This document shows positions 1 to 64,000 of a stretch of DNA of 64,000 nucleotides, piece after piece (positions within the stretch are counted from its first letter, which is position 1; every line of letters begins with the position of its first letter). Both the position numbers and the translations under genes were made by a program. The stretch spans positions 15,265 through 79,264 of the IMG/VR virus record IMGVR_UViG_3300027741_000048; one strand, written 5' to 3'. This stretch comes from a virus. The notes under the pieces were generated by a model. It searched no databases. It saw nothing but the letters and a program-made list of their open reading frames with translations, and was not told the DNA's origin.

Positions 1-2062
1 CTTCGTAATTAACAGCACCGTCAGCTAGTTCATTGTAGTAAAATATAGATGAGGTTGGATTAAAGTTAGGGTCATCGCTCGGTATATCAGGTAGCGGGGC
101 ACCAGTCTGCTTAACGAATGTAAAGCCGTCTTTTATTGAGCAATTATATGTACTATCAGCGATGGTCCCGAGATTATCAAAAACATATCCAGCGTTCGAT
201 ATGAAGTCATACGATTCAAGCACTATAGCATCATTATCGTCTTCAAATGTATTAGGTGCTACACTTGTTCTTAACGTAACGCCGGAGAAATTAATATAAG
301 TGCCGTTTAATTCTGGTAGATTGGTATAAATCGGTCCACTAGCTATACTATAGTTAAAATCATAATCTTGACCACACAGCGTGTCTTTAAATGTATAACC
401 ATCGAGTATAAAGTCGATAGCGCTACTTATTTTTGGCGTTATAGTAAATTGTTTACCGGTACCGGTTTTATAAAGCCCGTATTCGTTGCCATATATGTCA
501 GTCTTGTACTGAAAAAGTGTTTTGTCGTTAAATGTTAATAATGTACCAATACGCTGTTCTATAGGATAACGATTAATCGGGGATAACGTGTATATATCAG
601 GATTTGACCATATGTCGTTTAAATCACCGGTGAAGAAGCTCTGCGAATCCGTATATCGCGAAAGACCGAACTCACTAGTATTTAATGACTGCTCACGAGA
701 TTGATATGCGCGAAATGTCTGTAGATACGGGTCAGATAATACTTCACCAGCGCTATACTGATTAGAAAAATCTATTTTATTAAAATAATTATTTTCAGAA
801 AATATAAACGGCGTGGTAAAGTCAACTTTCGTGTTACCGGATACGTTGCCGTATTTCTGTGGGTCGGGGAAATAATACAACGTACCGGGTTGTAGCTTAT
901 CAATATTTACTTGCGGTGTAAAATCAAAATTAGTAAAATTTACTAAACCAATTTTATCGGGTTTAAAAAATAGCCCTAACTCCTTGCCGGTTTTAAAGAA
1001 CTCTTCACTGGGTACTGCAGCTATAGATGGATATCTTCTATTAAGATAGTGCGCGTACACATTATCCGCTGTAAATAACTGACCAGACGCATATGTGGTT
1101 CCTGTTGATGTGGCAGATGTTGTTATGTAATAGAAATCTGAACCAGCATATTTCTTAGTTATAGAAGCTTGAGTCTGTAAATTAAGATTTGTCCGTTGAC
1201 CGTCGTTAATTGTACTAATAAAGTCGCTATCCTTGAGGAGTGTTAGTTGCGATGAATCAACAAGTGGGTCTATTGTAAAATTATCACCAAGTTCAGCCAA
1301 ATAAAAAGGATACGATAATATTGCACGAACGATACTTTGATTAATATTGGTAAATAAATTTGGGTCAATATCAACCTGGTTTAATTCAAAATAATCTTTA
1401 CGTAGTCCAGTAGTTATATTATACGCGGAGGATGGTAAAAGTGTACTAACATCTCGATAATCAGGGTATGTGTCGTATACATCTTCTACTTCTATGACGA
1501 GATTATTCAATATACTAGAAAGAGAGGTCTTATAGGTTGTAAGTGTAGTAGCAACATCATGTGACTCTGTTGCTTTAGCGAAGCTTGAATACAGCAACGT
1601 TTCGATACCAACGTTTGATCCTTTTAAATTATACTGAACAGCAGCGGTTTTAGCATCTTCACGTAACTCGCTATAGTACAAACAGATATTTTTTATTTTT
1701 TTTGCAAAAAACGGTACTGCTATAGCGAGATCTCGACTATTTGATAGGTCTAAATTTAAAAGATATCGTTGCTCGTCATTACTCGTATAATTAATAATAA
1801 CATTATTAATAAGGTCTAAATAATATTGCTGCACACCGCGCGCTGCGTCTTCACGAGACATTCCCTTAGCTTCATACCAGTTGTTTAAATAGAGCTGGTA
1901 TCGATTTAAGAATTTATCCGTTGATGTAAAAACCTGAGTATTACGTTGCAGCCATTGAATGAAAGTAAGTGGTTTGTCATTATCGATAGGATGCGTAGGG
2001 GGGGTTAGGGATGTAATTGAATCATCTAACCGTCCATCAATGAATGTCAGTGGTTCCGCCAT
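1..2062 (-). CDS. Large virion structural (baseplate/tail-associated) protein, runs off the window end
   Basis: ATG at 2062 (MAEPLTFIDGRLDDS...) preceded by TAAATA; same frame is open at position 1 (...FYYNELADGAVNYE). Absent from the ORF track, consistent with no stop in the window. Follows the baseplate genes. Confidence 0.6.
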   Translation of the reverse strand, partial: MAEPLTFIDGRLDDSITSLTPPTHPIDNDKPLTFIQWLQRNTQVFTSTDKFLNRYQLYLNNWYEAKGMSREDAARGVQQYYLDLINNVIINYTSNDEQRYLLNLDLSNSRDLAIAVPFFAKKIKNICLYYSELREDAKTAAVQYNLKGSNVGIETLLYSSFAKATESHDVATTLTTYKTSLSSILNNLVIEVEDVYDTYPDYRDVSTLLPSSAYNITTGLRKDYFELNQVDIDPNLFTNINQSIVRAILSYPFYLAELGDNFTIDPLVDSSQLTLLKDSDFISTINDGQRTNLNLQTQASITKKYAGSDFYYITTSATSTGTTYASGQLFTADNVYAHYLNRRYPSIAAVPSEEFFKTGKELGLFFKPDKIGLVNFTNFDFTPQVNIDKLQPGTLYYFPDPQKYGNVSGNTKVDFTTPFIFSENNYFNKIDFSNQYSAGEVLSDPYLQTFRAYQSREQSLNTSEFGLSRYTDSQSFFTGDLNDIWSNPDIYTLSPINRYPIEQRIGTLLTFNDKTLFQYKTDIYGNEYGLYKTGTGKQFTITPKISSAIDFILDGYTFKDTLCGQDYDFNYSIASGPIYTNLPELNGTYINFSGVTLRTSVAPNTFEDDNDAIVLESYDFISNAGYVFDNLGTIADSTYNCSIKDGFTFVKQTGAPLPDIPSDDPNFNPTSSIFYYNELADGAVNYE

Positions 2063-2070
2063 AACAATAT

Positions 2071-5000
2071 TTAGCTATTATATGTAATGTTGGTAGCGGA
2101 AGTAAATAACCGGAAGCCTTTTGTTAGTTCATAACTTAACATATTCTGTATAATACCGTCATCTACACTCCAGTCGGTGTAGGAGCTATTCTGTGGTGTA
2201 AGGGTGGTCATGGGATTATACCAATCAATGATATAATCGTAAAAGGTATTATTATTGTTAGAAATATATTCATAAAATTCATAATATTCACTAATAGCTG
2301 ATCCTGTTACTGTATTGGGTATTACCAGAGGCCATCCCCAGCTAGATGTATATGCGGATAACGGGTAGCCTGTAATAGTATCAGTTATTGTTAGTATGGA
2401 TGATGTTATGGTATTTGTATTTACGAGTGAGTAAATACCTGAGAATCGCTCATAAGCAACGACAGGTTTATCAAAAGAAAAAACACCAGATATAGGATCA
2501 ATTCTAGAGCCTAAATTTATACCGTACGTATCGTTTGATGCTATAGTTCCCTGTTTATTAAAATTGCTTGCGTATTTATTTTGCGTTCCCCATAGATTAC
2601 TCTGCTTAATAGATAAAAGATCAACAAGGCGCTTGATTTGTGGGGGGTAAAGATAATTATAATCTTGATAGTTAATACTCAGTTCATTACAGAAAGAAAT
2701 GAGTGCATCGATGTTGCTCTTATCAATGTCAGATCTATTATTAACGAAGTTGCTTATTTTTTCGTAAACAGTTTTTCCTAATTCGTATGGTTGAGCTGAA
2801 AAACCACCGACAATTGTACCGAGGAACTCATTAAAAAATACTTGTTTATCTAAAAGTGTTTCTTGATATCGTAATGAATTATAAAAACTAGCTGCGTTCC
2901 AATCTTCATTTATTTTAGATACGTTATACTGACCTGTTGATGGAAAAATGTTGAATAATGTTGATGAGCCTGTAATTGTTCTTATTGTGCTAACAGGTGC
3001 AGAGTATTTATTAATCCAATGATACCCGTTCCAATCACCTAGTGCTTGAAATTGCTTTTGACCGCTACTGTAATTAACTGCTGATACGGCAGGTAATATA
3101 ACATCTGGATATGTTAATTTAATACTATAACTGTAACTTAAATTCGTGGTCGGTGTTTTAGCACTAGCGTCAATTAAATAAAGCGCTTTATCTGCGTTGT
3201 TTATTACCCAAATATTATTACCAGTATCGCATGTTATTCCACCGATGTTAGAGTTATAATTATTTTGTATGTTATTACCGGCACCGGCGGTAAAATCTGT
3301 ACGCGTGCGTGTCACACCATCGACGCGTGTTATTGTTTCGCGGTTGTGTGAGATCCATGCGTTTTGATTACCATCAATGGTAATATTATTGATTAATTTA
3401 AAGCCTGAAAGCGGATAACCTGTAACAATATTTCCGTATGTATCAAACTTATAAAGCAAATCGTTAGCTGTGGTAAATGAGTCGCGTACCACATTGAGGT
3501 TCTGAGCTGTCACCCAAACAAACGTATTTCTATCTATACAAATTTCATCAGGTACAATAAAATCGGGAAATTTATATTTGTATAATATATCAGCGTTAAA
3601 GTCAAAATTATCTACACCTCTATATTTGATTAAAAAGTTATTAACAGGATGACTGTACGATATCCAGATATTGTTATCATGATCAGCGTCTATAGAGCTG
3701 GGTAAAATAGTACCGTCGCCGGCAAAACCGCTATAGCTTGAATAATCACTCGACGTGAGCATGGTTTCAGTAAAGTCAGGGCAAGCAACGTTAACTGCGT
3801 ATCCATTTGTTGTGTCAAATTTTAATGCCGAGCCGCTATCGATAAGTGTTACCCATATATTATTCTGCCCGTCGAGTGTAATATAGTTCGGCGTAGCAAA
3901 GAAGCGATTACCCTGATCGTCGAGACCTCTATAATCAATATACCGTATCTGGTGGTTTATTAGTGTTGGTACGCTCGAGAGTGAAAAATAGTAAACCGGC
4001 TCGTTTGTGTCTTGACTATAGTAAAGAGGTTGTAATATACCGTTGTAGTCAATACGAGAAATGCGGTCGTTTATTGGATCACCAATCCAAGTCTGATAAT
4101 CGTCATCGTAACCGGGTCCCTGTGGTGCCATAGCGATAGCATATGTATTACTGTCATTAATATCGATTAACGGTTCGTTATTTGTAAATGTTACAGTTTT
4201 ATTACCGTCTAAGCCGTTGTATGTTTCTTGGCGAAGTATTCTAAAAAGAGAACTATACTGCGGTATTGCTATCCAACCAACAAGTGAATCTTTTTGATAA
4301 AAAGTCGGTTCTACAATAGTTATACCGGCAGTGAGTATGCAGTTTTGTGAAGATTGTGACGCTACAAAATATCCTTTATAAAAGCTACCAATTGATTGTG
4401 GTGCTTCAGGTGTAAAATCTTCGTAAAATGTAACACCCTGTACGGTACTTGTATCACCGCTTTCATTAATTTGTACAACACCGAGTTGAACATTGTAGGA
4501 TGTAAGTGGTGAGGTAGAATTATTTACAACACTTGAGGACGAAAGCGGTGGGTAATTCTTGGTTGTATATCCGCGTTCATCTTTTAACTTTATTAAAAAC
4601 GGTATTTGTGTTTCTTGCCAACTAACGTACGGTATATTAAAATTTGTAGCTGATAATATACCTTCACCGTCGATCCCAGTTGTTGTGATACTTAAACGGT
4701 TAGCAGGGTTAAAGCGTGTCTTAATTCCAGGAAATACTATAGGATCGGTGTTTTGTATACCATACGGTGGGTAATTAACGGTGTCGAATATATTTCGGCT
4801 CTCCGTTAATGCGTCATTAAATTTAGAACTATCAACAGTTGCAAAAATAAAAACTGGGTGATCTTCTGTGGTTAGATTTCCGGGTACATCATCAGTATAG
4901 AGAAACTGGCATGTACCTGTTGTACCTACAAATACACTACCTTGATCGCTTTGATTACAGTATTGTAGCGTATTATCTACAATGCTAACAAAAAGCTGTG

Positions 5001-5625
5001 TTTGCTGCGCTGTTAGACTATTAATAAGTGTATAGCTTGTAGTTCCGTCGTCACTTGTTTCTTGCTTATAAAATCTACTGAGCGGACGAAGATGCAGCCA
5101 CTTATCATATGATGTTTGTTTGAGGTAATTGTAATCGCCTCGGGCTCCGGATGCATATAGATTGATCGTAAACCCGGTTGCGCTTAGCGCGTTATAATTT
5201 TGCCAACTGTAATTTGCGTTAATTGTAAGTGGGCCTATCAACCTACCAACTGGTACATCGTAAATAAAACTTTTGTAATCTTGAAACGTAATTTGAGTAG
5301 AGATGTAATCGTATACGCTAATAGAGCATGAATATATATTATCGTAAGCGTTACCATAGCGATCAAAAACAGTAAGCGATACGTCGTATTTACCGGGCCA
5401 CTTAAATCTATGTGTAGGTGATATATCAGTAGAAAATTCACCATCTCCAAAATCCCATCGTAATGATTTATTTGAAATAATGTTATCGCCTGATAACAAG
5501 CTTGACGTGGTAAAGTCGGGTGTAAAGGTTAGTGGTGTATTTTCAAGTGTATACGTTGAAACAGCGCTTGTATTAGTGTAGTCAAGCGCGTCAAATTTAA
5601 CATACGTATAGTTATTGTTAGGCAT
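2071..5625 (-). CDS. Baseplate wedge-associated protein with PKD domain and beta-propeller-like repeats (gp7-like position)
   Basis: PKD motif WDFGDG...PTHRF..PG.Y.VSLTV; repeated D..NN(I/A)W(V/I) blades; directly downstream of the gp6-like gene. Confidence 0.6.
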   Translation of the reverse strand: MPNNNYTYVKFDALDYTNTSAVSTYTLENTPLTFTPDFTTSSLLSGDNIISNKSLRWDFGDGEFSTDISPTHRFKWPGKYDVSLTVFDRYGNAYDNIYSCSISVYDYISTQITFQDYKSFIYDVPVGRLIGPLTINANYSWQNYNALSATGFTINLYASGARGDYNYLKQTSYDKWLHLRPLSRFYKQETSDDGTTSYTLINSLTAQQTQLFVSIVDNTLQYCNQSDQGSVFVGTTGTCQFLYTDDVPGNLTTEDHPVFIFATVDSSKFNDALTESRNIFDTVNYPPYGIQNTDPIVFPGIKTRFNPANRLSITTTGIDGEGILSATNFNIPYVSWQETQIPFLIKLKDERGYTTKNYPPLSSSSVVNNSTSPLTSYNVQLGVVQINESGDTSTVQGVTFYEDFTPEAPQSIGSFYKGYFVASQSSQNCILTAGITIVEPTFYQKDSLVGWIAIPQYSSLFRILRQETYNGLDGNKTVTFTNNEPLIDINDSNTYAIAMAPQGPGYDDDYQTWIGDPINDRISRIDYNGILQPLYYSQDTNEPVYYFSLSSVPTLINHQIRYIDYRGLDDQGNRFFATPNYITLDGQNNIWVTLIDSGSALKFDTTNGYAVNVACPDFTETMLTSSDYSSYSGFAGDGTILPSSIDADHDNNIWISYSHPVNNFLIKYRGVDNFDFNADILYKYKFPDFIVPDEICIDRNTFVWVTAQNLNVVRDSFTTANDLLYKFDTYGNIVTGYPLSGFKLINNITIDGNQNAWISHNRETITRVDGVTRTRTDFTAGAGNNIQNNYNSNIGGITCDTGNNIWVINNADKALYLIDASAKTPTTNLSYSYSIKLTYPDVILPAVSAVNYSSGQKQFQALGDWNGYHWINKYSAPVSTIRTITGSSTLFNIFPSTGQYNVSKINEDWNAASFYNSLRYQETLLDKQVFFNEFLGTIVGGFSAQPYELGKTVYEKISNFVNNRSDIDKSNIDALISFCNELSINYQDYNYLYPPQIKRLVDLLSIKQSNLWGTQNKYASNFNKQGTIASNDTYGINLGSRIDPISGVFSFDKPVVAYERFSGIYSLVNTNTITSSILTITDTITGYPLSAYTSSWGWPLVIPNTVTGSAISEYYEFYEYISNNNNTFYDYIIDWYNPMTTLTPQNSSYTDWSVDDGIIQNMLSYELTKGFRLFTSATNITYNS

Positions 5626-5630
5626 TTACG

Positions 5631-7487
5631 TTAAACGGTTTGCAGCTGTTGAAGTGATGGTGTAATAACTGTAATTTTATTTGTAAAATTTAGCGCGTCC
5701 TTAAGATACGGAAATTTAAAATAAGGGAGATTGAAGTTTTGAGCGTGTATAGCTATATCTGTATACGCATAAACAGGATTATAAATTAAAAGACTTACAC
5801 CTGGTACGGTTATTGTCTGACCGTTAATTACACGCTGCGTAGCTACACTCCGTACACCGTTAATAGCGAGTATCTGATTTGTTAGATCAGTTATTTGTAT
5901 GGCGAGACCAAGATTATCGTTTGTTGTAGCAAAATAATTCGTAAATACCTTTGATACTAATTGCTTGATTGTAATCGGATCTGATTGTGATGTTGGGTCA
6001 CGTGTGATAATTAGTGATGTGGTGTCGCCGATATTCGGTGTGAGCGGTTCAATACCATCAGTGATACCGAGATTAACTTCTACGTACACAGGATCGTTAA
6101 TAATTATCTCTGTTGTTGTTAATTTGACGTTAGTGAGACTGTTTATAATAAGTTGTTTTTGCGCAGCGTTGAGATAATTGACTCTTGTTGTAGCAGACGA
6201 TGTTTTGACGAGCTTTGGTACTGTGTAGATGTAAACATTGTTAAAATTCGACGAATCTGCAAATTTTGCATGACTTAATAACACTCTTGAGTCAAGATTT
6301 GGTTTTGTTACACCGATATCAAAGAAGTATTTTAAATGACCGGTTAAATAATCCCAGTTGTTGACAACCTGTGTAGAGACAATTATATTGCTGAAGTTTG
6401 TAGAAATATAGTGATTAAAATCTTCTGCTGTAATTAATCTATACTGGCTCTTAAAAGCGTTTTTTGCATTATTCTGAATATTCGACACACTCTCAATGTC
6501 AGCGTAGCTTGTAGATGTGTCTGTGTTTGCAAAGCTTATGCTTGTAGCTTCAGCAGGTGTTAAAAATTGAAGATTTGGTGATGTTGTGTTAGCAAGTATT
6601 GCGTTATAGCGTGCGGTGTTATAAAAGTAGAGCTGTTTGCTGTTGAGGAGACCTGGACCAACTTCACCCTGTTTACCGCTTGATTGTAGGTAATAGACTG
6701 CAACCTGCGATCCTGGTTGTAATTGCTGACCGTTGATGCTGTTACCAAATTTTATTTCATATCGCCCGCTTTCATTTAATCGAATTTCGTATTTTAATGC
6801 GTTGGATTTCTCTAAGAATAATGACGGCGTTGGTGTCCATTTTTGCCAAATAGCCCCGACATCAGGTGTTTTAACGTAAACGCTTGTATTAAAATGATCA
6901 ATAATTACATTAGCTCCGTTACTACCGACTACCGTTAGAGTAATAGTTTCAAATGGCGCGCCTGTCGCTGTATATGTTGGATATTCAACAAATGTACCTT
7001 GATATAATACGTTATTTTCTTGTAGATCAGTTAGTGTACCTGCCGTTGCTGTAGAATTAGTAAACGTTATATCGTTATTAAACGAATACACTGTACCGTT
7101 AATATTAAAGTATGAAAACCGAGGAATCGTATAAATTCCTACAGGTAACCCACCGTTCGACGAGGCGTTGAATGGTAATACTGCTGTTTGCGCACCAATT
7201 GGATTATATCCAATAAGCTTTACGATCTTATTAATATTTTCGTATAGTTCAGCAGTTGAAAATGTACTCTCTGCACCTGTTCTGTTAAGATAAAACAAGA
7301 GCACATGATAGGCGTAGGCTATAATATCGATAACCGAGGATAGATTACTACCCTCGTATTTTTGATCTGTATAGGTGTTAGTGGAGTTTAAACGCTTTAT
7401 GATTAAGCTTTTTAGGCTTAATGCGTCAAAAGCTGCATATCCATCTATCGGTAGATTAAAGTCGTCGTGTTGATTATTAGTTGCCAT
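5631..7487 (-). CDS. gp6: Baseplate wedge subunit (T4 gp6-like)
   Basis: FDALSLK...TDQKYEGSNLS.VIDIIAY, YEIKFGN.INGQ, Q.RLITAEDF motifs; follows gp25. Confidence 0.85.
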   Translation of the reverse strand: MATNNQHDDFNLPIDGYAAFDALSLKSLIIKRLNSTNTYTDQKYEGSNLSSVIDIIAYAYHVLLFYLNRTGAESTFSTAELYENINKIVKLIGYNPIGAQTAVLPFNASSNGGLPVGIYTIPRFSYFNINGTVYSFNNDITFTNSTATAGTLTDLQENNVLYQGTFVEYPTYTATGAPFETITLTVVGSNGANVIIDHFNTSVYVKTPDVGAIWQKWTPTPSLFLEKSNALKYEIRLNESGRYEIKFGNSINGQQLQPGSQVAVYYLQSSGKQGEVGPGLLNSKQLYFYNTARYNAILANTTSPNLQFLTPAEATSISFANTDTSTSYADIESVSNIQNNAKNAFKSQYRLITAEDFNHYISTNFSNIIVSTQVVNNWDYLTGHLKYFFDIGVTKPNLDSRVLLSHAKFADSSNFNNVYIYTVPKLVKTSSATTRVNYLNAAQKQLIINSLTNVKLTTTEIIINDPVYVEVNLGITDGIEPLTPNIGDTTSLIITRDPTSQSDPITIKQLVSKVFTNYFATTNDNLGLAIQITDLTNQILAINGVRSVATQRVINGQTITVPGVSLLIYNPVYAYTDIAIHAQNFNLPYFKFPYLKDALNFTNKITVITPSLQQLQTV

Positions 7488-7495
7488 ATATTATA

Positions 7496-8005
7496 TTATT
7501 GTGTAGAGAAAGCAAACCCCGAGGTACTTAATATCCCATTTAACTGAAAGCTAGAGCTTCCTAATGTAGGGACGGTTATAACTATGTTTACTACATATTG
7601 ATGATTATCAGGGTCTGCTAATACTTGCACTTTCTTAAGTGTAACGCGTGGTTCGAATGTAGTTGTACCCGAAGCAATTTGATTGCCTATGAGTTGCGCG
7701 GTGTTTTCACTACATTCTTCAAATATATATTGTAAAAGATTAAGACCAAAATAAGGATTAAGAATTTTTTGACCCGGTACAGTATTAAATAAATTTAATA
7801 ATGAGTTTCTAATAGCTCCTAAATTATAATCGGCTTTTATGTCGATAATTTCCTCTTCTCGTTGAAGTTCATTATTCTGTGTATAAGCACCGAACGGCGC
7901 TTTACCGAAAACTGGTGTAAAATCTAAATGCATATCACAGTATACAAAGCCATTTGGTAGTGAAGCGGGTTTTTGTGATATAGATTGTAACTTAATAGTA
8001 GCCAC
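7496..8005 (-). CDS. gp25: Baseplate wedge subunit (T4 gp25-like)
   Basis: AIRNSLLNLFNTVPGQKILNPYFG...FEPRV motif; GTG start. Confidence 0.85.
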   Translation of the reverse strand: MATIKLQSISQKPASLPNGFVYCDMHLDFTPVFGKAPFGAYTQNNELQREEEIIDIKADYNLGAIRNSLLNLFNTVPGQKILNPYFGLNLLQYIFEECSENTAQLIGNQIASGTTTFEPRVTLKKVQVLADPDNHQYVVNIVITVPTLGSSSFQLNGILSTSGFAFSTQ

Positions 8006-8010
8006 GTATA

Positions 8011-8018
8011 TATTTATA
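8011..8018 (-). promoter_or_regulatory. T4-type late promoter TATAAATA for the gp25-gp6 operon
   Basis: Exact TATAAATA 5 nt upstream of the GTG at 8005; gp55 sigma factor is encoded in the window. Confidence 0.7.
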
Positions 8019-8072
8019 CCGTTTTCTTCGTTTCAATATAATGGTTTATTGACACTAGAACAATAAATAATA

Positions 8073-8678
8073 ATGATGAAGAAAAGACGTTTTATTGAGT
8101 TATATGAGAGCTGGTTATTAAGAAACAACCATAGTGGCTTTCTCGTTGGTGATATTGTTAAATTTAAACCAGATGCTCTTAAGCATGAATACGTAAAAAC
8201 TCAATCAGATGAAATTAAAAAAGCGATAGAGCATCTCTTCAATTGTAAGGGTACCGTCCGCATTACCAATGTCATTAACAAATACCCTGCCGTATTCGGT
8301 GCAGGTAATAGTGATAATTTTGGGCCTAATTTTTCTGTTGAAGTCTCAGAAGACGAAGGCGGTGGTCGCCTAGGTACTAGTGCTGTTGTTCACGCTAACA
8401 TGATTGAGCGTATCGATACTACACCTAATCTCGAGCCGGTACCAGATAAAGCAAAATATCAACCAAGAATCAATATCAAGCCAGTACCTGTAAAGGATGA
8501 AGCAGAAGAGGTACCTTTCTATTCACCAGCTCGTACACGTACTTCTGATATCGGTGGAGGTAAGCTTTCTAGCGGCGATCGAACCCTTAAAAATGTTAAC
8601 GTAAAAATCCCTGCAACACCTAGCACCGGTGCTGCTGACCCTGCTCAGTATACAGCAAATTATCTACCTAAAGCTTAA
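8073..8678 (+). CDS. Hypothetical late protein
   Basis: 201-aa ORF, TAAATA at 8064-8069, N-terminus RRFIELYES. Confidence 0.6.
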   Translation: MMKKRRFIELYESWLLRNNHSGFLVGDIVKFKPDALKHEYVKTQSDEIKKAIEHLFNCKGTVRITNVINKYPAVFGAGNSDNFGPNFSVEVSEDEGGGRLGTSAVVHANMIERIDTTPNLEPVPDKAKYQPRINIKPVPVKDEAEEVPFYSPARTRTSDIGGGKLSSGDRTLKNVNVKIPATPSTGAADPAQYTANYLPKA

Positions 8679-9600
8679 TATCAGAAAGCTGAATTAAGCA
8701 AGCGTAGCAGTTTAATTCCTGATCTACGCAAAAGGCTGATCTATACAAGTATTCAGAAATTGCTAATAGGTAGAGTCGCTTTAAATCTGAGTTCTTCTCC
8801 GCTTCATCAATATAGTTAAAAAGATTACGCAATAGTAGTACGTAATCAGAATTAAAAGTATGCTCACTTTCAATTAGCGCTTTGCGAAGGGTGTCAGTAT
8901 TTTTTCTCTTCACCTCTCTAAAAATTAGCTCTAGTACTTTATTGTTTTTTGTATCTTGTAGGACGAGAGTACCGGAAGCAGAAAACTTCTGTAATTCATT
9001 AATACACTTGCGAAGATCAGGATATGTACCTTTTACGAACTCGACAAACTTTACCTTTTGATCTTCACCGATTGAGATACCTTCTTTCTTTAAGATAACC
9101 GCACACCTCTTTACAGCAGCATCGAGAGGCGGTGTTAGGTCAAAGCTCTGACAACGGCTTCTTAGAGCTGGTATGATTCTATAGCTATAATTCGCTGTAA
9201 GAATAAACCGTGTGATACCGGCAAACTCCTCCATCGTATTTCTTAAAGCGCGTTGCGCGTCAATAGAGAGTCCATCGGTTTCGTCTAAGATAATAACCTT
9301 TATCTTACCGTCAATGCTCATCGTCTGAGCAAACCCTGTCACTTTCGTTCTAATAGTATCGATACCGTTTTCATCTGATGCGTTGATATAAAGATATTGA
9401 CAGCCGAGAATATCATTGACAATAATTTTAGCGCTTGATGTTTTACCTATGCCTGGTCCTCCAGTAAAGAGAAGATTAGGTATTTCTTGCTTATTCTTAT
9501 ATGACAGTAATGTATCACGTACATCGCTTGTGCAGATAAAGTCCTCTAATGTATGAGGCCTGTACTTTTCGCACCAAATATTATCAAAACTATAACTCAT
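8668..9600 (-). CDS. gp44: Clamp loader large subunit (T4 gp44-like AAA+)
   Basis: WCEKYRP, GGPGIGKT, INASDENGID, LDETD, SRC motifs; likely start MSYSFD at 9600, right after the dUTPase stop. Confidence 0.92.
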   Translation of the reverse strand: MSYSFDNIWCEKYRPHTLEDFICTSDVRDTLLSYKNKQEIPNLLFTGGPGIGKTSSAKIIVNDILGCQYLYINASDENGIDTIRTKVTGFAQTMSIDGKIKVIILDETDGLSIDAQRALRNTMEEFAGITRFILTANYSYRIIPALRSRCQSFDLTPPLDAAVKRCAVILKKEGISIGEDQKVKFVEFVKGTYPDLRKCINELQKFSASGTLVLQDTKNNKVLELIFREVKRKNTDTLRKALIESEHTFNSDYVLLLRNLFNYIDEAEKNSDLKRLYLLAISEYLYRSAFCVDQELNCYACLIQLSDIKL

Positions 9601-9601
9601 T

Positions 9602-10054
9602 TTATCGTCCGGAAGAACCAAATCCCTTTTCGCCTCTATCGGTCGTTTCAACCTGACCCCAAGCAACAGGCATATGAGTATTCATATAGATGACAAATTG
9701 TGCAATACGATCACCCGCCTTAATCTCATAGTCCACATCTGTATTATTGTATAATTTAATACCTGCATCGCCTCGATAAGCATTATCAATAATACCTGGG
9801 TGCGGTGTTATACCGTATTTAAACCCTAGACCAGATCGTGCTTCAACCTTAACCCAATAACCTTCTGGTATACTAGCAAACTTCAACCCTACGTTTACAA
9901 TAGCGCTACCACGTGCCGGTATTGTTTTATCTTCTATACTATAAACATCATAACCGGTATCAGATTCGTGATTCTTAGTAGGAAGCTTGGCAAGATCGTG
10001 CGTCTTCTCAAACTTTAAAATAGGCAAGTATTGGATATTAGGATCGATTGACAT
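9602..10054 (-). CDS. dut: Trimeric dUTPase
   Basis: GYDV, RSGLG, GIIDNAYRG, GDRIAQ, RGEKGFGSSG motifs. Confidence 0.95.
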   Translation of the reverse strand: MSIDPNIQYLPILKFEKTHDLAKLPTKNHESDTGYDVYSIEDKTIPARGSAIVNVGLKFASIPEGYWVKVEARSGLGFKYGITPHPGIIDNAYRGDAGIKLYNNTDVDYEIKAGDRIAQFVIYMNTHMPVAWGQVETTDRGEKGFGSSGR

Positions 10055-10114
10055 ATACTTTGTATAATAATATACCTTTAACTAAAATCAACCCCTAATA
10101 AATATATCGACAGT

Positions 10115-10582
10115 ATGGACGATAAAACAAATAATGAAGTAGGTACTCTTCTTGATCAACTTCAAGCAGTTAGCTTAAATGCAGAGCGTGTACGTGAGGA
10201 GAGAGATCCTCTAAAAAAAGAAGACTTAGAAAATTTTGTTATAGAAAAAGGCGGTACCTTGGTCGAGGATGCCTTGGAGATGATTGCAACAGTTAAGGAT
10301 TTTATTATCTCTGCTCCGAATGCTGAAGATGTAGGTGCGCTCGCTGATTTGATTAGATCGGCTTCTTCTGCTATTGATGCACTTAATCGTATAACAGTAA
10401 CTGATAAAAAGTCTGAGACATCCATTAAACTAAAAGAAATGGACATTGCGTCGAGAAAGGAATTACAACGGTCGGATAACGAGCAGAAACTTCTAGCTAC
10501 AAGAGAAGAAATATTTAAAATGCTTGTTGATAAAGCTAAGCCAATAGAAGCTGAAATAATCTCAGATAAGAAAATAAATTAA
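10115..10582 (+). CDS. Probable terminase small subunit (T4 gp16-like)
   Basis: Helical 155 aa; P.AEDVGALADLIRSASSAIDAL and C-terminal LLATREEIFKML resemble the gp16 pattern; TAAATA at 10099-10104. Confidence 0.5.
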   Translation: MDDKTNNEVGTLLDQLQAVSLNAERVREERDPLKKEDLENFVIEKGGTLVEDALEMIATVKDFIISAPNAEDVGALADLIRSASSAIDALNRITVTDKKSETSIKLKEMDIASRKELQRSDNEQKLLATREEIFKMLVDKAKPIEAEIISDKKIN

Positions 10583-10596
10583 TCTTTAATAAGGTA

Positions 10597-11829
10597 TTAT
10601 TTACCGGCCTTGTTATTATTCTGTGAAGCAGGTCCTTTATCGCACTTTGTAAATTCGTCATTAATAGCTTGCCAAATTTGATTAGGGTCAGGTACAAGGC
10701 TTTTGAGCTCGTCTTCAATATTGTGAAGTGCATTAATAATATTTGACGTAACGTCTTCATATTCTTTTTTAATATATTTCTCTATATCGTCTAATTTTGG
10801 AAATTTAATCTGTGTTAATTGTTTAAACGATGGTAGCTTAATACTAGGTGGTACGAAGTTACAAATAATGGCTTTGACTTGCTTCTCTAGAGATATCAAT
10901 CCCGTTAAGCTTGTAGGTGGGCCGTTATGATATATATCTGTAGCAAGGCTAAAAATATTTGACAACGATCCGAGATTAAATTCACCACCTTGTAGAGAGG
11001 GTAAACTACCTTGTATATTAAGTACCTTAGCGGCTTGACCGATAAGGCCTTCGACTGATCCTATTGGGTTTTGTAATAGATTAGTTAAATTTGATGTTCC
11101 AGGTATTTGACCGAGAGCGTTTTGTGCAAATTTAAGTCCAGGTATTTTTGCGACTGTTTGTGTTATTTGTGTTGTTGGTATTACTTGATTCGCTAATCCT
11201 GTAATTGTTGTGCCTACGTTTATTTGTCCGTTATTATTGAATAGATTACTAAATGTCTGTACACCGCCTGAGGTAACAGTCTTTGTAAATTGTGAAAAAC
11301 GAGTACCGAGACTATTTGCTGCTGCTGATGTACCAGATGAAAATTGTAAACCAGCGGAGTTTTGTGTCGCAGAGCCAGGTACTGATGATGGTAATCCAAT
11401 ACCGTTTTCAAGTTGTTTGAGTATATTGTTGCTTGCGTCGAAATTACGTGCATTACCTACTTGATTTATTTGTATGCTAATAGCGGAAAGTGAAGAAATT
11501 GCTCTGTATGCTGTAGACGTGTTAGTATTAATTTTCTTTCCCAATAAATCTACCATTATCCAAGTACCTTCCACGTTAATTTGATAATTTAAAGGAGCAA
11601 TAAATTGTCTGTTACTATATTGGCCTTGCGTTTTTTGCTGTAATGCTGCGATACCAGCGGTTTGTGCTTGTGTAGCTGCATTGAGCGCTTGTTGCTGTGG
11701 TGAAGCAGCTAAAGTTTGCGCTGCTGGCGCTAGCTGTTTATATGGATTTGGAGATAACCCTGGTTTACCAAGAACATTATCAGCGTTTTCAAGATATGTT
11801 AAATTAGATGAAAAGACGTTAGTAGCCAT
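10597..11829 (-). CDS. Hypothetical tail/baseplate protein
   Basis: Q/N/G/S-rich ORF co-oriented in the baseplate hub operon. Confidence 0.5.
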   Translation of the reverse strand: MATNVFSSNLTYLENADNVLGKPGLSPNPYKQLAPAAQTLAASPQQQALNAATQAQTAGIAALQQKTQGQYSNRQFIAPLNYQINVEGTWIMVDLLGKKINTNTSTAYRAISSLSAISIQINQVGNARNFDASNNILKQLENGIGLPSSVPGSATQNSAGLQFSSGTSAAANSLGTRFSQFTKTVTSGGVQTFSNLFNNNGQINVGTTITGLANQVIPTTQITQTVAKIPGLKFAQNALGQIPGTSNLTNLLQNPIGSVEGLIGQAAKVLNIQGSLPSLQGGEFNLGSLSNIFSLATDIYHNGPPTSLTGLISLEKQVKAIICNFVPPSIKLPSFKQLTQIKFPKLDDIEKYIKKEYEDVTSNIINALHNIEDELKSLVPDPNQIWQAINDEFTKCDKGPASQNNNKAGK

Positions 11830-11834
11830 ATAGA

Positions 11835-13493
11835 TTATGCTTTAGGTGGTATAGCAGGAGTAAAGCTTCCTTGTATCGCTATTGCATTATTACTGCGAGC
11901 TTGATAGTTTGCTGTTGCAGCTGTGGGTTTGAGATAACTTTTTGCAAAACCCACGGCTGCAGTACTCACGTCAGGTGCATTAATCATACCAGAATAACCA
12001 CCTCTTTTATAGAAGGCCGGTTCTCTAAAGAGCGCTTCTATCTGTGTTTGCGCGGATACATTATTAGGCGATTCTCCTTTACTTACAGCATACGCTCTCA
12101 TGCGCTGTAAGATATCTTGATTCTCACCGAGTAACCCATATCCTATACCTTGATCGTGTGATAAGTTTGTTCTAAATGATGATTCTTGAGCTATATTACC
12201 GCAAATAGCAGATGCGACCTGTCTTGCTTGAGCATCTGTTGCTCCTTGTTTTAGAGCTTCGTTGTATGCGGTATTATATGCTATAATTGCGTTTTGCGCA
12301 TCTACTTTACTACTTAACCCTAATTGTTTTTTAACGAGCTCGGGATCTGCATCTGCTCCGAGATAAACTGATGTAGGTGGTGCACTGTTTGCTGTAGTGG
12401 TATATGTGGTTTCACCTGTTGTAGGATCGTATATAGCAGCACTTAATATACCACCTTGTTGTGATTGTAGATACGCAGTATGTTCTAGTGCGTATGCTGC
12501 TTGTGCGTCAGCTGCTTCTTGCGCTGCAATTTCCTGAGAAGCAGCTGCACTCTCTTCTGATGTTACAATAGTGAAATCCTTATCACTTGGTTGAATAGGA
12601 AAGATATCTCGAAGATTTAAAGCTGTCTGGTTACCGATATTACTCAAATACTGTATAAATCCGAATAGCTTTGCTTGCTTAAAAACGCCTGCAAGAGTAC
12701 TCTTAAATGCGTCTAATTGTTTGTTTATATTTACAAACGTGGGTAAGTCGTTAATTAAATTTAATCCGTGTGATGTTGTTGCATCTGCTGCCATATTTTG
12801 CTGTAGAATAGGTGTAGTATATGCTATACCCATTAGATTACGTCTCATGACAACAGTGTTTTTTCTACTTAAATTATAAGCCAGGTTTCTTGCTGTAGCG
12901 CTGAGTTTATTGTCTATGGATGCAGAGTACGGTACCGGTACACCGTAATAATCTTGATTAATATCAAAAATAGGTAGTGTGGTATCGAGTTGTATATATT
13001 TTGAATTTACTATTGTACCTATGGTATCGCTTATGTTGTCGAAATACCCTTCTTGTTGATTGAAGGTACTGTTATTGAAGGCGTTTTGCGAAAAAAGAGA
13101 TGCACCAGGTAATTGGTTTGTTAAAAGATTTTGACTATAGTATTCTGTTTTTGATTTATATGAAGTAATTTCTTTATTACTATAAGATAGTTTTTGATAC
13201 CAGTAGAGAATACTTTCTAAAGGAAAGTCTGCCTGTCTGAAGTAGGTGTTTACCGCATTATTGTAGAAACCGCAAAGGGCAGTAATTACATCGCTTTGTT
13301 TAAAAGCGTTTCTGTAATCTATAGCAGCTTGTATTTCACCATCTGAAACAACTTCGGAAGGAAATATTTGACGTAAAGTTGTATAATCGGAAAGAGATTT
13401 TAAATCATTTGTTACATCGGTATCAACGAGATTAGGCGCTACGGTTAACTCATTATCGTTTGGTAAGCGTTGTGCGTATGTTGAAGTGCTCAT
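11835..13493 (-). CDS. Virion protein with C-terminal phage tail lysozyme-like domain
   Basis: AICGNIAQESS...GIGYGL motif of tail-associated lysozymes. Confidence 0.65.
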   Translation of the reverse strand: MSTSTYAQRLPNDNELTVAPNLVDTDVTNDLKSLSDYTTLRQIFPSEVVSDGEIQAAIDYRNAFKQSDVITALCGFYNNAVNTYFRQADFPLESILYWYQKLSYSNKEITSYKSKTEYYSQNLLTNQLPGASLFSQNAFNNSTFNQQEGYFDNISDTIGTIVNSKYIQLDTTLPIFDINQDYYGVPVPYSASIDNKLSATARNLAYNLSRKNTVVMRRNLMGIAYTTPILQQNMAADATTSHGLNLINDLPTFVNINKQLDAFKSTLAGVFKQAKLFGFIQYLSNIGNQTALNLRDIFPIQPSDKDFTIVTSEESAAASQEIAAQEAADAQAAYALEHTAYLQSQQGGILSAAIYDPTTGETTYTTTANSAPPTSVYLGADADPELVKKQLGLSSKVDAQNAIIAYNTAYNEALKQGATDAQARQVASAICGNIAQESSFRTNLSHDQGIGYGLLGENQDILQRMRAYAVSKGESPNNVSAQTQIEALFREPAFYKRGGYSGMINAPDVSTAAVGFAKSYLKPTAATANYQARSNNAIAIQGSFTPAIPPKA

Positions 13494-13494
13494 A

Positions 13495-15201
13495 TTAGTA
13501 TCCCTTTGATATTAAGCCAGCTAAGCTTCCATCAGCGACAGAATTATCAAAAGTGTTATCATATTGATGGAAATTGTACGTCTTTACGCAGTGTATATCA
13601 TTATAATATTCGTTACCTTTAAAGATATGATTAACGCCGATAATAAAATATACACCTAATAATTTATTGTCAAATTTACTTATTGGTACGGCCCCGTCTC
13701 TGTCAATACCAATAAATCTACCGGCTTGACGGTGAGTTGATCCAGGTAATCGGAATGACATCAAATTATTAGTAAAGACACTTGCATATAAAAATTTATT
13801 TTTTCCAAATGCTAATCTTTGATCGGGATTTTGTTGTACGGTAGAAAAGACGTGTTTTATATTTTTATTTAAATACCGATACTGACCGGGTGCGAAGTTA
13901 GGATATGCAGGTTTACTGTTTGTACTCGGCATAGTATTGACGTAATTGCTTTGATAAGTCTTCATAGCTTCCACTACACCGTTTCGTATAACATCGATAT
14001 TAAACTGTTTGTTCTGATTATCATAGCTATGTACCATATACGGTACTAATTTGTTCTGTGATATCGCGCCTGCCATATTATCATAAGAATAACTCTTAAT
14101 AGTACCAATTCGATCAAAATAGAGTTCACCGGCTGGTGTAAAATAAGACGCGTTCTCTGAATGTGCGTCTTGGTTAGTAAAGCCACCAAGCTTAACTGTT
14201 TCAAGATATAAATCCCCCCCAACCCCGCTACTATATGCTTGTCTAAAGTATTGAGTAATACTCTTAAGAGAAAACTGTCTCGGGTATCTCTCTAAGCGTA
14301 AAATACAATAGTCGTAATTACTCGCAACATTTGATACATGTCGTGATAAAATATAATTTACACAGTCAATCGCTTTGTAATTTGCAGGTGTGGAAAAAAA
14401 TAGTTTCGAACCGCCGATATCCCAATTAACGTTACCGTTATCCTGTTCTTGTTGTGTGAGTGTATTAACATCTTCTACACCAGGTACTGATGTACCTATA
14501 TCAGCGGTATAACCGTCGTTAGTTGGAAACGTTGCTTTGATAAATTCTCTTAATATAATACCTGTATTAATACCTGCTTCAATAGTTTTTGGATCTTGAC
14601 CGCTTGCTGTAGTTGTAAGACTAGTAGCATTACCTGTAGTTGTGTCTTGTATAGTTGCTGTTGTAAACTGTACGTTTTTTTCTAACATTAACTGATAATA
14701 AATATCCCAGAAATATAATTTTTTAAATTTCTTATCCGGCTGATCACCTGGTATCTCCTCACTGTTATAGACAACAAAGTCATAAGTCATTCTAAATAGC
14801 TTCTGTCCATCTTCCGGGCCCATACTAGAGGCATTTGTCTGATCGAATTGAGGCATAATTTCTATTCGAAGTATATCCCTGGATTCTCCTTGAAAGAGAA
14901 AGCCGGCGCTCTGATCTTGCGCATTCGTTGCATTATTATAGTCGTAATATGATGGATTTGTAGGTGCTACTAGGTCAGGCGTGTCTCGCTCAAGAATATC
15001 AAAAGAATTATCTACAACAATAAACCCCTTATGGTAAAAATCACTTAGCATATCTTCTATTTGAAGAGCCTTTATTGCAGATGGCTTTATATCCTGTGAC
15101 ACCGATTGATCACCAGCAGCTGCTATAACCGTTATCTTAAAAATATAATGGTTATTATTAATTAGATGCGTATACCCATCTGTTGGTGTAATTGTATCCA
15201 T
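13495..15201 (-). CDS. Baseplate hub protein (gp27-like)
   Basis: C-terminal LPGSTHRQAGRFI...LLGVYFIIGVNHIF; position between gp53-like and lysozyme genes. Confidence 0.55.
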   Translation of the reverse strand: MDTITPTDGYTHLINNNHYIFKITVIAAAGDQSVSQDIKPSAIKALQIEDMLSDFYHKGFIVVDNSFDILERDTPDLVAPTNPSYYDYNNATNAQDQSAGFLFQGESRDILRIEIMPQFDQTNASSMGPEDGQKLFRMTYDFVVYNSEEIPGDQPDKKFKKLYFWDIYYQLMLEKNVQFTTATIQDTTTGNATSLTTTASGQDPKTIEAGINTGIILREFIKATFPTNDGYTADIGTSVPGVEDVNTLTQQEQDNGNVNWDIGGSKLFFSTPANYKAIDCVNYILSRHVSNVASNYDYCILRLERYPRQFSLKSITQYFRQAYSSGVGGDLYLETVKLGGFTNQDAHSENASYFTPAGELYFDRIGTIKSYSYDNMAGAISQNKLVPYMVHSYDNQNKQFNIDVIRNGVVEAMKTYQSNYVNTMPSTNSKPAYPNFAPGQYRYLNKNIKHVFSTVQQNPDQRLAFGKNKFLYASVFTNNLMSFRLPGSTHRQAGRFIGIDRDGAVPISKFDNKLLGVYFIIGVNHIFKGNEYYNDIHCVKTYNFHQYDNTFDNSVADGSLAGLISKGY

Positions 15202-15202
15202 T

Positions 15203-15568
15203 TTATTTTAGGGAGTCGTTAATCTCTTTTAAAATTTGTGGTAGAAATTGAGGTTTAATAATCTTAATAACAGTACCGCTTTTCGGTATCTTAAACGGGT
15301 TGTATACCTTATTTGTCAATAATATCAACCACCATAACTCAATCGTCTTATATGCATTAAAGCTAACCATTGTCCAAGGTTGACTGCTTTTAATTGTCAT
15401 ATAAAAAATAGCGCGTGGATCAATCTGATCAGGTAGATAAATGGATTGAATTAAATTATAAAAATACTGGCTATCTGCTGTAGTGTATAATTTAAAGATC
15501 TTTTCATACCGGTTTGTATTTAAATTCGGTAGCGCTTTAATATTGTTTTGATACTTACCTAGATCCAT
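15203..15568 (-). CDS. Baseplate wedge protein (gp53-like, LysM-like)
   Basis: VSFNAYKTIELWWLILLTN..NPF..GTVIKI motif; likely start MDLGKY at 15568 after TAAATA. Confidence 0.7.
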   Translation of the reverse strand: MDLGKYQNNIKALPNLNTNRYEKIFKLYTTADSQYFYNLIQSIYLPDQIDPRAIFYMTIKSSQPWTMVSFNAYKTIELWWLILLTNKVYNPFKIPKSGTVIKIIKPQFLPQILKEINDSLK

Positions 15569-15606
15569 GTATATATTTAACATGGATATATTGTTTTTAA
15601 ACGGTA

Positions 15607-16803
15607 TTAGCCTCCGCCAAGAGTACCAGCTTCAACGACATTATGGTTAGTTATAAGGTGTTGCATGAAGTTTTTACTATTAGCAGTCATACTTTTTAAT
15701 GAAATGCGCACTTTATAAGCATCTGGTATAATTGCTGTAATCTGTGATATATAAGCTGTTGTGCTAAGGTATTCACCGATTAAATCGCCAGCAAATTCTG
15801 AAAATGTATTACTTGATGGCACTTTTATAATCATCTCGCGACGCGATCCTACAAAATCGACCGTCAAGCCTGTTACATAGCAGAATGGGAAGAACTTAAC
15901 ACCCGGTACTTCAACTTGATAGATAACCGGTTGATCGACTGTATTGTTACTTGTCTTACCAGGACGATTTTGATATAATAATAAGAAAAGAAGTTGCCAG
16001 TTTCTTACAACGTCATCATATGTTACAGATCCCGTATTAATAAGTGGGAATTCAATATTAATATCCTCACCTTCAGACGGGTAATTATAGAATTTAGTTT
16101 TTTCTATATATGTAATTTGTGATGGATTATTAATTGATGCAGCTACTTCTGCGAATTCTGTAATATAACCTGCGGCTTGACCAAGAAGACCTTGTACACC
16201 ACCGAGATTAGCAGCATCAGAAAACGCATTTGCTTGTTGTGCGTGATTATTATCGAAATAAGGTAGCTTATAAACCCACCCTGTTGGATCCGTTAAATAT
16301 AAATTTTGATAAGGTTGTAGCCAATAACTTGATGTTACGGTAGGGTTGTTATCATCACCGTAACCGGAAATATTTCCAGCGATATTGTTTATTGTCTGCA
16401 CACCTAATTGCGCGAGGTTACCGGCACCTTGGATGAATCCTTTAATGGTTGGGTTAGTTGTATATGACTCTAAATTACTGACCGTTTGATCTATTCCATT
16501 GGATGCCTGACCGAGGGAATATTTTAATTGGCTTATAAGAGCGTTTGTTCTGAGTTTTCTTTCGGTTAATAAAATATATGGTACTTCTTGTCTATTAAGA
16601 TTTGAGTACGTCCAATAAAAACTATTAACAACATCAACTAAATTTGATGTCTTTAGGGTATTTACCGTTGCATTGTTTGCGCCTATGCTTGCAGGTACAA
16701 TTGTCGGTAATGTAACGGTGTTAGCGTTTGTTAAATCATTAAGACTTATAGAGCTAGTAATGCTCGCTGGTGTATCGGTAAATGTCCATAAATAATTGGC
16801 CAT
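15607..16803 (-). CDS. Baseplate/tail-tube cap-like protein (gp48/gp54-like)
   Basis: FPLINT...QPVIYQVEVPG..F.PFCYVTGLTVDF pattern; position after tape measure. Confidence 0.4.
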   Translation of the reverse strand: MANYLWTFTDTPASITSSISLNDLTNANTVTLPTIVPASIGANNATVNTLKTSNLVDVVNSFYWTYSNLNRQEVPYILLTERKLRTNALISQLKYSLGQASNGIDQTVSNLESYTTNPTIKGFIQGAGNLAQLGVQTINNIAGNISGYGDDNNPTVTSSYWLQPYQNLYLTDPTGWVYKLPYFDNNHAQQANAFSDAANLGGVQGLLGQAAGYITEFAEVAASINNPSQITYIEKTKFYNYPSEGEDINIEFPLINTGSVTYDDVVRNWQLLFLLLYQNRPGKTSNNTVDQPVIYQVEVPGVKFFPFCYVTGLTVDFVGSRREMIIKVPSSNTFSEFAGDLIGEYLSTTAYISQITAIIPDAYKVRISLKSMTANSKNFMQHLITNHNVVEAGTLGGG

Positions 16804-16820
16804 AATATTATTTAATTACA

Positions 16821-19442
16821 TTACGCTAGTACCGATTGTCTAAACATAGTACTGGTCATAGGTGTGGTGTTAAAGTTTGTTGGGCTATTGACCGTACTGA
16901 CATTAACAGTACTATTACTTTCAAGATTTTGTATGACGTCTATTAACTGCTTTGTATATTTTGCGGTTTGTTTTTGATACTCAAGCATGCTTTTCAAGAA
17001 GTTTGTATGCTGTTTGAGAGCTGTATGCATTCCGTCTAAATTATCACTATCTTGCTCACCCGTGTCATCGTCCTGTTGCTTTGTTGAGTAATCATTTTGC
17101 GTATTCGGTGTAACGCGTGCTACCCATAAAGGGCGTGTTGTTGAAGCTTCATCATCATCTTCAATAGCATGTGTAAAGTTTGTTGGTGGTTGAGATGCTG
17201 CTGGTAACACCGCGGGCGATGGTTGCGCCGATGCATTAGCTGTTGAATTCTGCTGCTGCGGTGCAACAGGGACCTGTACAGGTGTATTAGAGGGTAGAGT
17301 TTGTGGCGGCGGTGTAGCTGTTGACTGAGTGACAGAAATGCCTAACAGCTTTGCTACTTGTGATTTTAAACTCCATGGTCCGACCTTAATGTCAGGTACC
17401 ATATCGAGCACAGCACGGAACAAGCTATCTTTCATGTTATCGAAAAAGCTTGTTATACCTGACGTTACATCAACCGTAGCTGCTTTTGCACCGTTAGCAA
17501 TGAGACCACCTATATATTGTAATGGTGTTATAGCTTCACCGAGAAAGCCGAGCACATCGCCCCACTTACCATCCGCAATAGCTTCACCTGCTTTAATTAT
17601 AGGACCTATAATAGGTATCATCTTTGCTTTATCATACAGCCAAGATGCTACGTTACTAATAATATCTCCTGCAGCTACAGCTGCTGAAGCTACAACAGGG
17701 CTAGCTTTTTCATAAAGCCAACTCAAACCTTGCCCGAGAGGCTCAATTGCATCTCCAAGATTAGATAACGCTGCATCCCAATTACCATTAAACAACGATT
17801 CACCCGCTTTAATTAACGGGCCAATAATAGGCACAAGTTTAGCTTTTTCATAAAGCCATTTTCCGACACCGAGAGTAAAATTACCTATGGCAGTTGCTGT
17901 AGACATAGCGCCTTCCGTTATAGTTTCACGGTTATCTACAAGCCAATTAACAACTGACTTAAGACCCGACTTTGTATATACGTTGCCGAGGTAACCAAGA
18001 ACTTTATCCCATTTACCTTCGCCAATCGCGCTACCCATTTTAATCAATGAACCAATAACAGGCATATCTTTTACTTTATCATATATCCAGTTACCTATAT
18101 CCTTTATTATGGATAGCTTCTTTGCAGATCTTTCCTTGCCTGTTCCTTCACCAGCCTTAAAATCTAAAAATGCATTAAACGCATCCAAGCCAATTGACAA
18201 TACTGTGCCGAGTCCTGGTACAACAAAATCAATTAAATTAACCATTGCTGAAAGTGTATCAATAATACCACCAACTGTATCTCCTGAAGTAAAGCGTGAC
18301 CACGCAAACGAGAGGCTCAGAATTGTACCAATAATAGGTATGTGCTTGAGAACGTTCTTGCCAAAAAATTTAGAAAGCATTTTAAGAGCAATAGAAAAAC
18401 CACCTTTTGCAAATATTTTCTCCAATCCTTTGAGCGGACCTGATTCGAATAAACCACCAATAAACGATACCAAACCACCGATAAGAGCTCCTGCCCCTAA
18501 TAATAAAGGCATTAGCTTTTTCCACCATGGTTCGTCTTTTTTTTCTTCCTTTTTATTTAAACTGTTTGATAAAATTTTTTCTAAATTATCGTTGGTAGCT
18601 TCATTTCCTTCAATTAAACGCTTTACATTATCACCAAATAAATTTTCTAAGAAAACTCTTGTTTCGCTTGGAAAGAGAACATTAATTTCTTCATGATGAT
18701 ACGGTGATGTATTTGTAGCTTCAGCTTTTTTAGATGTTGTTTTTAGTTGCTCTTTTGTATCGTCGTTTTTATTGAATAATCTTGTTACTGGTGCTAGTAA
18801 ATTACTAATTAAAGATTTATTATTTTCTTCTACCGGCTTAACATCCTTTTTTATTTGTTTGTCTGTTTCTGTATTAGTTTTTCCGCTAATTTTTTCTATT
18901 CTTTTTTCGTCATATTCTCTTGCTGATCTTTCTTTAGATGTTTGAGATTTATTGTTTATTGCTGCAGCAACATCAGAAAGCGTACCTTCAAAGAATTTCT
19001 TTGTTTCAGGTGATAGTGTAATACCTGTATGTTCTTTTGCTTTATTAGTTGCGTCAACAACTCGCACAGGTAAAACTTTTAAGCTGCTTGGAATATTAGC
19101 TAAAGACGATGAAACTAATTTAATTTCCTGTAAGCCATTATTAGATTTATCTTCTTTTTTTATTTGCGTTGTTTCGCTTTTAGAGGGTGCTGTGGCGTTC
19201 TTGCTATCGCTTTTTTTAAAAAAAGATTTAAGTTCAGAAAATTTTTGATTAGTGTCATTATGACGCTCTGTTAAAGCATCAATTTTTTGGCCGATAAAGC
19301 TTTGTAGCTTATCAAGTGACTGCTTTTGTGTAGACAATAGTCTTTCAAGACCCTTTTCAAACGCTTGAAAGGTATCGTCTTTGTGTATCCCGAGAGAATC
19401 GGATACAGCGGCTTGAAACTGTTCAAATGTGATACCATCCAT
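16821..19442 (-). CDS. Probable tape measure protein
   Basis: 873 aa, coiled-coil plus hydrophobic Gly-rich helices with periodic Trp repeats; follows gp26-like chaperones. Confidence 0.6.
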   Translation of the reverse strand: MDGITFEQFQAAVSDSLGIHKDDTFQAFEKGLERLLSTQKQSLDKLQSFIGQKIDALTERHNDTNQKFSELKSFFKKSDSKNATAPSKSETTQIKKEDKSNNGLQEIKLVSSSLANIPSSLKVLPVRVVDATNKAKEHTGITLSPETKKFFEGTLSDVAAAINNKSQTSKERSAREYDEKRIEKISGKTNTETDKQIKKDVKPVEENNKSLISNLLAPVTRLFNKNDDTKEQLKTTSKKAEATNTSPYHHEEINVLFPSETRVFLENLFGDNVKRLIEGNEATNDNLEKILSNSLNKKEEKKDEPWWKKLMPLLLGAGALIGGLVSFIGGLFESGPLKGLEKIFAKGGFSIALKMLSKFFGKNVLKHIPIIGTILSLSFAWSRFTSGDTVGGIIDTLSAMVNLIDFVVPGLGTVLSIGLDAFNAFLDFKAGEGTGKERSAKKLSIIKDIGNWIYDKVKDMPVIGSLIKMGSAIGEGKWDKVLGYLGNVYTKSGLKSVVNWLVDNRETITEGAMSTATAIGNFTLGVGKWLYEKAKLVPIIGPLIKAGESLFNGNWDAALSNLGDAIEPLGQGLSWLYEKASPVVASAAVAAGDIISNVASWLYDKAKMIPIIGPIIKAGEAIADGKWGDVLGFLGEAITPLQYIGGLIANGAKAATVDVTSGITSFFDNMKDSLFRAVLDMVPDIKVGPWSLKSQVAKLLGISVTQSTATPPPQTLPSNTPVQVPVAPQQQNSTANASAQPSPAVLPAASQPPTNFTHAIEDDDEASTTRPLWVARVTPNTQNDYSTKQQDDDTGEQDSDNLDGMHTALKQHTNFLKSMLEYQKQTAKYTKQLIDVIQNLESNSTVNVSTVNSPTNFNTTPMTSTMFRQSVLA
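17540..18090 (-). repeat. Three protein-level repeats W(L/I)Y(D/E)K.K..P.IG..IK.G.....G.W...L..LG
   Basis: Visible in the translation of 16821..19442; boundaries approximate. Confidence 0.7.
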
Positions 19443-19475
19443 CTAGTATATTTATCTAGAAAGATGAGAGATAGC

Positions 19476-20237
19476 CTATACGCTAAAAAAGCTACCGTCG
19501 ATCTCAACACTCGAATCATCAAGCGTTGTAAATTTATTTTCCAGGTCTCTATAAGTTTTAATAAACTCAAGAACTTTATTAGTTAATGTTGAGGGAAACT
19601 TTTCTACAATGGCTATTCTATCGTCAATTTTTAGCTCCGAAAATACTGACGTATGTTCTGTATCTTCTACTGTTACTGTAACGGATTGAATAAATTTTAT
19701 TATTTCGTGTATAAAAAGCTCTCCAACAAGGCCTTTAATGTCACGTTCTTGTGTAGTTTTTAGCTTATTAATTGTTGCTATACTTGTGTCACGATCTACA
19801 CCAAGCTGTGCTGCTTTTAGTTCAACACGAAGACTATCTACTGTAATAGTTGTAAATAGGCTTTCTTCTTGTATTGTAATATTTGGAATGGAATTAATAA
19901 GATCGATGAGATTGATCTCTACGTCTTTTGTTTTATAAATTTCGTTAAGACCATGTGCACGTAGTGTCAGAGCAATAACATTACGATCAAATGTGTACAG
20001 TGAATTGATGTCAACGTTTTCGAGATTATTTTCTTCAATAATTTTGTAAAACGCAGTAATAAAGGCTAATTTAGTAAGCGTTTCATCAACAGATGATTTT
20101 AAGAGTTCCTTTTGCTGCTTAAGGTTTAAGGTCTTAAATTTTGCTATTTTCTTAAGAGAAGGTATGTATACACTGATGCCTGTTGATTTATTAATCGCAT
20201 CTAGCTGTTTTAAAACGTCGTTTACGTTGTTGCTCAT
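19476..20237 (-). CDS. Baseplate hub assembly protein (gp26-like)
   Basis: VYIPSLKK..KFKTLNLKQQKELL, DRNVIALTLRA motifs. Confidence 0.6.
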   Translation of the reverse strand: MSNNVNDVLKQLDAINKSTGISVYIPSLKKIAKFKTLNLKQQKELLKSSVDETLTKLAFITAFYKIIEENNLENVDINSLYTFDRNVIALTLRAHGLNEIYKTKDVEINLIDLINSIPNITIQEESLFTTITVDSLRVELKAAQLGVDRDTSIATINKLKTTQERDIKGLVGELFIHEIIKFIQSVTVTVEDTEHTSVFSELKIDDRIAIVEKFPSTLTNKVLEFIKTYRDLENKFTTLDDSSVEIDGSFFSV

Positions 20238-20249
20238 ATAGATATATAA

Positions 20250-21128
20250 TCAGGGATGGCCAAGATTCAATGGTTGCTGTGCGTTTTGCGCGTTTTTCTC
20301 TTCTTTCTTTTCGTCTCTATATAGGTTAATGTATGTAAGTAACTCCGCTGGTGTTGAATATTTTACTAAGCTATAGCTCATATTTAGTTTATGAATTAAT
20401 GAGTATTCAAGCTCGTACACTGATAATAGATCTCGCTTAAAACATAACTTTAAAAATTCTATAGTTGAACCAGTGAAGATATTAAGAGGTATTTTTATTA
20501 TCGGTTTTTGACTGCCGAATGGAGAGCGTATATCGAGGATATATATATCTTCTAATTGCTTATTAAAATCAAGTAAGTAGTTATTAATGTCGTTTAGTAC
20601 ATTAATAGGTAATTGATCTATAATTTGATTTGTGCAAACAATCTCTTTATTGCGAATGTGTATGCGCTTAATTAATGTCTTAAGTAAATCATCCTCAGTT
20701 GGCGTTATTAGTGTATTGGGCATACCAAGAGTTATAGAGAGCCCGTTGTCGTAAGTTTTTACATACTTAAAGATATCATCTTTTAAGTTGAGTGTCTGTA
20801 ATTTATCAATAATATCAGAGATACTAGCAGTATATTTGAAGGTACTTTTTGTCTCCGGACATGTAACAGTTAGTTCAAGATCAGGTGCGATGCAAACTGC
20901 ACGAATTGTTAATAATAATATAATTTTATCTAAAAACGAATACGCAATTGTATTAAATTTATTGCTACAAAGAGAATTTAGTATGTTATTAAAGAAATTA
21001 GCGATAATTTGATTGTTATCATTTGTAATACACTTCACTAAATGTTTATATACGTGAAAATGTAGCTCTTTAATCTCTTCTACACGATTTTCACTAGGTA
21101 GACTTACCGTATACGTAAATTGTGACAC
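20250..21128 (-). CDS. Second gp26/gp51-like baseplate assembly protein
   Basis: VSLPSE...LDKIILLLTIRAVCI...VTCP; C-terminal YELEYSLIHKLNMSY resembles gp51. Confidence 0.5.
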   Translation of the reverse strand: MSQFTYTVSLPSENRVEEIKELHFHVYKHLVKCITNDNNQIIANFFNNILNSLCSNKFNTIAYSFLDKIILLLTIRAVCIAPDLELTVTCPETKSTFKYTASISDIIDKLQTLNLKDDIFKYVKTYDNGLSITLGMPNTLITPTEDDLLKTLIKRIHIRNKEIVCTNQIIDQLPINVLNDINNYLLDFNKQLEDIYILDIRSPFGSQKPIIKIPLNIFTGSTIEFLKLCFKRDLLSVYELEYSLIHKLNMSYSLVKYSTPAELLTYINLYRDEKKEEKNAQNAQQPLNLGHP

Positions 21129-21160
21129 AGATTATTTAGAATTTACTATATATAAATCAA

Positions 21161-22066
21161 TTACCCTAGTATAGATGTTAATCTTTGACCTGAAAATAGA
21201 CTTGGATTGAGTATTGATGGTACACCGCTTGTCTTAAATTGATTGATTATATCAATAATCGGTAGATAAAGACCGTTAGATACTGTATAATTCGAATAAG
21301 TCCACCGTGTATTGTAGTTCATTAGCTTTTCTTCTGTATATTCGAGTGTCTCTTCATTGATATTGAAGGGTACGCAATTGTAAAAATGCCAGGCTTTACG
21401 TGGTGTCTGTGATACACCCGCACGTGTACGTGTATATTGCATAATGTGCATGTTTGTCTTCATGTTTTTTAACGCCTCTACAGGATTATTGGGGTCTCGC
21501 GCTACGTAACCGTAGTGAGATGCTAAAATGATCCAAGGTCTTACAACAAAGTCAATAAAAGATGTGTTAGTCTCTCTAAATTGTACATCAATAACGGGTG
21601 CTTCACGTTTTCTACCGCCAGCGAGTACACCAGGTAGAAAGCCTCTGTTGTTTTCTACAGAAATTTGCTCAACATCATAGCTTTCATTAGGTATAGTAAC
21701 AGAGCTTGCAAAAAGACAGCCTATAATTCGTTGAGCTGGTGATGATGTTAATATATTAATAGCATTATCAATATCAAAACCAGTTTTTGATCCATCTATA
21801 CGCTCTAATCCTTGTATAATTGATGTCTGAAGACCGGCTGGGTAGCTATCAAATAATAAAATCCACTGCGTAGACATAGGAATCGCTGTAAACCAGGATT
21901 CCATTTGCGTGAGAAAATAATCTCTGGTACTTACAACCGGTAGGGCAGGTAAATTAAACCCAAATAGGTTCGCAAATTGCGGTTGAGATAGAGGATTTGA
22001 ACCTGTAGCAAGGCCTACTATATTCTGACCAAGACTTGCTAGTGTACTGGTTATCGGATCGATCAC
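21161..22066 (-). CDS. Tail tube-like protein (gp19/gp54 family)
   Basis: SVTIPNE, FRET, WHFYNCVPFNI...LEY...WTY pattern. Confidence 0.55.
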   Translation of the reverse strand: MIDPITSTLASLGQNIVGLATGSNPLSQPQFANLFGFNLPALPVVSTRDYFLTQMESWFTAIPMSTQWILLFDSYPAGLQTSIIQGLERIDGSKTGFDIDNAINILTSSPAQRIIGCLFASSVTIPNESYDVEQISVENNRGFLPGVLAGGRKREAPVIDVQFRETNTSFIDFVVRPWIILASHYGYVARDPNNPVEALKNMKTNMHIMQYTRTRAGVSQTPRKAWHFYNCVPFNINEETLEYTEEKLMNYNTRWTYSNYTVSNGLYLPIIDIINQFKTSGVPSILNPSLFSGQRLTSILG

Positions 22067-22100
22067 TTAATTATTTAAGCGATTGCTTTATTTTTACTAT

Positions 22101-22664
22101 TTACTGCCGTCTTGTAAAGTAATGATACGCCATTGTAGCGGTGAACTCAATCGTTTGACCTGTTCCGGCGGCCATTGAGTATGTAAGTGCACCAACAGAA
22201 CGTGGCGAGGCACCTACGAGGCTGTATTGAGCGATACGATTCAGTTGGTTATCAACTTGCAAGAGTGTGATAATTGATGTTTGCTTTGGTGTTAGGTAGT
22301 CACCTGTACTATTTGCATCATCAAATGTATAGCGTGACCAATCTTCAAATTTCTGTCTAATTAAGGAATTAGCATCAGCATAAAACGTAATACTATAGCC
22401 TTCTGAACCAGGATAAACAGCATTACCGGGCATGTTGAAGTTGAGACCCATATACGGTACAGGTACGTTCGTTATCGCGCGTTCAGGTAGGGTTGCTGTT
22501 TTTGCATAGATGAGATCATCTTCATTAAAAGTTATGATCTGTCCAGCTGCGTTAGTAGCACCACCTGTGTTTATGGAGAGTACGCGAAAATTAAAATCAC
22601 GGGAAAACTCTCTTGTAGCTGCTATTCTATAGAAATTTTGAATCGTTTGGTTTGTATCAGCCAT
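22101..22664 (-). CDS. gp19: Tail tube protein
   Basis: ATLPER..TNVPVPYMG...PG..VY...ITFY.D...IRQKFEDW; immediately after the sheath gene. Confidence 0.85.
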   Translation of the reverse strand: MADTNQTIQNFYRIAATREFSRDFNFRVLSINTGGATNAAGQIITFNEDDLIYAKTATLPERAITNVPVPYMGLNFNMPGNAVYPGSEGYSITFYADANSLIRQKFEDWSRYTFDDANSTGDYLTPKQTSIITLLQVDNQLNRIAQYSLVGASPRSVGALTYSMAAGTGQTIEFTATMAYHYFTRRQ

Positions 22665-22696
22665 AGTATGTAATTATTTAGTTGTTAGTAATATGA

Positions 22697-25018
22697 TTAT
22701 CCTGTAATTTCAGCGAAGTTTTGATCTGTTCTTGTTGCATAGAAGTTAACAAGAATAAACTCTGCTGTTCTTGTCGGCTTGAGGTAGATGTCAACGACTA
22801 ATGTGTTATCATCTATAACAGCCGGTGGGTTATTACGTTCATCGCATACGATTAAGAAGTCGTATAGACCGTTTGTATTCTTCGCATTCGTAAAGATTGG
22901 TGCGAGTGTGTTGACAACTTGTGTTCTTGTGAACAGCGTATTTGGCTCAAATACGAATTGACGTATTGTGTTATTTGTCTGCTGTTCGAGTGTTAGGAAC
23001 AATCTACGTACGTTAATGCGATCAAATGCGCTTGGTTGTTTGAGTGATGTCTTCTGGCCAAAAACCACATATCCTTCGTTAGGGAGATTCACGACAGGGT
23101 TGAGTGATATCTTATAGAGAAGATCGCGCTCTGATTGCTTCGGATAAACGGCGAGATCTGTAATACCGTTCACAACGCCTCTTGTTACACCTGCTGGTGC
23201 GTACCATGGATGTGCATTGCTATCGACGTTAGCCATGATCGAAGCGGCAAATCCAGAGAACGGTACCCATATAAGGCCATTAGTTGAAGAATCTGCAACT
23301 TGTACGCAATTTGCGTATACAGCTGTATAGCTATTATTTAGCCAGCTAAACTGATTACGTAGAGGCCAATAGATGTTATTTGAGAAGTTTAAGGTTGGAT
23401 TACTAAGAGTCTTGACGTTGTTTTCAACAAAAATATTAGTTAATGGATCGGCGATGAATAGGTGATCTTTGCGGCGATTTGCTGCGAAGTTAATAAACTC
23501 ATCTGCAACAGCTCTATAATCAAGAATAATTTTTGCAGGTGTTGCGTTATCATCTTGCGTATAGGCGTCAATAAGATTAGGATATGGCACTGTATCATCA
23601 AAACAGCCTGATGTAGTTGCAGTGTTTGAATTTGCATAGATGGTACCTAGCCCTGCCTCTGCTACAATAGTTAGTGGGTATAATTCGGTGTTTTCAATCG
23701 TATCTAACAATCTCGACACCTTGCCAGGAACGTTGCCAATAACTTTTGTTGTTAAGTCGACGGAGTTGTAATCGCCGAGTGCGACTAGTTTATCTGTTGT
23801 ACCGTATGCGTTGATTAAGTTTGCATAAACTGCTGCACTACATCCTCCATATACAGCGAATGTTGAGAGAGGTATATTATCGGTTAACCGATTCTTATTA
23901 AGAAAACGTACGGATTTTGTTGGCTTACCGTTATTGTCGAGCCAGGTGCCGACGTTTTGATTTGAGATATACGGATTAACGAACACTTCAATATTTTTTG
24001 ACGTATCGGTAATATCACCGACGAAAAAGCTTTGTGCAGGTCCGCCTTGGGAAGAGTTAATCTTTCTGTAGTAATCAAGTGAACCTGTATATCCTTCTTG
24101 TAAGGTATAACCGAGCGTTGTTGCATCCGGTGTATATCTAGATTTAGCTAATTTAAATACACCGATATTAATTGTATCGTTAAAGCCACTTACAGAAATA
24201 TCAAAGGTATTGACATTTTCCATGACTTCGGAGATACTCTTAGTCACTGATGCAGTCGCAGCTGAAAGGGTAAAGTCAAGTCTTGTTGTTGGTACGATAC
24301 TATAACCACTATAGTTCTGGTTGCCGATAAATGTATCCTGGGTGTTTACCGTATAAACACCTGAGAAGTCATTATAGGCAGGAGAAATAGGTCTCAACGC
24401 TGTATTATCGATAACGCCTAGATATGTACCTTCAAGAATATTATTAATTGAAGCTTGTGATTTATTTAAAACAATAAGACCGGCTTGGCCGAGACCGGTA
24501 ACTGTGGTAAACGACGTTACGCCACCGCCATCTGTTGCCCATGTAAAGGCAGCGCCACGGCGAATATCTATTACCTGCTGCTGTGAGAGACGCACGTGTG
24601 TTGGTGCGCCGAAGTAATATGTAACGTTACCGCTTGTAGCTATAGCTGATGTGGAATATTGAAAATTTGTTGCTGTTACACCGTTCTGTAGTGAAACTGC
24701 AGGGTAAACAAGGGCACTATACTGTGTTGAAGTACCGATACCGAGGTCAGAGCCGTACGGTATGCGGTATGTTAATACGTTTGCTGTTGATTGAAATACT
24801 GCTTTCGCTGTTTGATAAAAATAACGTTCGGCTGCATTTGTCGGTGTTCCATATATGTTTTCAAAATCACCAAGGGAATTTATATATGTTGGTGTCGATG
24901 CTGGTCCGCTGGGTGCAAACCCTGCGATAAAAACCGTCGTCGGTGAAGCAAGTTGTGCTCTTTGTGAAAAGTCAGTTTCTGTAAATTGTATACCGGGACT
25001 TTGAATTGTACGTGCCAT
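22697..25018 (-). CDS. gp18: Tail sheath protein
   Basis: SPGIQFTETD, PWYAPAGVTRG, FGQKT...SAFDRINVRRLFL, FEPN, IYLKPTRTAEFI. Confidence 0.95.
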   Translation of the reverse strand: MARTIQSPGIQFTETDFSQRAQLASPTTVFIAGFAPSGPASTPTYINSLGDFENIYGTPTNAAERYFYQTAKAVFQSTANVLTYRIPYGSDLGIGTSTQYSALVYPAVSLQNGVTATNFQYSTSAIATSGNVTYYFGAPTHVRLSQQQVIDIRRGAAFTWATDGGGVTSFTTVTGLGQAGLIVLNKSQASINNILEGTYLGVIDNTALRPISPAYNDFSGVYTVNTQDTFIGNQNYSGYSIVPTTRLDFTLSAATASVTKSISEVMENVNTFDISVSGFNDTINIGVFKLAKSRYTPDATTLGYTLQEGYTGSLDYYRKINSSQGGPAQSFFVGDITDTSKNIEVFVNPYISNQNVGTWLDNNGKPTKSVRFLNKNRLTDNIPLSTFAVYGGCSAAVYANLINAYGTTDKLVALGDYNSVDLTTKVIGNVPGKVSRLLDTIENTELYPLTIVAEAGLGTIYANSNTATTSGCFDDTVPYPNLIDAYTQDDNATPAKIILDYRAVADEFINFAANRRKDHLFIADPLTNIFVENNVKTLSNPTLNFSNNIYWPLRNQFSWLNNSYTAVYANCVQVADSSTNGLIWVPFSGFAASIMANVDSNAHPWYAPAGVTRGVVNGITDLAVYPKQSERDLLYKISLNPVVNLPNEGYVVFGQKTSLKQPSAFDRINVRRLFLTLEQQTNNTIRQFVFEPNTLFTRTQVVNTLAPIFTNAKNTNGLYDFLIVCDERNNPPAVIDDNTLVVDIYLKPTRTAEFILVNFYATRTDQNFAEITG

Positions 25019-25024
25019 ATAAAG

Positions 25025-25032
25025 TATTTATA
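25025..25032 (-). promoter_or_regulatory. Late promoter TATAAATA for the sheath gene
   Basis: Exact match 6 nt upstream of the ATG at 25018. Confidence 0.7.
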
Positions 25033-25059
25033 AATTTTTGATTTAATTTTTTTTGGTTA

Positions 25060-25674
25060 TTAGAGATTTTCTATATCAGTTATCGGTGTAACTACAAGCT
25101 GAGAGTAGCTCATGGTAAATTTTGATTCAAGCTCTCCACCGTCTCTATGCGAGTAATTTATACCACCTAGTGCTATAGGAAACGCATTAGTATATTTAAA
25201 TTCCACAACTCTCTTATTATATTCATCGAGTCCAAAAATTGAAACAGTCGCTTGATACTGAGAATGCAATGCTGTTGATGCTGGATCAATAGCAGATCTC
25301 GTTTGTAATGTTAATTTATTAACATCGTATAGTCCTGCTTCATCATTATTAAGCGTGTTAAGCCACGTGTATATAACCCAATAGTTGTTAAATCGGTTAT
25401 CAACTGTAAAATTTATGTCAATAGGCGGGTACGGGTCTCTAGAGTGACTGGTTATATTAAGCGTCTGACCAGAAAAGCGAGTTGCAGTGGGAGGAATTGA
25501 TATATCTGGTACTATAGCGCCAAAAATGGAAAACTGTAATGTATCAGGCATTATGCTTGTTAGATTTCGGTCAAACTTTGATGCAACCTGTTTTAAAGCA
25601 GTCGGGATATTCATGACAAATAAAAATTTGTCTTTTCTTGTCTTATTAAATGGACTCTGTGTGTATGTATTCAT
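25060..25674 (-). CDS. Tail completion/tube terminator (gp3-like)
   Basis: Tube-family pattern INFTVDNRFNNY.VIYTWL...F..AFPIALGGINY. Confidence 0.55.
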   Translation of the reverse strand: MNTYTQSPFNKTRKDKFLFVMNIPTALKQVASKFDRNLTSIMPDTLQFSIFGAIVPDISIPPTATRFSGQTLNITSHSRDPYPPIDINFTVDNRFNNYWVIYTWLNTLNNDEAGLYDVNKLTLQTRSAIDPASTALHSQYQATVSIFGLDEYNKRVVEFKYTNAFPIALGGINYSHRDGGELESKFTMSYSQLVVTPITDIENL

Positions 25675-25675
25675 T

Positions 25676-27214
25676 TTAATATAGTGTCGTCCACCCTTGT
25701 TGTTCGAGATTTGTAAGATCTGTATGATCAGGCGTATCTCCTATATCAAAAATAATAGGCATCGGTATTCCTTGATCAGGGTTTTTTTCGTTGCTATATA
25801 TTGATGTAGGGTTGATAAAATATTTAATCCCGTAGTCGAGTGATTTAATGGCTTGTGGTCGCTTGTTATCATCAAGCTCGGTGATCTCGTAATATTTCTC
25901 GGTAATTTCGTTTTCTAGTATCATTAATGACCAGATTAAACTCATTACGCGATCGTCCCAGTTATCAGACCCGGGCTTAGCAGCCCATGTACCGTTTGGA
26001 TAACGTACGAAATTTCTAAGTTCATTAAGTGTTTTTAGATCACGTATACGGACAACATTAAGCTCGTTTATCCAGTATCGCATGTTCGTGATACCCTTGT
26101 ATTTTGTATTAGTATGAGCTACAACACCGATTTTATTAAACACTTTATCACCGGCTTTTACACCGTAATTGACAATATTCTCGTAATTCAATGTACTTTT
26201 TAATTGATCCACAACTTGTGCGCCGCAATTATTTCTCTCGATTAAAGCAGGCGGTGAACCCCAGTGTTGTAGTATCTCGTGTAGTTTTGTAGTGAAATTA
26301 TATGGACTGATGTTACGGTTATGATATATTGCCACTTGCTCAACGTTACGTAAATCAGTTATATCTAATACCTGAACAACAGAAGCTGCTTCACCGACGC
26401 CTTCGGATATATCGACACCGACTACATATAATCTTTCCTTACTAGGCTCAGACCATAGAAGGTAATGACCGTCGTCAAATACAAATCTCGGCTCTGTACA
26501 ATCGGCCTTTAGCCTGTCGAAGAATTCTTCATTAATCGCACTTTCACCAGATTGATGAAACACATTTCCGAATTCTTGATCAAATGCTTCTCTACTTCCT
26601 AATTCTCGTATTGTATTCTTTTTCCATTTCTCATCTCTTCCAGGTATCTCCCACCAGTCGACACGCTCTGCTTTCCAGCCATTATGCTTTTCTGGGTCTG
26701 TCTCCTGAGCTCCTGAATATAATTCGTAGAACAAATTATTTGAACCATTCGGTGTACTAGCTACAAAGATCTTAGATTTCTTAGATGATGAAATAATCGG
26801 ATAAACCGATCGCCAAAAATCCTCGACCATATGATTATCAATGAACGCTAACTCGTCAAGGATAAGGCATTGATGACTTAATATACCGTTTGCGTAATAT
26901 CTATGGCTGTCTTTTACATCGAGAATCTCGTACACTGAGTCTGTATTTGTATATGTTTCAATTTTGTCTATTTTTATATTCGAAAATAATATATCACCAA
27001 CTTTAAGGTCTTTTGCATAAATCCATTCGAATGCGGTGTTTTTTATAATTTTGTGTTTTGGCGTGCAGACTAATTCTCTTCCGTTTGAAAATGTAAATTT
27101 AATCTTATCTGTATTGCTTCCAATAATAACACCTTCAAAATTCTTGAACCCGTCGTCTGTCAAGATTTCATAATCTGTATTTTTTAAAATCTTATAATTA
27201 TTAATGTCAGCCAT
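25676..27214 (-). CDS. gp17: Terminase large subunit, C-terminal part, preceded by a split-intein C-fragment
   Basis: After ...ANGILSHQ comes CLILDELAF (Walker B), STPNG, FDQEF, nuclease GVDISEG, DDRVMS. Confidence 0.92.
   Translation of the reverse strand: MADINNYKILKNTDYEILTDDGFKNFEGVIIGSNTDKIKFTFSNGRELVCTPKHKIIKNTAFEWIYAKDLKVGDILFSNIKIDKIETYTNTDSVYEILDVKDSHRYYANGILSHQCLILDELAFIDNHMVEDFWRSVYPIISSSKKSKIFVASTPNGSNNLFYELYSGAQETDPEKHNGWKAERVDWWEIPGRDEKWKKNTIRELGSREAFDQEFGNVFHQSGESAINEEFFDRLKADCTEPRFVFDDGHYLLWSEPSKERLYVVGVDISEGVGEAASVVQVLDITDLRNVEQVAIYHNRNISPYNFTTKLHEILQHWGSPPALIERNNCGAQVVDQLKSTLNYENIVNYGVKAGDKVFNKIGVVAHTNTKYKGITNMRYWINELNVVRIRDLKTLNELRNFVRYPNGTWAAKPGSDNWDDRVMSLIWSLMILENEITEKYYEITELDDNKRPQAIKSLDYGIKYFINPTSIYSNEKNPDQGIPMPIIFDIGDTPDHTDLTNLEQQGWTTLY
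26870..27214 (-). mobile_element. Split intein C-fragment (115 aa), ending His-Gln, +1 Cys
   Basis: Block B VCTPKH, block F VYEILDV, block G YYANGILSHQ/C. Confidence 0.85.
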
Positions 27215-27218
27215 ATTA

Positions 27219-27296
27219 TTAGTTTTTACGTTTTCCGGTACCGCGTAACCAATTATCCGGAATTGCAGTATTTGGATGAATAAGCATCTTAATCAT
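27219..27296 (-). pseudogene. 25-codon relic resembling a homing-endonuclease C-terminal motif
   Basis: MIKMLIHPNTAIPDNWLRGTGKRKN*; starts overlapping the TerL-N stop (ATGATTAA) and ends 4 nt before the TerL-C ATG. Confidence 0.45.
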
Positions 27297-28992
27297 TTAT
27301 TATTTTCAATTGAAGCTCTGTATTGTTCTTTAATTTATTAGCGAGGTCATACATACTAACTTGAAATACCTCATGTGTAACTTTATCTCTTAAAGTAACT
27401 AGTGTTTCACCTGCAACACAATTACAGCTATCACCACGACCAGCGTCGCTACTCGTTGTGCTTATACCAATACTCGACCCGTTAGACAAGGTCATTGACG
27501 TTTTACCGTATTCGAGTACACCAGGCTTTAAGTAGTTTGGAAGCTTCTCATACGCCATTCTTATTCGTTTGAATATGTTAATAGCTGTTTGTTCCTTGTT
27601 AGCTACTACAAGTATTCTCTGATCTTCCTGAAAGCATGCAACCCAAAGAGCGTAGATTGTCATAAGGGTCGTATTATGCGTAGGAATCAGTTGTCTACCG
27701 GCTAAATAGAGGCTGTCTTTACTGTCTACCGTAATACATCTAACTGGTGTGGATGGAACTTCGATGATACTTTTTATATAGTGCCATTGTGATCGGTAAT
27801 TGGATTGCACTATATGCGGCTTGAGTTTTAATCTGCTCTTTTTAAAAGAAAGTCTGCAAATACATTCAATAGGAGTGAATGTTATTGATGCGCATGGTGA
27901 GCAATTTACTCCTTTAAGTGTTGGTACATATTCTTTATATGATACCTTATAACCTAAACTCTCTACTAATTGCTTTACTTGTTTTACTAATTCAATATTT
28001 GTATTATAGAATTGACATATGCCGTTTTTATTAATATACCCGTCACTATCTATTAGCCCTTGTAGGAGCGACAGTCGCTGTACTCTATCAGCTAGCAAAT
28101 AATCGCTAGGTATATGCTTATTATTTTTAAGATTGTATTGGTTAAGTAAAGCTGATAGGCTATGTGTTTGAATGTTTTTTTCTGTACTAATCCTTAATGT
28201 ATAAACATCTGTACTGTATTCGTGTAATAGTAATTTATTAAATTGAGTTTGTTGAGTTTTGAGAATATCGATGATTTCGTTTATATCGCGTCTACCTACT
28301 GTTAGAGATCCACTAGCGCTAGTTCCGTCACCTAACCATAAACCTAATACATATGGGTCAATATCTAGCTTTCTCGTTGTTCCTGAAACTCCGTTTATGC
28401 ACGTGGGTATTCTATGATTTGGTTCGTTGCTATTAGGTACGAATAGTGTGTTGAATATTTCTGTTGTGGTTTTTACGGTGCCGATTGTTTTTCTTTCACT
28501 TCTTGCTTCTGTATACCAGAGGTGCTCGGCATCAGCTATTATTTCTTCACCGTTGTCAAAAATTACTTTATAGCATTTTCTATCTTTTAGAACGTCATGC
28601 GCATACAAAACATTGCATGGCATGCCGTCAGCTCCATAGACTTGATCACCAGCCTTTAAATCACCCATCGTCGACCAGCCTGTTGGTGTAAGTATCGGTG
28701 TGTTGAGAGCGAGTGCTTTACCTATCTGACGGCTAGCCAATAAACACACGAATCGATTATCGCGTAGTGATCTAAGTATTTTTTTCTGACAGAGGTGTAG
28801 CTGTATTTTTATTTTACCTTGATCGAGGTTTGTAATATAAAAGAAATTTTCCGCAAAAAACAAAATGTTTTTTCTGCATTTATCAATGTCCTTTATCCAC
28901 TCAGGGTTTGACTGATAGTCAAACGCTGCATCAGGCGTGGGTAGATTCTCGTTACCAAGATAATATTGCTGTTTTTCCTTTTTAGTAGGCAT
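27289..28992 (-). CDS. gp17: Terminase large subunit, N-terminal part, with cis intein and split-intein N-fragment
   Basis: Walker A SRQIGK|TT interrupted by an intein; VANKEQTA, LPNYLKPG, GRGDSCN then CVAGETLV. Confidence 0.92.
   Translation of the reverse strand: MPTKKEKQQYYLGNENLPTPDAAFDYQSNPEWIKDIDKCRKNILFFAENFFYITNLDQGKIKIQLHLCQKKILRSLRDNRFVCLLASRQIGKALALNTPILTPTGWSTMGDLKAGDQVYGADGMPCNVLYAHDVLKDRKCYKVIFDNGEEIIADAEHLWYTEARSERKTIGTVKTTTEIFNTLFVPNSNEPNHRIPTCINGVSGTTRKLDIDPYVLGLWLGDGTSASGSLTVGRRDINEIIDILKTQQTQFNKLLLHEYSTDVYTLRISTEKNIQTHSLSALLNQYNLKNNKHIPSDYLLADRVQRLSLLQGLIDSDGYINKNGICQFYNTNIELVKQVKQLVESLGYKVSYKEYVPTLKGVNCSPCASITFTPIECICRLSFKKSRLKLKPHIVQSNYRSQWHYIKSIIEVPSTPVRCITVDSKDSLYLAGRQLIPTHNTTLMTIYALWVACFQEDQRILVVANKEQTAINIFKRIRMAYEKLPNYLKPGVLEYGKTSMTLSNGSSIGISTTSSDAGRGDSCNCVAGETLVTLRDKVTHEVFQVSMYDLANKLKNNTELQLKIIND
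27292..27420 (-). mobile_element. Split intein N-fragment (43 aa)
   Basis: Block A CVAGETLVTLRD, followed by a stop after 43 residues. Confidence 0.85.
27673..28716 (-). mobile_element. Cis intein (348 aa), Ala-start class-3 type, with LAGLIDADG homing endonuclease
   Basis: ALALNTPI start, AEHLW, LGLWLGDG and LLQGLIDSDG, VRCITVD, IPTHN/T end. Confidence 0.9.
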
Positions 28993-28997
28993 TTAGA

Positions 28998-29005
28998 TAT
29001 AAATA
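28998..29005 (+). promoter_or_regulatory. Late promoter TATAAATA
   Basis: Exact match 11 nt upstream of ATG 29017. Confidence 0.65.
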
Positions 29006-29016
29006 ATTAGGCAAAT

Positions 29017-29871
29017 ATGAACAAATCACGTGAACTCGTTGAAATGGGTGAGTTTTATAAGTCCTCTGTATTTACAGAATCAGTTAAAAACGTCCAATCA
29101 AAAAAAGCAACAAAGAAGGGATTTCCTAAGGACACCTTTCCTACATCAGGTAAAACGATCGATGGTGATACCGTAAAAACAACTAAGGCATTTGATAAGG
29201 CAGGCCCTAATGCTAATAAAAACAAAGAAGCTCTTAAAGCGCCTCTTGAACCTGGTTCAAAACAAACATTTACTGGTGTTGAAAATTTCTCACAAGAATC
29301 TAAAAAAATACAAAAAGAGAATATAAATACTTTTATGAATAAATCTATTTTTGATGAATTATTTGAAAACGTAATGAGCGGCGCACCTATGTCACAAGAT
29401 GACGTAGAGCATACAGATGCTGAAGCTCTTGATCTTCCAGGTCATGAAGAGATGCCAGGTGACGAGGGTGAAGTAACAATTACTCTTGATAAAGAGACAG
29501 CAAAGAAGCTTCATGATGTTCTCATGAGCGTTCTCGGCGAAGAAGAGCCGGAGAGCGAAGAGCATGAGGGTGAAGATGAAAGCGATTCTATGGAAAGTGA
29601 AGATGAAGAGGTTGCTTTTGAAGCAACAGATATCAAGGAGCTTTCCGATGAGCATGGTAAGAAGCTCATATCAAAGGGTGCACATAAGGTAGCTAGTACT
29701 GTTACATCCGACGTCGATGGCAAGGAAGGCAGTGGTGATTCACAAGGAATCGTTAACGATGGTAAGCCACAGCCTCTCAAGAAGGTAGTCGGTGGTGGTG
29801 TTCCGTCAAATAAGGTTGCTGGTAAGGTAACAAGCGGTGTAAAGAAAGATCTCTTTGCAGCAGCTAAGTAA
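29017..29871 (+). CDS. Hypothetical late protein, acidic; possible prohead core/internal protein
   Basis: Late promoter, Glu/Asp-rich tract, followed by a strong terminator. Confidence 0.55.
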   Translation: MNKSRELVEMGEFYKSSVFTESVKNVQSKKATKKGFPKDTFPTSGKTIDGDTVKTTKAFDKAGPNANKNKEALKAPLEPGSKQTFTGVENFSQESKKIQKENINTFMNKSIFDELFENVMSGAPMSQDDVEHTDAEALDLPGHEEMPGDEGEVTITLDKETAKKLHDVLMSVLGEEEPESEEHEGEDESDSMESEDEEVAFEATDIKELSDEHGKKLISKGAHKVASTVTSDVDGKEGSGDSQGIVNDGKPQPLKKVVGGGVPSNKVAGKVTSGVKKDLFAAAK

Positions 29872-29895
29872 TAAATAAAAAATAGATTATAAATT

Positions 29896-29925
29896 AAGGG
29901 CCTTCGAAAGAAGGCCCTTTTTTTT
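29896..29925 (+). terminator. Rho-independent terminator
   Basis: AAGGGCCTTC-GAAA-GAAGGCCCTT stem followed by a T run. Confidence 0.9.
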
Positions 29926-29939
29926 GCTTAAATATATCT

Positions 29940-30263
29940 GTGAATACCTTTAAAGAATATACGAGAAAGAAAGGTGTAGCTAGACATAAGCGCGATAATA
30001 TCGGAGTTAGTAATGCTACAAATCCGAACATGAAGCATGCAGCGGATGTCGTGCCAGTATGTCACCGTGTAGACAATAATGCTGTTCAGGAGTTCGAACA
30101 GCTTAAGCGAATGCAGCGTGGTACGAAGACTATAAACTTGCAAAAAGCACGGAAGCTCAAAGATCAATTTAAATTGAAAGGTTTCTCTGGTGTGCTAGGT
30201 AATACAGGGATTCAACTCGCACCTCATCAGGAGTCGGGGTTTTTTGTTTTAATAAAGCGATAA
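29940..30263 (+). CDS. Small basic late protein
   Basis: GTG start after TAAATA; N-terminus MNTFKEY. Confidence 0.6.
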   Translation: MNTFKEYTRKKGVARHKRDNIGVSNATNPNMKHAADVVPVCHRVDNNAVQEFEQLKRMQRGTKTINLQKARKLKDQFKLKGFSGVLGNTGIQLAPHQESGFFVLIKR

Positions 30264-30266
30264 AAG

Positions 30267-31013
30267 ATGAGTATTGAAACTAAAGATTACTATAGCGGTG
30301 GACCTGGTGGTGACAACTCTCCTCAGGTATATCCTATTACATTTACTGATAATCAATGCTTTAGATATACAGATAAAAGCGCTAATCAAAGTGAGAGAAT
30401 TATTTACTCCAACTATTGGCGTGAAATGATTAACCTGTACGGTCAACGGGTTAATTACTATGTAAGTACCGTGAGTATACTTTCTGCAGATATGCTCTAC
30501 GGTGAGCAACCAACAGCTCAATTTGCTCCTCCTCTTCCCCTTGTTATTGCTGTAAATTTAAACGAGAACGCACTTATGCTTAGTAAGTACGGGTTACTCT
30601 CTGAGGACGAAGTAACAGCGTTTATTCATATCACAGCGTTTTATGATAGATTCGGATGGAACGCAGAGCCAAAATCTGGTGATGTTTTTCAATTAACGGA
30701 ATATGGTAGCGATCGACCAGGCGGGCGGGATGGTAGGTATTATGAAGTAACGGAACGACTCGATCAAGATATAGCGCAAATTAATCCGCTTGCCGGTCAC
30801 TATGTTTGGCTACTTAAGTGTAAGCGCTTTGAATGGTCATTCGAACCTGGGTTATCAGCAGATGCTGTTAATAGTCAGGTCTTTGATGATACAAAAAATC
30901 AAACCGTGTCTGGCGCCTATAAACCGTATAGCTTTAGTGTTGATGACGCATCAAAACAAATATTTGATTACACACAAACTGACTATAGCGACGTATATGG
31001 TGGTTATAGTTAA
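30267..31013 (+). CDS. gp14: Neck/head completion protein (gp14-like)
   Basis: EMINLYGQRVNYY, LSKYGLLSEDEVT, EPKSGDVF, WLLKCKRFEWS. Confidence 0.75.
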   Translation: MSIETKDYYSGGPGGDNSPQVYPITFTDNQCFRYTDKSANQSERIIYSNYWREMINLYGQRVNYYVSTVSILSADMLYGEQPTAQFAPPLPLVIAVNLNENALMLSKYGLLSEDEVTAFIHITAFYDRFGWNAEPKSGDVFQLTEYGSDRPGGRDGRYYEVTERLDQDIAQINPLAGHYVWLLKCKRFEWSFEPGLSADAVNSQVFDDTKNQTVSGAYKPYSFSVDDASKQIFDYTQTDYSDVYGGYS

Positions 31014-31324
31014 CAGGTTACAGCGTCGTGTGTATTGCTGAAGTTAATTCGCTTAATTTTGAATTCTGGTATTTGTTCTATTTCTTCGAGATCTGATTTC
31101 ATTGAGAGAAACCGCTCTTCGATATATTTTTGAAACGCAAGTGGCTTAATCCAGTCAATATTATTAGCATCGGTGTTGCGTCGTTTAATCTGCTCAACTC
31201 GTTTACCGACAAGCTCAATACCTTCTAACAGACAAAGCCATCTGGCGTATTCATCATACGACATATTATGTTGTTGTGCTTCAGCCTCTAGTGCTAGTGT
31301 ATTTTTTGATAGTATCGATTGCAT
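31010..31324 (-). CDS. Hypothetical protein
   Basis: ORF in a tightly packed operon; start uncertain. Confidence 0.5.
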   Translation of the reverse strand: MQSILSKNTLALEAEAQQHNMSYDEYARWLCLLEGIELVGKRVEQIKRRNTDANNIDWIKPLAFQKYIEERFLSMKSDLEEIEQIPEFKIKRINFSNTHDAVTC

Positions 31325-31739
31325 ATCCGAGTATTATGTATGAAATTTTTAAAACGTCAATAATATTCTGCTCTTTATTTAAAGTATTAATAAAGTGGTG
31401 TAGTGATTCTGTACTTGTTATTACACTCCTTATGTGGGTAGAAAAGACCTTTACTAATTCTGTCTTTATATTATCGTCGATTTCTGAAGCTACAATCGCT
31501 TTTGTAATAATGTCGTTATAAAGACTTAAAAAATTTTTTAGGATGTTTTTATCAAGGTTTATATTTTGTTTAGGGTATACAGCACCATCTTCAAAGTCTT
31601 TATAATTCGCTGCTGGTGTATATTGTTTAATGCTATTGATAATTTTTGACAAACTTACAGTCTCTTCAGTAGCAGGTAGACAGATTTGACTAGGAGCCAC
31701 ATCTGTGGTGAGGTTACTTATACTTTCAGGAATTTCCAT
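31281..31739 (-). CDS. Hypothetical protein
   Basis: ORF overlapping its neighbours. Confidence 0.5.
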   Translation of the reverse strand: MEIPESISNLTTDVAPSQICLPATEETVSLSKIINSIKQYTPAANYKDFEDGAVYPKQNINLDKNILKNFLSLYNDIITKAIVASEIDDNIKTELVKVFSTHIRSVITSTESLHHFINTLNKEQNIIDVLKISYIILGYAIDTIKKYTSTRG

Positions 31740-32157
31740 CTTTAAACTGTTCGGTTATTTGCGTAGGTAGGTTAATCGTACTAGCAATTGTTTCTGTTAT
31801 TAACGCTGTTTCAGGAATTACATACACACTTACATTTTTTTGGCAATAATTACATTTATAACTATTAGCTGTATTAAGAGTAATAGGTACAAACTCGGTC
31901 TTTTTTAGTGAACAGGGACATGTCACCTCCATGCCCTGTAAGGAAAATTCGCGTATGCGTTCATTTTCGAGTTTTTTGTTTTTTAACGCGACAAAAGCAT
32001 CGAGACACGTAAGAAAGCAATAGTTTAAGCCAATTTGTATAATAATACCTAACAACAAACCATATATAATAGGTACGCCGAAATATAATAGTATTACGCC
32101 AATAAGACTAGCTATTAATAAAAGAGCGGTTAATTGATATATTAATTTCTTTACCAT
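31726..32157 (-). CDS. Membrane protein with two TM helices and CxC/CxxC zinc-ribbon
   Basis: Hydrophobic N-terminus; CPC...CNYC. Confidence 0.55.
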   Translation of the reverse strand: MVKKLIYQLTALLLIASLIGVILLYFGVPIIYGLLLGIIIQIGLNYCFLTCLDAFVALKNKKLENERIREFSLQGMEVTCPCSLKKTEFVPITLNTANSYKCNYCQKNVSVYVIPETALITETIASTINLPTQITEQFKDGNS

Positions 32158-32189
32158 TACTCTAAAATATAGCGGCGCTCAACGTAAAA

Positions 32190-32570
32190 TCAAGCTTCCT
32201 TGCCTACTATTTTAAATATTGACTCTAGCTCTTTTTGCGATGCCTCAAGATGTTTAATTATTGCTATTAATTCTTTTTGAGCTTTTGTATTTTTTGTAAG
32301 TGCGGGTGATTTAAGAGCTATCTTAAAATCTCTTATTGTGTTGGTCGTGTCAGTTGTTAGGTCTCCGAGTATAGATACGATGTTTGGGAGTGGATAGGGG
32401 AGTACGTTATCTGCTTTAGAATCATTTGGGTTCTGCTTAGTGAGACCGGGTGTATTACTGAGGATATCGTTAAATTTTAATCGCTGTGAATTAAATTCAC
32501 GTGCAGCTTGACCGGATACCCATTTATTATAGGCCATGGTTACATCTTCAAATAGTACTTTCTTTTTCAC
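32190..32570 (-). CDS. Hypothetical late protein
   Basis: GTG start 6 nt after TAAATA; divergent from 32604. Confidence 0.55.
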   Translation of the reverse strand: MKKKVLFEDVTMAYNKWVSGQAAREFNSQRLKFNDILSNTPGLTKQNPNDSKADNVLPYPLPNIVSILGDLTTDTTNTIRDFKIALKSPALTKNTKAQKELIAIIKHLEASQKELESIFKIVGKEA

Positions 32571-32603
32571 CTAAAATATTTAGTCTCGACAATAAATACA
32601 TAT

Positions 32604-33020
32604 ATGAGTTCTTTTAGCTCTAAATTCTCTTATATTTTAGAAGCTGATGATGATCAGCTTAAACCAACAACCGATAAAGAAGCCATGGCTCAGCAATTAG
32701 ATACTGCTGAGCCGAAGGATTTTGATGTCAAGCCAGCAACCACAGCGGCGGCCGCTGAACGTGCAGCAAGAGTTGATCACGCAAAAATAGAGCAAGCAAG
32801 TGAGTTAAATAGTTGGATTAACCACATTGATGAATTTATTGAATTTCTCAATGGCACAAGTGACGGCTCGGTGCAGTCTAAACTACACTCTGCATCATGT
32901 GATACGATGTTCGAAGATATTGCAAGAAGTGAAAAGAAGAAGATTGCGCGTCTTGCAGCTGAATTAAGTTCACTAAGTGAAGCGTTTAAGGGTTATCTAA
33001 TCTCGTCAAACGATCGCTGA
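32604..33020 (+). CDS. Hypothetical late protein
   Basis: TAAATA 5 nt upstream; N-terminus MSSFSSKFSYILEA. Confidence 0.6.
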   Translation: MSSFSSKFSYILEADDDQLKPTTDKEAMAQQLDTAEPKDFDVKPATTAAAAERAARVDHAKIEQASELNSWINHIDEFIEFLNGTSDGSVQSKLHSASCDTMFEDIARSEKKKIARLAAELSSLSEAFKGYLISSNDR

Positions 33021-34037
33021 TAGTAGTAGTTTTGCTTTCAGGCCTTGGTGCGAGTTATTTACTATAAAATTAGGTGATATTTCATCGATTTGTACATGTA
33101 CGCAGGCGTCGTTTATATCCTTAAACATTTTACCTAACTTCTCCGGCCAAATAAAAACAGTCTCACCTTGATCGATTAGTATTTTTGTTTTTTGTCTGCT
33201 AGCCTTATCAAGCCACTGACTATCTAATACCCAGATACGCTTATGTAGCTTAAAGCTATTGATCTGTGTCTGCTGTAAATTAGAAAACATATGCGTACTC
33301 TTTTCGTTAATACCAGCAACAGCTGTACCGTTTCTTACAAAGAATGCATCGATAGGGCCTTCAAATATAAAAATATACTCTAAATCAATAGATAATTTAT
33401 CAAGGTTATATAAAGCCTTTTCACCATTAACTTTGCTTAGATATTTTGGTAGTTTTATTCGTGAATCCTCTACTATGGTTCTAGATTGGTAAAAAATAAT
33501 ATCCTCTCGTTCATTGTAAAACGGTATTACTAGTCTGTTTTTATGTAGCCTATCTGTTAATGATAACCATAAAGCTTTTGGCCGGTTAACAGCAGTATCG
33601 AGTCTTCTTGCTTTTATTACTTCAAGAGTCTTCTTAACAATAGGCGTATCTTCAAAAGCTGAAACCTGATGTGTATCAAACAGATTAATGCAATCAAGTG
33701 GTAACTTGTGCGTATTTTCAGGTAAGCTTTCCTCAATAACATCTTTGTATATATCGACAGGTAAACGATCATATGTTTTTATTTCATTTAGTATTTCTCC
33801 ATACGACTGACGCGATACTTCAATTATCCACTTTATAGGATCGCTATACCATCCGCAATTATGACAACAAATGATGTTATTATCAACGACATAATAACAT
33901 CTTCTTTTTTTAAGCCACGATTTACCTTCCCTGCAAATAGGACAACCGGCTTCATACGTATTTGTAATCTTTTTATGCTTAGGATAACCAGCGTATTGGT
34001 AGAACTTTTGTATAATATATTCTTGAGGAAGAATCAC
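33006..34037 (-). CDS. gp61: DNA primase
   Basis: CPIC...CHNC zinc finger, RLVIPF, QSR, EGPIDAFF, KDINDA. Confidence 0.92.
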   Translation of the reverse strand: MILPQEYIIQKFYQYAGYPKHKKITNTYEAGCPICREGKSWLKKRRCYYVVDNNIICCHNCGWYSDPIKWIIEVSRQSYGEILNEIKTYDRLPVDIYKDVIEESLPENTHKLPLDCINLFDTHQVSAFEDTPIVKKTLEVIKARRLDTAVNRPKALWLSLTDRLHKNRLVIPFYNEREDIIFYQSRTIVEDSRIKLPKYLSKVNGEKALYNLDKLSIDLEYIFIFEGPIDAFFVRNGTAVAGINEKSTHMFSNLQQTQINSFKLHKRIWVLDSQWLDKASRQKTKILIDQGETVFIWPEKLGKMFKDINDACVHVQIDEISPNFIVNNSHQGLKAKLLLSAIV

Positions 34038-34043
34038 ATTATA

Positions 34044-34072
34044 ACTATAGCGGCTCTATAACTATATTACAA
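34044..34072 (-). promoter_or_regulatory. Sigma70-type promoter for primase
   Basis: TTGTAA-N17-TATAGT, 6 nt before the GTG. Confidence 0.55.
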
Positions 34073-34080
34073 GAGAAAAA

Positions 34081-34266
34081 TTATTTTTCTTTTTTGCTTA
34101 AATCTGTTACTGATACAATACCTTTGCGTATGAATGTACCTGATGCCGGGTCGATATATTCAGCTTCAACAATTTCTTGCTGGTTACGAATATATGTACG
34201 TAATTTCGGTCTCACCGGTTCACCGCTAATAGGTGATTGTATAATTCTTGGTTGTATGAAATCCAT
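34081..34266 (-). CDS. Small hypothetical protein
   Basis: 61-aa ORF with two (S/D)P.SG units, in operon. Confidence 0.55.
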   Translation of the reverse strand: MDFIQPRIIQSPISGEPVRPKLRTYIRNQQEIVEAEYIDPASGTFIRKGIVSVTDLSKKEK

Positions 34267-34274
34267 ATAGTTAC

Positions 34275-34577
34275 TTATGCGTTATTACTTAAAGCGGTAG
34301 CTTTATTTTTTTTATACTGCTTATAGCAGATCTTATAAACGCTGCGAGGTAGTTTTTCAACTATCTCTAATATGCTGTTCTGTATTCCAAATTTAAACTT
34401 ATCTTTCGGTATCACGCGTATATTCATCTCCGGTAAGGCAAGAAAGTTATATGCATTGTTTTGCTCTTCAGCATATATAAGTAATTCACCTAAAAAAGCA
34501 CCAGCGGTGACCGCGTATATGACTCTAGGTTTAGGTCGATCTTTTTTAAAAAATGTTTCTAGTTTACTCTTGATCAC
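34275..34577 (-). CDS. Hypothetical protein
   Basis: ORF in operon. Confidence 0.5.
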   Translation of the reverse strand: MIKSKLETFFKKDRPKPRVIYAVTAGAFLGELLIYAEEQNNAYNFLALPEMNIRVIPKDKFKFGIQNSILEIVEKLPRSVYKICYKQYKKNKATALSNNA

Positions 34578-34899
34578 CGCTATCTAAATGTGAATGAAAA
34601 AATTTGTTTATAAGAGTCACGAGAGAATCAGCTTCTTGCTGATTATGCGCGGATATACAATGTATAGGGTCGCCTTCAAAGGTGTAACCAAGTATAATAA
34701 ACGATGAAAGATATTCCTCGACAACACTTGATAGGTTTTTTAAATCTCTTTTTATACCCTTTATATCTTCTGCCTTTTCCTGAAAGGACGCTATCATAGC
34801 TTTACGAATAGCTTCTTTTGATTCTGCATCTAAATCATGATTTATGTTTTTACTATCATCAGATTTATTGCGGTTGTTTTGATCTTTACCCTTCATCAT
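34564..34899 (-). CDS. Hypothetical protein
   Basis: ORF in operon. Confidence 0.5.
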   Translation of the reverse strand: MMKGKDQNNRNKSDDSKNINHDLDAESKEAIRKAMIASFQEKAEDIKGIKRDLKNLSSVVEEYLSSFIILGYTFEGDPIHCISAHNQQEADSLVTLINKFFHSHLDSGDQE

Positions 34900-35248
34900 G
34901 ATTATTTAATCTTTTTGATAAATAACGCGACTTACCGTGATAATCAGTATTATTCGTAATACCGCGCGAAATTAAATAATCAATTATAACTTCTATACTA
35001 TCTGTTTTAATATTATAGTTTTTTGGTATACGTATACCACCGTCGTTGAACTCAAAGAGTACCTCATTTAATTCATTTTTATTAGTGTAGCATGTTATAA
35101 AAACAGAGCTCTCTGATGGATTAACTAGTACGACCCATCTTCTTGGATCGCTTTTAGCGAATACTGAAAAAAGACGTACTACGACGAACCCGTTATCACG
35201 TAGTCGTTTTATAAAATAACCGGGTGTCTTAAGTTTATTTTTGCTCAT
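34886..35248 (-). CDS. Hypothetical protein
   Basis: ORF in operon downstream of the clamp. Confidence 0.55.
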   Translation of the reverse strand: MSKNKLKTPGYFIKRLRDNGFVVVRLFSVFAKSDPRRWVVLVNPSESSVFITCYTNKNELNEVLFEFNDGGIRIPKNYNIKTDSIEVIIDYLISRGITNNTDYHGKSRYLSKRLNNHDEG

Positions 35249-35260
35249 AAAGAATAGTTA

Positions 35261-35995
35261 TCAATTTTGTAACGCAGATGCAATAAATTTTATGTTTGTT
35301 GTTTCCGTGTTAGCATCTATAATTAATAGACCGCGTTTTGCGGCAAGCTCAATACTTACAAGCTTAAATTTCATAAAAGATAGTATTCTGAAGAGCTCAA
35401 ATTTTAACGGTATACTTATACCTATTTGTTCACCGGTATAATCGGAAGATATTTTAATACCATAAGAATCGGTATTAGCACGAGACTTATCCGTGAGCTC
35501 ACCAGTCACATTATTACCATCAAAAGACAAATATATTTTATCGGTATCAGTTGCTATGGTACTGCCTTTAATGAGTGAATTAAGTGATGTAAAAGAGATA
35601 GTAAACTTACCATCAAACGTAATTTGTTTAAGCTTTTCTAAACTAATTTGCTTAGGGGTTTTAATGATATTATCTTCGTAAAGATGATACTTAAATCTTA
35701 CATCACTTGATGTATAGCTAATATTATTGTTTGATATGTCTAGGTTGCAATTATTACTCTCAATACATGAAAGAATACGGCAGAGTTTTTTAAGATCGGG
35801 TATGTTGAGGTTCTTTTGTACATCAGCTTGTATATTATTGTACTCTGCATACACAACTAATGAATTATCATTATTTGATATAATGGATGTAGCTTTATCG
35901 TTATCTATTTTTATCACAGCGCAATCCGCAATACGACTCAGCGGTGTGATAAAACTATTTAAAAAGTCTTCGCAATTAGGTATACAGAGTATCAT
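35261..35995 (-). CDS. gp45: Sliding clamp (gp45-like)
   Basis: 244 aa, alternating beta/alpha pattern, LNIPDLKKLCRILS, C-terminal FIASAL; replication cluster. Confidence 0.7.
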   Translation of the reverse strand: MILCIPNCEDFLNSFITPLSRIADCAVIKIDNDKATSIISNNDNSLVVYAEYNNIQADVQKNLNIPDLKKLCRILSCIESNNCNLDISNNNISYTSSDVRFKYHLYEDNIIKTPKQISLEKLKQITFDGKFTISFTSLNSLIKGSTIATDTDKIYLSFDGNNVTGELTDKSRANTDSYGIKISSDYTGEQIGISIPLKFELFRILSFMKFKLVSIELAAKRGLLIIDANTETTNIKFIASALQN

Positions 35996-36039
35996 ATTAT
36001 TAATAATAAGCTCTTTATTCGCTCTATCAAGCGTGACTT

Positions 36040-36468
36040 TCAGGTAGGTTGCTTAGATGCAGCAATATTATCTAATATTTTATCAATCTTTCTCTCAACT
36101 CTTTCAAGCCTATCAAAGAGTTTATCTATAGTTGCGGATGTAGTAAAATCTAGTTCTAGTTGATTTTCGTCTTTTTCCGGTAATTGCGTAGCAACAGACT
36201 GCGGTGTAATGATTACAGCTGGTTGTGGCTGAGCTTCTATAGGAGTTAACGTTGCTGGCTGTGTGGGGGTACTTACCGGGGCTGTAGGCGGTGCACTAAT
36301 AGAGTTAAGCACCGCATGTGGATCAATACTAAAACCCTGTAATGTATTATTTTTTGAAATAATATTTTTATCAAGTTCTTTAAGCTCACCTAAGTTCTGA
36401 CCCAAAAACTGAAGAGTCAAAAACTTTAATTGATCAGGGGTAAGCTCTTGATCGTTAAACGTATCCAT
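36040..36468 (-). CDS. Hypothetical protein with Pro-rich linker and C-terminal coiled coil
   Basis: ORF directly after gp32. Confidence 0.55.
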   Translation of the reverse strand: MDTFNDQELTPDQLKFLTLQFLGQNLGELKELDKNIISKNNTLQGFSIDPHAVLNSISAPPTAPVSTPTQPATLTPIEAQPQPAVIITPQSVATQLPEKDENQLELDFTTSATIDKLFDRLERVERKIDKILDNIAASKQPT

Positions 36469-36470
36469 TA

Positions 36471-37334
36471 TTATTCTAGACCCTTGAGAAGATCTGCGAT
36501 ATCATCGCTGTCTAAGCTCGTTGGTGCCTCCTCCTTGGGGGGAGACTGTATTTTTGGTGTAGTTGTTATAGCAGGTTTTGATACGGTTTCTGCTTCACTA
36601 TCATACGTGTCTTCTACATCAGTAGTGCAATGATAATGCGTGTTAAGAGTCTCTTTAAGCTCATCATAGCTCTTAACCGTAAGGTAGGACTCAAGATCAA
36701 AAACACTATTATAAATTTCTTGAATTTTGTTATCGTCTATACCAGGGATCGCCTTTGGAAGAGCAAATTTTGATGAAACATATGTTGGATAATCTCCCTG
36801 CTTTTCAACCTTAATTCTAAAATTACATCCATTTGGAGATAAGTCAAAAATACGTGGGCCGAAATCTGCAGCGTCGTCACCCTCAATAGCATCCATAATA
36901 ATCTTATTAAGCTGACGTCCAAAACGAAGTACCTTAATCTGACCGTTGTTCTCTGGACGTGCTGGGTCATCAACAACATACACATTAACAAGCCAGTTTT
37001 CCTTGCGATTGAGAGCACGAGCTTTATCCTTTTCTTCCTCTGTACCGTTACGACGGATACGGTAGCCCTCTTCGGCAATAGGGTCGCGCTGATTCCATGT
37101 TGTAGGGCTTACGACATTAATAAGCTTACCATCAGCAAAGCTGTTCCAGCCATAAGAGTAATAATGTAAAAATGTCTTGTTTGGATCTTTGATGTTAGGG
37201 AGAATACGAACTGTAAATGTATTACCGGCGTCGGTGCGTAAAAAATCTTTGTATTTTGTATTTGTGCTCTCAGTTTGCTTAGTGAGTGCGGACTTAATGC
37301 TGTCGAACATTGACGATGTGAATGTATTGCTCAT
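36471..37334 (-). CDS. gp32: Single-stranded DNA-binding protein
   Basis: VRILP, NVYVVDDP..PENNG, FDLSPNGCNFRIK, KSYDELK, acidic tail. Confidence 0.9.
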   Translation of the reverse strand: MSNTFTSSMFDSIKSALTKQTESTNTKYKDFLRTDAGNTFTVRILPNIKDPNKTFLHYYSYGWNSFADGKLINVVSPTTWNQRDPIAEEGYRIRRNGTEEEKDKARALNRKENWLVNVYVVDDPARPENNGQIKVLRFGRQLNKIIMDAIEGDDAADFGPRIFDLSPNGCNFRIKVEKQGDYPTYVSSKFALPKAIPGIDDNKIQEIYNSVFDLESYLTVKSYDELKETLNTHYHCTTDVEDTYDSEAETVSKPAITTTPKIQSPPKEEAPTSLDSDDIADLLKGLE

Positions 37335-37368
37335 ATATTTAATATAGTATATTGTAGTGTCTGATTAA

Positions 37369-38019
37369 TCAACTAGTTATTTTCTTTAAGCCTAAATCAA
37401 CAAGTTTTTTGGCTTTTTTTGAAGCAAAGTATCTTAAACGAAATGTCGGCAGATTGTTTATAAAATCTTCGCTAAGAATAAACTTAATCATTTCCATGTC
37501 ATATTGTCTTAATACTCGTTCAAAGTTCGAAAAGCCGAATAAGCTATAAGTGTTTATTTTATGTTCTTTCAAATGTATAATAAAAGAATGGGTGTTTTCG
37601 GGTTTATAATTAATATAATCGGGTACATTTATGTTTTGTTGACGGCAAAATGTATTAATAAATTTGAGAGATTCAATAATAGTTTGTAATTGTTCCGGTG
37701 TATCTGGATCGAGGTTGTCTTGCTTCTTTTTGAATGTCGTATAAGCTTTTACAGCTTTAAGTGTTGTAAAATAACTTAGATCAAAGTACTGTTCGTCAGG
37801 ATATATGTTAAAAGGCGCGTATATAAAGTCTTCAAGTTTTATATGTGAATGTTTTGTAAGGAAAGCTGATATCTTTTTTAAATAGATAAAATTTTTATCT
37901 TGTATATCGGAAAAATCTTTTCTTGCTCTAAACGGTTGATTTTTTTGTTTTCTTGAAAACCGTAAATGTGTGTTATAAATGTGTTTTTCAAATTCGGTAA
38001 GTTCGATTTCTGAAGGCAT
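37369..38019 (-). CDS. Possible helicase loader (gp59-like)
   Basis: About 216 aa, basic/helical, upstream of gp32 as in T4. Confidence 0.4.
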   Translation of the reverse strand: MPSEIELTEFEKHIYNTHLRFSRKQKNQPFRARKDFSDIQDKNFIYLKKISAFLTKHSHIKLEDFIYAPFNIYPDEQYFDLSYFTTLKAVKAYTTFKKKQDNLDPDTPEQLQTIIESLKFINTFCRQQNINVPDYINYKPENTHSFIIHLKEHKINTYSLFGFSNFERVLRQYDMEMIKFILSEDFINNLPTFRLRYFASKKAKKLVDLGLKKITS

Positions 38020-38021
38020 GT

Positions 38022-38312
38022 CTAATATATGATAGCGTTCTGCTTAGCAGAATTCAAATATTTCATTATATATTTGCTTTTATGTAAGCTAGGATCAAAC
38101 GATAAAAAGGCTTGTACAGCAGCAAAATCACTATTAATGTCGCAATATATTTTAAATAATTCTCTAACTTCTTTGTTTTGTAACATGAACAAAAATACAT
38201 TTGCGAGATTTAACTTCTTTGTATGCATCAATGTTACATACGAACAGAAGGCAAGAAACAGATGTTCCTGCTCATAGTTCATAAGAGGTGTATTTATTGT
38301 TATCGATTTCAT
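38022..38312 (-). CDS. Hypothetical protein
   Basis: ORF in operon. Confidence 0.5.
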   Translation of the reverse strand: MKSITINTPLMNYEQEHLFLAFCSYVTLMHTKKLNLANVFLFMLQNKEVRELFKIYCDINSDFAAVQAFLSFDPSLHKSKYIMKYLNSAKQNAIIY

Positions 38313-38355
38313 CGTCGATAACTAGTTATTACTAATTAGTAGTAAATCAATGTTT

Positions 38356-39669
38356 CTAAAGAGATAGCGCTGCTAGTGCATTAATACTCGATGAACTTGC
38401 TTCTGTGTCGTTAACATGCTCATCTTCGGTCAGCGTAAGAGTAGAATAATCTATTCTCAAAATGCATTGTCCGAAATTTTGTCCAAATCTATTCTTCATC
38501 ATTCCCATCTTAATTACTCCGAGCTCTCTATCTGTAGGTTCTTGCCAGATACTCATTATTACGTCAGCTGTCATTGCTAGTCCAGAGCTTTCAGAAATTG
38601 TCTCCATGCCTGGGTCCGATACACCGAATCCGCTTCTATTAACCTGTGTTGCAGTAATGATAGGACAGTTAAAAATATACGTTAACGCTCGGACTTGCTC
38701 GGTGATCTTTTTAACTTTCTCATAACTATTACCGTCACCCGGGTATGTGAGAAGATTTACATAATCGAGTACTATGGCGTCGAATTTTAACCCCTGGTTT
38801 CGTAGTTTCTTAATATAAGATTGTAAATAACCTACAGTAATAGTTGATGGAGGGAATTCTTTAATAAGAATTTTTGCTTCTGGGTTATTGCCTGCGTAAT
38901 CCTCAAGTGATTGCTTTAGTGTTGGTAGTTCTGTACGCAATTTACTGAGAGGAATTTTAGTAATATTCGCACTAATTCTTTGCGCGTAAACCACTTCCGG
39001 CATTTCAAGAGATACTAGTAGGACGGATTTGCCTTGCTTTGCAATATTGACAGCTACATTGCCGAGGAAAATACTTTTACCGATGTTTGTTTCGCCTGTA
39101 AAAACGTAAAGTGCTCTACCGTCTTGGAGAAAACCTCCACTAATTTTTTCATCCAGCCAATTCCACCCTGTAGGAATGTAGTTGATTTGCGAGCTTAAGT
39201 TATCAATAAGCTTATCAACATCATTGAGCAGGTCAAGTCCTGTTTCTGTGGTTAAGGATATATTACATGAACTTTCGAATTTCTCTAAAATTAGAGACGC
39301 GTCCATGCCAGGCTTCTCTACTACCTCGAGCATAGTATGGTAAACTGCCTTTTCTTTTAAGAAAGTTTCCGTATTCTGAAATAGTTCATCGTTATTAATA
39401 TTCTTATCAATATCTTTTATTTTGTCTACAACGCGTTTGTAAGAATCTTTTAGCTCATTCGTCGTAAGACAGGACTTAATCTCGGTAAGAGTCGGGCAAG
39501 CATTTCTACGCTGAAAATACTCTTTAATAATGTTAAAGATTACCTTGATATCACTATCTTTAAAATATATCGGTTTAATAAAATCAATAATAGACGCAAG
39601 GTAGGTTTCGTCCTTTAGCGCTCTATATACTATAACACTTTCAAAAAAATCGTGATCGATTTTCGACAT
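38356..39669 (-). CDS. gp41: Replicative DnaB-like helicase
   Basis: GETNIGKS, SLEM, IKEFP, LDYVNL, TATQVNRSG, SES.GL..TAD, KNRFG. Confidence 0.95.
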   Translation of the reverse strand: MSKIDHDFFESVIVYRALKDETYLASIIDFIKPIYFKDSDIKVIFNIIKEYFQRRNACPTLTEIKSCLTTNELKDSYKRVVDKIKDIDKNINNDELFQNTETFLKEKAVYHTMLEVVEKPGMDASLILEKFESSCNISLTTETGLDLLNDVDKLIDNLSSQINYIPTGWNWLDEKISGGFLQDGRALYVFTGETNIGKSIFLGNVAVNIAKQGKSVLLVSLEMPEVVYAQRISANITKIPLSKLRTELPTLKQSLEDYAGNNPEAKILIKEFPPSTITVGYLQSYIKKLRNQGLKFDAIVLDYVNLLTYPGDGNSYEKVKKITEQVRALTYIFNCPIITATQVNRSGFGVSDPGMETISESSGLAMTADVIMSIWQEPTDRELGVIKMGMMKNRFGQNFGQCILRIDYSTLTLTEDEHVNDTEASSSSINALAALSL

Positions 39670-39694
39670 CTTTTTATAATAAAAGCTTTACTTG

Positions 39695-40384
39695 CTAATT
39701 GCTAGCGTATTCACTTAGGAACTTTGTTTGGTTCTCATTAAACGTTTTGTCGTTGAGATCACTCAATCCCGGTGATCCGTGAAACGTAAGAATTGGTATA
39801 ACACCGAGCTTGAGCTTCTTCTTATTAGCATCAATACAACTGGATATGTCGTAGTGGTGGAATGTATAATTTTCATTAAATCTCCAGTTTACTTCACGTA
39901 CTTTTGCGGTATCAACAGACATGAATGCACCGTCTAAGATAGCTACACGCGCAGGCGTCGGACCAAAGCTAGTGATTGATGTTGTATTGTTGTTAGATAC
40001 AAAATGGCCAGCAAACCCTCTTAGGTTACCACCTTGAAACCCTCCGCACATAATATGCCAGAGAGCAGGTGCCTTAATAATAGGATTAATACCACCGGCT
40101 AATCCTAAAATATTATACGTATTATGACCTATCTCAAGCTTTTTTAAAAAACCAGCGTCATCAATCCACATATCATCATGTGTAAAGAGGATAATATCAG
40201 ATACGCTTTTATCTAACACCTTATTATATATCTTACTTAGACTGTCTGTATTCTGCGTTTTAAACGTCAATTTATCCAACACACTAACATGAAATTCGCG
40301 TTCGAGCTTAGCTAAGCTCTGATATAGGTAAGTCTGCTTGTAGTCGGTTTTTTGTGTACAGGAGAAAATTGAGATTGTTTTCAT
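39695..40384 (-). CDS. GT-A fold glycosyltransferase-like protein
   Basis: IILFTHDD, GLAG, VAILDGAFM, FNENY.FHHYD motifs. Confidence 0.7.
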   Translation of the reverse strand: MKTISIFSCTQKTDYKQTYLYQSLAKLEREFHVSVLDKLTFKTQNTDSLSKIYNKVLDKSVSDIILFTHDDMWIDDAGFLKKLEIGHNTYNILGLAGGINPIIKAPALWHIMCGGFQGGNLRGFAGHFVSNNNTTSITSFGPTPARVAILDGAFMSVDTAKVREVNWRFNENYTFHHYDISSCIDANKKKLKLGVIPILTFHGSPGLSDLNDKTFNENQTKFLSEYASN

Positions 40385-41067
40385 AATAAAAAGAACGGTG
40401 AGTTTTTTGTAAAGCCTCCGACAGATGTTATCCCTTCGAGAGTTATTTGATATAAGACGCCTTCTTCCAGGGAAGTAAAATTAGTCTCTGGAAGAGATGA
40501 AAAGGTATTATTAATCAGGTCTGCGTAAATAGTGCTACCAGATCTCGCAATGAAAGTATTATGTGTTACTTTATTATAAATCCATAATCCAAATGTACCT
40601 TCGAGTTTTGAAAGAATTTTACAAATAAGATCGGTTTCGCTTAACCCTGATTCGTCGCTTTCTTGCGCTAACAAGGCAGGTATTACTGACGAATCAACCT
40701 CATTAAATGTATTTTTATCTCGAACTTGGTTTTTTAGTTTAATGTCATTAGTTAATACGCCATTGTGCGCGACAACCCACATATTGCATTCAAATGGGTG
40801 TGACGTTTTTCGATCAAAGGAACGTTTAGAGCTTGTCGGTGCCTGTGTATGTCCTAGATAATAATAAAAATCGGATGGTCGCATTGATACACTACTATTT
40901 TGAATTGACATATTTTTTGACAATTCAACAACGCTTTCTTCTTTAACGATAGCGTCGTATGCATGACTTAAAAATAAACCGCCGTATGCAAATGTACCAC
41001 GTTCTTTATTTTTATTATAAAGTTTGCTGTATTTAGCAAACTCGTTGGATCCAAATATTCCGCAAAT
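40381..41067 (-). CDS. Class II glutamine amidotransferase (Ntn), predicted ATT start
   Basis: Frame is open upstream of the tracked ORF to ATT-TGC-GGA-ATA-TTT-GGA ([M]CGIFG); ERG, LGHTQAPT, HPF, VAHNGVLTN, VDS, LEGTFG motifs; SD AGGAGG 8 nt upstream. Confidence 0.8.
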   Translation of the reverse strand: MCGIFGSNEFAKYSKLYNKNKERGTFAYGGLFLSHAYDAIVKEESVVELSKNMSIQNSSVSMRPSDFYYYLGHTQAPTSSKRSFDRKTSHPFECNMWVVAHNGVLTNDIKLKNQVRDKNTFNEVDSSVIPALLAQESDESGLSETDLICKILSKLEGTFGLWIYNKVTHNTFIARSGSTIYADLINNTFSSLPETNFTSLEEGVLYQITLEGITSVGGFTKNSPFFLL

Positions 41068-41071
41068 AGCG

Positions 41072-41107
41072 TTACCCTCCTCTCCTGTTTGAATAGCTAA
41101 TATTCAT
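41072..41107 (-). other. 11-codon upstream ORF MNISYSNRRGG containing the SD for the amidotransferase
   Basis: ATG 10 nt after TTGATA-N16-TATAAT (41145-41118); stop 4 nt before the ATT. Confidence 0.4.
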
Positions 41108-41110
41108 AGT

Positions 41111-41170
41111 ATGAATTATTATATCTATAAAATAACCAATATCAATACAGGAAAATTTTATATTGGTTAA
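41111..41170 (+). pseudogene. Truncated GIY-YIG homing endonuclease relic
   Basis: MNYYIYKITNINTGKFYIG* = YIY...YIG core then immediate stop. Confidence 0.7.
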
Positions 41171-41258
41171 TATAATAGTCAAAGCTCGGTTGTATTTAGA
41201 TATTTTAAAATTTAATATCGAACTTCTGCATATGGATAAGAATAAATAATTCAAGCAT

Positions 41259-42155
41259 ATGAATCGTGATTCACATTTAATTTTTGAAGCATATACGCAG
41301 CGTTTAACGGAAATGGCTCTTAAGACAGATTATACAAAGGTCCGTGAAGCTATCATTAATGGTCTAAAGGGCAGATCAGGTAATTCTTATCTCTTTAAGA
41401 CAGTTGCAGATAAAACTGGACAGAGTGTAGAAGAAGTTGTTGATGTACTTGTTAAGCCTGTGATCGACGCGTTATTCCCAGGTGGTGTATTCTCATCGAC
41501 AGGTGAGAGAAAGGACCAGGTCAGTAAATTACAAAATTCGATTCATCAAGAGCTTGCAAGACAGTACGGCAGTGCTGTATCAGGTTATACAGCGAGAATT
41601 ATTAAGAATTTTATCGATAATGTTATCGAGACAGTAGATGATGAAGTTGAGCAAGGAGAGCCTGTTTCAGATGCTAAGAATGACGTTGTAGCAGCGATTG
41701 CACAGGTTGCTGATAAATCTGAAGAAGAGGTAAATAGTGGAGCTACGCAGGAGCAGCCATTAGAAGTAGATGCATCTACAGAAGGTAGCGCCGGTGGCAA
41801 TGCACTATTACAGCATGCTGTTGATCAGGTTGGTGATGGTATTAATGAGGATGAATTAATTGATATTCTTAAACAGCATATCGTACAGAAGGATTCTGAT
41901 GTTAGTGAAGCACGTGCCAAAGGCCAAGCAAAAGGTGTTATTAACAAGCTTATTGCATCAAACGTCCTTACAAAAAGAGGTACATATCTTGAACCTGGTG
42001 AAAAGGCTGATGAGTTTGCCGAAAAGGGTGATTTATCTCTTGTCGGTGCTAGTGAAAAAGAATATGCCGCGCGTGAATTCGGTGTTGGTAGTCGACCGAC
42101 ATCAGGTCGCCAAGTCTTCGGCGGCGAAGACAGATTCGGCGGAATGTTCGGTTAA
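41259..42155 (+). CDS. Hypothetical late protein
   Basis: TAAATA at 41243-41248; N-terminus MNRDSHLIFEAY. Confidence 0.65.
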   Translation: MNRDSHLIFEAYTQRLTEMALKTDYTKVREAIINGLKGRSGNSYLFKTVADKTGQSVEEVVDVLVKPVIDALFPGGVFSSTGERKDQVSKLQNSIHQELARQYGSAVSGYTARIIKNFIDNVIETVDDEVEQGEPVSDAKNDVVAAIAQVADKSEEEVNSGATQEQPLEVDASTEGSAGGNALLQHAVDQVGDGINEDELIDILKQHIVQKDSDVSEARAKGQAKGVINKLIASNVLTKRGTYLEPGEKADEFAEKGDLSLVGASEKEYAAREFGVGSRPTSGRQVFGGEDRFGGMFG

Positions 42156-42868
42156 ACCTTACCGAGTAAGTGATCCCAGGGTATATTTCTAGAATATTTA
42201 AGAGGATCCTCAATACCTGCATCTATAAAGCCCTTAAGTCTCAAAGCACATGCTGTGCATTCTCCGCATGCTTCTTCAAGACCTTCATAGCAAGTCCATG
42301 TATGACTAAAGTCAACACCGAGCTTTAATCCGAATTCAATAATCTCCTTCTTTGAGAGACCAATTAATGGAGCTTCAATGGTAATTTTATTTCTCCTATT
42401 CAAAACAGTTATATTATTAATAACTGATAAAAACTCTGGCGATCCATCCCAATATCCTGCGACAGAGTCAGCTTGAGCTGCACCGTGATATACAACACCG
42501 GCACCGAAGCTTTCAGCGTATGAGCATGCAATGCTCAAAAGCATCATATTTCTAAATGGTACGTAATTAACTGTTTGCGGGTCACCCATTACATCTTTCG
42601 CTTTAGCAACATCAATAGTATGATCTGTTAACGATGAACTCTTAATACTATTAAAAAATGGTAACTCTACTACATTGCTAGTACGTATTTTACTATTAAC
42701 GGTTTCGTTAACATTATTAATCTGCCAACTAGCGTATTCTAATTCTTTCTTATGTCTTTGACCGTAATCAAAAGAGATGACATGTACATCATCAAACTTT
42801 GATGCCGCTAAATGCAGTAGTACAGTACTATCCATACCACCGCTTACTGGCACTACAACCTTACTCAT
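42152..42868 (-). CDS. queC: 7-cyano-7-deazaguanine synthase
   Basis: SGGMDS, FDYGQRH..EL, YVPFRN, TWTCY....CGECTAC.LR; start overlaps the uvsX stop. Confidence 0.93.
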   Translation of the reverse strand: MSKVVVPVSGGMDSTVLLHLAASKFDDVHVISFDYGQRHKKELEYASWQINNVNETVNSKIRTSNVVELPFFNSIKSSSLTDHTIDVAKAKDVMGDPQTVNYVPFRNMMLLSIACSYAESFGAGVVYHGAAQADSVAGYWDGSPEFLSVINNITVLNRRNKITIEAPLIGLSKKEIIEFGLKLGVDFSHTWTCYEGLEEACGECTACALRLKGFIDAGIEDPLKYSRNIPWDHLLGKV

Positions 42869-43988
42869 TTTCAAGTACCTCGAGATTATCACCGCTTACT
42901 TCAGCGCTGTTATATTTATAATCTTCAGCTAGCCGCTTATCTAGTTCAGGAATAATAAAATCTTCAAAGAAAGATATATCCTTAACAAAATTCTTTGCAT
43001 AACCAAGTTTATCGCCCTTCTTATATTTACCTGAATCCATACCGACAACATAGGTAGAACCGGTTTGTTCGATAATACCACGAGCGGTAGCCATTTGAAG
43101 AAGACCACTGTATTTGTTAAGTCCAGACTTAAAAGAAAGATACATCTCAGCTTCAAGAAAAGGCGGTACAAATCGGTTCTTAACTGTAAGTGCGCGAATA
43201 GTAGTACCAGAGTATTTGTTAGCTTCTGCAAGCTTAGTTGTATTTACTGCACCTGAATCACCTTCACCTTCTTTTTCATTTCTCTTTGCAAGCTGTACAA
43301 GAATACTCGCCATATAAACAGGACCTGATCCACCGGATTGAGTTTTAACTAAAGACGGAAACATGGCACCAGGATCAGAATATGTATGATTGGTAAAGAG
43401 AATCGTTACACCCGCTTTACCTGCCTTATATGTAAGGGTTCTGAGCATCGATTTAAGTGACTTTGCTCTTAGACCCATATCAGCTGCTGATTTATCCTTA
43501 GCAATATCGTCAATTTCCTTTTGTGATGATAGATTACCGAGACTGTCAATACTAATAATAAACTTACCCTGCTGACCTGCTTCAATTACACTATCAAGAA
43601 ATGCTGATATTTGATTACGACATTGATCAACAGTATAAACTGGAACATATTTTGTCTTACTAGCATCAAGTCCTACGCCTTTCGTCGATCCTTCGTCAAT
43701 AGCAAACTCCGTATCGAAGATAACGGGAATAACGTCTTGCTTCTGAGCGTTAGCAAGAATCTTATTAACAATAAATGTCTTGCCTGTCATTGACTCACCG
43801 GAAAATCCTATTATACGCCCCTTCGGTACTCCGCCTTTTCTACAGCTGCCTCCAAGTATAGCGTTCAGTGCATAGCAGCCTGTATCGTACCAGGTGTCAA
43901 CGTTAGAAAGAGCGTTGTCATCGAGAAATGAGGCCTCAGCATTCATTGAATCAAGCTTTTTGAAAATGTTATCAATTTCTTTACTCAT
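42861..43988 (-). CDS. uvsX: RecA-like recombinase
   Basis: DTGCYALNAIL, GESMTGKT, FDTE, IDSLGNL, DMGLRAK, TNHTY, KNRF. Confidence 0.93.
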   Translation of the reverse strand: MSKEIDNIFKKLDSMNAEASFLDDNALSNVDTWYDTGCYALNAILGGSCRKGGVPKGRIIGFSGESMTGKTFIVNKILANAQKQDVIPVIFDTEFAIDEGSTKGVGLDASKTKYVPVYTVDQCRNQISAFLDSVIEAGQQGKFIISIDSLGNLSSQKEIDDIAKDKSAADMGLRAKSLKSMLRTLTYKAGKAGVTILFTNHTYSDPGAMFPSLVKTQSGGSGPVYMASILVQLAKRNEKEGEGDSGAVNTTKLAEANKYSGTTIRALTVKNRFVPPFLEAEMYLSFKSGLNKYSGLLQMATARGIIEQTGSTYVVGMDSGKYKKGDKLGYAKNFVKDISFFEDFIIPELDKRLAEDYKYNSAEVSGDNLEVLENE

Positions 43989-44025
43989 ATACAAATAGTA
44001 TCATCTCTTATTCTAAAAAATCAAC

Positions 44026-44054
44026 AAAAAAAAAAAGCGGGCGCAAGGCCCGCT
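44026..44054 (-). terminator. Rho-independent terminator
   Basis: AGCGGGC-CTTGC-GCCCGCT followed by a T run on the minus strand. Confidence 0.88.
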
Positions 44055-44083
44055 CGAAAAACGCAGATGTTTTTTAATACTTC

Positions 44084-44458
44084 TTAATTATCGTCAAAAA
44101 GCTTGACAACGGGAGGCTCGGTGCTTCCTGGTGCTGCAATCACAGGCTGCTCAGTAAAGAGCTTACTGTACTGCTCGATAAGACGAGCGTCGTTATCAAT
44201 GTCGACGCCAATTACGACAGTTGCGTAATTATACTTCCAAACAGTTCCGTTTGCCTTGCTCTTTTCTCCAACGAATTCGCGGAAATAGAGTGGAATAGTC
44301 TGGACGTTAAGCTGTCCCTGCTGGGTCGGCTGGACGTGAATAATTGCTGGGTTCTTTACTGAGAACGTACCGTCGCCGTTGTCACCGAGAAACTCACCGA
44401 TAACCGTGCGGCCGATATGATCAATAAACGTTGTTATGTTGTTTGCTGTTTCGCTCAT
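44084..44458 (-). CDS. Hypothetical beta-rich protein downstream of DNA polymerase
   Basis: ORF with its own TTGATT-N17-TAATAT promoter and terminator. Confidence 0.6.
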   Translation of the reverse strand: MSETANNITTFIDHIGRTVIGEFLGDNGDGTFSVKNPAIIHVQPTQQGQLNVQTIPLYFREFVGEKSKANGTVWKYNYATVVIGVDIDNDARLIEQYSKLFTEQPVIAAPGSTEPPVVKLFDDN

Positions 44459-44495
44459 ACGTGAATATATTAACTATAACTTAACTAAAAATCAA

Positions 44496-47084
44496 CTAGT
44501 TCATACCTAAAAGATCGAAAAGATCTATTTGCATGTCGTTGCCTGGCTTTTTTATCTGCCAATTAACAGCTTCATAAAAACGCTCGATAACAGAGTAGAT
44601 AATCGTTTCAAACATCTTTTCATAATCGATTTCAAAAACCGCTTCAAATTCTTTTGGATAGTAGTATTTGTAGCCAACTACTGATAGGCCAAAGCTATTT
44701 GGCTTACGTACCTCAATAAATCGTACTTTGTCTCCTGAGGTAAGTTTCTCATATTTTCTCTCAATACCGAAGCGATCAAGCAGGACGTTGTGGTAGTACG
44801 CTGCTTTGACGTGCTTAGGCATGCCCTTGACGGTCTCGAATCCATTACATTTATTGGCGTACTTTTCGTAGCCTTTTACACCCATGACATACGCAATGTC
44901 CTCGATAGGCAGACTCTTAAAGATATCATAGGTCTCGTTAAAGACCTTGTTAGTCTGATTGTAGTCCTTGGTTAAAAGCATTGTCTCGATAATTTTCTTT
45001 ACATACGGCTTGATAGGTGCAGGCATGGTTGTACGCACTACCTCAACACCTGTGTATTTGAATTTCTTCCCTGGTATGCCTTCTACATCGAGTGTATGTA
45101 GAACGTATCGTTTTTTAGCTAAGAAAAGACCTGCATTGGCGATTGCTTCTCGTTTAAATACAAGTCTGCAATCTTTCGAACCAAGAGCGCTTCTTCCCCA
45201 GCTCGTAATTTCTTTGTTTAGATGCGCTTCAATGTCTTCAACAGCTTTATAATATTCCGGTGCTACATCGCCGTTTTTATCAAAGATAGGAATCTTTTTC
45301 GCTTCAACGAGATGCTTGATAGAGATATAGCTCGAATCTGTATCATTGTAGATAATCGGAGAATTTGTTTCAAGATAATCGTCAGACAGTCCTGTATGCT
45401 TCTTGATGTAGTCGGTTAATATTCGGTTCGATTCTTTAATTACCGCTTGTCCTGTTAGTGTAATGGAATTAGCAAGATCATCGTCACCGAGCGGGCTGTG
45501 CTTGTTACCAAAATATCCGTACACCGTGTTCATCAAGATTTTAATAGTGTGTTGACGTATATTAAGACGGTCTATTTCAATCTGTAATGTATGATACTCA
45601 GGTGTATTCTCCTGTAACGTTAAGAGTTTTTTCTTCGCTTTTGTTAGCTGCTTTTTAACTTCGACACGCTTGTTGTAGTAGTAATCAATTGTGTCAGGTA
45701 TGATTCCTTTCTCCTTCTGCGTGAAGAGAATCTTTGCTCGAGATATGGCGATCTCCTCTTGCTTCACGAATGCAGCGAATTTCTCATGCGTTAGTGTAAA
45801 TGTCTGACCGTTTACGTGCTTAATGGTTATATCCTTATCCGTCTTATCGGTAATCTTGCCGATTTTCGTCTCAGGAGAGAGATTAAGCGTAATCATTGTA
45901 TTTGGATATAGACTGTTTGCATCGAGTGAGATGATATGCTCTTGAAATCCTCGTTGCGGATCAGCTACGTAAGCACCTTTATTCTTTGTATCGTCTTTTA
46001 CATCCTTTATAAAAGTTGGAATACGTTTATCCTTTAAGCGTGCTCGAATTGCGCATAGCCCTGTAATTACAGAAAGCGAGCCAAGAGCTCCCTCGAATGT
46101 AGTTAGACCGGCGTATGCTATCATACGTAACAGCTGTATATACTGTAGCTTTTGTTCTAATCTTACGAGAAGGTTAACGTCCTGGATGTTGTAGTCAACA
46201 AATGTCTCCCAGTCGTTATCTGCTAGTTCTGTGAGATTCTGATCACCGTAATCAATCTTACGTTCATTCAACTCAATTTCTCCAATCGCATCGAGCTTAT
46301 ACGACTCGCGCAGGGTTTGACAAAACCGTTTATACACGTCAAGATAATCGACGCAGGATAAACCCTCTACATACCATTTGACCTGCTCTTTACCGTACTT
46401 ACCGAGAAACGTTCGTGATCGTAGCGAACCAACCGGAGATAACTCTTGCATAGCTTCTTCGCCAAGTATTTTCTTTACACGATTTATAACATACGGTACA
46501 TCAAAGAATTCTGAGTTCCAGCCAGAGAGAATATCGCAGTAATCTTTCGTAAAGAAATTAAGAAACTTGCGCAGTAGTTCTTCTTCGTTTTTACAAGCAG
46601 TGTATATTACGTCATCTGATTTCGTTGTATACGGTTTAAGTCCCCAGGAGTAGAACTTCTTAACCAATGTATCGTATATAGTTATAATATTAATAGTATC
46701 GGTGGGATCTTGCGGGTTCGGAAACGCATCTGGCGAATACGTCTCGATATCGATAAAATACACCTTGAGCGGAAACTTAGTGAAATCTGGCTTCTCATTC
46801 TCCTGCCAGTATGCGTCAATAAGGAATTGCTGATAGACGTTAAAGTTCTCGAAAACACGCGTAACTTTGTTATCTTTGAGATAACGTGATCGATCGTATT
46901 GATTCTTAAAGCGCTTCCGCTTTAGCTTAGTATTAAAGATACTCTGAGCGTCAGCAGCGTTGTTTGTTTCAAGATAAATATATGGTTCGTATGTACTCGG
47001 TAACGTAATTCGCTTACCGTTCTCGTCCCACGTATATAAATTTATACATTGTTGCTGTGATGAATATGAAACATTTCTATACAC
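44496..47084 (-). CDS. gp43: Family B DNA polymerase
   Basis: DIETY, GWNSEFFDVPY, YNIQDV, SLDANSLYP, KILMNTVYG, YNDTDS, KKRY; likely GTG start at 47084. Confidence 0.96.
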   Translation of the reverse strand: MYRNVSYSSQQQCINLYTWDENGKRITLPSTYEPYIYLETNNAADAQSIFNTKLKRKRFKNQYDRSRYLKDNKVTRVFENFNVYQQFLIDAYWQENEKPDFTKFPLKVYFIDIETYSPDAFPNPQDPTDTINIITIYDTLVKKFYSWGLKPYTTKSDDVIYTACKNEEELLRKFLNFFTKDYCDILSGWNSEFFDVPYVINRVKKILGEEAMQELSPVGSLRSRTFLGKYGKEQVKWYVEGLSCVDYLDVYKRFCQTLRESYKLDAIGEIELNERKIDYGDQNLTELADNDWETFVDYNIQDVNLLVRLEQKLQYIQLLRMIAYAGLTTFEGALGSLSVITGLCAIRARLKDKRIPTFIKDVKDDTKNKGAYVADPQRGFQEHIISLDANSLYPNTMITLNLSPETKIGKITDKTDKDITIKHVNGQTFTLTHEKFAAFVKQEEIAISRAKILFTQKEKGIIPDTIDYYYNKRVEVKKQLTKAKKKLLTLQENTPEYHTLQIEIDRLNIRQHTIKILMNTVYGYFGNKHSPLGDDDLANSITLTGQAVIKESNRILTDYIKKHTGLSDDYLETNSPIIYNDTDSSYISIKHLVEAKKIPIFDKNGDVAPEYYKAVEDIEAHLNKEITSWGRSALGSKDCRLVFKREAIANAGLFLAKKRYVLHTLDVEGIPGKKFKYTGVEVVRTTMPAPIKPYVKKIIETMLLTKDYNQTNKVFNETYDIFKSLPIEDIAYVMGVKGYEKYANKCNGFETVKGMPKHVKAAYYHNVLLDRFGIERKYEKLTSGDKVRFIEVRKPNSFGLSVVGYKYYYPKEFEAVFEIDYEKMFETIIYSVIERFYEAVNWQIKKPGNDMQIDLFDLLGMN

Positions 47085-47091
47085 AAAAATT

Positions 47092-47120
47092 AATATAGCG
47101 TATACGCTATATCTTATCAA
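47092..47120 (-). promoter_or_regulatory. Sigma70-type promoter overlapped by a perfect 20-bp palindrome
   Basis: TTGATA-N17-TATATT 7 nt before the GTG; ATATAGCGTATACGCTATAT at 47093-47112. Confidence 0.6.
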
Positions 47121-48361
47121 GATATAATATTATTAACAGCGTTGATGAGCTTCCTATCTTTATGACCGTACGGTAATGTATGCAACTCAACGTACTTGTT
47201 GATATTATCTTCATTTTCCAACCAACGGCTCTCGGATATCTTTCTCATCTTTGTACATATATTCATGTATCTACCCTTTTTCGAGAGAACATCGTCGACG
47301 ATATCTATCATCTCTTCACCGGTATCAAACTTATACGGTGCGTTTTCGTATGTAACAATATTCTGACATGCAATTGGCAGACCATAGCTACATGCCTCGA
47401 CGAATTTAAGATCAGACTTTGCTTTATTGAAAGTGTTATTTTGTAAAGGCGCTACCATCATATTAACATTGAGGTTTGCGATTTTTTCAGGGTATCTATA
47501 GAGAGTCTCCCATGGGTGGTATTCGAACTCTCTACTCTGTATAAGATCATGCAATGGAAGAGGATATGCGCCTAAGAATACCCATTGATACTTGTCTTTT
47601 GTAGCGCGTATGACTCTATTAACATGCGCAAAATCGTCGTTTTGACCTACTCTATTATCAACATCAAAATGAGCTCCGGATCCTGCGTAGAGAATTCTTG
47701 GCTTCTTCTGATACCTATCATAGTTCTCAGATATTCTCTTTTCGTTGTAGTAATTACCCATCCAAAATTTCGGTGGGTAGTTTGGTATAACGGTAACATT
47801 CTTATTATTTGTCTTGCTCTGGTAATATTCCTTCATGAAGTCACATGTTACAGTAATCTCATCACATAACTCCATGATCTCTTGCGCTGTTTTCCTGATT
47901 ATCGGGTCGGTAAAGGCTGGCTTGAATTTATTATACTCAGGGATATCTTCACTGAAGACAAGATCATCAATCTCATAGATAATTCTAAAACCGAGTTCCT
48001 GACTTACTTTTTTAAGAAATTTTATAAATTCAAGCTGATGCGTGGTAGCCTGTCGTTGTATACGAACGCATTTTGCTCCTCTAAAATAGTTAGGATCAAA
48101 ACACATCATTGTACTACCATGGACAACCTGCTTCTGATGAGCGTTAAGTATATGCTCCGGCCAGATCATTCTCCAAAAACCACAGCCACTATAATCTGCA
48201 TAATAGTTAATTACGCGCTCAAGAGAGAGCTCCGGAGGCTGCGGAAGAGGTTGCTGCGCCATAATCGGTTGACTACCCGCAGTAGCAAAAGGCGATGGTC
48301 CGAACGGTGAGGGAGAGAACGGTGAAACAAAAGGCGACGGAAAAAACGGACTTGTAATCAT
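47117..48361 (-). CDS. GT-B fold glycosyltransferase
   Basis: SGCGFWRM..P, IYEIDDL, VTVIPN, APLQNNTFNKAKSDLKFVEA..GLP. Confidence 0.75.
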   Translation of the reverse strand: MITSPFFPSPFVSPFSPSPFGPSPFATAGSQPIMAQQPLPQPPELSLERVINYYADYSGCGFWRMIWPEHILNAHQKQVVHGSTMMCFDPNYFRGAKCVRIQRQATTHQLEFIKFLKKVSQELGFRIIYEIDDLVFSEDIPEYNKFKPAFTDPIIRKTAQEIMELCDEITVTCDFMKEYYQSKTNNKNVTVIPNYPPKFWMGNYYNEKRISENYDRYQKKPRILYAGSGAHFDVDNRVGQNDDFAHVNRVIRATKDKYQWVFLGAYPLPLHDLIQSREFEYHPWETLYRYPEKIANLNVNMMVAPLQNNTFNKAKSDLKFVEACSYGLPIACQNIVTYENAPYKFDTGEEMIDIVDDVLSKKGRYMNICTKMRKISESRWLENEDNINKYVELHTLPYGHKDRKLINAVNNIIS

Positions 48362-48371
48362 ACTTAGTTAG

Positions 48372-50183
48372 TTATAGTGATGAGTTATTAAAATCAATAC
48401 GTCTCGTTATACCATTACTCTTTTCAAGATATATAACATCACCGGTTGCAGCTTTTACGCTTTCTTTTCTATGACTGATAACCATTATACTTTCATCATA
48501 CTTATCAACACGCTCTTTCAGAACGTTAATAACCAGCTCAATACCTCGCGCATCAAGACTTGAATCAAATAGCTCGTCATAGATACTAAAATTAAAACAC
48601 ACATCACCCTGAAGACGTCTCATATCCATAAACGCAAATAAACACGCTAAGTCAATATTCTTTCTTTCAGCTCCGCTAAAATTAAAGTACGAGCATATCT
48701 TACCCTTTACATCAACGATTTCTTCTTCAAAATATTCGTTAAATCTACAAATACAATTTGCGTCCATCTTCTGGAGATAATAGAGTAACTTAGCGTTGAA
48801 TACCTGTAGTATCTTTTTAACAAGATATGACTTTACACCCTCCTCTGACACGATAAATTTTACAACGTCAAGAGTACTTGTTGTTTTCTTAATTTGCTCA
48901 AGGCGATTACTTATCGTCTCAAACTCTTGACGCTTTTCGGTAATGAGGTTATCGAATTGTGTATTCTCTTGTTCAAGATCTTTTAAGTCCTGATCGAGCA
49001 TAACCTGCCATTCCTGAAGCTGCTTTAAACGTGTCTTTTGACTTTCGTGATCACGTAGAGATAGATTGTATATGTTAATGCTATTTTCAAGTAGCTTTAT
49101 TTTCTCATCTATCTTATTAATTTTATCTCTATACTTTATCTCCTCTGTAGAAGATACAGAAATAGTACCTCTAAACTCATCAATTTCGTCATTAATTTTT
49201 TTCTTCTCCAGTTCAATATGCTCTTTATCCTTTTCTTTTATAGAGCGTAGACACGCAGGGCATTTATCCGTTCCTGTATTAATCGCGGTAATTTGTTTCT
49301 GTAATTGACTAATAAGTGTCTGTGCTTCGCTCTTTGTATGGCGAATATCCTGTATTTTACCGTCGGCGGCGGTCTTGGCTTTTTTTAAATCGCAAATAGC
49401 TTTATTAATTTCATCAATACTCTTTGTTTTAAAGTTGTCTATTTTTTGAGAGATCTCAACAATCTCGCTAGCGTTATTAATCTTACGTTGAGTATACTTT
49501 TCTTGTTTTTGCTTACGCTCAATAGTCGTATTTTCTTTTTGCGTGATGTAACTGTTTAATGTTCTGTTGACTTCATCATAGCGAGTACCTTCTATATCGA
49601 GTGCCTTTTTGTTGTCTGTTACATCAGATTTAAGTAAATCAGACATTTCGCTAAATACACCAAGATTGAAAATTTCCTCAATAAACTTTCTCTTTTCTTG
49701 CTTCTTTTTTGCCATAAACGGTGTGGTGTTGTTTATGGTCATAATCACACAGTTCTGAAAAACTTCAGGTGTGCAATTAAATTTCTTCATAATGAAGTTG
49801 TTCGTATTAGATATGCTATCTCTTGTCTTATCTTCATCATTAATAAAGATGTAACACTTCGACGGTTCGAGCGTACGTATAATTTTTATTTCTTCAACTA
49901 CGTCAAAATATTTAACTGAAGCTTCTAGTGTTACTTCGCAATTCTTTTTATTTAAACTGTTGATAATAAATTCTTTCTTAAGATCGCGTAGTGTTTCCCC
50001 AAATACAGCAAAATTAATAGCATCGGCGATTGTTGATTTACCGACACCATTTTGCCGGTCTTCCTTATCTTTGTTTACACCGGTTATAATATGTAGCCCT
50101 TTTTTAAAATCGACCGAGACCGGTGAATTACCTACAGATAAAAAATTCTTTATTGTGATGGATTTAAAGTTTATGTATTTCAT
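48372..50183 (-). CDS. gp46: Recombination ATPase (Rad50/SbcC-like)
   Basis: KNFLSVGN, NGVGKST, CPAC hook, FSGAE, DELFDSSLD, ISH; likely start MKYINF. Confidence 0.93.
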   Translation of the reverse strand: MKYINFKSITIKNFLSVGNSPVSVDFKKGLHIITGVNKDKEDRQNGVGKSTIADAINFAVFGETLRDLKKEFIINSLNKKNCEVTLEASVKYFDVVEEIKIIRTLEPSKCYIFINDEDKTRDSISNTNNFIMKKFNCTPEVFQNCVIMTINNTTPFMAKKKQEKRKFIEEIFNLGVFSEMSDLLKSDVTDNKKALDIEGTRYDEVNRTLNSYITQKENTTIERKQKQEKYTQRKINNASEIVEISQKIDNFKTKSIDEINKAICDLKKAKTAADGKIQDIRHTKSEAQTLISQLQKQITAINTGTDKCPACLRSIKEKDKEHIELEKKKINDEIDEFRGTISVSSTEEIKYRDKINKIDEKIKLLENSINIYNLSLRDHESQKTRLKQLQEWQVMLDQDLKDLEQENTQFDNLITEKRQEFETISNRLEQIKKTTSTLDVVKFIVSEEGVKSYLVKKILQVFNAKLLYYLQKMDANCICRFNEYFEEEIVDVKGKICSYFNFSGAERKNIDLACLFAFMDMRRLQGDVCFNFSIYDELFDSSLDARGIELVINVLKERVDKYDESIMVISHRKESVKAATGDVIYLEKSNGITRRIDFNNSSL

Positions 50184-51235
50184 AGCGAATTCGCTCGTTT
50201 GTATAGTTCTGCGCAATATGCAATTACATCACTCTTGTTGTCAATATCGAGTACGTTAATGAACTCTTCAATTGTAGCTTGCATATCGACACCGGTGGTG
50301 TCGTATTCTTTATCCTCTACGTTATACGCGGCATCTGTATATGTATAGTCTGTTGTAAACGTAAGAGGGTTATAGACGGAGAATTTTTGAATTAGTGCAT
50401 CGATAGCATCACTATTAGCTTTTTTATCTACTACAAATTTTATAAAATTTCCGTTAACAATATTATTAATATCATTACCTGTCAGTGACTTAGCGTTAGT
50501 AAGCTCAGTTAGAGATAGCTTCTTGTGCTTAGGTGATATAGCATTTTCGTAAAAAGTATATGTAAGCTTATCGATATCAAGAATATAATATCCTTTTGTA
50601 CTACTTGTATCACCGAAATCCATTTCAAACGGATTACCGACATAAACAATAGTCCCATCGCTATAGTTCCGTTCGTCACGGAGATGAAAGTGACCAGACA
50701 TAACGAGATCGGCTTTTTCGAGCAAGTCACGCGTCTTTACACCATGATCGCACATCTTATATCCGTTCATCTTAAAGCTTTCAATTTCGAGATGACCAAA
50801 TATTGCGTCTGATTTCGGTATATTTAATTCCCCTCCCCAGGGTATGAATGTAAGTGTCTTACCGTAAAGTGTTGTTGTTACGGTTTCGCTTATAACGGTT
50901 ATATTTTTGCGCCCGTTAAGAATAGAGAGTGAATTAACGTCAGCACGGTCTTTATAGTAGGCATCATGATTACCGACGATCATAACAATATTAAACTTAT
51001 CAAGCTTATCAAGGATAAGGCTTGCAACGTGCAAAGTTGAAACTGATATATCGCTTCTGTGATGAAAAAAATCACCTAGAAAAAATATATCAGTTATATT
51101 TTTAGCTTCAAGCTCATTAACGAACCAGTCGCACCAACTCAATGCAACTTGATGCCAGGTTGCTGAGTCAAGATGTACACCTAAATGTAAATCTGAAAAT
51201 ACTGCAACTTTTTTTTGTTTACAAAAAATATCCAT
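50180..51235 (-). CDS. gp47: Recombination nuclease (Mre11/SbcD-like)
   Basis: SDLHLG, LGDFFH, VGNHD, GHLE, SGHFH. Confidence 0.93.
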   Translation of the reverse strand: MDIFCKQKKVAVFSDLHLGVHLDSATWHQVALSWCDWFVNELEAKNITDIFFLGDFFHHRSDISVSTLHVASLILDKLDKFNIVMIVGNHDAYYKDRADVNSLSILNGRKNITVISETVTTTLYGKTLTFIPWGGELNIPKSDAIFGHLEIESFKMNGYKMCDHGVKTRDLLEKADLVMSGHFHLRDERNYSDGTIVYVGNPFEMDFGDTSSTKGYYILDIDKLTYTFYENAISPKHKKLSLTELTNAKSLTGNDINNIVNGNFIKFVVDKKANSDAIDALIQKFSVYNPLTFTTDYTYTDAAYNVEDKEYDTTGVDMQATIEEFINVLDIDNKSDVIAYCAELYKRANSL

Positions 51236-51237
51236 TT

Positions 51238-51843
51238 TTATTCTTCATCATCACCTGACGGTTCAATATAGATATGCGCCCCGCCGTTCTCGTCAGGGTT
51301 AAGCATGAGATCACTATATACCTTTTCTCTATATTCGTTTACAGCCTCATGATGCTTTTTCTCTTTTTTAATTCTATTAATAAATGCATGGAAAGCTATG
51401 GTCGTAAAATATGAGAACGGACTAAAACCGCAATCAATCTTGAATTTTTTATTCTTAAGCGCAGAAAACATCTTTACTATCGCGTCACCGACCATATCCT
51501 CCTTATAAGAGTAGTTCATAAAATTTGGCGCGAAAGAAAGTCCGTTTGCAATTTTATTAATACTCTCACATAGCTTATCTGAAAGCTTATCAGTCTTATA
51601 ATAGTTTCTTATCTCATCTTCAAACTCTCTGCTATTAACATAGTGAACCTTATCTTTCGGCTTTGTCTTAGCAACGGGCACCGCAGGCTGTAATATCTCA
51701 GGTAGCTTAGCTACAACTGCCTCAATTACCGCTTCGCTTTCAAGAGGTAATTCGAGGTCTAATATTAAATCTAGTCCCTTTGTGGGTTCTTTTTTATTTT
51801 TCGTTAATTTCTTTGCACGCAAAGACGATTCGTTCTTTTTCAT
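51238..51843 (-). CDS. gp55: Late transcription sigma factor
   Basis: HYVNS.EF, KIANGLS..PNFMNYSY.EDMVGDAI, PFSYFTTIAFHAFI.RIKKEKK; start uncertain. Confidence 0.88.
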   Translation of the reverse strand: MKKNESSLRAKKLTKNKKEPTKGLDLILDLELPLESEAVIEAVVAKLPEILQPAVPVAKTKPKDKVHYVNSREFEDEIRNYYKTDKLSDKLCESINKIANGLSFAPNFMNYSYKEDMVGDAIVKMFSALKNKKFKIDCGFSPFSYFTTIAFHAFINRIKKEKKHHEAVNEYREKVYSDLMLNPDENGGAHIYIEPSGDDEE

Positions 51844-53257
51844 ATAAATTTTGCCTTTTAAGCGCATGTGCTGCACTGTAGTGAAGATTGTCTGTAATAT
51901 CGAATATTATAAGCTTAGATTTATCTTTATGCAACCTAAGGCCGCGACCAATTGATTGCACAATTTTTATCTTAGCCTTCCCGCCACACGCAAAAACAAT
52001 GTAATGTAAATTTTTGATGTTAATACCTGTGGAGAATATTTTTGATATAGCGATTACGATAATATCGTTGTTTGTCTCCATTAACTCTCTCACTTTGTCG
52101 CGTTCTTGTACATCAACATCACCGCGTATAAAAAAACACTTTTTATCTGGTGAGTGTTGTTTTATAATTTCAAATAAGATTTCTCCATGCCGTATAAAGT
52201 CGACCATTACGAGTGTGTTTTGCTTTAACATACTTGTAAGTTTTGCGATTGTTATATTTCTAAAATTATTCTCTATAAGAAACTCAAGCTCTTCACGGTA
52301 GGCGTTACTACCTTGCTGTTGTGGTCGGTGTTTGTGATTTAGTTTTAAAATTTGAATTTGTGCGTTACTTACATAGCTGTCCTGTCTTAGGTCAAAGCTG
52401 TTTTTCTCGTAGAGAACCGGTCCTATCTTTCCAATTATGTTCCATTGATCTAAGTTATCTTCAGGCATCGTTCCAGTAAATCCAAACCTAAAGGGTGTTT
52501 TTATTTTCTTAAGAATCTCATTAATCTTATTACCTTTTTTTACTTTATGTACTTCATCGACTACGAGTACGTCAATTTTATCGATCCAATCTAGATTGCT
52601 ATTTTTAGATTGTAAAATACCGAGGTTTGATACTATGACGTTTACATTTGTATCTAGTTCGTCGTCTCCTGTCCATTTTGATATAGTAAATGGTACGTTG
52701 TAATCTTTAAAATCTTGATACGTTTGTGATACAAGCCCTCGATCTGGTACAATAAACAAGCACTTAAAATCGCGCTTATTATATGGTGACATATATATGT
52801 TATATATCTTAGTTAATAACGACGCCGACGTAAGTGTTTTACCGCCTGCAGTTGCGAGTATTATAGTACCACGACCTGCTTGGAGACATTTATGAACGAT
52901 CTCTCTCTGGTAGTCTCGTAGTGGTAGCTGTAGGGGTAGAATTGTATCATCAAAATCTAATTGCATATGCCATGTATACATGGCAGGTATTACACATTCA
53001 ATAAACTCCTTACTACATCTGATATCAGCAAGATACTGTTTACTTGTAATATATTTTCTAATTTCAAAATAAAGGCAAGGATCAAATCTACCTGTTGGTG
53101 TTATCGCATACGTACGCGCAGGCATGAATCTACCACGCTTGCGCATAAAATAAGCTGCTTCATTCTTGACTGAAAAGTACTCACGTATTTCATCGTTTAT
53201 ATCACTCGAGATTACACCAAGCCCTTTCTTACTGTCATAGTCAAAATTTATAATCAT
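51794..53257 (-). CDS. uvsW: SF2 DNA helicase
   Basis: LRDYQ, ATAGGKT, VDEVH, GFTGT, FSTGINIKNLH, QSIGRGLR. Confidence 0.93.
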   Translation of the reverse strand: MIINFDYDSKKGLGVISSDINDEIREYFSVKNEAAYFMRKRGRFMPARTYAITPTGRFDPCLYFEIRKYITSKQYLADIRCSKEFIECVIPAMYTWHMQLDFDDTILPLQLPLRDYQREIVHKCLQAGRGTIILATAGGKTLTSASLLTKIYNIYMSPYNKRDFKCLFIVPDRGLVSQTYQDFKDYNVPFTISKWTGDDELDTNVNVIVSNLGILQSKNSNLDWIDKIDVLVVDEVHKVKKGNKINEILKKIKTPFRFGFTGTMPEDNLDQWNIIGKIGPVLYEKNSFDLRQDSYVSNAQIQILKLNHKHRPQQQGSNAYREELEFLIENNFRNITIAKLTSMLKQNTLVMVDFIRHGEILFEIIKQHSPDKKCFFIRGDVDVQERDKVRELMETNNDIIVIAISKIFSTGINIKNLHYIVFACGGKAKIKIVQSIGRGLRLHKDKSKLIIFDITDNLHYSAAHALKRQNLYEKERIVFACKEINEK

Positions 53258-53643
53258 GTTATCTCAAGTTTCATTATGTCAATGATATTTTTGACATCAT
53301 ACGTACAGCTGCTAAGTGTTTTTTCAGCTTTTTCGAGAAGTTCTACGAGTAGTTCTGCTTCTTGTATCTGTCGATTTATATCTTGAATACTACTGTGCCG
53401 CTCAGCGGTTGAAATTATTGTAGGCTGGGTAAGCTTTACTGTACTAGCGCTTTCAATTTCTAACATAATATCTGCCCTTACTCTATCTTTTTGTTTTTTA
53501 AGCGCGTTAATACTTGCTTTAAGACGTATTTGTCTACCGGCCCATTTATGCTTTATTGCTGGCAGGCGAAGCTGATAATCTTTGAGATTTAATTCATCAA
53601 TCTTAAGATCATTTTCCAGTTCTTTTATATATTCTTCAAGCAT
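53254..53643 (-). CDS. uvsY: Recombination mediator
   Basis: DLKIDE..L...LP..KHKW, YDVKNIID; adjacent to uvsW. Confidence 0.8.
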   Translation of the reverse strand: MLEEYIKELENDLKIDELNLKDYQLRLPAIKHKWAGRQIRLKASINALKKQKDRVRADIMLEIESASTVKLTQPTIISTAERHSSIQDINRQIQEAELLVELLEKAEKTLSSCTYDVKNIIDIMKLEIT

Positions 53644-53678
53644 TAACTCTAAATATATTATAAGGTATCATAAATTCA

Positions 53679-53915
53679 ATGAGTAATTTTAATCAATTAG
53701 TAAATACAGTGCTATCGGAGATGGCAGCAAATGTTTCGGGTGGGCCTTCTTCTGTTACTGGCCCGGTAGCTTCTGGTAACTATGGTAATCAGTTTCCTTC
53801 GCAAAACGATACAGCATACGCTCCTGGTGACGCGAGGGTACCAAGTATACTTGGAGGTAAGAAGAAAGGTAAAAAGAAAGTACCGATACAGCGTAGACGT
53901 TTTAGCGGTCTGTAG
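53679..53915 (+). CDS. Small protein with internal-protein-like N-terminus
   Basis: MSNFNQLVNTVLSE; basic C-terminus. Confidence 0.55.
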   Translation: MSNFNQLVNTVLSEMAANVSGGPSSVTGPVASGNYGNQFPSQNDTAYAPGDARVPSILGGKKKGKKKVPIQRRRFSGL

Positions 53916-53925
53916 TAATTAATGT

Positions 53926-54351
53926 ATGGATAACGGTCATTGGCTTGTCGGGGAAGGAGTAGAAATGACAGGGGATGTTTTCGGTTTTATCTACGAAATA
54001 ACTAATCTCATTAGTAATAAGAAGTACATCGGTAAGAAGCAATGCAAATCACGTATTAAGCGTAAACCACTTAAGGGTAAGACACGTAACCGGATTGATT
54101 ATATAGATTCAGATTGGAAGTTGTATACGAGTTCTTCTAACGAATTAAATGAAGACATTAAGAAGACTGGTAAGGAGAATTTTCAATTTAAAATATTACG
54201 TACATGCGATTCTAAGTGGGCACTAGCGTATTATGAAATCAAAGAGCAGCTTGATCGCAATGTTTTGTTGCGAGAGGATTTTTATAATGGCATAATAAAT
54301 GTTCGAATTGGGCGGCCGCCAAAGCAGGAGCTTGCAAATCTAGTTAAATAG
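53926..54351 (+). CDS. GIY-YIG endonuclease (endonuclease II/DenA-like)
   Basis: GFIYEITN...KYIGKK, SDWK.Y.SSS, YYE, YNG.I. Confidence 0.8.
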   Translation: MDNGHWLVGEGVEMTGDVFGFIYEITNLISNKKYIGKKQCKSRIKRKPLKGKTRNRIDYIDSDWKLYTSSSNELNEDIKKTGKENFQFKILRTCDSKWALAYYEIKEQLDRNVLLREDFYNGIINVRIGRPPKQELANLVK

Positions 54352-54360
54352 AGTTATACT
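54332..54360 (+). promoter_or_regulatory. Sigma70-type promoter
   Basis: TTGCAA-N17-TATACT, 6 nt before GTG 54367. Confidence 0.6.
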
Positions 54361-54366
54361 AACTGT

Positions 54367-54945
54367 GTGATTAGATCCTCAGTGTTTAAACAGTTTAATA
54401 TTACAGTTGTAGATCTTACTGATGTTTTAAAGTATATAGAAGTAGATCTTATTAATGATCTCTGCAGATATCAGTTGCTTAAGAAGAGTAGATTAACAAA
54501 AGATGTAAAGAAGCTCTTATATCATCATGTTTTTTTCGGTCTCTGTGAATATATTTTAAACGCACATAATACAGGTAAAGTCTTTTTTGTAATTAAAAAT
54601 AACGAGAGCTTTCAGAGCTTGCAGATAATAAAATATTTTAAACAGAGGGAAGTTGAGAGATGTATGACGCAAGTCTTAACTCGAGCTGCTAGGTTACTAC
54701 CTATAAGCATCTATAGTTGTGATTCAAGTATATCTATTAGTGAATTCGAGGAAGAGTATGCGAAGGGGAGCGGTGAAATTAAAGAATTTATGGAGAGAAT
54801 TAAGAGTTTTCATATGTCGCAGGACTTTATTAAGAGTCATTTTACTTTTGCGAAAGTAAAATTATTTGCGAGGCGTAATGAATTAACATTTTTAAATGAA
54901 AAATATTTTAATCGATTTAAGACAAGGCAGCTTTTAATGATGTGA
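54367..54945 (+). CDS. Hypothetical protein
   Basis: 192-aa ORF with its own promoter. Confidence 0.55.
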   Translation: MIRSSVFKQFNITVVDLTDVLKYIEVDLINDLCRYQLLKKSRLTKDVKKLLYHHVFFGLCEYILNAHNTGKVFFVIKNNESFQSLQIIKYFKQREVERCMTQVLTRAARLLPISIYSCDSSISISEFEEEYAKGSGEIKEFMERIKSFHMSQDFIKSHFTFAKVKLFARRNELTFLNEKYFNRFKTRQLLMM

Positions 54946-54962
54946 TGCATTAAATATTGTTG

Positions 54963-55400
54963 ATGAAGTTTCTCAACAATTACAATAAACATTTATCGCT
55001 TTTCTTAGAGGTCGATGAGGTTGATCAAGCAGATGCGACTTCCCCAGATCCTAATGCTACACCAGAACCAGATAACAGTCAGCCTACACAAGTAGCTCCA
55101 GAAGGATATGTTGATCTTGTAAAATTACTTGCAAAAGCTGTTGCAATGAATTTTCCTGCAGGTGCATTAGATGAAATATTTCGTACAGGTATAACCGCTG
55201 AAAGTGCGTTTTCTGTACAGACGGCGTTAGAAGCTGCTATTAAGCAGAATGAAATGTATGGCGATAATCCTGAGCGCCTACAAAACATCAATTACAAAAA
55301 ATTCTCTGATAGTATCAATGCTGGTAATTTTATTAAAAAGTATAAGCAGCTTCTAGCTGTTATGAAGCAACAAGATCCATATATTACAAACAATGTATAA
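54963..55400 (+). CDS. Hypothetical late protein
   Basis: TAAATA at 54951-54956; MKFLNNYNKHLSLFLE. Confidence 0.6.
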   Translation: MKFLNNYNKHLSLFLEVDEVDQADATSPDPNATPEPDNSQPTQVAPEGYVDLVKLLAKAVAMNFPAGALDEIFRTGITAESAFSVQTALEAAIKQNEMYGDNPERLQNINYKKFSDSINAGNFIKKYKQLLAVMKQQDPYITNNV

Positions 55401-56787
55401 GAGTTTAACAGATGTGTATATGGAGGCTAGTTTTGGTGTACAGATACCTTTACTTCCAAGACAGAGTGTAAATTTGCCATCGCTCATAACAGAAGGCGGT
55501 GCAGCAGGTCATATGGCGCATGTCTTTGATCTACCTCAATCATCGAATGGTAAAGGCTTAATTAACGTATTTCGTAAATCAATCGATTCAATTCTTAGTT
55601 CACCAGCTTCTGTAAAATGGGATGGTGTTAATGTTACAGCGAAAGTTGTTACACACAAAAACGGTGAGATGGAATTTGGTCTCGATCGCGGATCGAATTT
55701 ACCTCTTGACGTAGAGGGTGTCACAATAAGCAAGTTAGGCGAGAGATTTAAAAACGAAGGTCAGATCAAAGACGGTGAACAGACATTAACAATTCTTAAT
55801 AAGGCACTACCAACTATTATGAGTGAGCTTAAAAAGCTTAAGCTCTTAGATGGTCGTCGATTGCTAAACATGGAATTTATCGATAATCAGTCTAACGCAA
55901 TTGATTATAAGGATAGATTATTAATCATACACGGTGTATTAGAGATTTTCGAGAAAAAAAGTGAAAAGCGAGGATCTGTCAGTCGTGGTACACGTGAAGT
56001 TACGTATAATGAAGCAGCGTTTAACGAGCTTGTTTTAAAATTAGATCGTATTGCAAGAGAATATCAATTTAGAGTACAAGGTGTTGTACACGCGTCACCA
56101 AAAATTGACGCTGATGTTCACCGTGCTTTTGAAGCAGCGCTCAAGACACCTCTTACCATTAAACGTACTCCGGATCATGCTGATTCAAAGACGCTTGAAG
56201 CTTGGTTGCAACAGGTGAAATATAATCCAAATAATGTTGTTGTAGCGTTTGCTGATACCGTTAAAAAGATACCGGATGATGTTGCTTCATTTACAGAGGG
56301 TAGACCGTATCCTTCGGCTAAAGCTTTAAGTAAGTTTGTATATAACTCCTTACTCAGCGGTATAGCTGTGAGCGATCTTATACCTGACAAAAAACAGCAA
56401 GAAGCAGCAATATACGGAGCTGTCTTTTATCATGCAGCTCGTGTGCTTGGAAGTGCTATTATCAACTCTCTGACAACAGCAGAATTCGGTGATATTGATG
56501 CTCACGAAGGCATTGTAATACGCGATCCAAAAATCTCTACAATACCGTATAAGATTACAGGTGAGTTTATTGTGCGCGGTCCAAGAGAGACAAAGTTTAA
56601 AAAGACTCTACCTGCAGAACAAGATAATGAAAGTATTGTTGACTCAATAGGCGGTTCAGCAATATTAAATGAGCCGGCTATTAATAGCTATAGAAACCAG
56701 ATATTACCCAATGGTACTCAGAGCTATATTAACACCGATTACGGAGTCTCAGGTGGTGAAGCTGGAGCAAATAAACTAGGAAGCTAG
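55393..56787 (+). CDS. Ligase-like nucleotidyltransferase-fold protein (DUF6267-like)
   Basis: EGGAAGHM.H, SVKWDG (KxDG), HEGIVIR, YKITG. Confidence 0.55.
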   Translation: MYKSLTDVYMEASFGVQIPLLPRQSVNLPSLITEGGAAGHMAHVFDLPQSSNGKGLINVFRKSIDSILSSPASVKWDGVNVTAKVVTHKNGEMEFGLDRGSNLPLDVEGVTISKLGERFKNEGQIKDGEQTLTILNKALPTIMSELKKLKLLDGRRLLNMEFIDNQSNAIDYKDRLLIIHGVLEIFEKKSEKRGSVSRGTREVTYNEAAFNELVLKLDRIAREYQFRVQGVVHASPKIDADVHRAFEAALKTPLTIKRTPDHADSKTLEAWLQQVKYNPNNVVVAFADTVKKIPDDVASFTEGRPYPSAKALSKFVYNSLLSGIAVSDLIPDKKQQEAAIYGAVFYHAARVLGSAIINSLTTAEFGDIDAHEGIVIRDPKISTIPYKITGEFIVRGPRETKFKKTLPAEQDNESIVDSIGGSAILNEPAINSYRNQILPNGTQSYINTDYGVSGGEAGANKLGS

Positions 56788-56788
56788 T

Positions 56789-57346
56789 ATGAAATTCGAT
56801 AACTACGTTAATATTCTACTTGAAGCTTTAGATGTTAAGCGTACATACGCTATTCTACCTGGAGGCTTCAAGCCACCAACAAAGGGTCATTTTGAAGCGC
56901 TTAAGCATATGTTAAGAGATGCAGATGCAGGCGTTGTTTTTATAGGTAAAAAGGAACGTTGTGGTATTACTGCTGCGCAGTCGTATGAAATCTGGGAGAT
57001 ATATAAAAAATACCTTGGAAAACCAGTTACAATTAGTGTAGCTGAAAAGAGCCCTATCGTGAGTACTTATGAGTTCGCAGATACACATTCAGATAATATT
57101 ATCGTCGGCGTTGGTCCAGAAGCTGATGCTAATGAGCTTAATCGATACAGGTATTTTAAGCAGAACCCGGAAAAATATCCTCACGTAGAGGTTGTCAATA
57201 TACCTGCAAAGTATAACCGAATATCTGGTACTTCAACACGTGAATGTATTGTTAGTCGCGGTAAATCAGCTGTTGATTATTTTGTACCAGGCGTTGTTGA
57301 TACAAAAGATAGAGCTAAAATAGCAAAGATATTATTTCTTTCTTGA
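56789..57346 (+). CDS. HIGH-superfamily nucleotidyl(cytidyl/adenylyl)transferase-like protein
   Basis: PGGFKPPTKGH and ISGTSTRE motifs. Confidence 0.7.
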   Translation: MKFDNYVNILLEALDVKRTYAILPGGFKPPTKGHFEALKHMLRDADAGVVFIGKKERCGITAAQSYEIWEIYKKYLGKPVTISVAEKSPIVSTYEFADTHSDNIIVGVGPEADANELNRYRYFKQNPEKYPHVEVVNIPAKYNRISGTSTRECIVSRGKSAVDYFVPGVVDTKDRAKIAKILFLS

Positions 57347-57958
57347 TTCAAGAGTGCTGATTGCTTCTACGACGAATCTCTCTATTGCTTGAGTTGATTC
57401 TGCTGTAAGTGTTTTTCTTAGTTTTGATAAAATACTAGTTCCACCTACATCTATTTGCCTAAAAAGATCCTTCTCCGTGCCCTCTTCAACGTGTATTTCG
57501 GAGTCTATCTTGTCTCTAAATTGCTGATAGTCTTTGTACGCAAAAACTGAATTTAAACCTTCGAACGCTCTACTAATTTTATCAACAAGCCATGGTTCGA
57601 GTTCTTCTTTATCACAAATTATTTCATGAAGCATAGCAGCCATCTTTGCAATTCTATACAGTTCTTGCTTTGCCATACGTGCTGGTTCATCGACCTCGTG
57701 ATGCTTTGGCTCGTCTACATCCACTTCACTCTGTGGTTTACCAACTAGCACCATATCATCTTGTGACGGGGACATACATGTACATTCTTCTGCCTCTTCA
57801 CCTTCTAGCTTACCGCATTTACATGTTCTCACTGGTGGCTCGTACTCTTCAAATTCATATGAACCCTTATCCAGGGCGTGACCTAAGCCTACATTTTCTC
57901 TAAGAAAAATTCTTGTATTATAGAGGTCATTAAGTTTTTCAAAATCGTTGGCAAACAT
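57332..57958 (-). CDS. Hypothetical late protein
   Basis: Likely start MFANDF after TAAATA; MAKQELY..AKMAAML...LEPWLVDKI motif. Confidence 0.55.
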   Translation of the reverse strand: MFANDFEKLNDLYNTRIFLRENVGLGHALDKGSYEFEEYEPPVRTCKCGKLEGEEAEECTCMSPSQDDMVLVGKPQSEVDVDEPKHHEVDEPARMAKQELYRIAKMAAMLHEIICDKEELEPWLVDKISRAFEGLNSVFAYKDYQQFRDKIDSEIHVEEGTEKDLFRQIDVGGTSILSKLRKTLTAESTQAIERFVVEAISTLESRKK

Positions 57959-57965
57959 ATATAAG

Positions 57966-57987
57966 TATTTATTCTTACGTATAAATA
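57966..57987. promoter_or_regulatory. Back-to-back late promoters
   Basis: TAAATA (minus, 57966-57971) and TATAAATA (plus, 57980-57987) between divergent ATGs. Confidence 0.65.
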
Positions 57988-57992
57988 ATATT

Positions 57993-58304
57993 ATGCAATG
58001 TTTGTTTGAATCGCGTTTTTTGGAAATATTAACTGAAAAGAAAGCTCCGAGTTTATCCATTAAACGCGGTGAAAAGCTTTCCGTATCGCGCGGTGGCGGT
58101 TTAACAGCTAAAGGTAGAGCAAAGTACAACCGTGCGACTGGCTCTCATCTCAAAGCACCGGTAACCGGTAAAGTTAAAAAAGGCTCAAAAGCAGCTAAAC
58201 GCAGAAAGAGTTTTTGTTCAAGATCTAAGGCGTGGATACCTGCAGGTGGTTGTGCGGGTAAAAAGACGCGGGGATGCGCTGCAAGGAGGAGATGGAAATG
58301 TTAA
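57993..58304 (+). CDS. Small basic protein (DUF6321-like)
   Basis: GGLTAKGRAKYNRATGSHLKAPV...RRKSFC; start MQCLFE after the late promoter. Confidence 0.65.
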   Translation: MQCLFESRFLEILTEKKAPSLSIKRGEKLSVSRGGGLTAKGRAKYNRATGSHLKAPVTGKVKKGSKAAKRRKSFCSRSKAWIPAGGCAGKKTRGCAARRRWKC

Positions 58305-58450
58305 CGTTTAAGCAATTTGTTATTGAAGAAAAAGTTAAGCGTGATAGATGCTTGAGGCGAGCGGATTCCGTTTATGGTAAAAAAACATCAGCGTATAAAT
58401 CTGGAGCTGTGGTTAAATGTCGTCAAGGTAAAATCTGGAAGAAAAAATGA
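58298..58450 (+). CDS. 50-aa basic protein, not in ORF track
   Basis: MLTFKQFVIEEKVKRDRCLRRADSVYGKKTSAYKSGAVVKCRQGKIWKKK; overlaps both neighbours' start/stop. Confidence 0.7.
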   Translation: MLTFKQFVIEEKVKRDRCLRRADSVYGKKTSAYKSGAVVKCRQGKIWKKK

Positions 58451-58689
58451 AATTTGACTCTTTAGTTAATTTTATTTTGGAAGGCTTTGAGAAGGAAAAA
58501 AAACAAGGTCTCCATGGATGGTTTGCTAGAAATCACGGTAAGGGTTGGATTGACTGCAAGACAGGTAAGCCATGTGGTAGGCAAAAGGGTGAAAAGCGTA
58601 GAAGTTACCCTGCATGTCGACCGACACGATCGATGTGTAATTCACGTAAAAATCTTAAAAAAAGTTCAAAAAGAATATCCTGGAAATAA
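58447..58689 (+). CDS. Small basic Cys-rich protein (DUF5872-like)
   Basis: GLHGWF...WIDCKTGKPCGR....YPACRP. Confidence 0.65.
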   Translation: MKFDSLVNFILEGFEKEKKQGLHGWFARNHGKGWIDCKTGKPCGRQKGEKRRSYPACRPTRSMCNSRKNLKKSSKRISWK

Positions 58690-58694
58690 AAACA

Positions 58695-59105
58695 ATGAAA
58701 ACATTCAAAAAGTTTATACAAGAAAGACCAGTACTAGGTGTTACAGAATATATAACAATAGACGGAATCGGGTCTGTTGTTGCAAAAATAGATAGTGGTA
58801 ATGAAGCTTATAATGTTCTTCATGGTATAGATATTGAGCGTAGCGGAGATGATACCATAACCTTTACTACTATTAATGATAAAAAAATTACACTCCCTTG
58901 CACTGGTAACATTGATATCAATATTGGTAGTGGTAACATCGAAAACCGTCCAACGGTTATACTCAATATTATCTTAAAAAATAAACCTTACAAGGGCGTA
59001 ACATTTAGTATCGCCGATCGCACTGATAACGAACAGCAAGTATTAATAGGAGAGCCGTTTATTAAACGGCTCAACGCTTTAGTAGATGTAAAGAGAGGTG
59101 TTTAA
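58695..59105 (+). CDS. Retropepsin-like (RimK-associated 'Zn protease') protein
   Basis: AKIDSGN...H, ENRP, FSIADR, VLIG. Confidence 0.7.
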
Positions 59106-59749
59106 AACAGATTTCTATTTTGCGCAAATTCGATAAACTTATAAAACTCAGCTCGCGAGCTATCACCATTTTCAAGGAATGCACCTGACATTCTCGCGGT
59201 TCTCATCGTTGAGTCGTGCTTAATACCACGGTTCGAACAGCAAGTATGCTTAGCTTCAATCATGACAGCTACACCAGCATTATTCTCACATACACTATCA
59301 ATAAAGCTAGCTATTTGATTTGTTAGGTTCTCCTGAACTTGTGGACGCCGAGCAAACCAATCTACAATTCTATTAAGTTTGCTCAGTCCAATAACCTTTC
59401 CATCAGCACGAGGAATATATGCAACATGAGCATAACCTGTAAACGGTAGCCAGTGATGTGCACAAAGACTGGTCAACTTAATATTGTTTTGACATACCAT
59501 ACCATCATATTTGTCAACATTATCAAATGCTGTAATTTTCGGCGGTGGTGTAAAACATCCTTGACATATATCATACATATATGCCTTTGCTACCCTTCGC
59601 GGTGTATCAATAGCGTTCGGATCAGATTCGTAATCAAATCCTAAAGTATTCATAAATTTACCAAAATGTTTCGAGGCTACTTCAACGCGCTTTTTCATTT
59701 CTGCTTCTGTTAAAACTATGTTACTATTAGAATTTTTTAGTTCAGTCAT
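59102..59749 (-). CDS. folE: GTP cyclohydrolase I
   Basis: [38 protein letters not shown]. Confidence 0.95.
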
Positions 59750-59844
59750 ATGCATTATATTAATACAATAATATCAAAAATTCAACTTTTATTAGTAGTT
59801 TTTTTTCGACGAAAAGATGATGCTGACAGCATAAATATTATTAT

Positions 59845-60672
59845 ATGAATAATATTAAATGTTTTGAGTGTGGTGAAAATTTTAAATTTTTAAACAATAC
59901 ACATCTTAAAAAACATGGTTTAACTATTCAGGAGTATAAAGATAAATGGAAGGTTGAAGGGAGTTTAGTTAATGATGATTTAAAAAAAGTAAGAGGTGAT
60001 CATACTCGTGGTAAAACGTATGAGCAGATACATGGTATTGATGAAGCACAGAGATTGAAGGAAGTAAGAGTAATACATTCAACAAATCAAATGCGCGATG
60101 TTAATCAACGACTGTTAAGAAAAAGAGTTTGCGGAAAATGGGCTGCTAACGCTAAGGAATATGCTTCACGTATTAGTAAAATGAAAATAGCTTGTCAGAA
60201 TCCAAGTGTATCAAAGCGTCGGCGCGAAACATTACTCTCGCGTTATAGTACAGCTAATACTCTCGGTATACAGCCGCGGTTTTCAAAAATGGCTTATGAA
60301 TATATCAAGAGTTATATTAAACTAAACAATATAAATGAATCGTGTTGTTATTATGCTAGAGGTGGTATCAATAATAGGGAATATGTTTATTTTGACGTGG
60401 AAAAGCAAAAGCATATTATGTTTGATTTTGTTGTTATTAATGCTGAAACAAGAGAGATAGAATTAATTTTAGAATATAATGGACCTTTTCACTGGACCAG
60501 CGACGATATATTAAAAGATCCAAACAGCTTAGCAACTTGGTTTAAAACAAATTCTATGACAAAACTTGAATCATATGATCATGATCAATATAAATTAAAT
60601 ATTGCTAAAAAAATTAGTAAAAATGTTACGGTGTATTGGTTACGCGATAAACGTATCGAACAAATAAAATAA
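59845..60672 (+). CDS. Free-standing putative homing endonuclease (Zn-finger + PD-(D/E)xK/Vsr-like domain)
   Basis: CFEC...HLKKHGLT..EY, GKTYEQIHG, FDFV...LEYNGPFHW; late promoter TAAATA at 59832. Confidence 0.65.
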   Translation: MNNIKCFECGENFKFLNNTHLKKHGLTIQEYKDKWKVEGSLVNDDLKKVRGDHTRGKTYEQIHGIDEAQRLKEVRVIHSTNQMRDVNQRLLRKRVCGKWAANAKEYASRISKMKIACQNPSVSKRRRETLLSRYSTANTLGIQPRFSKMAYEYIKSYIKLNNINESCCYYARGGINNREYVYFDVEKQKHIMFDFVVINAETREIELILEYNGPFHWTSDDILKDPNSLATWFKTNSMTKLESYDHDQYKLNIAKKISKNVTVYWLRDKRIEQIK

Positions 60673-60691
60673 TTCAACATAAATAATAACG

Positions 60692-61120
60692 ATGAAGTAT
60701 GATCAAATAATAACGGAGAGCCTTGACAAGGTAGCTCTTAAGAGGGTCCGTATCAAGGTTGACCCTGCTTCGGTTAGTGTTGCGGAAGATCTTGCAAAGT
60801 GTGACGGTTATGAAGGTTATGTTCTTGCTGAAGATCAGTCGTATATGAAAGTTCTCGTTGTAATGCCCGGTACAAACAATGAATTGTCAGTGATTAGTGT
60901 ACCTATTGAACATCTTGAGCTCGTTTTACAGAATTTAGATCAATTGCGGATTGACAATTTTAAGCGTTTTATAATTACATCTCTTGATATATCTGACGAT
61001 GATCCTGTTATTCAACAAATTGAAGCAAGTGAATCAATTGAAGATATAGAAGTATTTCTCAAGGACAGAGGAATGACAGATGAAGAGATCACGAATCTTT
61101 ATAAATATTATATCGTATGA
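60692..61120 (+). CDS. Hypothetical late protein
   Basis: TAAATA at 60680; MKYDQIITES. Confidence 0.6.
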   Translation: MKYDQIITESLDKVALKRVRIKVDPASVSVAEDLAKCDGYEGYVLAEDQSYMKVLVVMPGTNNELSVISVPIEHLELVLQNLDQLRIDNFKRFIITSLDISDDDPVIQQIEASESIEDIEVFLKDRGMTDEEITNLYKYYIV

Positions 61121-62091
61121 GTAGTTTTGATAATCTCGTAAGCGTTGCTCTTGATGAAGCAAGTCTCGGTGACTATATGAAAGCGGCTAGATCTATGGCA
61201 GCAAAAGCTGGTAAGAGTGTAGCTAAGGGCGCTGTTAAAGGACTCGCACAATTGCCTGGTGCAGCTATTAAAGGTGCTGGTAAGGCTATTCAAGGAGCTG
61301 GTGCTGTATACGGTGCTCTAGGTGGTACGCAGGGTGCGGCGCTAGCAAATAGAGTGGGTGGTACTGTTGCAGGTGTCGGTAATGTAGTTCAGAAAGCTGG
61401 TCTCGGTGCCATGACAGGTGCAGCTAAGTTGTGGAAAGACTTAAAAACAACAGCTGAGAAACAGGAATATATCCGTAAGAACCTACCTGGTATAAAGGAT
61501 TACATTGCGAGAACAGAAATGACCTTAACAAACAATCAAAAAGCACAATTAAATAAGCTTACAGATTTTGAACAGCTTGAAAAGTTTACTAAAGATAATA
61601 TTAGAGGTAAAACATTTAATCAATTCATGTCAGGTTATAATAAAGAGGAGTATGATAAGGCAAAGGCTGCGGCTGAAAAAGAACAAGCAGCTACACAAGC
61701 AACAACACCGCAAAATCAAACAACAGGTGTCAACGCAAAGACACCTGAGGGTAATCCTATTGCAGGTCAAACAAGATTTACTACCGCGGATAAGAAAAAG
61801 ACATATCTTTACGGTAAGGATGGTTGGAGACAGTATGATTCAACTACTAAGCAATGGAGCGCTCCAGTAACTCAACAGGCTCAAATTACAGCCGCTTGGC
61901 AGAAGTCACAGAATATTACACCAGCGACTAAACCTGCAGCTGCAGCTACACCGTCAAAGAAAGCTACTAAAAACGCAACACAGACTAAAGGTGGGGTACC
62001 GGTAGCGCAGCCTACGGCAGCTGATATCGCATCGATGAATCTACCTCCTCATCCGGTTACAAGCAGAACACCGCCAAACAGACCCAGATAA
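61117..62091 (+). CDS. Gly/Ala-rich late protein
   Basis: TATAAATA at 61100-61107; MSSFDNLVSVALDE. Confidence 0.65.
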   Translation: MSSFDNLVSVALDEASLGDYMKAARSMAAKAGKSVAKGAVKGLAQLPGAAIKGAGKAIQGAGAVYGALGGTQGAALANRVGGTVAGVGNVVQKAGLGAMTGAAKLWKDLKTTAEKQEYIRKNLPGIKDYIARTEMTLTNNQKAQLNKLTDFEQLEKFTKDNIRGKTFNQFMSGYNKEEYDKAKAAAEKEQAATQATTPQNQTTGVNAKTPEGNPIAGQTRFTTADKKKTYLYGKDGWRQYDSTTKQWSAPVTQQAQITAAWQKSQNITPATKPAAAATPSKKATKNATQTKGGVPVAQPTAADIASMNLPPHPVTSRTPPNRPR

Positions 62092-62095
62092 CATT

Positions 62096-62293
62096 ATGCC
62101 GTATAATATTCAAAAATCTAAAGCAGGCTATAAAGTACGCTATAAAAAGGGCGGTAAAATGCATACCGTACCGGGTGCTTCAGTATCGAAAGAAAAGGCT
62201 AGAAAGCGTATCGCGGCCATTGAAATCAGTAAGCATGCGCATGAAAGCTTTGATCAGGTAGTAAATTATTTACTAAAAACTTTAATCTCTTAG
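62096..62293 (+). CDS. Small basic protein
   Basis: MPYNIQKSKAGYKV...ARKRIAAIEISKH. Confidence 0.55.
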   Translation: MPYNIQKSKAGYKVRYKKGGKMHTVPGASVSKEKARKRIAAIEISKHAHESFDQVVNYLLKTLIS

Positions 62294-62426
62294 TTGATTT
62301 ATTTCTCACGGGGAATAACTAATAGAGAATATGGATTTGAGAGAAGGGACGGAGGAGAGTTATTAATTTTTTTTTTTTATGCGATCTTCCCGTTGATTTC
62401 TAACTTTTCGAAGTCATAATATTTTT

Positions 62427-63098
62427 ATGAGTTATCAGAGTACTAAACTTATCGAACTTGGATCTTGTGCATTTAGACAATGGAGAGCAGTTCATAGTCA
62501 TTGCCAATATGTGCATGGTTATCAACTTAAAGCGAAGTTTTATTTCGGAGCCTCCGAGCTTGATGAATTGAACTGGGTTGTAGATTTCGCCGGTCTTAAA
62601 GAACTTAAAGTAATTCTTAACAATCAATTTGATCATACACTTTGCGTTGCACAGGACGACCCGCTTCTTCCCTTTTGGCAAGAACTAAACAATCAGCGTG
62701 GCTGTCAACTTCGGGTAATGGAATCTGTCGGTATTGAAAAAACAGCAGAATGGTGCTTTAAAGCAGCTAATGATTTTATAACTACTACAACAGGTGGAAG
62801 ATGCTGGGTTGACTCCGTCGAGGTCTTTGAACATGAAAATAATTCTGCTATCTTCTTTAAACAAGATACAATATCAACACAAAAAGAAGAGACAAAACAG
62901 GCATCTCAAAGTGAAGTGATTGCTAAATCTACAGCAGCTGAAACGCCGTTACCAGTAAAGTCAGAACCAGTACAAAACACACAACCACAACAGCAGTCAC
63001 CCAATCAACCGGTTAACCGACCAGTACCACTTCGTAACCCTGTAACAACAGGTTATTCCGGTTTATTTGATAATATTTCCTGGGGTTCAGGTAGATGA
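62427..63098 (+). CDS. queD: 6-carboxy-5,6,7,8-tetrahydropterin synthase with C-terminal extension
   Basis: AFRQW...SHC..VHGY, WVVDFAGLK, FDHT, VFEHE.NSA. Confidence 0.88.
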   Translation: MSYQSTKLIELGSCAFRQWRAVHSHCQYVHGYQLKAKFYFGASELDELNWVVDFAGLKELKVILNNQFDHTLCVAQDDPLLPFWQELNNQRGCQLRVMESVGIEKTAEWCFKAANDFITTTTGGRCWVDSVEVFEHENNSAIFFKQDTISTQKEETKQASQSEVIAKSTAAETPLPVKSEPVQNTQPQQQSPNQPVNRPVPLRNPVTTGYSGLFDNISWGSGR

Positions 63099-63499
63099 AT
63101 TCTGAACAACTACAACAACTATACGGAGGCGAAATATCCGATTACATTAAGATACAGAGTGTTTCTGATATTAGTAATGCTACACCCATACATGCAGATC
63201 AGCAGCTTGAATCTATTTATAACACGCAAGTTAAACCAAAAGGTGCTATTAATGTAACGAGCACGTTTTTAAATTTTGATCCTAGGAATTTAATAGAAAA
63301 TCGAAGCGAAGATCCTATACAAAAAGCCTTTAAATTAAAACTTAATAAACTAGCAGCTGATATCGGTTTAGAGGGTGATAATTTATATCACACAAACTAT
63401 ACACCATCTTTGAAGAGTCAGTCGGTTAATGACGTCCAGGCTGCCAAGGATCTTGTTGCTGTGGCGTTAGCTGAACTGAAGGAGCTCGGTGCTCTTTAG
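63095..63499 (+). CDS. Hypothetical protein
   Basis: ATGA overlap with queD. Confidence 0.5.
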   Translation: MNSEQLQQLYGGEISDYIKIQSVSDISNATPIHADQQLESIYNTQVKPKGAINVTSTFLNFDPRNLIENRSEDPIQKAFKLKLNKLAADIGLEGDNLYHTNYTPSLKSQSVNDVQAAKDLVAVALAELKELGAL

Positions 63500-64000
63500 T
63501 GTTTGTAACAGGCATGATACCCTTGAAGACATGCGTAACATATCTACATAGTTCCGATCTTACAATATGATCTTCTGTTAATTCAACACAATACACGCCA
63601 TGGTTTCTAGCATCCTCAGTATCAAAAGCTTTATAAACAGTATTAAAACCTGATTTACCGTGTGGAAGATCTGATTGGTCAGGATCACCGCAAATAATCA
63701 TCTTACTAAATTCACCCATACGTGTAAAGAGGGTTTGTAGTTCGCGAATTGTTAAATTTTGACTCTCATCGCAACATACAAATTTTACAGCAAAGTGTAA
63801 GCCACGTGCAAAATTAATCGGACATATAGTAATCCGGTTATCCTTATGTAAGCGGTGAATCTGTGGTTCAATAATAAGCTCAGAGAACTTTTCATTAAAA
63901 GGTGTCATATAGACATTAACCTTCTCATTAATATCCCCGGGAAGATATCCAAGCTTTGAGTCAGAGCTTTCAACAGCAGAGCGAACAAGGACAATATCTG
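63426..64000 (-). CDS. phoH: PhoH-like ATPase (5' part outside window)
   Basis: LVRSAVE...LGYLPGD..EK, ARG, DESQN, TRMG, GDPDQSDL, IVRS. Confidence 0.92.
   Translation of the reverse strand, partial: DIVLVRSAVESSDSKLGYLPGDINEKVNVYMTPFNEKFSELIIEPQIHRLHKDNRITICPINFARGLHFAVKFVCCDESQNLTIRELQTLFTRMGEFSKMIICGDPDQSDLPHGKSGFNTVYKAFDTEDARNHGVYCVELTEDHIVRSELCRYVTHVFKGIMPVTNTKEHRAPSVQLTPQQQDPWQPGRH

Follow-up and report, generated by a model that had tools for sequence, protein, structure and literature searches.

In an uncultured freshwater T4-like phage, the terminase gene terL is split into two minus-strand genes by a split intein. The window (the whole 64,000-nt stretch that was analysed) belongs to a record representing a 36%-complete genome fragment, and shows the gene order terminase, sheath, tube, as in Escherichia coli phage kaaroe. 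No other packaging ATPase was seen in the window, and this terminase carries the split intein inside its ATPase core; given the incompleteness of the record, a second, intact terL may be present elsewhere in the genome. The locus is organized as follows.

27289-28992, minus strand: TerL-N, 567 aa, of which the last 43 aa are the N-terminal intein half (IntN)
28717-28992, minus strand: TerL-N extein, part 1, aa 1-92, with Walker A (...SRQIGK) at its end; it runs on into part 2 in ~65 intein-free relatives
27673-28716, minus strand: first TerL-N intein, 348 aa, contiguous, with an Ala1 start and a LAGLIDADG endonuclease domain
27421-27672, minus strand: TerL-N extein, part 2, 84 aa, ending ...GRGDSCN, with exact junctions and 71-98% identity to relatives
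27292-27420, minus strand: IntN, 43 aa, block A with Cys1 (CVAGETLVT...), no block B
27289-27291, minus strand: TAA stop of TerL-N; in relatives the stop lies at most a few codons away
27215-27288, minus strand: spacer between TerL-N and TerL-C, 74 nt, 3' relic of a GIY-YIG (SegE-like) homing endonuclease gene
25676-27214, minus strand: TerL-C, 512 aa, of which the first 115 aa are the C-terminal intein half (IntC)
26870-27214, minus strand: IntC, 115 aa, starting MAD..., with block B (T51, H54), block F (Glu96, His104) and block G (His114-Gln115)
25676-26869, minus strand: TerL C-extein, 397 aa plus stop, starting with Cys+1, with Walker B (CLILDE) and then the nuclease domain; Pfam Terminase_6N and Terminase_6C

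The translations agree with the original prediction of a terminase divided between two genes at these coordinates, with a 43-aa IntN and a 115-aa IntC that carries TPKH and blocks F and G and ends in HQ before Cys+1. At the TerL-N/IntN junction, the translation reads ...GRGDSCN followed directly by CVAGETLVTLRD... The IntC frame differs from that of IntN, with 206 nt between the last IntN codon and the IntC ATG, so that simple read-through cannot join the halves. Without the 551-nt cassette, the sequence reads ...GDSCN-CLILDELAF and regains the Walker B motif (hhhhDE) of T4-type terminases. The predicted restoration of GRGDSCN-CLILDELAF on removal of the intein is borne out by ~65 intein-free relatives, in which the flank junctions are exact (...GDSCN-CLILDE...), making the insertion precise and in-frame, and by a contig from a second metagenome that skips exactly 551 nt and represents the intein-free allele. 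From its first residue on, the C-extein shares 56-86% identity with intein-free relatives, and Pfam Terminase_6N positions 100-210 start at TerL-C residue 117. The first, contiguous intein is likewise inserted precisely, between the K and the T of Walker A. Its motifs, read from the translation, are class-3-like (W at B:12, C at F:4 and T at G:5), and it matches Pfam LAGLIDADG_3 and Hom_end. Most relatives are devoid of this intein, which is present at loci L015-18, L028-29, L064 and L075.

IntN is conserved over its first ~32 residues, with a variable tail, and Cys1 (Cys525 of TerL-N) is invariant in 19/19 distinct IntN sequences (alignment A4). In IntC, block B reads T51-P-K-H54; T51, H54 and Cys+1 are invariant, and E96 and H104 are kept at ≥90% (alignment A3). 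Across 259 relatives, B:7 is T, S or A and B:10 is H. In block F, position F:13 is occupied by His104 and position F:4 by Glu96 instead of the commonest Asp, a residue that is usual but not obligatory there (PMC4031507). This Glu does not figure in the original prediction. Block G (...NGILSHQ before C) has a canonical His114 and Cys+1, and a terminal Gln115 that falls outside the canonical Asn motif; its codon, CAA, is two positions away from either Asn codon. This departure concerns the motif and not the mechanism, because Gln is a documented functional substitute, and Gln-ended inteins such as Pab PolII and CIV RNR are known to splice (PMC4031507).

Pfam and NCBIfam intein models match only under their curated cutoffs (for IntC against Pfam Intein_splicing, 28.1 bits for a cutoff of 35.8). 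The AF2 model of IntC alone reaches a pLDDT of 88.6, and with this model Foldseek returns 28 matches at E≤1e-3; among the matches listed, all are inteins or BIL/HINT domains. The best match is PDB 6dsl_B (CatC) in both searches, by sequence (E 1.3e-8, 30% identity) and by fold (TM 0.78/0.80), in line with the predicted kinship to the atypically split AceL-TerL and GOS-TerL inteins. With IntN, a fragment too short for this purpose, the PDB sequence search gave only spurious matches to designed armadillo repeats. Purifying selection acts on both halves, with dN/dS values of 0.08-0.16 for IntC and 0.23-0.39 for IntN in comparisons with unsaturated dS; comparing the window with its nearest intein relatives gave saturated dS, and one extein comparison between the window and L086 was left out owing to indel misalignment.

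Among known systems, the closest are the AceL-TerL and GOS-TerL inteins and Cat (PDB 6DSL), the consensus of AceL-TerL/GOS-TerL inteins, themselves shown by experiment to trans-splice (PMC11766414). They share with the window the T4-type TerL host (Pfam Terminase_6N/6C), Cys+1, and a split between blocks A and B that leaves block A alone on a short IntN and blocks B, F and G on a long IntC. The lengths of IntN/IntC are 43/115 aa in the window, 37/115 in GOS, 25/104 in AceL and 30/104 in Cat (PMC11766414). The window differs from this lineage by its Gln end in place of Asn, from Cat by Glu instead of Asp at F:4, His instead of Asn at F:13 and an identity of just ~30%, and from GOS-TerL by Cys1 instead of Ser1. 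A further difference from AceL-TerL, GOS-TerL and Cat is that no endonuclease gene lies between the halves in the window. Terminal Gln in place of Asn at the step-3 cyclization is found in the PolII inteins of Pyrococcus abyssi and Pyrococcus horikoshii and in the RNR intein of Chilo iridescent virus, all shown to splice (PMC4031507, PMC8175363). Unlike the window intein, these are contiguous, none being split, and reside in unrelated hosts; they are distant HINT relatives of IntC (Foldseek ranks 8 and 26), and Pab PolII has Ser at F:4 where the window has Glu. Two cultured phages offer other parallels. Campylobacter phage CP21 has three inteins in TerL. Its split intein is inserted at the same site as in the window (RGFSC before C...NHN before CNIIVVDE) and its halves flank a nuclease gene, but it ends in His-Asn. 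In E. coli phage kaaroe (Krischvirus), TerL is likewise encoded in two ORFs with a short IntN; in contrast to the window, the intein ends in His-Asn, lies five residues downstream of the window site (IDE before C), and has its IntN fused in frame to a TnsA/endonuclease-I-like nuclease.

The fractured architecture is not new, such a T4-like terminase with an atypically split intein having been published by Dassa et al. in 2009 (PMC2677866). That paper describes essential phage genes in two ORFs, each with an intein half, as in the window, and among them the Lake Gatun gp17 ‘Terminase’ split intein with an unusual break point and a 122-residue C part missing only motif N1. A Gln terminus is not mentioned in the passages searched. 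The combination of a short IntN with a Gln end had been thought out of the ordinary in the original prediction; the His-Gln end is real, but Gln terminates 47/47 split homologues from the first search and 61/67 sequences of the clade to which the window intein belongs, nearly all of the latter with Glu and not Asp at F:4. The penultimate residue varies in this clade (H, N, K, R, Q, S, E or M) and only the terminal Gln is conserved. Full-text searches found no description of Gln-ended split or terminase inteins within the literature searched. The layout is already known in kind, and the Gln ending marks a large and apparently undescribed environmental group of split inteins, in which it is a conserved trait.

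The spacer keeps a trace of how the element evolved. In relatives, an ORF of 240-408 aa lies between the halves, encoding a GIY-YIG/SegE homing endonuclease in those scanned, like the free-standing GIY-YIG endonuclease genes of Dassa et al., who also report one locus without it (PMC2677866). In the window this free-standing gene is absent and is replaced by the 74-nt spacer, which retains its last ~20 codons. The spacer aligns with the 3' ends of the endonuclease genes of loci L001-L003 and L023 (DNA alignment A1), with ...IPDNWLRGTG... against ...IPKDWLRGTG... in translation, and is a relic of such a gene. A micro-ORF of 25 codons (27219-27296) spans the TerL-N stop, and 4 nt separate its end from the IntC ATG. 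Neither a T4-type late promoter box nor a terminator-like site was found in the spacer. Co-transcription of the two halves, as late genes, is probable. The element would have come as a mobile cassette in which a free-standing GIY-YIG homing endonuclease gene lay between IntN and IntC, and the endonuclease gene would then have been deleted in the phage of the window. Its last ~20 codons were perhaps kept for translational coupling of the micro-ORF to the IntC start, a coupling that may operate in this phage.

Altogether, the best explanation of the locus, given with good confidence, is a naturally split intein of class 1 that is functional and belongs to the atypically split terminase lineage; class-1 protein trans-splicing with Gln cyclization is the most likely mechanism. 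In this mechanism, the first (Ala1) intein of TerL-N would splice in cis, and TerL-N and TerL-C would be translated separately. The HINT domain would be completed when the ~32 conserved IntN residues bind the 115-aa IntC, itself already partly folded. Cys1 would form a thioester, attacked by Cys+1 to give a branched intermediate; Gln115 would cyclize to an aminoglutarimide, instead of the usual aminosuccinimide, releasing the intein. A final S-to-N shift would create the native peptide bond ...GDSCN-CLILDE..., rebuilding the ATPase core just before Walker B. Indirect support for the view that the fractured genes yield an active terminase comes from the terminase being the only packaging ATPase seen in the window, with the insertion inside its ATPase core, and from E. 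coli phage kaaroe and Campylobacter phage CP21, which propagate in the laboratory with a fractured TerL of the same type.

A trivial origin of the split had to be considered, in which a contiguous mini-intein was broken up by an assembly or sequencing error, or the allele is a decayed one (a pseudogene in a defective phage), since the window comes from a metagenome assembly, the split was checked against assembled contigs of the probable source run, and rare contiguous relatives exist (P0036, P0043 and L117-119). Such an origin is highly improbable. An independent Logan re-assembly contig from the probable source run (4,924 nt, depth ~20) is identical to the window over 26500-27800. The same split point recurs in >20 independent metagenomic loci (e.g. 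L002, L003, L022-24 and L085-L113), which argues against an assembly error, and with it recur the stop, the change of frame and the separate MAD start of IntC. This two-ORF layout is kept in >20 distinct IMG/VR loci and in ~60 protein clusters from many samples, with a distance between the halves that ranges from 2 to 1660 nt. Moreover, the spacer is a recognizable endonuclease-gene relic and not noise, and dN/dS is well under 1. More serious, but still unlikely, is the proposal that the halves associate without ligation, either as a non-covalent two-chain terminase held by the reassembled HINT domain or with cleavage only, the Gln ending then reflecting a lost cyclization step. Gln cyclizes less well than Asn in some inteins, and it is slow in the characterized archaeal PolII inteins (PMC4031507). 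Slow cyclization fits poorly with a lytic late gene and counts against our preferred explanation, as do Glu in place of the usual Asp at F:4 and the sub-cutoff scores of the Pfam and NCBIfam intein models. The penultimate His, which normally aids cyclization, is freely swapped in the clade for N, K, R, Q, S or E, and phage genes fractured by endonucleases still give an active enzyme without any intein, as for Aeh1 NrdA (cited in PMC2677866). Against this, Cys1, the block B T/H, the F:13 His, Cys+1 and the terminal Gln are conserved across sequences that are just ~50% identical. Conservation of Cys1, Cys+1 and Gln indicates that the chemistry is under selection, since a mere dimerization module would not need these residues. 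Moreover, a domain of 158 residues would probably disturb the ATPase core if it stayed in place just ahead of the Walker B strand.

If a trans-splicing intein is accepted, its active site can be viewed either as that of a simply drifted Asn-type intein or as a mechanistically coupled alternative, in which Glu at F:4 and Gln at G:7, each one methylene longer, make Gln cyclization efficient. The latter is less likely than not. Among 259 distinct relatives, the F:4/G:7 combinations E/Q (55) and D/N (184) dominate over D/Q (14) and E/N (3), and Glu occupies F:4 in every Gln-ended member of alignment A3. The association is, however, carried almost wholly by one clade, and D/Q and E/N combinations occur too. 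Phylogenetically independent pairs, examined for Gln against Glu at F:4, against the split state and against the penultimate His, yield just four supported contrasts, giving a sign test without power, and no co-evolution is claimed. It is only tentatively that we envisage a large clade of split inteins from mesophilic or cold-water phages that has swapped the near-universal Asp(F:4)/Asn(G:7) for Glu/Gln and shed the penultimate His, yet splices fast enough for an essential motor encoded by a lytic late gene.

There is demand in protein semisynthesis and labelling for naturally split inteins whose N-fragment is short and, to our knowledge, just a handful have been characterized (AceL-TerL, GOS-TerL, VidaL and PolB16 OarG). 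The window represents one member of an abundant environmental clade with the same architecture but other residues at the cyclization step (Gln) and at F:4 (Glu). Such a member bears on whether Gln supports efficient trans-splicing at moderate temperature and on cross-reaction with Cat-type fragments; the window intein was named in the original prediction as a candidate orthogonal ligation tool. If the Glu/Gln clade does splice fast enough for a lytic motor, a suitable active site can make Gln cyclization efficient, and the clade would form a family of natural ligation tools with a short IntN, which may prove orthogonal to those already available. For the phage itself, the locus illustrates the later life of a selfish cassette, in which the endonuclease gene is gone while purifying selection keeps the intein halves, since the host motor depends on them.

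The terminase large subunit gene of this T4-like phage lies in two pieces, upstream of the tail tube and sheath genes:

27289-28992, minus strand: TerL-N ORF, 567 aa
25676-27214, minus strand: TerL-C ORF, 512 aa
27219-27296: 25-codon micro-ORF, overlapping the TerL-N stop and ending 4 nt before the IntC ATG
27673-28716, minus strand: first intein, contiguous, 348 aa, at Walker A (…SRQIGK|A…THN|T)
25060-25674: T4-like tail tube gene
22697-25018: T4-like tail sheath gene

The order of terminase, sheath and tube is that of phage kaaroe. The whole virus record spans 79,264 nt and probably derives from a freshwater metagenome. TerL-N ends in ...GRGDSCN, 43 further residues (IntN) beginning CVAGETLVT, and TAA. 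After a gap of 74 nt, TerL-C opens with MADINNYK... and 115 residues (IntC) that lead to ...NGILSHQ|CLILDELAF; beyond IntC the Pfam domains are Terminase_6N (starting at profile position 100) and Terminase_6C. At 0.32-0.34, GC content over the split-intein cassette (26700-27600) is below that of the terminase on either side (0.38-0.39), a mild hint from composition that the cassette is foreign.

As originally predicted, taking out IntN, spacer and IntC (551 nt) restores the terminase as ...GDSCN-CLILDE.... Exactly these 551 nt are skipped by a 151-nt contig of another, unrelated metagenome when it is aligned to the window. The two TerL proteins were divided into six query segments (the N-extein in two parts, the first intein, IntN, IntC and the C-extein), and 80 related IMG/VR loci were searched with them by tblastn. 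In ∼65 of these loci, such as L004 (86-98% identical), the three pieces of extein follow one another without a gap in a single reading frame; thus, both insertions are precise. An assembly artefact is very unlikely to account for the split, since the comparative data speak against it. More than 20 distinct loci from many samples share this split (IntN of 31-47 aa plus stop, separate MAD... ORF), with 46-70% identity to the window and spacers of 2 to 1660 nt, and so do ∼50 protein clusters of a 5.8-billion-protein collection; more distant split relatives ending in HN, such as L113, show ∼34% identity. This recurrence is a stronger argument for real boundaries than a 4,924-nt Logan contig from the probable source run (depth ∼20), identical to window 26500-27800 including stop and spacer, which is weak independent evidence because it may re-assemble the same reads. 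In one protein match (P0052), the N-extein passes straight into mid-IntC (…GISTITCTPKHK…), so that it is a deletion derivative or else an assembly chimera.

The element belongs to the class-1 type of inteins, and its split falls between blocks A and B. Its proposed kinship with known split TerL inteins is borne out by 6DSL chain B (the engineered consensus Cat), the top match of IntC both among all PDB sequences (E 1.3e-8, ahead of gp41-1 and VidaL) and in Foldseek (TM 0.78/0.80, 30% identity), searched with an AlphaFold model of pLDDT 88.6 from a 20-sequence alignment. All other Foldseek matches listed are inteins or bacterial intein-like HINT domains. Across 20 IntC and 19 IntN sequences, Cys1, Thr51 and His54 (block B TxxH) and Cys+1 are invariant, and Glu96 (F:4) and His104 (F:13) nearly so. 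Dassa et al. 2009 (PMC2677866) were the first to note the A/B-block layout, at a single Lake Gatun gp17 locus, and it was later characterised in GOS-TerL (IntN 37/IntC 115) and AceL-TerL (25/104) (PMC11766414); the window has 43/115.

The terminal glutamine is encoded by CAA, two positions away from either Asn codon. It is present in 47/47 split homologues from a first protein search, preceded by H in 28, N in 8, R, K or Q in 3 each, and E or S in 1 each. Searching 1.84 billion representatives with a profile yielded 2,098 matches at E<=1e-3, and 69 of 259 distinct aligned relatives end in Gln. A FastTree computed with the trait columns removed places the window within a 67-member clade (support 94); 61 of its members end in Gln, and 58 of these 61 start the protein and are thus split. 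A few members, including the contiguous P0036, end in Lys-Asn, and more distant split relatives at the window's site (L113 group, CP21) in His-Asn. Among the 259 relatives, F:4/terminal pairs are D/N in 184, E/Q in 55, D/Q in 14 and E/N in 3. The Gln-Glu(F:4) association is carried by essentially one clade, and an independent-contrast test has no power; it is taken as a pattern, with no claim of co-evolution. Within the full-text literature collection searched, no description of a Gln-ended split intein or of this clade came up.

The best explanation, held with considerable confidence, is that IntN and IntC would trans-splice, with cyclisation of the terminal Gln. Splicing of Gln-terminated inteins is documented, slow for Pab PolII and efficient for CIV RNR (PMC4031507); these known Gln termini belong to unrelated contiguous inteins, whereas the window's intein is split. 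The main rival, non-covalent reassembly of the halves with no ligation, accounts poorly for the conserved Cys1, Cys+1 and Gln.

In L002, L003, L022-24 and most other relatives, the halves lie 757-1660 nt apart, with an ORF of 240-408 aa in between that matches SegE-type GIY-YIG endonucleases in 3/3 scanned; it overlaps or abuts the IntC start (e.g. 3265-4008 versus 4001 in L002). The 74-nt spacer of the window corresponds in alignment to the final ∼70 nt of these genes, encoding ...IPDNWLRGTG... versus ...IPKDWLRGTG... in relatives; the window has therefore lost its endonuclease gene by deletion. The surviving piece may have been kept for translational coupling of TerL-C. The spacer holds no promoter-like or terminator-like site, consistent with co-transcription of the two halves. 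Further loci without endonuclease have spacers of 2, 26, 47 and 108 nt. The longest gap (L101, 1338-3000, 1660 nt) gives Pfam matches in raw translation to DUF7487, Mom and, weakly, Vsr, a cargo unlike the GIY-YIG genes of other loci.

Where dS is unsaturated, dN/dS is 0.08-0.16 for IntC and 0.23-0.39 for IntN, values that indicate purifying selection. In the pairs L084/L085 and L093/L096, intein halves are 92-93% identical in amino acids (dS ∼0.4) and flanking terminase 75-79% (dS >=1.4), which suggests that cassettes carrying the endonuclease moved laterally not long ago. The split intein of the window reaches only 66-70% identity with its nearest relative, and the exteins of the window are closest to those of intein-free phages, which fits an older, immobilised copy.

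Other inteins populate these terminases. The first intein combines Ala1, Trp B:12, Cys F:4 and Thr G:5, a class-3-like pattern, with a LAGLIDADG domain; homologues occupy the same site in L015-18, L028-29, L064 and L075, and P0036 carries a mini version without endonuclease. In cultured Krischvirus kaaroe (Escherichia phage, L081, MN850574, 745-3856), and in at least five similar coliphage records, TerL comprises two overlapping ORFs. The kaaroe N-half, annotated as 'hypothetical protein', has a short IntN (IDE|CVSG...) that continues in frame into a ∼290-aa TnsA/endonuclease-I-like nuclease; the C-half starts with IntC, ending SHN|CAFI, and the insertion is placed five residues further downstream than the split intein of the window. 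Campylobacter phage CP21 (L082, HE815464, 1-3907) has three TerL inteins. One, at Walker A, is contiguous; another is split, occupies the window's site and has a T5orf172-type nuclease gene between its halves; the last is a contiguous mini-intein that follows Walker B DE. Annotation of the 614-aa C-terminal ORF of CP21 (2063-3907) starts only at 3122. A further C-extein site (…QEFN|C…SHN|CEF…) in L064 (2730-5212) and P0039 brings the number of intein sites in the family to at least four. Among the protein matches are many IntC-like proteins of the N-terminal (split) type, for instance with Ala B:7 and Thr/Ser +1; they precede T/S-rich exteins such as TTTASI and look like atypically split inteins of the terminase Walker A site.

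The split architecture was already known from Dassa 2009, AceL-TerL, GOS-TerL and Cat. What the window adds is the endonuclease-gene relic, and a split intein together with an Ala1, class-3-like LAGLIDADG intein at Walker A of the same gene.

Follow-up and report, generated by a model that had tools for sequence, protein, structure and literature searches.

In Escherichia coli, infC has AUU as its sole start codon, preceded by a Shine-Dalgarno (SD) sequence and by an upstream frame that ends a few nucleotides before the AUU. Compared to AUG, an AUU of the infC type lowers output, and it is discriminated against by the initiation factor IF3 (PMC3592434, PMC2268962, PMC5499595). In a reporter system, the output from AUU was 6- to 8-fold below that from AUG, and at the thrS-infC junction reinitiation accounts for about as much as de novo initiation does (PMC3592434). 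Furthermore, E. coli IF3 discriminates against non-canonical starts, leaderless mRNAs and reinitiation that lacks an SD (PMC2268962). Here we describe a phage gene, encoding a stand-alone class II (Ntn) glutamine amidotransferase (hereafter Gat), that resembles infC in its start region: AUU appears to be the sole start, an SD lies before it, and an upstream frame ends a few nucleotides before the AUU, the junctions reading UAA-CGCU-AUU in Gat and UAA-GGU-AUU in infC. In both cases, the AUU is conserved among homologs. Unlike infC, however, Gat belongs to a phage, does not encode a translation factor and has no obvious autoregulatory loop. Moreover, the upstream frame is a full gene in the case of infC, whereas in Gat it is an 11-codon upstream ORF (uORF) that is missing from most AUU-bearing relatives. 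Judged from its sequence, Gat looks like a further case of infC-type AUU initiation, one whose comparative signature is unusually clear.

The gene lies in a stretch of 64,000 nucleotides (the window) taken from a 79-kb IMG/VR record, which represents an uncultured T4-like phage from freshwater. Homologs of the T4-type proteins gp32, UvsX, gp41-type helicase and gp43 polymerase are encoded in the window, the polymerase sharing about 30% identity with its counterparts in Pelagibacter phage HTVC008M and cyanophages. A blastn search of isolate phages with the Gat region gave zero matches, and the sole tblastn match in isolate phages was the distant Gat-QueC of an Alteromonas phage. The window harbors no tRNA genes, and a special initiator tRNA was not seen within these 64 kb.

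Gat-QueC, as found in phage 9g and archaea, likewise brings together a class II amidotransferase and a QueC-type PP-loop enzyme, with FolE and QueD also phage-encoded, and in phage 9g it leads to deoxyarchaeosine in DNA (PMC6884629). Unlike in Gat-QueC, the two proteins are here specified by separate genes, QueC preceding Gat, and an antisense ORF lies between the two. The window encodes a QueC-like PP-loop enzyme (42892-42152, minus strand; Pfam QueC, E 3e-60), FolE, a GTP cyclohydrolase I (59755-59102, minus strand; Pfam E 5e-50), and a QueD/PTPS homolog (62427-63098, plus strand; E 6e-14). The FolE/QueD region is flanked by genes for a ROS/MucR-type zinc-finger segment protein (59845-60672, plus strand) and a PhoH-like protein (63426-63908, minus strand). 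With QueC, Gat, FolE and QueD, the phage is predicted to encode much of the 7-deazaguanine pathway; a search of the 79-kb record, only 36% complete, gave no match to TGT/DpdA. Most likely, Gat would serve QueC, as the split counterpart of Gat-QueC.

Gat is encoded on the minus strand (41067-40381, 228 codons), and its stop codon (40383-40381) overlaps by 4 nt with the ATG of a family-2 glycosyltransferase (39695-40384, minus strand; from the ORF list, Pfam Glyco_tranf_2_5). The protein scored 37.5 bits against Pfam GATase_6 (PF13522; cut-off, 27) and 27.8 bits against GATase_7 (PF13537; cut-off, 25), and the closest solved structure was the glutaminase domain of GlmS (1xff, E 1.8e-6). More than 450 homologs were recovered, mostly of 227 to 228 amino acids and with the N terminus M-C-[GAS]-I-F. 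The ORF is intact and holds all invariant residues of the family. Among these, N102, G103 and D125 aligned with N98, G99 and D123 of GlmS, which we take to be the oxyanion-hole Asn-Gly pair and the glutamine-binding Asp, respectively. Arg73 of GlmS and PurF binds the glutamine carboxylate; its position is held in Gat by a family-invariant glutamine (Gln75), in a region where the pairwise alignment is only locally reliable.

Ntn amidotransferases need an N-terminal cysteine as the nucleophile. As the original prediction had it, the Cys codon (TGC, 41064-41062) directly follows an ATT (41067-41065), and the sequence confirmed that no ATG, GTG or TTG occurs from the upstream in-frame stop (TGA, 41106-41104) to the first canonical start, TTG 40923, which is codon 49. 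Gat is 76% identical over its full length to the homolog P0002, and residues 1 to 48 are conserved with homologs. Since there is no canonical start before codon 49 and yet residues 1 to 48 are conserved, no alternative start is available. The public gene call for this contig (P0003) begins at an internal ATG and gives a protein of 176 amino acids, as would be the case if the ATT were an assembly error, if the gene were a pseudogene, or if translation occurred only from TTG 40923 or ATG 40911. However, an internal start would remove the Cys1 nucleophile along with 48 conserved residues, and the intact ORF with its invariant residues speaks against a pseudogene. In addition, Logan contigs from two possible source runs covered the stretch with zero differences, and a 151-nt contig of a third and later study matched positions 41016-41166, comprising uORF, SD and ATT, without differences. 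Because contigs of three studies read ATT at 41067-41065 and because ATT was present in 42 distinct related loci, the codon is not a sequencing error. The error or pseudogene reading, which we regard as next to untenable, was therefore excluded.

We then looked at the sequences preceding the ATT. The SD element AGGAGAGGAGGG is located at 41086-41075 (minus strand), and its GGAGG core (41080-41076) lies 8 nt before the ATT. The claim that an SD stands just upstream while most genes of the window have none was borne out: a 5-mer SD at positions -20 to -4 was found in 0 of the 64 window ORFs of at least 100 amino acids, and a 4-mer SD in two. Similarly, a 5-mer SD preceded 0 of the 91 ORFs that flank the ATT+SD genes in related loci (L057-L114). 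Gat was the only site in the window at which an SD and an ATH codon precede a long ORF lacking a canonical start. In two large related genomes, the pattern GGAGG-N6-10-AT occurred at background frequency, as judged by counts only. The upstream regions of the window are A/T-rich, and promoter-like boxes often end 5 to 11 nt short of the ATG, a sign that expression may be near-leaderless throughout the genome. No match to the RegB family, the idea being a RegB-like nuclease that cuts the GGAG motif, was found in the 79-kb record (36% complete).

The SD forms the end of the 11-codon uORF MNISYSNRRGG (41107-41072, minus strand; ATG 41107-41105, TAA 41074-41072), whose frame is -1 with respect to Gat and whose stop is separated from the ATT by 4 nt. 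Upstream lies a predicted sigma-70-like promoter, TTGATA-N16-TATAAT (41145-41118, minus strand; 11 of 12 matches in a promoter scan), with 10 nt between its -10 box and the uORF ATG. This arrangement, too, was as originally described.

To place the locus in a wider context, we collected related loci from IMG/VR and metagenomes and determined which codon precedes the Cys in 69 distinct ones; two hits of the metagenome pattern scan, L027 and L030, were unrelated chance matches. Asking whether homologs have ATG or retain ATT with its SD gave a clear answer: ATT+SD was conserved in 42 of the 69 distinct loci, and the remaining 27 had ATG. In 34 of the loci, the ATT follows a GGAGG-type SD that lies shortly after the -10 box, and in 8 it is preceded by the uORF unit and its SD as in the window. 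The ATG loci comprised 25 without an SD, in which the ATG lies about 9 nt after the -10 box, and 2 with a distant SD-like run about 15 nt from the ATG. ATA, ATC, GTG and TTG were the Gat start in none of the 69 loci. The spacing from GGAGG to ATT was narrow, with 8 nt in 26, 9 nt in 12 and 10 nt in 4 of the 42 ATT loci. All 27 distinct ATG-type loci encode the N terminus M-C-[GAS]-I-F.

Among the ATT+SD loci, 29 of 33 encode the Cys by TGC. TGT prevails in the other two groups (17 of 25 ATG loci, 7 of 8 uORF loci), the window Gat differing from these seven in having TGC. This split may reflect shared ancestry or a +4 context effect on AUU initiation.

The position of the promoter differed between the two groups. 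Given a 16-nt promoter spacer, about 9 nt separate the -10 box from the ATG in ATG loci, compared to about 19 nt from the ATT in SD loci. With so short a distance, transcripts of the ATG class would be near-leaderless. For the SD class, the usual distance between -10 box and transcription start would give a leader of about 12 to 13 nt with the SD roughly at its beginning; should transcription start about 7 nt past the -10 box, mRNAs with a short SD leader would carry the SD right at their 5' end. The likeness to leaderless mRNAs extends to the ATG-type Gat relatives, the window uORF and most window genes, all of which place an ATG about 9 to 10 nt after a -10 box without an SD. The window Gat itself is unlike a leaderless mRNA in that it has an internal AUU and a strong SD.

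We next mapped the start codons onto a maximum-likelihood tree of the Gat proteins. A clade of 27 distinct rows (support, 97) was uniformly ATT+SD, and the spacers between SD and ATT differed between its loci. A uniform clade with differing spacers speaks for purifying selection on the ATT itself, given that a single T-to-G change would yield ATG. On the whole tree, at least 8 changes between ATT and ATG are needed. The close relatives L015, L014 and L010-L013 carry all three leader types, and L031 and L099 also differ from each other. The leaders thus appear to turn over quickly, probably by recombination, and yet only two combinations were seen. The number of truly independent origins of the ATT is uncertain, as leader modules have apparently moved by recombination. 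An independent-pairs test of ATT against SD gave 3 to 4 agreeing pairs and 0 disagreeing ones, with p = 0.125 in what is an underpowered test.

Taken together, the comparison shows AUU to be the apparent start of Gat, coupled to the SD in a pairing that is conserved. We consider it very probable that Gat is translated by SD-driven initiation at AUU, that the methionine is removed to expose Cys1, and that the pairing of AUU with a strong SD has been selected. The SD would direct the 30S subunit to the AUU, where the initiator tRNA would place fMet; deformylase and methionine aminopeptidase would then expose the Cys1 nucleophile. Because an SD with an ATG at good spacing was never found, nor an ATT without an SD, the level of expression seems to be under selection. 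A weak codon behind a strong SD would then act as a selected throttle, with an output comparable to that of a leaderless-like AUG lacking an SD, and would avoid the overshoot that an SD combined with AUG would give. This throttle is probably IF3-sensitive. Extrapolating from the discrimination exerted by E. coli IF3, all Gat leader types would be IF3-sensitive and of low output, so that we expect Gat expression to be low and IF3-responsive. In about 60% of the related phages, the AUU+SD pairing would accordingly represent a conserved way of setting expression.

The contribution of the uORF was less straightforward. The original prediction combined the AUU start with reinitiation into a single device, and the AUU behind a strong SD was found family-wide. 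In the window, ribosomes would load at the uORF AUG, translate 11 codons, terminate at UAA and restart 4 nt downstream with the help of the SD. Termination-reinitiation from a near-5'-terminal uORF could even be the main route to the AUU in the window, a possibility that is compatible with SD-driven initiation and that we hold tentatively, as rather unlikely. In its favor, the uORF ATG lies 10 nt after the -10 box, the ordinary leaderless-like start position of this phage; the frame, length and stop of the uORF are constant in 8 of 8 distinct copies from at least three places on the Gat tree; and the layout of stop, 4 nt and ATT is like the thrS-infC junction. However, the geometry SD-N8-10-ATT is identical in the 34 of 42 ATT loci that have no uORF, and nearly identical copies may mean recent spread rather than selection. 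The uORF therefore appears dispensable for the use of AUU, and reinitiation is at most an add-on. Plausibly, ribosomes ending at the UAA, 4 nt before the AUU, would add reinitiation to de novo initiation in the window leader, which would not be necessary for it.

No significant structure or covariation was found in the leader RNA, which counts against reinitiation as the main route. A search of Rfam, including the preQ1 riboswitches, gave best hits of 15.8 to 20.6 bits (E 1.9 to 7.7), far below the gathering scores, and the single-sequence fold of the leader was not better than shuffles (z-score, -0.89). In the alifold consensus, the sole structure was a small AU hairpin that covers the uORF AUG and varies too little to be counted as evidence; the substitutions of the window fall in its loop, and one A-to-G change leads to a G-U pair.

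The junction between uORF and Gat also brings to mind prfB (RF2), whose register in E. coli consists of an SD-like hexamer, 3 nt, the P-site codon, the stop codon UAA and a C. The window site has the identical register, AGGAGA-GGA-GGG-TAA-C, and as in prfB the downstream gene is in the +1 frame; the Gat frame is moreover open from the start of the uORF on. Ribosomes could thus shift by +1 at GGG-UAA-C and join the uORF to Gat, which we judge very improbable. The product would be MNISYSNRRGG-NAI-Cys..., whose 14-residue propeptide would have to be removed autocatalytically, as is the propeptide of Bacillus subtilis PurF; we give this product equally little credence. Unlike in prfB, most ATT loci lack the 0-frame ORF, nothing upstream of the shift codes for part of the protein, there is no release-factor logic, and the propeptide would need removal. 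Indeed, 34 distinct loci have SD-N8-10-ATT but no uORF, the upstream ATG of L014 is in another frame, and all other family members start with M-C and have no propeptide. Furthermore, a second GGAGG overlaps the proposed P-site codon, and the ATT is retained in every copy of the cassette, although a frameshift product would not need it. More generally, we find it very hard to believe that the uORF unit is more than a carrier of the SD, be it through a prfB-style +1 frameshift or through obligatory delivery of ribosomes from a leaderless start. If this were true, the unit would yield an Ntn amidotransferase from a 5'-terminal AUG in an otherwise leaderless-translating phage, and in the frameshift version removal of the propeptide would free Cys1.

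It had also been speculated that the Asn and Tyr codons of the uORF, which are read by queuosine tRNAs, and its tandem AGG-AGA could let it sense tRNA status. The uORF would then encode a sensor peptide, and ribosomes would stall at these codons (and at Asp codons) depending on tRNA status and thereby gate Gat. Such a role would fit a gene of the 7-deazaguanine pathway that has QueC, FolE and QueD in the same window. The 10 codons behind the uORF AUG include three to four NAY codons, the Asn-to-Asp change found among the copies remains NAY, and AGG is the rarest Arg codon (3%). The codon statistics did not uphold this idea: NAY makes up 19% of all codons, so that at least 4 of 10 is expected with P = 0.11 and at least 3 of 10 with P = 0.30. 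In addition, the codons vary between copies, the window copy replacing one NAY codon; in the uORF frame, the SD sequence dictates AGG, AGA, GGA and GGG; and most ATT loci have no uORF. We consider tRNA sensing extremely improbable.

What, then, is the origin of the uORF leader? The unit extends over about 60 nt from the -10 box to the ATT and is nearly invariant in the 8 copies, while the Gat proteins behind them are only 50 to 60% identical to one another. The seven other distinct copies encode MNNIYSNRRGG or MNDIYSNRRGG. In L011 and L012 (positions 2961-3003), the single A-to-G change from Asn to Asp creates an ATG in the Gat frame, which indicates that the exact sequence of the uORF is not critical. 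This new ATG lies 12 codons upstream of the ATT and, if used, would lead to an N-terminally extended protein. In L023 and L028, the unit is located directly behind the ancestral promoter, and in the window and L010-L013 it is accompanied by a promoter of its own and by the inverted repeat AACCAATAT / ATATTGGTT, after which comes ATTTT (41168-41134, minus strand; read from the sequence). The repeat overlaps the -35 box and represents the left part of the long leader cassette; it is conserved in L010-L013 and diverged in L031.

The 5' half of the unit was never found away from Gat, and neither the window nor the 79-kb record contained further copies of the cassette. Being found only before Gat, in single copy and in at least three places on the tree, the unit appears to be a Gat-specific module passed between lineages, and recent spread rather than constraint may account for its near-identity. 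In one lineage (L072, L091 and L101), the short SD leaders (GGAGGTTAACGAGT-ATT) resemble the cassette sequence GGAGGGTAACGCT-ATT (window 41080-41065), and the 3' part of the unit may derive from a simple SD-ATT leader. The closest described counterparts are the PeSLs, mobile promoter cassettes of T4-like phages. As in these, a compact module of promoter and inverted repeat has apparently passed from phage to phage among relatives, the junctions lying at the -10 box and the start codon. Unlike PeSLs, the Gat cassette is single-copy in the window and the 79-kb record and was found only before Gat.

Traces of the exchange were visible at the window locus. Alignment with short-leader relatives identified TTGAAT (41254-41249, minus strand), next to the start of the divergent gene, as what is left of the -35 box of the ancestral Gat promoter, and the ancestral -10 box has seemingly been displaced by a leader insertion of about 150 nt: a co-occurring relative has 62 nt where the window has 212 nt (41025-41238). 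The divergent gene is a conserved 298-amino-acid ORF of unassigned function (41259-42155, plus strand) that adjoins Gat, with no Pfam or PHROG family and no usable Atlas match. It lies beside Gat in relatives that share the common ancestral promoter region and is absent upstream of the long-cassette loci L010-L013. In related loci, its ATG is 1 to 5 nt from the Gat -35 box. We also noted that the same lake samples hold related phages with the short (62-nt) leader and others with an L028-type arrangement. The leader variants coexist in one community.

These findings have a practical consequence for annotation, as gene callers systematically mis-set the starts of ATT-type Gat genes. About one quarter of the top 120 database homologs were oddly truncated or extended calls without the catalytic Cys, the wrong public calls including P0003, P0036, P0048, P0056, P0075, P0077 and P0116. 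Miscalled ATT-type genes were either cut to an internal Met or extended to a TTG or ATG inside the promoter, and the Cys was lost or buried. Beyond annotation, Gat would provide a natural AUU start outside infC and pcnB that is conserved in multiple lineages and across a phage gene family. The repeated swaps between AUG without an SD and AUU with an SD would amount to a natural experiment on the trade-off between start codon and SD. Overall, this suggests that the dosage of the glutaminase subunit in the 7-deazaguanine pathway of these phages is under tight selection.
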